From positions 3,224,001 through 3,288,000 of the forward strand of contig CM035351.1 in assembly GCA_020137815.1 (NCBI GenBank): a stretch of DNA of 64,000 nucleotides, read 5' to 3'. The stretch comes from Hormiphora californensis. Its lineage: Eukaryota > Animalia > Ctenophora. The position numbers and the translations under genes were made by a program. The notes below the pieces were generated by a model. That model did no database searches. It saw nothing but the letters and a program-made list of their open reading frames with translations, and had not been told where the DNA came from. Position 1 is the stretch's first letter. Each line of letters begins with the position of its first letter. Shown in pieces: positions 1 to 64,000 of the stretch.

Positions 1-99
1 TTATTTACTAAACTGCCTCTACTATTATTACTCCATCACCCTATCCCCCTGTATAGACATTTAATGTCGCTAATCCCGGATTCCCCTTATCTAGGCATT

Positions 100-3000
100 A
101 TGTCACTAAAGCGGCGTGCCTCAGAGGAGTCTGAGGAGAGCCCTAAATCGAAGAGACAGGAAAAGGAGGAAGATGCACCTGCAGTACCAGATAGTACCAC
201 AACTACTGCAGACACAACCCCAGTTAGGCCTAGCAAAAAGAAGGAAGAGGTAGAGAAGGAGGAAAGTAATGAAGCTGATAAGGTCGAGGAAAAGGAAGCA
301 GAGAAAAAGGTTGATCCCAGCGAGAAGAAGACAGTAGAGGAGGGTGAGAAGAAAGTAGAAGAGCCAGCTGCGAGCGAGGAGGCCAATAAGGAAACAACAG
401 AAGAGAAGAGATCTTCAGAAGCAGCTGAGAAGAGTGATGAAGTGACTACATCAAAAGAGGAGACTGCAGATTTAAAGACTGATAACAAAACAGACGAAGT
501 CAAAGAGGGTGAGGAAGACAAAAAAGAAGAAACACCTGCTGAGGATAAATCAGCTAATGAAGATAAGAAATCAGATACAACAGACGCAAATGATAAGAAA
601 TCACAGGAGAAGGAGGCTGATAATTCAAAGGAGGCTGATAAAAAGGTTGGGTTTCTGGGAGTGGCGCCCGCTGAAAAGAACAACTCCATATGGTCGAGTG
701 GGTTCTCTCTCTCCTCATCGAATTACAGCAATGGTAATTTATCAGAATGCGATTATCACATGTACCAGGCCATTTCTTAGAGTGCTGTTTCTAAGAAGTG
801 GCCCCCATCTCATCCCGTCTGACCACCACGCGTGTTTGGTTACGAAATAACCCCTTGCTTGGCGCGCCGGCAAGGGAGGGGTAACTTCGTTACCACCACG
901 CGTGTGGGGGTTATCTCGTGCTATCTGTTATTTGTACTTCTATGAAACTTCCTCTCACGCTCCAACTTCTTCCCCCTATAGTCACTCCCCAACTAGGCAG
1001 TAGAACTGCCGCTTCCATTGGTTTTACCGCCTTGTGCTAGCTAGACACATGGTTTTTATCACATCTCTAATCCCATCTTCTCTTTTCATCCTGACCCCCT
1101 TTTCTCTCAATCAGGTAACTCCTCCTCGTCAAGCAGCTCCAACATCTTTGCAGCAGCAATGTCTAGTGTCTCCACTGGATCTGGAATATTCGGATCGAGC
1201 TCGTCAAGTGGAGGAGGAGGTAAGTAATGGAATCCATTCAATGGAACGGATCAGGGTTCCACTGGAATGGAAGTTGGTCAAACAAACGAAATGTCTTTCA
1301 TTCCAAGAAAACAAGGATTTCTTCCTCACGTGCTGACCGCTGCTCCTTATCAGGTTTTGTGTTTGGCGCAAATCTATCCGATAGAGTGGTGGCACCTGCA
1401 GCTAAAGAAGGAGATGTAGCAGCAGAGAAGAAGGAAGGAGACAAAGAGGGGGACTCAGATAAGAAGGAGGAGGGTGCTACAGGGACCCCCAAGAAGGAGG
1501 AGGAGAAAATTTCATTAGTTGAAGTAGGTTATTTGGTATTTATAAGCTGAGATAAAACTTATGTCGAATATTTGGTTATAAGCTGAGATAAAACGGCTCC
1601 CCGATAAAACTTATGTCGAATATTCGACATTCACATATTTCGGCGGAGATTATAATCTCCTTTTAGTGCTGATTATCCCTACAAATTATATAATCTTCGC
1701 CCCGTCATATTCAGCTTGAATTATACCTTCAAACTACAAACTACAAATTAACAGCACTGATAATCCCTATAAAGTATGATAATCTCCATCACGTCAGGTA
1801 AACTCGGGAGAGGAGGGAGAGAAGCGTGTTATCCAGACATCCTGTAAATTGTACCAGTTCTGCCCCACCGCTAAGACATGGGTCGACAGGGGAGGTGGCT
1901 ACCTGCGACTCAATGAGAAGGAAGACGAAGCTGGAGTCGTTTCGAGCAGGCTGGTTTTCAGATCAAAGGCAGTTATGAAGGTAAGAACAGGAGCAAAAGG
2001 GGACAAGATGAAAGGAGAGCTAAATCTAGGGAGAATGAGAGAGACAGGAAGTTGTTGCATTTATAAACAATCTGGATGAACGCACTGTTACATAAATGCT
2101 GCCCTCCCTGTCTCCCACCCCATCAAATACTCTTATCATACTACATGACTGTGTCTTAATTACGGGCCCTGTGTGGAGAGGACAGTCTTTTATGAGGCAA
2201 ATCTCCGCGTATTATAGACAGAGCTCTCACCTTTTCTCATCATGATAAAATCTCTGCAGGTGATGTTAAACACCAAGATATTTGCGGATATGATAATAAA
2301 TCGTGCAAACTTAACTACACTAAGGATCTCCGCACTGGAGGATACAAAGATAGGAACGTATCTACTGAAGAGTACCCGGAACGAATGTGACAGGTAACAG
2401 AACAGTCCCTTCCATGTCCCATATCTCATATCCATATGTATGCGGTCCCCCACAGTCCACCGATATCACTCCGATCCCCCAAATACTACAACACTAGTCA
2501 CTTCAACAAACTCAACAAATTAGTATAAAAGAGAGGTTGAGCAGAGTCAAAGATAGAGGTTGAATGGGGTCTAAACGAGTTGTAAAGTTAAGGCCAGACT
2601 GGGTGGTTGGTAGCGCACTAATGTAATATATCAACACCCCGTCCCCGAGTAACAAGTGCTGACAGTTGAAGTTCAGGGTTTATTTCATTGTAAACTGCAG
2701 GCCACAGGGGTGTATGAAAATGTCACGGAAACAATTAAAGGCACACCGCAAGAGTCACTAGTACAAAAACACGCCATCAGTAGCCAGTACAGTAGTAGTA
2801 TCACTGTAGTATAGTAAAAACACACTGCACTTCACCAGTACAACTTTACTGCACGCGGCAGTAGGTAACACATTGCTCGAGCGCGGCAGTAGGTAACACA
2901 TTGGTCGAGTTGGTATCGAAGACACCTCACATTCGCGGCCTTCGTTTGGTGCGCTTTGCGCGCCGGCAAGGGAGGGGTAACTTCGTTACCAATTGCTCGA

Positions 3001-3467
3001 GGTAGCTACAGCTAGCATATTATATGCTACCCTCATAGCGTTAACTTCGGTGTGACATATCATTAGCCCCTTATCAGATAAATCACATATATTCCCTTCC
3101 ACTTTACAAGTCACCCACACAGTCCCATTGTAGTCCCACTATCGACCTGGAACCGACCGAATCAGGAAATACTGGTCCCTGATTGGCTGATAACCAGTCA
3201 CGTGACCTAAATAACGAGTTCTGATTGGTTGGTTACTTGTTTCGGTCGGTTCCTGCTATCGACTACTTATTATTTCCCCTTCCCGGATTGACTTATCAAC
3301 TGCTGAACAACAACTAACCCCCCCCCTCTCCTGACAGGTTACACACAGCTCTGTTGAAACGACGTGAAGCTGAAAAGAAGAACCAAGAGTCAGCAGCGGA
3401 CCCCAAAGTGGATAGCACAACTACTGCAACACCAGCTGCACCTACTGAACAACCAGTCAAATCTTGA
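100..3467 (+). CDS. RANBP3: Ran-binding protein 3-like (acidic N-terminus, FxFG motif, RanBD/PH-fold domain), ~451 aa, 6 coding exons
   Basis: Exons 100-733, 1115-1219, 1354-1523, 1798-1980, 2260-2393, 3338-3467 join with GT-AG boundaries in consistent phase (1356 nt). Contains the RanBP3-type motif GFVFGANLSDRV and the Ran-binding domain SGEEGEKRVIQTSCKLYQF...WVDRGGGYLRLN...SRLVFRSK...VMLNTKIF. Confidence 0.85.
3147..3255. mobile_element. ~109 bp hAT-type MITE, copy 1
   Basis: Terminal inverted repeats (TIRs) c(t/a)ggaaccgaccgaa...ttcggtcggttcctg, flanked by an 8-bp direct repeat CTATCGAC (3139-3146 and 3256-3263). A second copy lies at 50444. Confidence 0.85.
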
Positions 3468-4299
3468 GCCTCCTAATTATCACAATGATTGCAAGGGACA
3501 CACACATAATGTGTGTTACACATACTGTCACACACACACTGGCACGATCATGTTGCCATAAACACTGCCCGGACTCAGTCCAATTGTGTAAAGGGACTGA
3601 GAATGAGGGAAGAGAGTGGGAGAGTGAGAACAATTTGATGTTTTTTGGTCTTAATTAGTGCTTCATTTGACGTCAAGGGGGCTCATTTTTTATCGCGAGT
3701 GATCTTATATTTGTTGTAGGCAAATGATGCCTAATACAATTACATTGATAAAACCAGTCTTTATTTTCTTCACACCATCAATCTTTACGATCAAACTATT
3801 TATGGGGAAGATTCTCTGCAGCCCCCCTGAACTGCGTGACTTCATTGGGGCGGACTCGTCTGGAAATCCCATAATATTTAGCCTTGTATTCACTGCAGCT
3901 CTTGCCAGTGCTCAATGACTCATATCGAAATTCCCATGTGTGTGCGCGTTACCAGTCTCGCGCGCAGTTCTGTGCATTGAGGAGTCAGAGCGCGTCACAA
4001 CAACGACCCTCATAGATATGGTTATCACGCCACACTCTGTTTTCAAAAGGAAGTTGATCTTCCCTGTCCGGTCTCTGGAGACCACTTGCGAGATCGGTAC
4101 TGGTAGTGTCACTGGCACGCTTCTATTGCATATTGGACAAACTTAAACACAAAATAATTTCGGTTTTTAGAATGCAATGTAACCAATTTTACACACATTC
4201 GCAAAGTCAGACAGTAAAATAAAAAGTATGGCATTTGTATTTGATTTTAAATTTTAATAAACTTAACCCAATAATCAACCCAAAAATTTATCGAGTCTA

Positions 4300-6644
4300 T
4301 TATGCCATCACTAGTTTGGCAAGGCAAGGTGTGGGGCAGGACTCAATGGCTTTCTCCAATTCCTCTTGCTCTCTCGCCTGGATGAAGGCATATTGGCCAG
4401 CAAAGAACACGGCACATGCCCTGTTGGCGATATCTGGTAGAATGGAGACAATAGCATCCGCCTTGACTACAGTGAGCGATCCTGGAGAGAAAGGGGTGAG
4501 GGGTTAGAGTAACTAGTGGGAGGAGGGGTTATACTATTTAGTGTAACATCATGTACTGTTCTGATAAGTGATATGATATATGCCCTGCACTGACTCGGCA
4601 GCCTGCATATATCTATTTTGCATATGACACGTTGCACTTCTATACACAATGCTACAGGAATATGAAGCCTACCAGTAAGAGGGATAAAGGTAGATGTGTT
4701 GTTGAGCTTGACTAGATAACAGGTCTCTCCGTCTACTCGACCAGTTAGTTTTACATCCCCAGCACTAACAGTAATCTCACTAGCACTTCCACCCTCTTTC
4801 ACTCTACAAAATAGGTGCTGGTTAATATTACTGATCAGTGTGTCGACACATCATATGCATATCCCAATTTACTCGATAATGAATGAATAGTTCATCCTAC
4901 GCAATGGACTGATACCAATCAAAACACATCAGACTACTAAATAAGTTCAGCAGTCGGAATAGCTTACTCGAATGAGACATTGTTCGCCACTGCAACTTGT
5001 TTGATACTGATCAGGTTGGCACTTGTGATGCCTTTAGCGTTCAGGAAACCAGCCAGTACAGCCTGTCAGGGAGCGAGATTGTATGATTATATTGGAAAAG
5101 AGTGATAGTGCACGAGTCAATTGTTCAATATCCTATCTATGAGTTGCATTCTCAACCTACACTTGGTACGAAGGCGGTGTCGGTAGATTGTACGCTGATC
5201 ACTGATGAGTTACTAGCAAAGGGAGCAAGGGCCATTCCCACGAGTCTAGCTAACTTTGCTAGGGTAGGCTGGGAGAGGGCCGCACTGAAAATAGGACGGT
5301 ATTATAGGGTGAACTCATTTACTTCGAGACCCGTCCTCTGAGCAATTGGGATCTGAAACAAACTGATTGTGACTTTATATACCGTATAAGAGGTGCGTTG
5401 ATACATCCATAGGATGATTTCCCGTCCCTGAGGGCTGCAAATTGTTCAGCAATCTCTTTTGCAACCCGAACTTGGGCCTCCCCGGTACTGGCACCTAATA
5501 TGACGTGGAGTTTAGAGTTGTATGTTTATCTCAAGTTTGGAATGGGGAGAGAAAGAGTTAGGTTGCGAGGGAAAGAATATGGGAAGTGTGTAGCCTCATT
5601 ACCAAGATTAGGTTTAGGTGATTGAAACACTACCCAATTAGTGTCGGGTGTAGAAAAGATTGTGACATTCAAGTCTTCTTTCTCATTAGACAGTGTGTCT
5701 CATTAGACAGTTTGTCTCATGAGAAAGAGAAGAAGACAGCATTGCCAAGTTAGACTGTTTTATAAAATAAAATAAAAGAGTTTGAACAAAACAAAGACAG
5801 GAAGGGTTGTCGGTTGATGCTGCAGCTCTTCTTCCCACAACTGACTCACCGAGATGGCTCTTCTTCCCACAACTGACTCACCGAGATGGGGTGTTGCAAT
5901 GAGATTTGGGTGCTGGAGAAGGGCGCTATCACAAGAGGGAGGCTCTTGCTCGAACACGTCCAAAGCAGCACAGGCCACGTCTCCAGAATTCAGGGAGTCC
6001 AACAGGGCCTCCTCGTCGATAATACCTGGACGATGGTGTTGGGGCATGTTGTGGAATGTGGATGTAATATTGGGGCATGTTGTGGGGTTGGGAGACAATG
6101 TGGGGTTGGGAGACGTTGTGGCCTGGGCCCTCGTGATTTAATCCTTGAGGAACAAGAATATAACATGGGAAACAGATGAGAGGTAGGAGGGAGCTAAAGA
6201 CTTTTCCTCGTAAAAAGATAGCCAGAGAGAACCATAGGGTGGCAAATTAAAGTGTTCTAAATTTGATCAAATATAAGTTGCATATGTTTTCAGCGCCAGA
6301 ATTCGTCCTTTTCTCCCACTCTTTATCTCATATAAAAATGAGAATAGGACCGGTATAACAGGTTTAGAGGAAGAATGAACGTCACCCAGCATAACATGAA
6401 GTCTTCCTCCTAGACATATTCTAAAACTTGCTGAACCAGTATTCTTCCGGGTAATGTCTAAAATTTCACAGTGGAGCAGCGGAAGGCATGATAACATGAT
6501 AATATAGCTTTATCATCCAGGTTATCAAAACATAGCCTTGGCCTTCTCTCTCTGTCTCTCTCTGTCTTTTTTTTTTTTTTTTTTTGGATACTAAGCTGAG
6601 GTTTGCCAAAACGGAAACCAGGTGAATTGCACCTTCTCTCTCTG

Positions 6645-6686
<42 letters not shown>

Positions 6687-6789
6687 GCTCTCTTTCTCTC
6701 TACCCTCACATATATAAACAGGGGGCCATGTTGACTCAGTGTGGATATTTTTACCCACCGTTCAAGGAAATACCACATCACTACCCATT

Positions 6790-6820
<31 letters not shown>

Positions 6821-8036
6821 GGGTAAGAGAGAGATAGAGCTTGCAGTAGACCTATCATATCTCTCTTGCGTGCTGGGCGGGATTTTATGCAACGTCAGCA
6901 TAATATCAATATAATCAAACGATCAATCGCATATAGCTGTAGGCGTGTCTAAAAACAGGTAAATCTAGCCCTCTAGATGAAGGGAAGGAAATCAAGGCCC
7001 GGACGGATATTTATTTACGGGATATGGGACTATGGGAGTAAATATGAACAGTGGTAGGGTGAAAGTGGGTTACACAACATCAGATGTTATTACATACCTC
7101 CTCGAGCACAGTTCACTATCCTCACTCCCTTCTTACAAGCGGCCAGCACTTTCTCGTTAATTAGATGTCGAGTAGAGGGAAGAAGGGGCACATGAACGGT
7201 GAGGAAGTCGCAGATAGGCCACATGTCTTCCAGCTGCAGAAACTCAATGCCATTTTTAGCTGCTACCTCGGCTGGGGTAATGGGGTCGTAGCCCACAACT
7301 CTCATTCTAAATGCAGCCATCCTCTTAGCTACTACCATACCGATCTGTCCTAGGCCAATAATTCCCAGCACTTTACCGTTCAATTCAATGCCTGGATGAA
7401 ACGAAGATTGTTAGTTCCAGCCTATCTAGTCAGGATATAACTAACCACAACACACCGTCACTACAAAACCCACCATTGATCCTGTTCCATTGCCCATTCA
7501 TCAGCTCAGTGTGCCTGTTAGCGAGGTTCCTACACATGGCCAGGATTAGGGCACAAGTGTGTTCCGCAGCACTGAGTGTGTTTCCTCCTGGCGTGTTCAT
7601 CACCACAATACCCGCATCAGATGCAGCAGGGATGTCAATATTATCAACACCAGTTCCAGCTCGACCGATAATCTGAGAGAGGTTTAGTCTGGTAAATCCA
7701 ATGAAATATTAAATTATTTGCATACATAGCATAGTTTCAGGTTTTACAGCTGCATGTAGAAATATTTTACATGATGGTAAATATGTGCAATGATCATGGG
7801 CTGGGGTTGACTAGGAAACTTACCTTGAGGTTTGTAGCAGCAGCGATAACATCAGCGGTAACTTTGGTAGAGGATCTCACTATGAGTCCGTTAAATTCAG
7901 GGATAATCTTAATCAGTTCCTCCTTTTTCATTCCAGGCTTGTAAACAACCTCAACTCCATTTTCAGCGAATGTTTTGGCACAGACACCGTCGATCTTGTC
8001 GCTGATCAGTACCTTGTTGAGTGTAATGAGACCCAT
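4300..8036 (-). CDS. PHGDH: D-3-phosphoglycerate dehydrogenase, ~497 aa, 9 exons
   Basis: Exons 8036-7824, 7672-7474, 7391-7098, 6025-5882, 5494-5383, 5284-5161, 5062-4968, 4803-4673, 4481-4300 total 1494 nt in frame. Motifs [78 protein letters not shown]. Confidence 0.95.
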
Positions 8037-9149
8037 GATCCTATGAAAAGTTTTAGAAATGTTTTCAATTCAAATTCAATTCAATTGTTACATTTGATAC
8101 CCCGCAAATTGACTCAATATAGCTAAGAGATAAACGCAAAAAACAGAGAAAAACTCACAATTAAAACGCCAGAGCTCTTAAGCCAGCCTTCTTATGCTTT
8201 TGACTTACAGGGTCAGTCTTAAACTGAAAGTCTTTACGTGCAAACAGGGCAAAATTACAGCTCCGGATACATTTCAGAGGAACTGAAGAAGATCGAAGCT
8301 ACGCTACAGTCCCCTACATTCCCTATTGGACTTTTGCCTTCAAAAACGCTCGCACTGAAGGGCGAATGCTTATCAATTCACAATTGAAGTTTTTTGTGAT
8401 TTTTCGGTTGGCATACGTTGCAGGCCCCTTATAATATAATATAAGGGGCCTGGAGGGAATACCGCGCTGGGGGGGAATACATAATCAATCATATCTCCGG
8501 TTCCAGATAAGGTACAGAAATCGTTTTGGTAGCGTTGGAAAGAGGAAGATAACAGCTTTCAAATGCAACCGGTTTCAGGTCTCTATCTTATCAGGAACAG
8601 GAGATATGAACCAAACTCCGCAAAATCGAGTGCGGTAAAATAAAAAATTTCGAGATTTTAATTCAAATTTGAAACAAAGTGTCCCTGCAGGGACCTGTGA
8701 CGTCACTTTTTGAAAACAACCAATCTTTGAACGGCTATTGCTCAGCCTCCTCAAGTCCAATTAACTTCTCTCAAAAACAGCAAGGTAGATAATTGTCAGA
8801 TCTAACAGCTAGTGAAAGAATCAAGCAAAACGGACTTCAGGGGCCAAAGTTATAAGCACCGCCGTTTTTTCGACCGCAAAGTTATTTTCGACCCAGCCGG
8901 GCTCAGGCCAAACGCGCGCGCGGCATTCCCTCCAGTCCCCTCGTTGCGGGGGTGCGCGCATGAGGGGGCTGCAGCGCATTCCAAATTTTTCGGAAAAAGA
9001 AAAAGTTAAAATTTTAAATCTTTTTTAGCTTGCAACACGAATGCGCGCGAGTCGATTTTCAACTGCGCGCCTCTATGTTGCAGCGAAAATTGGTATTTTG
9101 AGATTTTAGGACGTAACGCGCGATCAGATCAAGTAAAAGGAAATTCCAA

Positions 9150-9585
9150 GGGCGCGATTATAATCTGGGTGCCTTGCAGCCTGTTTACAGGTGCGCGCTG
9201 CCAAAAGAGTATACTTAGACCGACTTTTTTCAAACGGCTATAGCCATGCAACCACATGGCCGATTTGTGTAAACTAAACGGTAAACTAAATTCCAACTCA
9301 GCTGAGTTCAGCGGAAAACGTTAAAATCTGGGTGCCTTTCATTGCTAACAATTCGTAGTTTTGGCGCGCGCGACGGGTTAGGGCTATCCGTTAGGGTCTG
9401 GTTAGGGTTTGGTTTGGGGTTACCGGTTAGGGCTATCGATTCTCTAACTGATACCGTTTAGTTTACACAAATCGGCCATGTGGTTCCATGGCTATAGCCG
9501 TTTGAAAAAAGTCGGTCTAAGTATACTCTTTTGGCAGCACGCACCTGTAAACAGGCTGCAAGGCACCCAGATTATAATCGCGCCC
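9150..9585. mobile_element. Foldback MITE with ~135 bp TIRs and a TTAGGG-like core
   Basis: gggcgcgattataatctgggtgccttgcagcc... is mirrored at ~9451-9585. The element is absent from the otherwise homologous site at ~14335-14345. Related sequence occurs at ~53620-53790. Confidence 0.8.
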
Positions 9586-9952
9586 CGCCCCTTCCTACCT
9601 CCCAACTTCTGTTTTTAAACCTTTTTCGTCGCCCTCTGGGCCAGAGGCTCTGGCGAAAAAGCTACTTAGCTCTATCTCTAGAGGTCTGAACGAACTCGAG
9701 TATATGTTTTTCAAATGATAAAAGGTGTTTATTTCCAAAAACAGGTACTCAAAGTCAAACAACTGTACGTACCCGCTGAGCTCAGATAGCAAGCAGAAAG
9801 GCTTGGCTGCCGGCTGCCGGCTGTATTGAAAATTGCCGTTTATACCTGGTAATATCGATCGGCGATCCAGTTCAAGTTCAATCAAAACCGGTGTAGAAAC
9901 TCAAACATATAAATAGGAAACTATTAAGAAACAATTAAACGTGTCTCTGGGG

Positions 9953-10331
9953 TTATCCAGAATTCTGATAGAGCGTTGACCAACTTCCCAGTTTTCTCTC
10001 ATAGATATGGCGTTGTATTGCTGCAACGGTCTTCTCACAGAAAGCTCCTCTTTGGCAGATCCCTAAAACGAAAACGGTAATTTGGATGACAGGTTTAGAT
10101 AATCGTATGTAATGGCGTGCAAAAATATTTTCCTACCAATTCCAAGGCTCCGTTGGGCGTGTGAGATAAACTGTGTCAACATTTCAGAGTTTTCCACCGC
10201 GAGGGGAGAGAATGAGGGGACGAGCTCCAATTCTTTCAACCCAGCCAAGTACTTTCTCAGCGTGGCCCTCAACCTTCCGTATGTCACTTTACAGAGCTTA
10301 CCATCTTCCCTCAAACGCTCCAGGTACCCTC
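9953..10331 (-). pseudogene. Duplicate of the last two coding exons of the STB6-like gene (partial copy or alternative terminal exons)
   Basis: Exons 10331-10137 and 10062-9953 encode the same peptide as 15077-14883 and 14808-14699, and the splice sites are intact. Upstream exons are missing; a repeat begins at ~10397. Confidence 0.7.
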
Positions 10332-10396
10332 CTAAAATTAATAATAATAGGAATGGTTTATCATTGACCGTAGGATTAGATAATCTACATTTAAAT

Positions 10397-11072
10397 GAGG
10401 CATAAACTCTGGCCACTGGCGCGTTATTTCAGATAACTTTCTCCCAGCGTGCCGCTGGGAGAAGTTAGCTGGAGTTTATCCGCCGCTGGCGGATAAACTG
10501 GTTTAAATCACGACGACGATCCCGAGGCGGAGCCGAGGGAGAGGCGGAGGGGTTTAAACCTATAACGTGCCAGTGGTCAGAGTTTATGGGTTATATACCC
10601 TGCTTTAGTTGTTTATTTCAAGTATTACACACCAACAAGAGAGAGAACACTAATCAAAACACACAAAGAGAACTGAGAAATAGTTAAAAACACGTCACAA
10701 TTGAGTGTACACTGTTTGGTAACAGTTACTAAGCAGTTGCTAAGGAAAGAGAGTGAAAGAAATAGCCTGATAAGGGGCATGTCACAAATAACACAGAGAA
10801 AGAGATAGTGAGACAAAAGGGGAGATAAAGAGAGAGTAATTGACGGAATGTGTCCTTTCTTTCTCTCCAATGTAGTGTGTAAGTGTTGCACATAGTGTTC
10901 CCTCTGTATTTTAGTAAGAACTGATCATTTACACACACACTTTGAATGTTACGTAGGAGTTAAAAATAAATAACCTGCCAGTGGGAAATAATCTGCCGCT
11001 GGACTGGCTGTTTACTGAGAGCGCGCTAGTGGGACTTCTCGCCACTGGCGCATTATTTAAGTTAGCAGGGTA
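10397..11072. mobile_element. ~670 bp dispersed repeat with nested hairpins (possibly a non-autonomous Crypton-like element), copy 1
   Basis: A close copy lies at 22096-22759. Internal inverted pairs: ataaactctggccactggc/gccagtggtcagagtttat, ttctcccagcg/cgctgggagaa, agtttatccgcc/ggcggataaact. Contains a ccgaggcggagccgagg motif. The Crypton assignment is from memory only. Confidence 0.75.
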
Positions 11073-11089
11073 ATGGGTATATATATTTA

Positions 11090-11220
11090 TTATGCCAAAA
11101 ACTAACAGAGATTAGTTGGCTGGAAAGGTGACCATTTTGTTGTCAAACTGACACCTTTGCCCTCTCCGGGTTTCATCATTATCTTTCCCTCTCTGATTTC
11201 TATCTCTCTCTTTCAATTTC

Positions 11221-11288
<68 letters not shown>

Positions 11289-11411
11289 CCTCATTTACCC
11301 CCTCATTTACCTCATCGATCATATCCGTAACCCGGGCCGGGCAAAGGTGTCAGTTTGACAACAAAATGGTCACCTTTCCAGCCAACTAATCTCTGTTAGT
11401 TTTTGGCATAA
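11090..11411. mobile_element. MITE-like element: ~72 bp perfect inverted repeats enclosing a (CT)n tract
   Basis: ttatgccaaaaactaacagag...gacacctttgcc is mirrored at ~11340-11411. Confidence 0.75.
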
Positions 11412-11449
11412 TTGGGGTATATTTTTGGTATTTTCTGATCATCTCCCTC

Positions 11450-11739
11450 ATCTCCCATCATCTCCATCATCTCCATCATCTCCATCATCTCCATCATCTC
11501 CATCATCTCCATCATCTCCATCATCTCCATCATCTCCATCATCTCCATCATCTCCATCATCTCCATCATCTCCATCATCTCCATCATCTCCATCATCTCC
11601 ATCATCTCCATCATCTCCATCATCTCCATCATCTCCATCATCTCCATCATCTACATCATCTCCAACATCATCTCCAACTCCATCTCCATCTCCAACTCCA
11701 TCTCCATCTCCATCTCCATCTCCATCTCCATCTCCATCT

Positions 11740-11785
<46 letters not shown>
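11450..11785. repeat. (CATCTCCAT)n 9-mer array grading into (CATCTC)n and (CT)n
   Basis: Directly visible; it generates the spurious MMEMME and SPSSPS ORFs. Confidence 0.95.
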
Positions 11786-11787
<2 letters not shown>

Positions 11788-11849
11788 ATCCCAACTAATC
11801 AACATATTATATGGACATTGGACCCCGTATAACCCTTTTACCTCAGCTT

Positions 11850-13590
11850 CCTGCTAACCCACCTCTGAATCCCTTCTAGCTCAACTCTGGAACCGCCTTT
11901 GAACCCCCTCTGATAGTTTTTTTAATAACAAAATAATCTCTCAGATTCTGTTCCGGAAATCGAATTACTGGGCCAAGATACTATTACTGGGCCAACGTAC
12001 TATGAGCTAAACACCTGAGTAGGGGAACCGTTCACAGCCGCTTCTCATCGCCAGCAGATCTTTATTGATGGATTCACAGACCCTGGTAAGTGGTTCTAGT
12101 CTAGAAGTGGGTTAGCATGGATCCACCTCTGGACCCCTACTAAGCAACTTGTGGACCCCTTTTAACCCACCTCTGAGTCCTTTTACCTTAGCAGTCAGCT
12201 CCCTACTAACTCCCTCTGAAACCTCTCTATTATATCTCACCTCTGGACTCTAACCCACCTTTGAACCCCCTTCTAACCCAACTCTGAACCCCTCCTAAAT
12301 CAACTCTTAACCCCTTTTAACCACCTCTCGACCCCTACTAATTACTACCCCACTCCTCAAACCCTTCTAACCCACCCTTCAACCCCTTCTAACAAATCTC
12401 TCAGCTCAATAATAACCCACCTCCGGACCCCTTCTAACTTACCTCTCGACCCCTTCTAACCCACCCCTAGTCACCTTCTAACCCACCTCTGGAACTCTAG
12501 TAACTCACCTCTCGACCTCTTCTGACTTCTAACCCACCTCTTGACCCCTTACCTATCTCTCGTACCACTTCTAACCCACCTAACAGACCCCTTCTAACCC
12601 AACCGTCAGATGCCTTCTAACTCACCTCTCAATCCCTTTTAGCCCACCTCTCGACCCCTAATAAGTACTAACCCTCCCCTCGACATATTCTAACCCACCT
12701 CTTGACCCCTTTTAAACCACCCCTAAACCCCTTCTAACTCACCTCTTAACCCCTTCTAACCCACCCCTAGACGGACCCCTTCTAACTCACCTCTAGACCC
12801 CTTCTAACTCACCTCTCATTCCTTTTTAGCCCACCTCTCGACCCCTACTAACTTACCTCTCGACCCCTGTTAAACCACCCGTTGTATTGAACACTTTTAT
12901 CCCAACTCTAGTCCCATTCTGACCCACCTCTGTAACCCCCTAGTAACTCACATCTGGCCCCTTCTTACCCCCTTTTGACCCCTTCTATGTTCTAACCCAC
13001 CTCTCGTACCCCTTCTTTCCCACCTCCCGACCTCTACTAAACCATCCCTCGGCCCTTTCTAACCCCTTCTTTCCACCTCCCGACCTCTATTAAACCATCC
13101 CTCGACCCTTTCTAACCCACCTACCGATAGATGGGTTAGAAGGGGTCGGACCTTCTAATCCATCTCCCGTACCCCTTTTAACCCACCTCTCGACCCCTAC
13201 TAACCCACGGCCACCCTTGGTCTCTTCTAACCCACCTCTGAACCTTATCTGATTTCTAACCCACCTTTTGACCCCGTCTAAGTCACCCTACTAAGTATAT
13301 ACCCTTCCCTCGACCCCTTCTAACCCACCTCTCGACCCCTTAATTCTAACTCATCTTTCAACCCACCTATCGACGCCTTTTTACCCACCTCTCGAGCCCT
13401 ATTAAGTACTTACCCTTCCCTCGACCCCTTCTAAACCACCTTTTGACCCCTTCTAACTCATCTTTCAACCCCTTTTAACCCACCTCTAAACCCCTTTTAA
13501 TCCACCTCTCGACTCCTAGTAACTCACCTCTTAACCCCTTCTAACCCACCCCTAGACGGACCCCTTCTAACTCACCTCTAGACCCAACTT
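11850..13590. repeat. Degenerate ~22 bp C-rich minisatellite (consensus approx. CTAACCCACCTCTCGACCCCTT)
   Basis: Dozens of diverged tandem units containing CTAACCC, with a local inversion forming a hairpin at ~13103-13148. Confidence 0.85.
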
Positions 13591-14698
13591 GAAACCCTCA
13601 GACGCTACAAAATAACCCCCAGAGCATAGGCTTATGGTTAGTGGTTGGGCTTTCTTAACAGTACCTATTTCTTTAGATAGTGGAAGGACCCTAAACGCGG
13701 AGATATGGGGCTGGTGGAGAAACAACTCTTCGAATTCAGATTACAGCACGTAGCAGCTTGTGGTACACATTTCTGCGATGTACAACAGATTTGCCTCACC
13801 TAAACTTGGGTTGCCTATATAGACTCAATCACTGATTCCAGGGTAATTTGCCCCAAAATATCAGAGGAAGTGGCTCATGTTATTTATGAAACTTATTGAA
13901 GTTTTTAATATGTTACTAATTATGATTTCATGTTTCTTAATTTTGCCGGTTACCAAACATTAACCAAACCGTTAAACGGTTACCGTTTTATTTTGTGTGT
14001 CACTCTCTGGTACACTTTTGAACTGTGTGGAATCATAACTGTCGCGCGCGGTACTCTTATGATGGTGCTAGCGATGCTAAAGTAAGCAGTGTCAGCAATT
14101 CTAAAGTAAGCAGTGTCAGCATTGGCCGCGGTATTCGCCCCAGGCCCCTTATATTATATTATAAGGGGCCTGCAACGTATGCCAAACAAAAAAGTTAAAA
14201 TTTTCAAATCTTTTTTTACCTCGCAATTCAACGCGAATGCGCGCGCGAGTCGATTTTCAACTGCGCGCCTCTATGTTGCAGCGAAAATTGGCATTTTGAG
14301 ATTTTAGGACGTAACGCGCCGATCAGATCAAGTAAAACTCAGCTTCCTACCTCCCAACTTCCGTTTTTAAACCTTCCTTCGTCGCCCTCTGGCGAAAAAG
14401 CTACTTAACTCTATCCTTAGAGGTCTGAACGAACTCGAGTGTATGTTTTTCAAATGATAAAAGGCGTTTATTTCCAAAAACAGGTACTCAAACAACCGTA
14501 CGTACCCGCTGAGCTCAGATAGCAAGCAGAAAGGTTTGGCTGCCGGCTAGGCTGCACTGCCGGCTGTATTGATCAAAATTGCCGTTTATACCTGGTAATA
14601 TCGATCGGCGATCCAGTTCAAGTTCAATCAAAACCGGTGTAGAAACTCAAACATTTAAATAGGAAACTATTAAGAAACAATTAAACGTGTCTCTGGGG

Positions 14699-17600
14699 TT
14701 ATCCAGAATTCTGATAGAGCGTTGACCAACTTCCCAGTTTTCTCTCATAGATATGGCGTTGTATTGCTGCAACGGTCTTCTCACAGAAAGCTCCTCTTTG
14801 GCAGATCCCTAAAACGAAAACGGTAATTTGGATGACAGGTTTAGATAATCGTATGTAATGGCGTGCAAAAATATTTTCCTACCAATTCCAAGGCTCCGTT
14901 GGGCGTGTGAGATAAACTGTGTCAACATTTCAGAGTTTTCCACCGCGAGGGGAGAGAAGGAGGGGACGAGCTCCAATTCTTTCAACCCAGCCAAGTACTT
15001 CCGCAGCGTGGCCCTCAACCGTCCGTATGTCACTTTACAGAGCTTGCCATCTTCCCTCAAACGCTCCAGGTACCCTCCTAAAATTGATATCATTGACCGT
15101 AGGATTGGATAATCTACAATCTATATTTAGATATTTGTTGTACTTCTACTAGTTTCGTTTTGACAAGGAACTGGTACCTGCACTATTTTGTAGTTTTTGG
15201 AAATCCTGTACCGCAAGTACCACTGCTTCAGATATAACACCATCTATCTCACAGTACCGAGAAAGGAAGTTGAGGTGCCGGAGGAGAAGCTGAATTTCTG
15301 CAAGGAACCTTCTGACTGAATCCTCTGTTTTTGGGTAATAACCAAACTTCAGGGCGATTCTAAAATGTACAATGTCTTAGCGCTTATCTAGAGTACTTAA
15401 TAATAGTAGTATATAAAATAGCTTTACGACGTAAACACTTAGCAGTACATACAATTATCAAATATCACCTGCTCAATGCAGACTTGGGAAGGGAAGTGAG
15501 GGTCCCAGCGGCTACTTTCTGGAGCATTTCCCTCGCTTCATTCTCATCCCATATACCGATTCTCGATAAGGATACAACCAACTCCATAAGTGGTCGGACC
15601 AAGTCAAGGTCGCCCTGCTCCAGATAAAGCCTAAAAGCGGGGTGGAAATTAAAGTGAGAGTGGACCGAATCAGAATTGGACAAGTTTGTTGTAGGTAGTA
15701 GAGATTAGCTTTCTGAGCATTTTGCGTTTTTACCGCTCAAAATCGACCCACCCATCACTGAGATATTTTTGTTATGTTGGGAGAACTCCTGTTTAATCAG
15801 TATGTATAAAACAGAATAGAAACAATCATGGCGTTTTACTAACACATTCTGAATATAAGCAGTGAGGTTGACATGTCCATGCACAGAAGCAGGGCAATGC
15901 AAGCCACCATATCAAAAATTTAATGAATTTACTATGGACTACCTAAGAGGATATTGAGGTATCTTCAGAAGACCCTGAATTCTTGTGTGCGTTTCATTTT
16001 CAATCTAAAGGGACATCAGGATGACTACACAGAATACTACAAGGAGGCACACATTCTACCTATTGAGCAGAGGCTGACTTTCAAGGCATGTCTTTTGGCG
16101 TACAAGATTGTACGAGGCACTGCACCCAAGTATCTGATGGACCTGGTCCCTCGTGATGACAATCCTGAACCTGTAAAACCTACCCGATCTACCTCAGTTC
16201 CAGATTTCTTCAGGTTGAAATATCCAAAGCTCTCAAGTGTAAATGCGAATTCTAAGTTAAGAAGGAGGAGGATCTCTGTATTCCTGCCGGAAGTGTGGAA
16301 CTCCCTGCCATTGGAGTTAAGGTCTGTTCACCCTGTTGAACTCTTCAAGACAAGGCTTAAGACCCGGCTATTTAAGGAAGCTTTCGTTGATCCAGAGAGC
16401 AGTAGCACCTGAGTCATCTCGTCTTTGGGTCACTGGTTCTGTTCTGGTCTGGGTTTAGTGTTCCCCTTAGGCAGACGTTTATTTAGACAGTGTTATTCCT
16501 CATTACATTTACCGGGCTTGCAGTAATAGCTGCTGACTTTTTAATAGCTTTGAGAGCTGCTGTCTTTGAGTAGCATGAGAGCTGCTGACTTTGTAATTTA
16601 GCTTATTCAGTGTGAGAGCATTTTTATGCCTATCTAAGTTGGTTCGTATTTTATGAGGCCCGTTTTTTCATCAATAAAAGTCTATCTATGGTGTGTTTAA
16701 ATCCAGATTTTAATAGTGTGTGTCATAAGTAAGGAAGGTGTTATTATTTAGGTATACCGCTCTGACGCTGAGCAGTGTCAGTCAAAATTCAGTTTGCTGG
16801 CCCTGTTTTGCCTGGGCGGTATACAAAAACTTATATTATTATTATTATTATTAATGTGTTAGTAAAACACAAGGATTGTTTCTATCCTGTTTGATAAATA
16901 CTGATCCAGCAGAAATTCTCCCAACATAACAAAAATATCTCAGTGATGGATGGGTCGATTTTGAGCGGCAAAAACGCAAAATGCTCAGAAAGCTAATCTC
17001 TACTACCTACAACAACCTTTTCCAATTCTGATCCGGTCCACTCTCACTTTAAATGCAACGTAATCAAAGGATTGGTACTATTATATATGGTTATAATAAA
17101 TGACAACACTTACCATTGACATGTCTGTCTGCTCTCACACCGTGCTTAATTCGCCGAATGGACGGACTGCATGACAACACCTACCACGGATAGTTGTTGT
17201 CCGCTGCAGCTGGTGTTTCCTCTTCTACATCAGCATGGAGTAAGGCTATTGCAGAGTCCTTTAATTGTGCAAGATATGACCTAATCGGTGTGCCACTGGT
17301 GTTACCCGCTTCCTCGCCCTCTGCCGCTAAGTGATTATCAGGCAGGGCAAGACATACTGATTTGGTCCCCTCTTCCCCTACCACCACCATCTCCATCACC
17401 CCGTCACTCATCATTTCTTCAAAGTATTCGACCTGGCAAAGAAATGATACCACTTATAAAATAGCGGAGGAGAGTCTTTGTTAACTTTTACATGATCACT
17501 CATCAGTGACAAAATTGCGTAATCACCTTTCATCAGGCCTTTTATGACTTATATCGTCACTTTTTTGTGCTATTGTGTGACTTTACGTTTACCTATTTTA

Positions 17601-18117
17601 ATTTCTACCTAAATGAGCGGATTGTGATGCTACCTGGATATTGCTGATATCAGATCCGAATTTGATCAAACCGCCGTACACTTTGTCTGAAGAGTTCCCT
17701 GTTTCCACTAGTGCTCCCTTGAAAAACTTGTGCTTCTGAAAGAATACGTAAAAGAATAAGTAAAATGTACAGTGACACATCGGTCGTATGATCTCCGTGT
17801 GGTCCACACAATGAAATTGGGTATGATATCCCCTCATTTCTCTCCCTCGCTGCGCTATCCTCTCTCATGATATCGCACACACTACGCTTAGTTAAGCGAG
17901 AGGGGACAGCGTACCCCAAACGATGAAATACCTTGGTAATATTGTCTGCGTTGATGTATAACCTGTACCCGGTCAATGTCATATCTCCGAGATAGAGAAA
18001 TATGTTCTCAGTCGGGATCTCTTCCCGGTACTTCTTCTTGTCAAACACAAAGTACTGTTTGTCACCATTGTAATCAACTTCTTTCAAACTCTGCAAAACT
18101 TTATGTTTACGATCCAT
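14699..18117 (-). CDS. STB2/STB6-like protein with two C-terminal peptidoglycan-binding-like (PGBD) repeats, 394 aa from MDRKH; may be the C-terminal half of the VPS9 gene
   Basis: Exons 18117-17932, 17735-17634, 17432-17185, 15630-15469, 15359-15178, 15077-14883, 14808-14699 total 1185 nt in frame, all GT-AG. N-terminal YFVFDK...LTGYRLYI...ETGNSSDKVYGGL and C-terminal QLLRHLNFL...DGVISEAVVLAVQDFQ...DGKLCKVT...ISHAQRSLGI...GAFCEKTVAAI. The gene model is solid; the family call is by motif recall. Confidence 0.65.
15653..17048. mobile_element. TTAA-flanked (Kolobok-like) MITE with ~200 bp TIRs, interrupted by a LINE
   Basis: ttaa|agtgagagtggaccg...ctaacacatt (15649-15849) is mirrored at 16853-17052 (aatgtgttag...ctctcact|ttaa). 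Confidence 0.8.
15925..16852 (+). mobile_element. 5'-truncated non-LTR retrotransposon (CR1/L2-group LINE): ORF2 C-terminus, 3'UTR and (ATT)n tail
   Basis: ORF 15954-16412 has the L2/CR1-type tail LQ..LNSCVRFIF...HILPIEQRL.FK.CLLAYKIVRGTAPKYL...WNSLPLELR...FKTRLKT. The element ends in (att)n at ~16833-16852. Confidence 0.85.
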
Positions 18118-18255
18118 TTTAATGATAACCACGTAATTGGTAATGTCCAGGACAATCTCACTGATCACAGTTTCGTAAGATTGCTGCTTATAACGTGTGC
18201 ATATAATTGTCACCTAACATTTCCGGGGGTCATCATCATTGTGTCCCTGATATAA

Positions 18256-19974
18256 TTATCCATGACAACGTACCTGTATGTACACACAGGCACCTTCCAG
18301 GCATGTCACGTAGTACCCGATCTCACAGTACCGTAGTTCAGGGTTCAGATATCCTTTTAGGAAGTTCACAAGGGTCGCTAGGTTGGGGATGTTAGCTCGA
18401 ATAATACAAAACACCCAGATGGGTAGAAAGGCATCAGCGCCCATAGCCCCGCCGTTAGCAGATTGAGTGGTCAGATATCGGTGAATATCCTCCGCTGCAA
18501 AACATATGGCCCGCATGATTTTGGTAGGGGTTGTCGAGAGAACGAGTGACTTGAGCCTTGAGATGATACTGATAAATGGTAGGGGTGAGTCACTGATAAA
18601 CTCTTCCGGTATTCCGATCTGGGCCTGGGTGTAGCCACGGAGCCTCCGACACTTGTCCCACGTCTCCCTGTCTTCCTCCTCCTTGGTAACGGTATCCAGG
18701 GCTTCCCGGTAAATCCGGGGCACTATCTTCTGTTCCAGGGCGGCAAAAACAGTCCGCTGGTCCACTGGGACATTAGCAAACTTTAATTTGTCATAGATAT
18801 ACTGGGTCATCGCCTTTACGTACTCCTGATATCGGGAGGGGTTTGCTCCCGGAATACTCTCTGAGTACGCGTCTGCCATGTTGTTTTCGAAGACTAGGAT
18901 GCTCTGCCACTGCTCGTGGTCAGGGTCCTGCTGCCGGGCTGCACACTCCACACACTCTCTGATATACTCCTCAATCTTCCTCCGTTCGAAACTCCGTGGA
19001 TCGCTGAGGATCCTGTCAAGGAGGTCCCTTTGGGAGTTATCCTCCCGGAGGATCTGAGAGAGTTGCCGGTGGATGTTGTCAATATCAGACTTCATTAGCA
19101 CCAGTTCACTCCGCTGCTGGAGCTTCTCACTGATACTTTTCAGCCGCACAATGTCCGTCCACTCTGCCAAGGAGGTGGATGCGGTGAGATCCTGGTACTG
19201 ATCCAGGTTGTGGACGGCTAGAAACTTCCGTTTTGTGGCAACTTTCCTAGTTCGAGCTCGCAACATTTTATCCTGGATGTCAAATACAATGCTTGAGTGT
19301 GTCATCCAATCGTTAAAAGTTCTCAGTCGTAGGTAGGAGGGTGTGACGGAGTTCTTTTCTAGCTGCACCAACTTCTCCAGCATGCCGCTGAGAAAAGCAA
19401 ACTTTATCGAGAGATACCGAGTCCTCAGGTTTAGAATCTCAAGAGTCAGCTGACAGTTGGTAGCAAGGTAATTGGACATACTGGTTGGGAGGCATGTCTC
19501 AAGGAGGGGTGCCGAGTCCAGTGCCTCTCTCTGTTCAGTCAACTTTCTAATTTCATCCAATGCCCCCGAGGAAAGTTCCTCGATCTCATCAATTGTCTCA
19601 CCCACGGAAGGCCCAATTTCATCCAGACTCCCCTCCTCAGAGTTGAGTGATTCATAAAAAGGCGTATCGGCCATCAGCTCAATGGGGTCTCCAATCTTCA
19701 TTGCTTCAAATAGACATATCGCTGTTCTTTTGCCACTGTCAGCACTTCCCTTAGAGGGGAGAGTGTTGCTTCGAACAAATCCCGTTGGTTTGGTTTCCTC
19801 AGCAGGAGCCGGAGGAAGGGAAACAGGTTGCCGGGGTAGACTAGCGAACCCACTGATAGGACCAGTGTTATCAAATGTGCCATAAGGGCCGGTTGGTGCC
19901 TCTCCTGATTGGATGTTGAGGGAGGGGGTGCTGGCTGAGACAGGGTTTGTCAGGCTATACACAAGCTTCTTCAT
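18256..19974 (-). CDS. VPS9-domain protein (Rab5-family GEF); large single exon, both ends uncertain
   Basis: C-terminal VPS9 signature TPTKIMRAI...MGADAFLPIWVFCIIRANIPNL...EIGYYVTCLEGACVYI, preceded by a helical region. First ATG at 19974. A strong donor CAG|gtacgt at 18274/18273 may bypass the stop at 18256. Confidence 0.85.
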   Translation of the reverse strand: MKKLVYSLTNPVSASTPSLNIQSGEAPTGPYGTFDNTGPISGFASLPRQPVSLPPAPAEETKPTGFVRSNTLPSKGSADSGKRTAICLFEAMKIGDPIELMADTPFYESLNSEEGSLDEIGPSVGETIDEIEELSSGALDEIRKLTEQREALDSAPLLETCLPTSMSNYLATNCQLTLEILNLRTRYLSIKFAFLSGMLEKLVQLEKNSVTPSYLRLRTFNDWMTHSSIVFDIQDKMLRARTRKVATKRKFLAVHNLDQYQDLTASTSLAEWTDIVRLKSISEKLQQRSELVLMKSDIDNIHRQLSQILREDNSQRDLLDRILSDPRSFERRKIEEYIRECVECAARQQDPDHEQWQSILVFENNMADAYSESIPGANPSRYQEYVKAMTQYIYDKLKFANVPVDQRTVFAALEQKIVPRIYREALDTVTKEEEDRETWDKCRRLRGYTQAQIGIPEEFISDSPLPFISIISRLKSLVLSTTPTKIMRAICFAAEDIHRYLTTQSANGGAMGADAFLPIWVFCIIRANIPNLATLVNFLKGYLNPELRYCEIGYYVTCLEGACVYIQVRCHG

Positions 19975-21932
19975 ATCGTACAAACAAGAAAAGTATCATG
20001 TTACAAGCCACAGTGAGCTGATAAAATGTCTAATTTTAGTACTCGGGAGTGAAATGAGTACAGACCGAGCCACAATCTGCTACCACCTCACGATTATGTC
20101 ACTACTTGGTCAGTCTCGAAATCTGAAACAAGGTAGTCTCTTAGGTTGACTCCGCTGTCAGAAGTCTCTCTTTCTCACCTCCTCTCCCGTCAAATTCATT
20201 CCGACAGGCTTAATCCTTTTAGGGACAGATTGGGATTGCCTGTCACAATTTAAAGTATTATATTGCCCTTCCCCTAGAAACGAAATTTTATTCTCACTAT
20301 TCAGTGAACACTATTTACACTAAATAACTGCAGCTCTCCCTGTACTATGCACGGGTTGTTTTGTTCAACCCCTTTCTATTTTATTTCTTTCGTGTGTGGG
20401 GCGCGTGAAAGACAGTCTAGCTAGGCAATGCACGGGAACCCTGTCCCAGCAAAGGTCTGGGAGTGGTAGCAAGACGGTTCTTAGCAAATTCTGTAATTTC
20501 TAGCGCAAAAACGAAGACTCCAATATGAAGGAAATAGAGGAAATTGTTAATTTGACCTCAATATGTTGACTATTACTCCATTGAAGTACGTCTTAATGGT
20601 GAGAAACTTACTTTAATCTCTACCCATTTTCAGCTAGATGATCTTCTGAACTGTAATTTCGACAAATTCTAATGCTTCTGATCTCCTTCCCCACGCTAGA
20701 TTTCTCTCATTTCATTGAACGATCAGAAATAGGTGTGCTCTAGACACTGAATTGTTTAAATTAGTTAATTAGTTCAGAAGCTGTTATATATTGGTCCCCA
20801 AAATATTTATTGTTTTGGAGTCACTTGATCCCTCTGATTGTTTCGCCGAGATTATGAACTATAGCTGAATATTCAATAAACTGTGTGGTTGATAGTCGTA
20901 AAATATTTCCCATATATGGAATATAATTTTGGTGCAATCATTGTCTCGCTGAGTGGTTGAACAATAGTATGTTATATCTGAAGGCGACACCTCAGTGGGC
21001 GACATATTCAGAGTGTTGTGATTATTACCTTATTATACGCTCTACTCTCTATACGTTCAGTATATAACAGCACTAGGTTGGGTACCTGGCACCTGTAAAC
21101 TAGGTGTAAATAAACGATGTTCGCTAGACGATAATATTCATGAATTCATTTTGATAGTCTAATACTAATGCTAATATTTTAATCTTCCTCTCAAGCTAGT
21201 ATTATTGCTCAAGGTCTAAAGTCTAAGTGTTTTGAAAAGAGAAAAATTTAATAACTTAAAATCTCATCGTGTGACAGCTTATTCAGAGAGAAAGAGAGAT
21301 TAATTTGAGGCCGAGGACTGTGTTTTAGGTTTTATAAGTTCGCAGAATCTAGTCTTTTAATCCAATCCCATTGTCCCAGCTAGTTGAGAGCACATACAAC
21401 TTTCACAAACGTAAACATTTCATCTCGCCTTGTGTTACCACTCGTGCCTTCTAATCTCAAAGCTAACAACTATTTATACTTTGTTAAAGTGTGAAATGAC
21501 TGAATCGATATCCAAGTTGATAAGGCGTGCAACTGCGCCAGTTCTCTATCGCTGCAGTCCCATTTTGCGAAGTTCGGAAAATGACGATCTTAAAAGGTAA
21601 CTTTTCCGATTTGTAATCTGTCACGTGGTTTGTCACATGGTCTGAATTTTAAGTACGTGACTACTGATGTATACCTGAAATCGTTGACCGCAAGGCCAAC
21701 TTCGACTTCCGGGAATCATCGCGTCTGTAGTAGCTCAATGCATGTATATTTGGAGTCCGAGTAATGGGCTAGATTTAGCAGGTGGAGGGATCGCGATTTC
21801 TCTCCGGGCGACCACACAAACTCGGTTGCCATGGAAATGTTCACTACCGTCCACCTGTATTGGCTACTTCCATATTAGAAGTTAGCAAATATAAATATCT
21901 TGGTTTAGTACCTGCAATACTGCACTCCTGAT

Positions 21933-52295
<30,363 letters not shown>

Positions 52296-52841
52296 ATTGA
52301 GCTGTAAACACAGTGCCAGTGGAGACAGTTGGTGTGAACTGTGTGAAATTCAAATGTATTGTGTGAGATTGCCTGTGTTTCTGATTGTGAGTGTGATTGA
52401 GTGTGAGCGTAAGTGTGAGTGAGTGTGAGTGAGTGTGTGTGTGTGTGTGTGTGAGTGTGTGAGTGTGTGAGTGAGTGTGAGTGAGTGTGAGTGTGAGTGT
52501 GACCCCGGCCCAAAGAGTGCAATATGCCCTGAATATTAGACGCGGAAGAGGAGAAAATTAGAGCATATATTGATGAACTTTATCAAGTGTTTGCTCGTAT
52601 TACGTATAGTGTTCACACTGGTGAGTGGTTCTTGAATATTTTACGCATTGCAGCTGAATCGGTCCATTGCAATTGTTAATCAAGGTCTAGTAGAATAATG
52701 GTGTGTGGTGTAAATTAGTTGTGTCCTGCAATACAACTCAACAATGTGTGTAAGGGCTGTGTGCTTGCTCGGCTATATTAGAGCTCTTCTGCGGGCCTTG
52801 ATGGCCGTGATTGTTTCCCTGGGCGTTTCCTACAACTAGGA

Positions 52842-53047
52842 TAGCGACTGGCTATTTGAAATGGCGGCTAATTTGAAACACCCCCGCTACAGGCCAGCAG
52901 GTGCACCAGATTTTAGACATCAGTGAGCTTGGCTTGAGTTCTGACTAGCCCACTGATGTCTAAAAATCAAAATCTGGTGCACCTGCTGGCCTGTAGCGGG
53001 GGTGTTTCACTTTCAAATTAGCCGTCATTTCAAATAGCCAGTCGCTA
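52842..53047. mobile_element. ~205 bp palindromic MITE
   Basis: tagcgactggctatttgaaatg...gacatcagtg is mirrored as cactgatgtc...caaatagccagtcgcta. Confidence 0.8.
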
Positions 53048-53963
53048 CCCCATAGAACTACCAGAGTGACACAGATAGCTAAAAAGTGAAACTGAAAGTT
53101 ATGTCGTGACACTGACATCAAGAATTGCGATTTTGGCACCTGTCGGATTCGTTCGATTGGTCGAGCACACTGCTCCGATCAGATCTTTTTGTTTATTATG
53201 CTATTTCAATCAATGATAACATATTGCTACAAAACGTTTAAATTTTTATTTATTTACGGTCATGTGAATGTGATCGAAGTTCAACTTCCGCTTCTGCAGT
53301 ATCAGCCTGTACTTGTTGAAACTGAATCTTGAAGTTGAACTGTGACAACGGATGTTATTATTTTGTTGTATCTAGAAGAGTTATATTCAATTCCATTTAT
53401 ATTCATAGTTTATATTTGTATTAATAAAAGGTCCGAATGGAATGTAGGAAGAATCTGTCCGTTTGTTAATTAAATGGGTAACGCACGCCCTACCGTTCGG
53501 CGCTTAGTTATCTTTACTGCGCTGCCGTGAAGAGGCGCGCATTCAATAACTGGCTGAGCTGCGATTCGATTGCGATCGAAGAATTTGGGCGCCGTTTTTT
53601 TTACGATCTGGGTGTTTGGAGGCCTGTTTACAGGTGCGCGCTGCCAAAAAAGTTGATTCACTAAAATGGCTCTAACCGCCAAACCACTCAACCGTTTTGG
53701 CTGATTCAAAGTTTATCTGGTAGGGAATGTCAAGGCCTAACCCCAACCCAAACCCCAACCCTAACCCTAACCCTACTTTAGCCCTAACCCTAAAAAACCG
53801 TTTGTCAGCACTCCCAAAACACCCGCTGGCCGATGAATTTTCGTGGAAAATCTTTCACGGTTCATCATTCATATATATTTACTTTACTTCAAACAGCAAT
53901 CCGACAATACCGGGTTCCATGATTGATACGAGGGTACTCTCGACACTTCGGTGTTGTAACTTG

Positions 53964-54086
53964 TAAAGTGCGTTTCAAACGACTTGACCTGAGATTCCTG
54001 GAAATTCAGGATTTCCCCTTTATAAATACACGCGCAATGCACCAAATTCCAAGAATTACGGGTCAAGTCGCTTGAAACGGACTTTA
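53964..54086. mobile_element. Second (inverted) copy of the 31351 MITE
   Basis: Reverse-complement match to 31351-31473. Confidence 0.75.
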
Positions 54087-54417
54087 CCACCGCAGTCCGC
54101 AGTTGATCGTATTGTGCGACGTAACATTTAGTGACACTAAATTATGTAGTGTTAAACACCGTATGACTGTTCAGAAACACACTCAAGCTCGTCAGCTCGA
54201 TCCGGGTTGGCCCGGAGTCCTACACCACACTCCACAGGGCACAGATGAAGCATCCGGACTTCACACGTGCTAGGCGTTTAATTTGTCCAGGTTTCATCTA
54301 GTAAATATTTCTATTTTCAGCTTAGTTTTTGTAAATGTAACGAGCGGAATGACCTAAGCCGAAATTTCAAACTAAATCCTTCACCAATTAATTTTCTACT
54401 TGGTCACTGAAAGGAGT

Positions 54418-55191
54418 ATGGAATCGCCTATCCAAGAGGCTGTTAGCACGGCAGTCCGGCTCATAGATTCTGATAACATCACAATTAATGCATTTAACAC
54501 CCTCGTTGAAGTGATTGGAAAACTGACAGCAAAAGATTTGGGTTGCAGAGCAGAACATCTCAACATCTTCCCGCATATATTTACACGGGTCCACGAGGCG
54601 GAGAGGTTTCATTTCCATATTTTCTACATCAAGCGAGGCTACAGAATGCCCCTTCACGATCATCCCAGTATGCATGGGATTATGAAGGTATAGTGTCTCA
54701 CCATCTTACAAATCCTTGCCTTGTTCTCTCACTGTGCCAAATGTAAAAGATGGTTAGAACATAACACCACGCCCCCCCCCCCCTAGAACTCTAACCCTAG
54801 CCCCTTTTCACAGGTTTTGTTCGGTAAGATCCGACTCCGCAGTTACACACCGTGCGGGGACTACAACACAGAGAACAAGGAACTGTTTACCTGTGAGCGG
54901 ACAGCTGACATACAATACGACAAGAACAGTACCCCCATTACCCTCACACCTTACCAGAACAACATACACGAGGTCTATGCGATGAGTGATGCTGCCTTTT
55001 TCGATTTCCTCTGCCCACCATATCGCCCGAAAACCCCGAATAGGAGCTGCCACTTTTACAAGCTGGTCCGTACCAGGGATGAACAGAAGCAACTTTTTGA
55101 AATGATGTGTGTTGGGACAGATCCCGAGATACCATACTGCACTGACGAGAGGAACTACTCAGGGGATTCGTTCACTGTTCCCATTAATTAG
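54418..55191 (+). CDS. ADO: 2-aminoethanethiol (cysteamine) dioxygenase, PCO/ADO family, ~215 aa, 2 exons
   Basis: Exons 54418-54687 and 54814-55191. Cupin motifs [48 protein letters not shown]. Confidence 0.9.
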
Positions 55192-55927
55192 GATCTAGTA
55201 CATTCGCTGAAATGAATAAACGCGGATTGCCGATATATGTTTCGTATCCGTGATTGGTTATCCTCGTATCCACGATCAAAAATATCACTCGTGTGTGGTG
55301 CTCCGTCATATTGGCCGCCCACGACGTCCAAGATGCGTGAAAAGGGCAATCAATATTAGCGGACTGACGTAGATAACTGGATACCAATCTGGGAAAATCT
55401 CGAAAAATCAATCACAGATTCGAGGAAACGCGGATAACCACTTTCAGAATCGAAAAATATATCCGCAATCGGCGACTCCTCGTTTATTGATTTCAGCTAT
55501 TGTGGTGGTGTTGATGTTGTTGTGAGCACTGTGTGTGTGCAGTATTGTGGATCCAACCCTCGGCGTGTGCGTGTTTGTGATTGTACATAAAGTTCCGTTA
55601 GTGGTGCAGTAAGAAGAGAAAGACATGAATCAGGGTTCTGTATCCTTATTCCGAGTTATAGAGGTCCTTACTATCGGCTGAGTCGTGAAGCAGTTATATA
55701 TTTTATTAGGGGGACCTCTAGGATTAACTAATCGTTTTGATTACAGTTAAGAGAATATCCAGATCAATAGAGAATATATAGAGGTACAAAGCACTTTTAG
55801 TTAACGAATGGTCGGCGTGGTGCTGATCGGATACAGACTTTTCCACAAAGAAAAGAAGAATACTTTTTGATGTGAAAAACGTGTCAATTAACATTTTGTA
55901 CCTTTTTAGGAGTGAGAGTATAAAATA

Positions 55928-56016
55928 TACAGTCGGACCCCGATTTACCGTCAAATACTGTTAATTTCCTATTTCGGGGGAAGATTATCCTCCCGGTAAA
56001 TCGGGGTCCGACTGTA
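55928..56016. mobile_element. TA-flanked pogo/Tc1-type MITE
   Basis: ta|cagtcggaccccgattta...taaatcggggtccgactg|ta; the same TIR occurs at 59454-59612. Confidence 0.85.
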
Positions 56017-56421
56017 ATGATAAAAATGCAATGGTGTTTCAATGAAATTAAATCTTAGTGACTGTGATTACCAGATTTGAGCTTGTGAAAATATCTTCCC
56101 CTCTTTTACACTAAATACAATGTTAGGTTACAAATGTTAAATAGGTTACAAATGTTAATTTAGATACACACTTCTTTCGTAATGATGGTTGTGCTGTGAG
56201 TTTTTCCACGAAAAAAAAACAGAACGAAACAAACCCCGAACTTTTTCTTCCCTTTTTTGTGTGTTTCCCTACACCTTGTAGTTAGTTTTGTTTTCATTCG
56301 GGTCTGTATTTGTTTCGTAAGATATTTTATTGATTTACAACACGTTAAAAAGATTCTCAAACATCTCTTCACCTCACTCCCCCTACTATATGTCTAACTA
56401 ATCCCTCCCTCTATCTCTAGC

Positions 56422-59230
56422 ATGTCAGTTATAAGATCAACCAGCAGAACGTGCTGTAGAAGATTACTCTCTTCAGCAAGTGAGATGTCGAGGGGTCTCC
56501 CAAAGAAGTTTCCACTACCAGGAGTTAAGAATATCATCCTCGTAGCATCAGGTATATACATGCCTTTTTTATACTTCATAGGACAGGAAAGTGTTAGATA
56601 GTGTCAGATAGTGTTAGACAGCGTTAGATAGTTTCTTTGTATATAATGTGGAAATATAGAAGCTGTTTTACACTAACACAGATGTCTCTACATGGCAATT
56701 TTATGGGGTAAAACTCACCTCGTGTCTCTCTCTATTGTTTAGGAAAGGGAGGTGTTGGAAAATCAACTGTTGCTACAAACCTCGCTCTCTCACTTTCTAA
56801 AAGGTAGGTCGCATTACATCATATTAGTAGATAGTAGATCAGAGAATACCGGCGGCCTCTAGGGTATTCTCTACTATATCTACTAATCTTCATGCGGCTC
56901 ATAAACATTTGGCCATTACAATCTCCATTACATCATACTAATGCAATATTAGAGCTCGTTATTCTATGTACAAATATAGCTGTTCAGTTGTAAAGGTGAA
57001 AATACCACACACTATGTTTCGGGAAGTAAGCTTCTTAAAAATCGACAACTCTTTACTGATCTCCCTCTATGGGAAGATCGAGAATTACGTGACTGTTTCT
57101 CAGAATTCATCTTTCTCAGAATTCATCTTTCTACTAACCATCTCTCAAATTAGGTGTTCAGTAGGATTGCTCGATGCCGATGTATTCGGACCATCAATTC
57201 CTCTAATGATGAATGTTAAGGAACACCCGGAAGTGAACCACCAGAAGTTGATCATTCCCCCCATCAACTATCATGTGAAGTGCATGTCCATGGGTCTTCT
57301 TGTTGATCCGAATTCTCCGGTGAGAATATGTCTCTGTGTTTATATCCCTTTTATATTCCAAATCATTTCTCTGTGTATTGATATCCCTGATTAATTGTTC
57401 ATCACCTCTCTGTGTTTCTGCCCCTTTAAGGCCAGAGGGGGGGGGGGGGTCGACCGATTTTTGACCCCCATTTTGGGCCATTTTCGGGGTTACCATCATG
57501 TGATAGCGATTGGCATACCGGACCAGATGGATATGACAAAATGTGTTGTGCGCAAACGGTCTGGGAGAAAAATGGGGTTAACTTTTGGCCTGATATCAAT
57601 GTAAACCCCATTATTTTAGGACTGGTAGGGTTTTGGACATTCAATTTAGTGCCAAACACTTCGTCTTATCAAGAGGAATCACTCTACAAATTTTTAGACC
57701 ATAAGTCGAACTGGTCTTTGAATTATTTGGGGTTAACAGAATCTGGAAAAATCGACATTATGGCTCCCCTCTAAACCCCATTTTTGCACAGGACTAGCCA
57801 ATTCCTGAAATAACGGCTAGGATCTAGACCTTGTCGTTTGGCACACTTGTTCTACAGACCTAGGAGCCTGAAACTGATGTAGCGATTTTTGATTTAGGTC
57901 CCCGTTCAAAAATTATGGAGGTTAACACATTTTTTCTCGATCAAAAATCCACGTTAACCTCCATAATTTTTGAACGGGGACCTAAATCAAAAATCGCTAC
58001 ATCAGTTTCAGGCTCCTAGGTCTGTAGAACAAGTGTGCCAAACGACAAGGTCTAGATCCTAGCCGTTATTTCAGGAATTGGCTAGTCCTGTGCAAAAATG
58101 GGGTTTAGAGGGGAGCCATAATGTCGATTTTTCCAGATTCTGTTAACCCCAAATAATTCAAAGACCAGTTCGACTTATGGTCTAAAAATTTGTAGAGTGA
58201 TTCCTCTTGATAAGACGAAGTTTTTGGCACTAAATTGAATGTCCAAAACCCTACCAGTCCTAAAATAATGGGGTTTACATTGATATCAGGCCAAAAGTTA
58301 ACCCCATTTTTCTCCCAGACCGTTCGCGCACAACACATTTTGTCATATCCATCTGGTCCGGTATGCCAAGCGCTATCACATGATGGTAACCCCGAAAATG
58401 GCCCAAAATGGGGGTCAAAAATCGGTCGACCCCCCCCCCTCTGGCCTTAATTTCCCCCCTCGTATAATTGTACCCTCCTGATATATTTCTCCAGTTCCTC
58501 ATCTCATTATTTCTCCAGTTTCTGATCTGATCATTATATCTCCAGTTTCTCATCTCATTATTTCTCCCCTAGTCCAGGTTGTCTGGCGAGGGTTGATGGT
58601 GATGCAAGCAATCAAGAAGCTACTCCGTGGTGTGGTATGGGGCCCCCTTGATGTCCTAGTTGTGGACATGCCCCCAGGGACGGGTGACACCCAACTGAGT
58701 ATCACCCAGGAGGTCCCTGTCACCGGTGTCGTCATGGTTACCACTCCGCAAGCAGTCGCAGTGGCTGATTGTATCAAAGGAGCCGAGATGTTTGCCAAGG
58801 TATTGTACCGAGAATTGATCAGTTCATTTCCAAGAAAAATCAAACATTCTTAGAAGAATGAATTTTAAGTGAACACTTAAAATGCATTTTAAAAGTCTGT
58901 GTATTCTACGCGAAAAAAAAGAGTATGTACAATTCACTAATGCATTCCACCAGGTTTCACTGCCCATTCTCGGTATCATAGAGAACATGGTGTATTTCAA
59001 ATGCCCCTCCTGTGAAGTCCACCACCCCCTGTACGGTGAGACACCACTCAGCTGTAGAGTCCAGGGGACCGCTGCGGACGTTCCTGTTCTGACCTCCCTG
59101 CCCATGGAACCATGGGGTTGTGAGAGACTGTGATCAGGGGACGCCCAGTGTCATTGGAAATGAGGAAATTGGGCTTTTGTTCGAGCAAGTTACAAATCAG
59201 ATTGTACCAATGCTTAAAATTAGACGATAG
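56422..59230 (+). CDS. NUBPL: Mitochondrial Fe-S cluster carrier NUBPL/Ind1 (Mrp/NBP35 family); one apparent +1 indel at ~59114
   Basis: Exons 56422-56551, 56743-56803, 57154-57319, 58578-58799, 58954-59230. Motifs [61 protein letters not shown]...CPSC. Confidence 0.92.
57430..58446. mobile_element. ~1017 bp near-perfect palindromic foldback element flanked by TTAA (Kolobok-like), in a NUBPL intron
   Basis: ttaa|ggccagaggggg ... ccccctctggcc|ttaa. Arms of ~495 bp surround a ~26 bp loop near 57927-57952. Mirror ORFs in the ORF track confirm the symmetry. Confidence 0.92.
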
Positions 59231-59453
59231 TTGACCAGAACTTTTTTAAATTTCTACAGATTTTGAACTGTTATGTTGATGGTAATTTATGGATGAACAT
59301 AATAAATTGTTTTGAATTGGTTGAATTTAATCGACCTTTTAAAAGGAATATCGACATTTTCAGCTAAAGATAGTTGCAGATGAGACTAATATTCCCCTCC
59401 CCCGACTAATATCAAACTTAAACAATATTATATCAAGCTTTTAAAATGCTATA

Positions 59454-59612
59454 TACAGTCGGACCCCGATTTAGGGACACCCTCGGGGGAAAGGCTCTTG
59501 TCCACTAAATCGGGGTCAAATAAGGTTAATTTCCTATATCGAGGGGAAAAAATCCTGTCCCTAAATCGGGGTGCCACTAAATCGGGGGCCCCTAAATCGG
59601 GGTCCGACTGTA
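59454..59612. mobile_element. TA-flanked pogo/Tc1-type MITE
   Basis: tacagtcggaccccgatttaggg ... ccctaaatcggggtccgactgta. Confidence 0.85.
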
Positions 59613-59829
59613 TTTAGAACTCGAGCCGTCACAACCAGTAGACCCACGAAGCTCCGTACGTCAAAAAATAGAAGTTCATGACCGGGTAGTATCCAGTCAT
59701 GAACATCTAGTTCTAGAGTAGTTTTAGAGTAGTTCTAGAGTAGTTCTAGAGTAGTTTTAGAGTAGTTCTAGAACCAGTCGACGTCTATTGTAGTAGAGTG
59801 TATATAACCAACCTCTCTTGTTCTAGATC

Positions 59830-60948
59830 ATGTCAGAGGTTCAGCTATCATTACGGGCCTATGCCAAGATCTTATCCCACGTGGTCCAATACCCCTACAC
59901 AGCCGTTAATGGTGTCCTATTGACTGTCGCTGGGGATGATGATGTAGAGAATAAGAGGAGGACAGGAGGGTTGATATAGTTGATGCAGTGCCGCTATTTC
60001 ATTACAACATCTCCCTGACCCCAATGTTGACTGTGGCACTAACTCAAATTGAGGAATACGCGTCAAATAGATCCCTCAAGATTGCTGGGTATTACCACGC
60101 AAATGAGTACTGCAATGACAGCGAGGTAATTAGGGGGTAATTAGAGGGAGAGGTAATTAGGAGGGGGTTTAATTAGCGAGGTAGTTAGGGGGGGGGGGGT
60201 AATTAGGAGGGGGTGGTCAAGAGATTAGAGTCTCTCTCTGTTTCTCGTAATTATTAAACTATTTCGTCGAAATGCAAAATGAGCTAATGCCGAAATAAAT
60301 TTAAAATCACTATTAACAACCTGTCATCGACCACAACTCCCTACTCGTCTCAGGTTGGTTTTGTCGCGGCCCGTATCGCTGATAAGATAGTAGAGAATTG
60401 TGAGGAAGGATGTATGTTGAATTGTCAATAATGAACTTCTCAACCACCTTGCCACCGAGCTTCCCTTCAAACTATTTCACCCTGTCAGGTATAACCTTGT
60501 AGTCGATAATTTTATATTAATTTTATATAATTCTTGAGATTTTATCCATCGAGGCCTCAATAATCAATTCTTGAGAATTTATGAGACCTATAATTTAGCT
60601 GTTTAATATTTCTCCTTACAAGGATGTTATAACCCCGTTATAACCACTACTAAACACTCGGAAGGTCTCAGAAGTATTTAGCAGTAGTTATGACTATTTC
60701 TCTTCCCTAACTCAACATATCTCAGATCAACGGATCGAATTGACTGGAAGGAGGGAGATAAACCCCGATTACAGTACGGAGAGCGAGGTCTAACCCTGGG
60801 CCCTGAGATTATGAAGAGTCAGTTATATAGATCGGTAGTGGATATGGACAATCACTATGACAATGTAAGGTGTAACTGGGATAATGCAGCATTGGACGAA
60901 ACTGTTAAACTCTTCTCAGAATCCCTTGTCAGCGCCGCAGAAGAGTAG
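59830..60948 (+). CDS. EMC8: ER membrane protein complex subunit 8/9 (UPF0172); two apparent single-base indels
   Basis: Exons 59830-60125, 60354-60488, 60726-60948. Motifs AYAKILSHVVQYPYTAVNGVLL, DAVPLFH, LTPMLTVAL, IAGYYHANE, IADKI, VVDMDNHYD...WDN. Frame breaks near 59953 and 60420; missed by the ORF track. Confidence 0.85.
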
Positions 60949-61360
60949 TAATGGGCGGTGAAGTAGAGTTGGGTTTAGGCTGATTTAGTTTTGTTGCGTG
61001 ATGGGGGAGAGAGCAGGAGCAGGAAGGTGCTTGCTATAAAAAGAAAGGAAAGCTGTGAATTATATGACAGAAAGAGTGAGATATATTTGTTGATTGGGTT
61101 TGCAGTTCAGTTTAATATGACATCCTTTAATTATGTGTGTGTGAGTTGACATGTGAGTATATTATCACGTGTATTCAAATTGTTTATTTCTTCAACTAAA
61201 TTCTCCATTTAAACCATCTAATCGTGTATTTGAATTTCTTGCCGGTCGCTGGGTTGTAATTTAGAACCAGGCCTATTCAGAAATTGAAATTTACCTATCT
61301 TCGTGTCTTTGACAGGTTTCTAACAGGTATAGACCCAGAATATATCTATTATATCTAATA

Positions 61361-62296
61361 GTAGAGGCAATAATTACAGTCACCTCCTCTGATTTCTATG
61401 AAACTTCTCCCATGCTAAGAGGTGGCAATAGAGGTTCAAATACCGCAGAGTTTAAGTCTGAACAATGTTCGGTTCGTTAATTATCGCTAATTGAAAAACG
61501 CTAAAATGGCCTAAAATCGCCCTAAGTTCCGAATTGAAATTTTGGAGTTGAGACTCCAGACTTCGTAGAGATGTCCGCTAGGATGACAATATGCACCAAA
61601 ATCGGACGGAAGCCTAAATTCGTCCGAATTCGGTACGAAAAGCCGGGTAGACTGATTTTTGGTCACGTGACATGGGTCCAAAATCAGTTTTTTGCCATTT
61701 ACGCATTTCCTGTACGTCGGAGACAAAAAATATGGCCAATACTTGTCATTTCCATCGCTTTCTGCATCTTTTAAGCCCCCTATAAACATCCCTTACTTCA
61801 ACGGTTCAGAAGTGACGTCATTTAGTCTCCTGAAAAACTCTAACTTCTGAACCGTTGAAGTAAGGGATATTTATAGGGGGCTTAAAAGATGCAGAAAGCG
61901 ATGGAAATGACAAGTATTGGCCATATTTTTTGTCTCCGACGTACAGGAAAGGCGTAAATGGCAAAAAAACTGATTTTGGACCCATGTCACGTGACCAAAA
62001 ATCAGTCTACCCGGCTTTTCGTACCGAATTCGGACGAATTTAGGCTTCCGTCCGATTTTGGTGCATATTGTCATCCTAGCGGACATCTCTACGAAGTCTG
62101 GAGTCTCAACTCCAAAATTTCAATTCGGAACTTAGGGCGATTTTAGGCCATTTTAGCGTTTTTCAATTAGCGATAATTAACGAACCGAACATTGTTCAGA
62201 CTTAAACTCTGCGGTATTTGAACCTCTATTGCCACCTCTTAGCATGGGAGAAGTTTCATAGAAATCAGAGGAGGTGACTGTAATTATTGCCTCTAC
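61361..62296. mobile_element. ~936 bp near-perfect palindromic foldback element flanked by TA
   Basis: ta|gtagaggcaataattacagtcacc ... ggtgactgtaattattgcctctac|ta. Arms of ~453 bp surround a loop at ~61814-61841. Confidence 0.92.
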
Positions 62297-62330
62297 TATA
62301 ATAAATCGCCACACATTTAGCTCGCCACAC

Positions 62331-63892
62331 ATGGAGCAGGTAGACCAGATCATCTTGGTGACACTCCGAGAGTTGGGCCTGACACTGGATGATGACATCA
62401 CCACTCTCTCCCACCTGTCCGATGTTCAGGTTTGAGCTGTCAGAGCATTGGCCTGACCTTATTCTCATTTCTATTCTCACGCGAGAACCGCCGTCAGAGC
62501 ATTGGCCTGGCAGGGTTTGAGCGGGGTGTGGCGACCATGGAATCGTGGTACATAGTTCTCTTTTTGGAGTTTCGAAACTAAACAGGGAATGAATTCAGGT
62601 TGTGGGAAGTGTAGCCCGGTGTCTCAACACAATACGAGGCAGCAGTGGGGAGAAGATCTCTGAGACACTTCCTGGTAATATGGCGATGAGATACCGGCTG
62701 GGAATACAACTTGCTAACGCCTGCAAGGAGTTAGGGTATGTTTTCCATATATTTACAGTAATACAGTTCGTATATAATTTACTATTATGTGACATTATGA
62801 CACCCTGTATATATAGCTGTGGGTTATAGTTAGGCGTTAGCTGTCAGGCTTCCTGTCTACTGTAAATTTCTAGGGGAAAGTAACACCCGGAATTATTTTT
62901 GGAGTTATAACTTCCTTATAAGGCGAATAGCCCTGCGTCACTAACGCCCGCTCCCCTGATATTGCGACAGGTACAAGGCCGATATTGGCTACGAAACGTT
63001 TCTATACGCTAACGAAGTTGAAATCCGGCGACTCCTCATGTTTCCTAGGTGGAGAAACTACCTCGTACAGGAGGTGGAGGAGGTGGGGGAGGTGTGGACC
63101 AGACTAGTAGATCATCTTTGTTGTGTTCCATTGGGCGAGAGTTTAAACGGCAACTCTCCCTTCCCTGGCTCCCCTGCCCCATTACAAGTCCCTAATGGCA
63201 CTGTTTGGGATGGACCAACTACCTTCCACACTGTGTCCGGGTTTACTTCCTTCTCCTCTACCCCCTTGGCTCTCTCGAGAAGGGAAGTCCTGGCGCAACA
63301 GTGCTCTCCAGACCACCTTCTTTGCAGTTTAGTTGCCCTGAACTCCAAACTCAGTCGAGATCTCGATATAACGAACATCAGTTCCAAGACCACTGCTGCT
63401 TCTGTTACAGCTCTTTCGCCGGAGAAGCGAGGAAAGATCAGAGAGTTGGTTAGTAAAGCAGCTTCGGAGGCTGCTGTTTCCACCCTTACTCCCTCATCAC
63501 CAGTGGGTCTGGGTAGTATTAGACTGAGTGCTACGTCACCAATAGCGGCTGATGAACCGTTGAAAAGTGAGGAAAGAGGAGAGGAGAAGGAGGATGAGAA
63601 AACAGAGGAAGAGTTACTAGAGGAGCAGAGAAATGAGGCTGCAGAGTTAGAGGAGGTGTTGGAGGGGTTAGTAGAGAAGGAACGAGAGATGAGGGGCAAG
63701 ATAGAGGGTGCAGGGGAGAAGCTGAAGGGACTAGAGGAGGGGTGTAAGGGCAAGGAAGTGGAACTGGAGGCTCTTGGAGCGGAGTACCAAGTGAAAAAGA
63801 AGACCCTACAGTTAGTCCCTACAGAGGAAAGTCCTGTTAAAGCGATGCGGGGAAAGCTGGATACTGTCCAAAAGGAATCCCTTCATGTTCAG
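62331..63892 (+). CDS. CCDC22: Coiled-coil domain-containing protein 22 (CCC/Commander complex), 5' part; probably continues beyond the window
   Basis: Exons 62331-62429, 62599-62735, 62971-63892. MEQVDQIILVTLRELG...VVGSVARCL...LPGNMAMRYRLGIQLANACKELGYKADIGYETFLY.NE.EIRRLLM matches the CCDC22 N-terminus, followed by acidic coiled coil. Confidence 0.88.
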
Positions 63893-64000
63893 GTAATATA
63901 TATTTGTCACTTCCATTTTCCCAGCTCTGAATACTTAGTACTAGGCACTTCATTCCTAGTACTAGGCACTATGTTTCTCCCCTTCATTCCTAGTACTATA

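Follow-up and report, generated by a model that had tools for sequence, protein, structure and literature searches.

The best solved relatives of the VPS9 half of the comb-jelly protein described here are Rabex-5 (RABGEF1), yeast Vps9 and Arabidopsis VPS9a (E 6e-7 and 9e-4), with which it shares a helical bundle, a VPS9 domain with conserved Asp, Pro, Glu, Tyr and Thr motifs, and an accessory region after VPS9. In Rabex-5, the Asp and Glu are catalytic, and the Pro, Tyr and Thr make the switch contacts. According to the available part of a yeast study (PMC4454180), a D251A/E288A double mutant of Vps9 has no GEF activity, and the domain after VPS9 is a localisation determinant. A published survey assigned three, possibly four, Vps9 subfamilies to the last common ancestor of eukaryotes (LECA), and its main text makes no mention of peptidoglycan domains, STB proteins, ctenophores, Nematostella or Pygsuia (PMC6032885).

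The accessory region of the comb-jelly protein leads to other families. Fungal Stb2/Stb6 proteins combine STB6_N (PF25995) with STB2_C (PF28231), and yeast Stb2, in a database description quoted in the accessible portion of PMC4959659, binds Sin3 in two-hybrid assays and is part of a large complex together with Sin3 and Stb1. PG_binding_1 proteins, i.e., SleB, SltB3, phage endolysins and CtpB, carry a three-helix domain (PGBD) with a D-G...T...F-Q...G-x-L...T pattern. As for the GGCT-like superfamily (YtfP, YkqA, GGCT, GGACT and ChaC), the part of PMC12569754 at hand makes GGCT activity dependent on two elements, a YGSL motif that follows strand 1 and a Glu where the cavity helix ends.

Here we describe a minus-strand gene of 8 exons and seven introns (19974..14699; modelled product, 952 aa) from the ctenophore Hormiphora californensis. 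It lies in a 64,000-nt stretch of contig CM035351.1 (hereafter, the window), and its features are listed in Table 1. The reading that we favour, at a probability of about 0.6, is that of one gene for a 952-aa cytosolic Rab5-family GEF, whose non-catalytic STB6-type module likely directs it to the membranes of endosomes or phagosomes.

Table 1. Features of the gene, in positions of the window
Feature	Position	Strand	Content
Exon 1	18274..19974	-	aa 1-567; ORF; ends at phase-0 donor
VPS9 domain core	18274..18570	-	PF02204 E 1.5e-15; residue-level match to Rabex-5 structures
Intron 1	18091..18273	-	183 nt; read-through stop 18256, acceptors 18213/18183, MDRKH ATG, one ATTAAA
Exon 2	17932..18090	-	aa 568-620; VPS9 tail and start of STB6_N / predicted GGCT-like domain
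Exon 3	17634..17735	-	aa 621-654; strands of predicted GGCT-like barrel
Exon 4	17185..17432	-	aa 655-736; end of predicted cavity helix and ctenophore-specific low-confidence insert
Exon 5	15469..15630	-	aa 737-790; last STB6_N strand and helix, linker helices
Exon 6	15178..15359	-	aa 791-851; first two helices of PGBD-like repeat 1; PF01471 E 3.9e-5
Exon 7	14883..15077	-	aa 852-916; last part of repeat 1, then first helices of degenerate repeat 2
Exon 8	14699..14808	-	aa 917-952; final helix of repeat 2, then stop codon

Exon 1 encodes, in order, a low-complexity N-terminus, a long predicted helical/coiled region, the helical bundle and the VPS9 domain, and matches the Pleurobrachia bachei model P0001 at 554 of 567 residues. 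A preliminary description of this DNA had ended the VPS9 exon at a CAG/gtacgt donor (18274), and the PF02204 match indeed reaches profile position 100 of 104 there. The seven downstream exons that it had spliced in frame into 394 aa, the first of them taken as 18117-17932, also stood up to translation, all being GT-AG and giving one terminal stop; an AATAAA lies downstream of exon 8, at 14472. As to the start of exon 2, all four full-length ctenophore homologues pass from ACVYI(Q/S) directly to the residues starting at 18090. This acceptor was the best of four tested against all four homologues, has a moderate pyrimidine tract (6/12) and coincides with the boundary of two single-exon fragments from other genomes (P0033 and P0054). 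The acceptors proposed previously, 18213 and 18183, are present and in frame (993 and 983 aa) but do not fit the four homologues; like 18186, they add 31-41 residues missing from every one of them, and all three were rejected. Since the acceptor is 18090, the MDRKH ATG at 18117 is intronic and the product has 952 aa, not the ~990 first suggested. Exon 3 is absent from the P. bachei model and found in the other three homologues. Three RNA runs gave short or divergent matches only, several of them in an intron-4 repeat, and were uninformative; because no RNA contig spans any junction, we infer the exon junctions of H. californensis from the homologues.

VPS9 is joined directly to the module in all four full-length ctenophore proteins (P0001, P0006, XP_063684260.1 (P0010) and KAL5268196.1 (P0016), with Bolinopsis RefSeq and Mnemiopsis GenBank entries among them), in line with the single fused protein proposed earlier. 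Two adjacent genes, or a VPS9-only form ending in intron 1 as the main product, could be read from the in-frame stop at 18256, the ATG at 18117 and the ATTAAA in intron 1, and from the lack of reads over the junction in the uninformative RNA runs. Such an arrangement could also be read from four of nine protein matches (P0002-P0005), which read through the exon-1 donor and stop just past it; these short forms, however, all run into the GT donor (Q or R, then V), as unspliced genomic gene calls do. With six other full-length proteins fused in addition to the four from ctenophores, and with the Pfam VPS9 match in P0001 continuing across the junction, we regard this arrangement as extremely unlikely. 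A VPS9-only isoform beside the fused product is possible, because the pyrimidine tract at 18090 is moderate and intron 1 holds an ATTAAA.

The VPS9 match in the large exon scored 57.8 bits against a cut-off of 27 and is preceded by the helical bundle; the alignment to Rabex-5 takes in both. A conserved Asp at aa 514 (near 18435) and Glu at aa 551 (18324), set in A-D-x-F-L-P and E-x-G-Y-Y-x-T motifs, can be matched to Rabex-5 at residue level, as can the Pro, Tyr and Thr switch-contact motifs, and we take the two acidic residues to correspond to yeast D251 and E288. Key VPS9 residues are kept in the other aligned fused proteins, except for the A. flamelloides copy, which has no Asp motif. The comb-jelly protein differs from Rabex-5 and Vps9 in having an STB6_N domain and two PGBD-like repeats instead of an A20 zinc finger or CUE domain, and its VPS9 half is far nearer to fused proteins of protists: that of P. 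bachei scored 75-102 bits with five of the six non-ctenophore fused proteins, as opposed to 30.9 with Rabex-5. At Pfam E <= 5, none of the four full-length ctenophore proteins matched A20 ZnF/CUE, RasGAP, ankyrin, MORN/DH-PH or SH2/RA, the hallmarks of the named subfamilies Rabex5, GAPVD1, Varp, Alsin and RIN. Membership of a subfamily clade is compatible with this result, since many members of the named subfamilies lack such accessory domains, according to the available part of the survey (PMC6032885).

The module had been called STB2/STB6-like. In sequence comparisons it is STB6-type, its homology to the fungal proteins being transitive, through the non-ctenophore fused proteins. Against a profile of these, the spliced module scored 83 bits, compared with 4.2 bits or less for 200 shuffles, a score that is partly circular because the ctenophore profile had served to find the non-ctenophore members. 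A fungus-free profile then matched the fungal PF25995 pair with a profile-profile probability of 99.6% over 255 columns. The direct ctenophore-to-fungus profile match is weak (probability 62%, E 7.5e-5), and the window's module scored 2.2 bits on the two-fungus profile, inside the shuffle range. The module profile found two fungal PF25995+PF28231 proteins, the A. ignava protein is annotated with PF02204 and PF25995, and the Atlas named PF25995 as STB6_N at TM 0.66-0.73; the Pfam scan is uninformative for STB6_N, with no match even in the fungal proteins. Used as the query of a word-based search, the P0006 module returned only itself, module profiles run against PDB sequences gave no match with E below 0.09, Atlas feature searches nothing beyond sub-0.9 PGBD leads, and NCBIfam weak PGBD-related matches only; metagenome, viral and prokaryote genome contigs yielded no relatives in scans sensitive to close relatives only. 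Fungal sampling is thin, because the final word-based search gave 3 proteins among 7,992 candidates scored, at lengths of 666-2000 only.

Fungal and dictyostelid relatives share the homologous STB6_N and the PGBD-like helical repeats that follow it, but they carry no VPS9 and continue into a long C-terminal region, with PF28231 in the fungal proteins and a terminal hydrophobic segment in dictyostelids, whereas the comb-jelly protein stops after repeat 2. The Hormiphora model ends 13 residues past the module envelope, and the precomputed lists for fused P0001, P0006 and P0071 contain no STB2_C (PF28231).

The predicted fold of the module starts with a GGCT-like barrel in its N-terminal half and goes on with two PGBD-like repeats of three helices each. 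This prediction comes from a confident model of the module of homologue P0006, not of the Hormiphora protein (pLDDT 83.7, pTM 0.80); a full-length model built on an alignment of 4 sequences could not be used (pLDDT 37.7). GGCT-family chains were the top five of 48,161 at Z 7.6-8.5, where Z 7-8.5 is close to the comparison tool's stated background, with an rmsd of 3.1-3.7 Å over 104-126 residues, 9-16% identity and no sequence-level match to structures. Foldseek found no match to the P0006 model at E <= 0.001, and the Atlas agreed on the GGCT fold for P0071 with moderate scores (TM 0.42-0.49 by query). A GGCT-like fold was absent from the preliminary description.

Judged by secondary-structure register and conservation rather than residue-level superposition, the YGSL motif and catalytic Glu appear to be absent: strand 1 is followed by F-D in Hormiphora and by C/F/S/T plus E/D/Q in relatives, and helix 85-96 has no conserved acidic residue. 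An active enzyme cutting γ-glutamyl or isopeptide bonds of an endosomal substrate would suit the consistent structural matches to GGCT, GGACT, ChaC, YtfP and YkqA, as well as the domain's Tyr and Gly, both invariant, and its near-invariant Arg, yet with these catalytic elements apparently missing it is very unlikely. We read STB6_N as a likely GGCT-family pseudo-enzyme, the model-based first fold assignment for this domain; Paulinella crTPpart2 is a precedent for a non-catalytic GGCT-like copy that serves protein targeting.

The claim of two PGBD-like repeats held with a qualification, repeat 2 being degenerate and calponin-homology-like by structure. Exon 6 alone matched PF01471 with 24.2 bits against a cut-off of 23, and the four full-length ctenophore proteins fall below the cut-off or give no match. 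Repeat 1 has the fold and pattern of PG_binding_1 domains: its model compares with the PGBDs of SleB, SltB3 and the AP3 endolysin at Z 7.0-7.4 and an rmsd of about 2 Å, and the signature is kept over 15 rows as D 12, G 13, T 13, F 15, Q 11, G 11, T 11, with Val in place of the conserved Thr in Hormiphora. Repeat 2 has no Pfam match in Hormiphora and one in Pygsuia (E 4e-7), and its model is equally near the CtpB PGBD and calponin-homology domains (Z 6.0 for both). Unlike PG_binding_1 proteins, the comb-jelly protein has a predicted cytosolic context.

Sensing of peptidoglycan by the module is possible. As a cytosolic bacterial-wall sensor, it would attach to peptidoglycan or γ-glutamyl muropeptides exposed where phagosomes are digesting or damaged, and activate Rab5 at those sites, a role that we consider quite unlikely. 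Most of the PGBD signature is retained in repeat 1, whose model superposes on bacterial and phage PGBDs, relatives score far over the PF01471 cut-off, and the fused forms belong to predators and bacterivorous protists; however, the protein has no secretion signal, so peptidoglycan would be reachable only after membrane damage. Also against a sensor are the Val at the conserved Thr, the sub-cut-off or missing PF01471 matches of the ctenophore proteins, retention of the module in fungi, which do not phagocytose, and the presence of the same fold in MMP pro-domains, which to our knowledge do not bind peptidoglycan. For the non-catalytic GGCT-like crTPpart2 of Paulinella, moreover, muropeptide binding could not be shown, as the available part of PMC12569754 states.

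No signal peptide or transmembrane-strength segment was found in the Hormiphora protein. Its highest 19-residue hydropathy is 1.46 in the model, with values of at most 1.64 in all 11 fused proteins and of 2.1-2.6 in five of six dictyostelid-type proteins. In the mechanism that we propose, the VPS9 domain would eject GDP from Rab5/Rab21/Rab22, as VPS9 biochemistry suggests, and the module may bind a membrane-side partner and set the site of GEF action, by analogy with the CUE domain after VPS9 in yeast Vps9. The partner could be a protein or modified peptide, perhaps held in the former GGCT pocket. Fungi and dictyostelids retain the module without VPS9 and with a different C-terminal region, which in dictyostelids has a putative membrane anchor. 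Such a mechanism would place the fused protein on endosomes or phagosomes.

Atlas clusters auto-named 'Sin3 complex subunit', together with the Sin3 partnership of yeast Stb2 noted above, raise a different role, in which the module links the protein to Sin3 chromatin complexes and VPS9 is degenerate or secondary. This is very unlikely given the VPS9 residues kept in Hormiphora and in the other aligned fused proteins save A. flamelloides, the C-terminal hydrophobic segment of dictyostelid relatives, which points to membranes, and the end of the fused proteins after repeat 2, without the long fungal C-terminal region.

VPS9 and the module occur in the same order in Nematostella, Pygsuia, Fabomonas, Ancoracysta and two Anaeramoeba species (three of these six proteins come from transcript assemblies, by record names), and the module occurs without VPS9 in fungi and dictyostelids. 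The notion of a fusion special to an early-branching animal therefore fell, as a breviate, an ancyromonad, a provoran and metamonads have it too. The GYY motif lies 24-31 residues from the module in the 9 fused proteins with both ends located, and likeness extends upstream of VPS9, Hormiphora aa 168-566 aligning with Nematostella at E 3e-45 and aa 120-564 aligning with Pygsuia at E 3e-28. Ctenophores group with Nematostella in trees of both halves (94/95 and 97/98), the module tree comprising 30 rows (P0001, most short ctenophore fragments, multi-PGBD hits and bacteria left out) and the VPS9 comparison being among fused proteins only. Because both halves give this grouping, vertical descent is favoured, which bears on the choice between ancient retention and transfer raised in the preliminary description. 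The trees (30 rows, none bacterial) speak against a recent acquisition from bacteria or fungi.

The fusions may instead have arisen repeatedly or spread by gene transfer, in which case the ctenophore gene would be no relic of an ancestral eukaryotic gene. Their distribution is patchy, branching at the base of the module tree is unsettled, and, according to the available part of PMC6032885, VPS9 acquired ankyrin repeats on three or more independent occasions. The shared domain order with near-identical spacing, the similarity upstream of VPS9, the animal clade from both halves and the seven introns of the gene nevertheless make repeated origin or transfer unlikely.

The distribution suggests that the fusion is ancient and vertically inherited, and because a sea anemone and a number of distantly related protists share it, the protein is likely an ancient, overlooked trafficking regulator. 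The fused family is a probable candidate for a further, unrecognised near-LECA Vps9 subfamily, with an architecture conserved from animals to provorans and metamonads and lost by model organisms. Among the literature matches listed, which covered few subscription papers, none concerned a VPS9-STB6 or VPS9-PGBD protein; since the PF02204+PF25995 pair is already implicit in the annotation of an Anaeramoeba protein, the novelty lies in recognition and interpretation. The fusion also offers a lead for yeast Stb2/Stb6: these proteins may work together with Vps9/Muk1 and Vps21 at endosomes.

A broader synthesis, tentative and on balance unlikely as a whole, would join these strands: a LECA-era Vps9 subfamily whose dead-GGCT and PGBD module recruits Rab5 activation to prey phagosomes, with Stb2/Stb6 as VPS9-less endosomal descendants. 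The module would then possibly recognise bacterial wall fragments, and Stb2/Stb6 would work in endosomal traffic rather than in Sin3 complexes. The subfamily would be missing from the VPS9 sets of yeast and human and retained by ctenophores, cnidarians, breviates, ancyromonads, provorans and metamonads.

Pfam places a VPS9 domain in the first exon of the gene (E 1.5e-15), with position 100 of the 104 in the profile coinciding with the donor. A protein search queried with this exon returned nine proteins, two of which are full-length fused forms, i.e., the Pleurobrachia bachei model P0001 (554 of 567 residues identical across exon 1) and an 887-aa homologue, P0006; four stop just past the same donor, a pattern as would be expected of unspliced calls, and three stop earlier. 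Judging by its likeness to P0001, the window probably derives from a Pleurobrachia-like ctenophore. Cluster look-ups added XP_063684260.1 of Bolinopsis microptera (1006 aa) and KAL5268196.1 of Mnemiopsis leidyi (1001 aa). With four full-length ctenophore homologues joining both halves, the single protein proposed in the preliminary description was borne out: the fusion is real, and VPS9 and the part C-terminal to it (the module, i.e., an STB6_N/GGCT-like domain and two PGBD-like repeats) almost certainly belong to one predicted protein.

No junction read for the gene was present in the three RNA runs examined, and we therefore judged its splicing from the homologues. Splicing seven further GT-AG exons, counted from the ATG at 18117, reproduced the 394 aa first described. 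In all four full-length ctenophore proteins, ACVYI(Q/S) continues straight into the residues starting at 18090, an acceptor that was the best scorer of four against each of these homologues (product 952 aa), and two genomic fragments start at the same boundary. Since homologues and fragments place the boundary there, the acceptors originally favoured (18213 and 18183) and the MDRKH start fall inside a 183-nt intron, and the earlier estimate of ~990 aa was too long. A short isoform with VPS9 alone is possible, because this intron contains both an ATTAAA and a stop codon in frame. Protein identity to the P. bachei model is 96-100% in exons 1, 5, 6 and 7 and only 83-84% in exons 2 and 4; exon 4 is mostly variable insert, and exon 2, by contrast, is where the GGCT-like domain starts.

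Features of the gene and its surroundings (positions in the window)
Feature	Position	Strand	Remark
Exon 1	19974 (ATG) to 18274 (CAG/gtacgt donor)	-	one long exon
Exon 2	18090-17932	-	
Exon 4	17432-17185	-	
PG_binding_1 exon	15359-15178	-	passes the Pfam cut-off on its own (24.2 vs 23 bits)
Inverted repeats, intron 4	15649-15848 and 17052-16853		200 nt, 92%
ORF, intron 4	15927-16412	+	161 aa, between the inverted repeats
Copy of last two exons and 3' flank (14343-15118)	9591-10389	-	91.6%
Copy of 22091-22758	10392-11072	-	89.8%; directly abuts the last-exon copy
Degenerate tandem array	11000-13600		strong strand skew; just downstream of gene
GT-AG bounded segments	21600-22100	-	several; upstream of gene

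The search for the VPS9+STB6 architecture in other lineages succeeded. A profile of the ctenophore C-terminal half gave 59 matches among 1.84 billion representatives, and the 18 whose sources were looked up include six fusions from non-ctenophore eukaryotes: Nematostella vectensis, Pygsuia biforma, Ancoracysta twista, Fabomonas tropica, Anaeramoeba ignava and A. flamelloides (to judge by their names, the records from Pygsuia, Ancoracysta and Fabomonas are transcript assemblies). The module occurs without VPS9 in six proteins, five from named dictyostelids and one a similar EukProt entry; five of the six have a strongly hydrophobic stretch at the C-terminus, which is missing from all the fused proteins. 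Several other matches are multi-PGBD proteins aligned over one repeat only, or fragments. In P0063, the A. twista fusion, an F-actin capping protein beta domain precedes the VPS9+module part; this is either an additional fusion or a sign that the transcript assembly is chimeric.

The suggested kinship of the module with STB2/STB6 held by a transitive route. Profile A3, a broad module profile without fungi, picked up two fungal proteins, one from Podila (E 4.6e-29) and one from Dentiscutata (E 5e-15), each PF25995+PF28231 (Atlas family names STB6_N and STB2_C), and matched this pair at 99.6% over 255 columns in profile-profile comparison. The A. ignava protein is annotated PF02204+PF25995, and its domain aligned with fungal STB6_N clusters in the Atlas at TM 0.66-0.73. 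Against a profile built from non-ctenophore fusions, the window's spliced module scored 83 bits (200 shuffles, at most 4.2), and against one of fungi and dictyostelids 43 bits (200 shuffles, at most 1.4), whereas its direct link to fungi is weak (2.2 bits on a two-fungi-only profile; 62% between ctenophore and fungal profiles). Because the direct match is weak while A3 and the non-ctenophore profiles match strongly, the STB6 assignment is transitive, though well supported as judged by these profiles. The VPS9+STB6_N pairing is already implicit in Pfam annotation.

An AlphaFold2 model of the P0006 module, from an alignment of 34 rows, reached pLDDT 83.7 and pTM 0.80, its sole poorly resolved part being a ctenophore-specific insert. 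Residues 9-181 matched the GGCT superfamily (Z: YtfP 8.5, YkqA 8.3, allophanate hydrolase 7.9, PH0828 7.6, human GGCT 6.6); Foldseek again ranked this family on top, but with no match at E <= 0.001. GGCT catalysis requires a YGSL motif together with a Glu at the end of a helix, according to the available part of PMC12569754, and because neither appears to be conserved in the module, by register, the modelled GGCT-like domain is probably a pseudo-enzyme. As for the two PGBD-like repeats first described, repeat 1 stood: the matches of residues 224-305 are PGBDs from bacteria and phages (Z 6.6-7.4, 2-3 Å), and most PGBD signature residues are kept over 15 rows. Repeat 2 (residues 304-378) matches the CtpB PGBD (Z 6.0), calponin-homology domains (Z 6.0) and an MMP pro-domain (Z 4.8) about equally; in Pygsuia it is PG_binding_1 by Pfam. 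Such repeats might be taken for a sensor of peptidoglycan at damaged phagosomes, an improbable role against which the protein's cytosolic location, the degeneracy of the ctenophore repeats, the retention of the module by fungi and the MMP precedent all argue.

We favour, with a probability of roughly 0.6, a Rab5-family GEF with a non-catalytic targeting module. Among solved structures, the VPS9 half is best matched by Rabex-5 (E 6e-7) and by Arabidopsis VPS9a, and the alignment continues past the exon 1 donor into exon 2. Its A-D-x-F-L-P and E-x-G-Y-Y-x-T motifs correspond one to one with residues of Rabex-5, where their roles are known. GEF activity of this predicted exchange factor is likely. 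Most likely, its VPS9 domain would promote GTP loading of Rab5-family GTPases, and the module would bind a partner and so fix the membrane where this loading occurs, targeting being its most likely role by likeness to the CUE domain of yeast Vps9. In the available part of a study of yeast Vps9 (PMC4454180), GEF activity was absent from the D251A/E288A double mutant, and localisation was directed by the CUE domain, C-terminal to VPS9. Pfam found no hallmark domains of Rabex5, GAPVD1, Varp, Alsin or RIN in the four full-length ctenophore proteins. Against P0001, the VPS9 halves of five of the six non-ctenophore fusions scored 75-102 bits and Rabex-5 30.9; the sixth, outside that range, is the degenerate A. 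flamelloides copy. This homologue (P0069) carries a charged insert in place of the Asp motif and is possibly a pseudo-GEF.

The fusions share a common order and spacing: GYY motif and module lie 24 residues apart in ctenophores and 29-31 in the other lineages (A. flamelloides gave no position for the motif, and P0001, which has no exon 3, had its module start misplaced). Likeness among the fusions reaches upstream of VPS9. Phylogeny answers in part whether this reflects ancient retention or transfer: ctenophores and Nematostella are joined in both the module tree (94/95) and the VPS9 tree (97/98), which contain no outgroup VPS9 sequences and leave deep branches unresolved. Owing to this joining and to the shared order, spacing and upstream likeness, vertical descent from the ancestor of animals, breviates, ancyromonads, provorans and metamonads is tentatively favoured. 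That ancestor would lie close to the eukaryote root. In the module tree, two fragments of the module, P0048 and P0060, branch as the sister group of ctenophores, and P0041, P0042, P0053 and P0076 cluster with Nematostella, hinting at the gene in more animal lineages; P0059, left out of the tree, resembles P0048. Herman et al. 2018 (PMC6032885) recognise three or four Vps9 subfamilies as ancestral, with no mention of the VPS9+module architecture in the available main text, and our literature search found no paper on a VPS9-STB6 fusion. Yeast Stb2 appears in the available parts of two papers, as a database description quoted in PMC4959659 and as an entry in a table of PMC10647699.

In the neighbourhood of the gene, the coding part of the last-exon copy differs by five bases in four codons without altering any amino acid, and both its acceptor and its stop are preserved. 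Candidate explanations for the two abutting copies are a tandem duplicate that suffered deletion, an alternative pair of last exons, and an assembly haplotype. The intron-4 ORF has no Pfam match and resembles the end of a retroelement ORF, and aquatic metatranscriptomes contain RNA contigs that match parts of the surrounding region (15649-17052) at no less than 99%. The GT-AG bounded segments upstream resemble exons, either of a neighbouring gene or of a 5' UTR.
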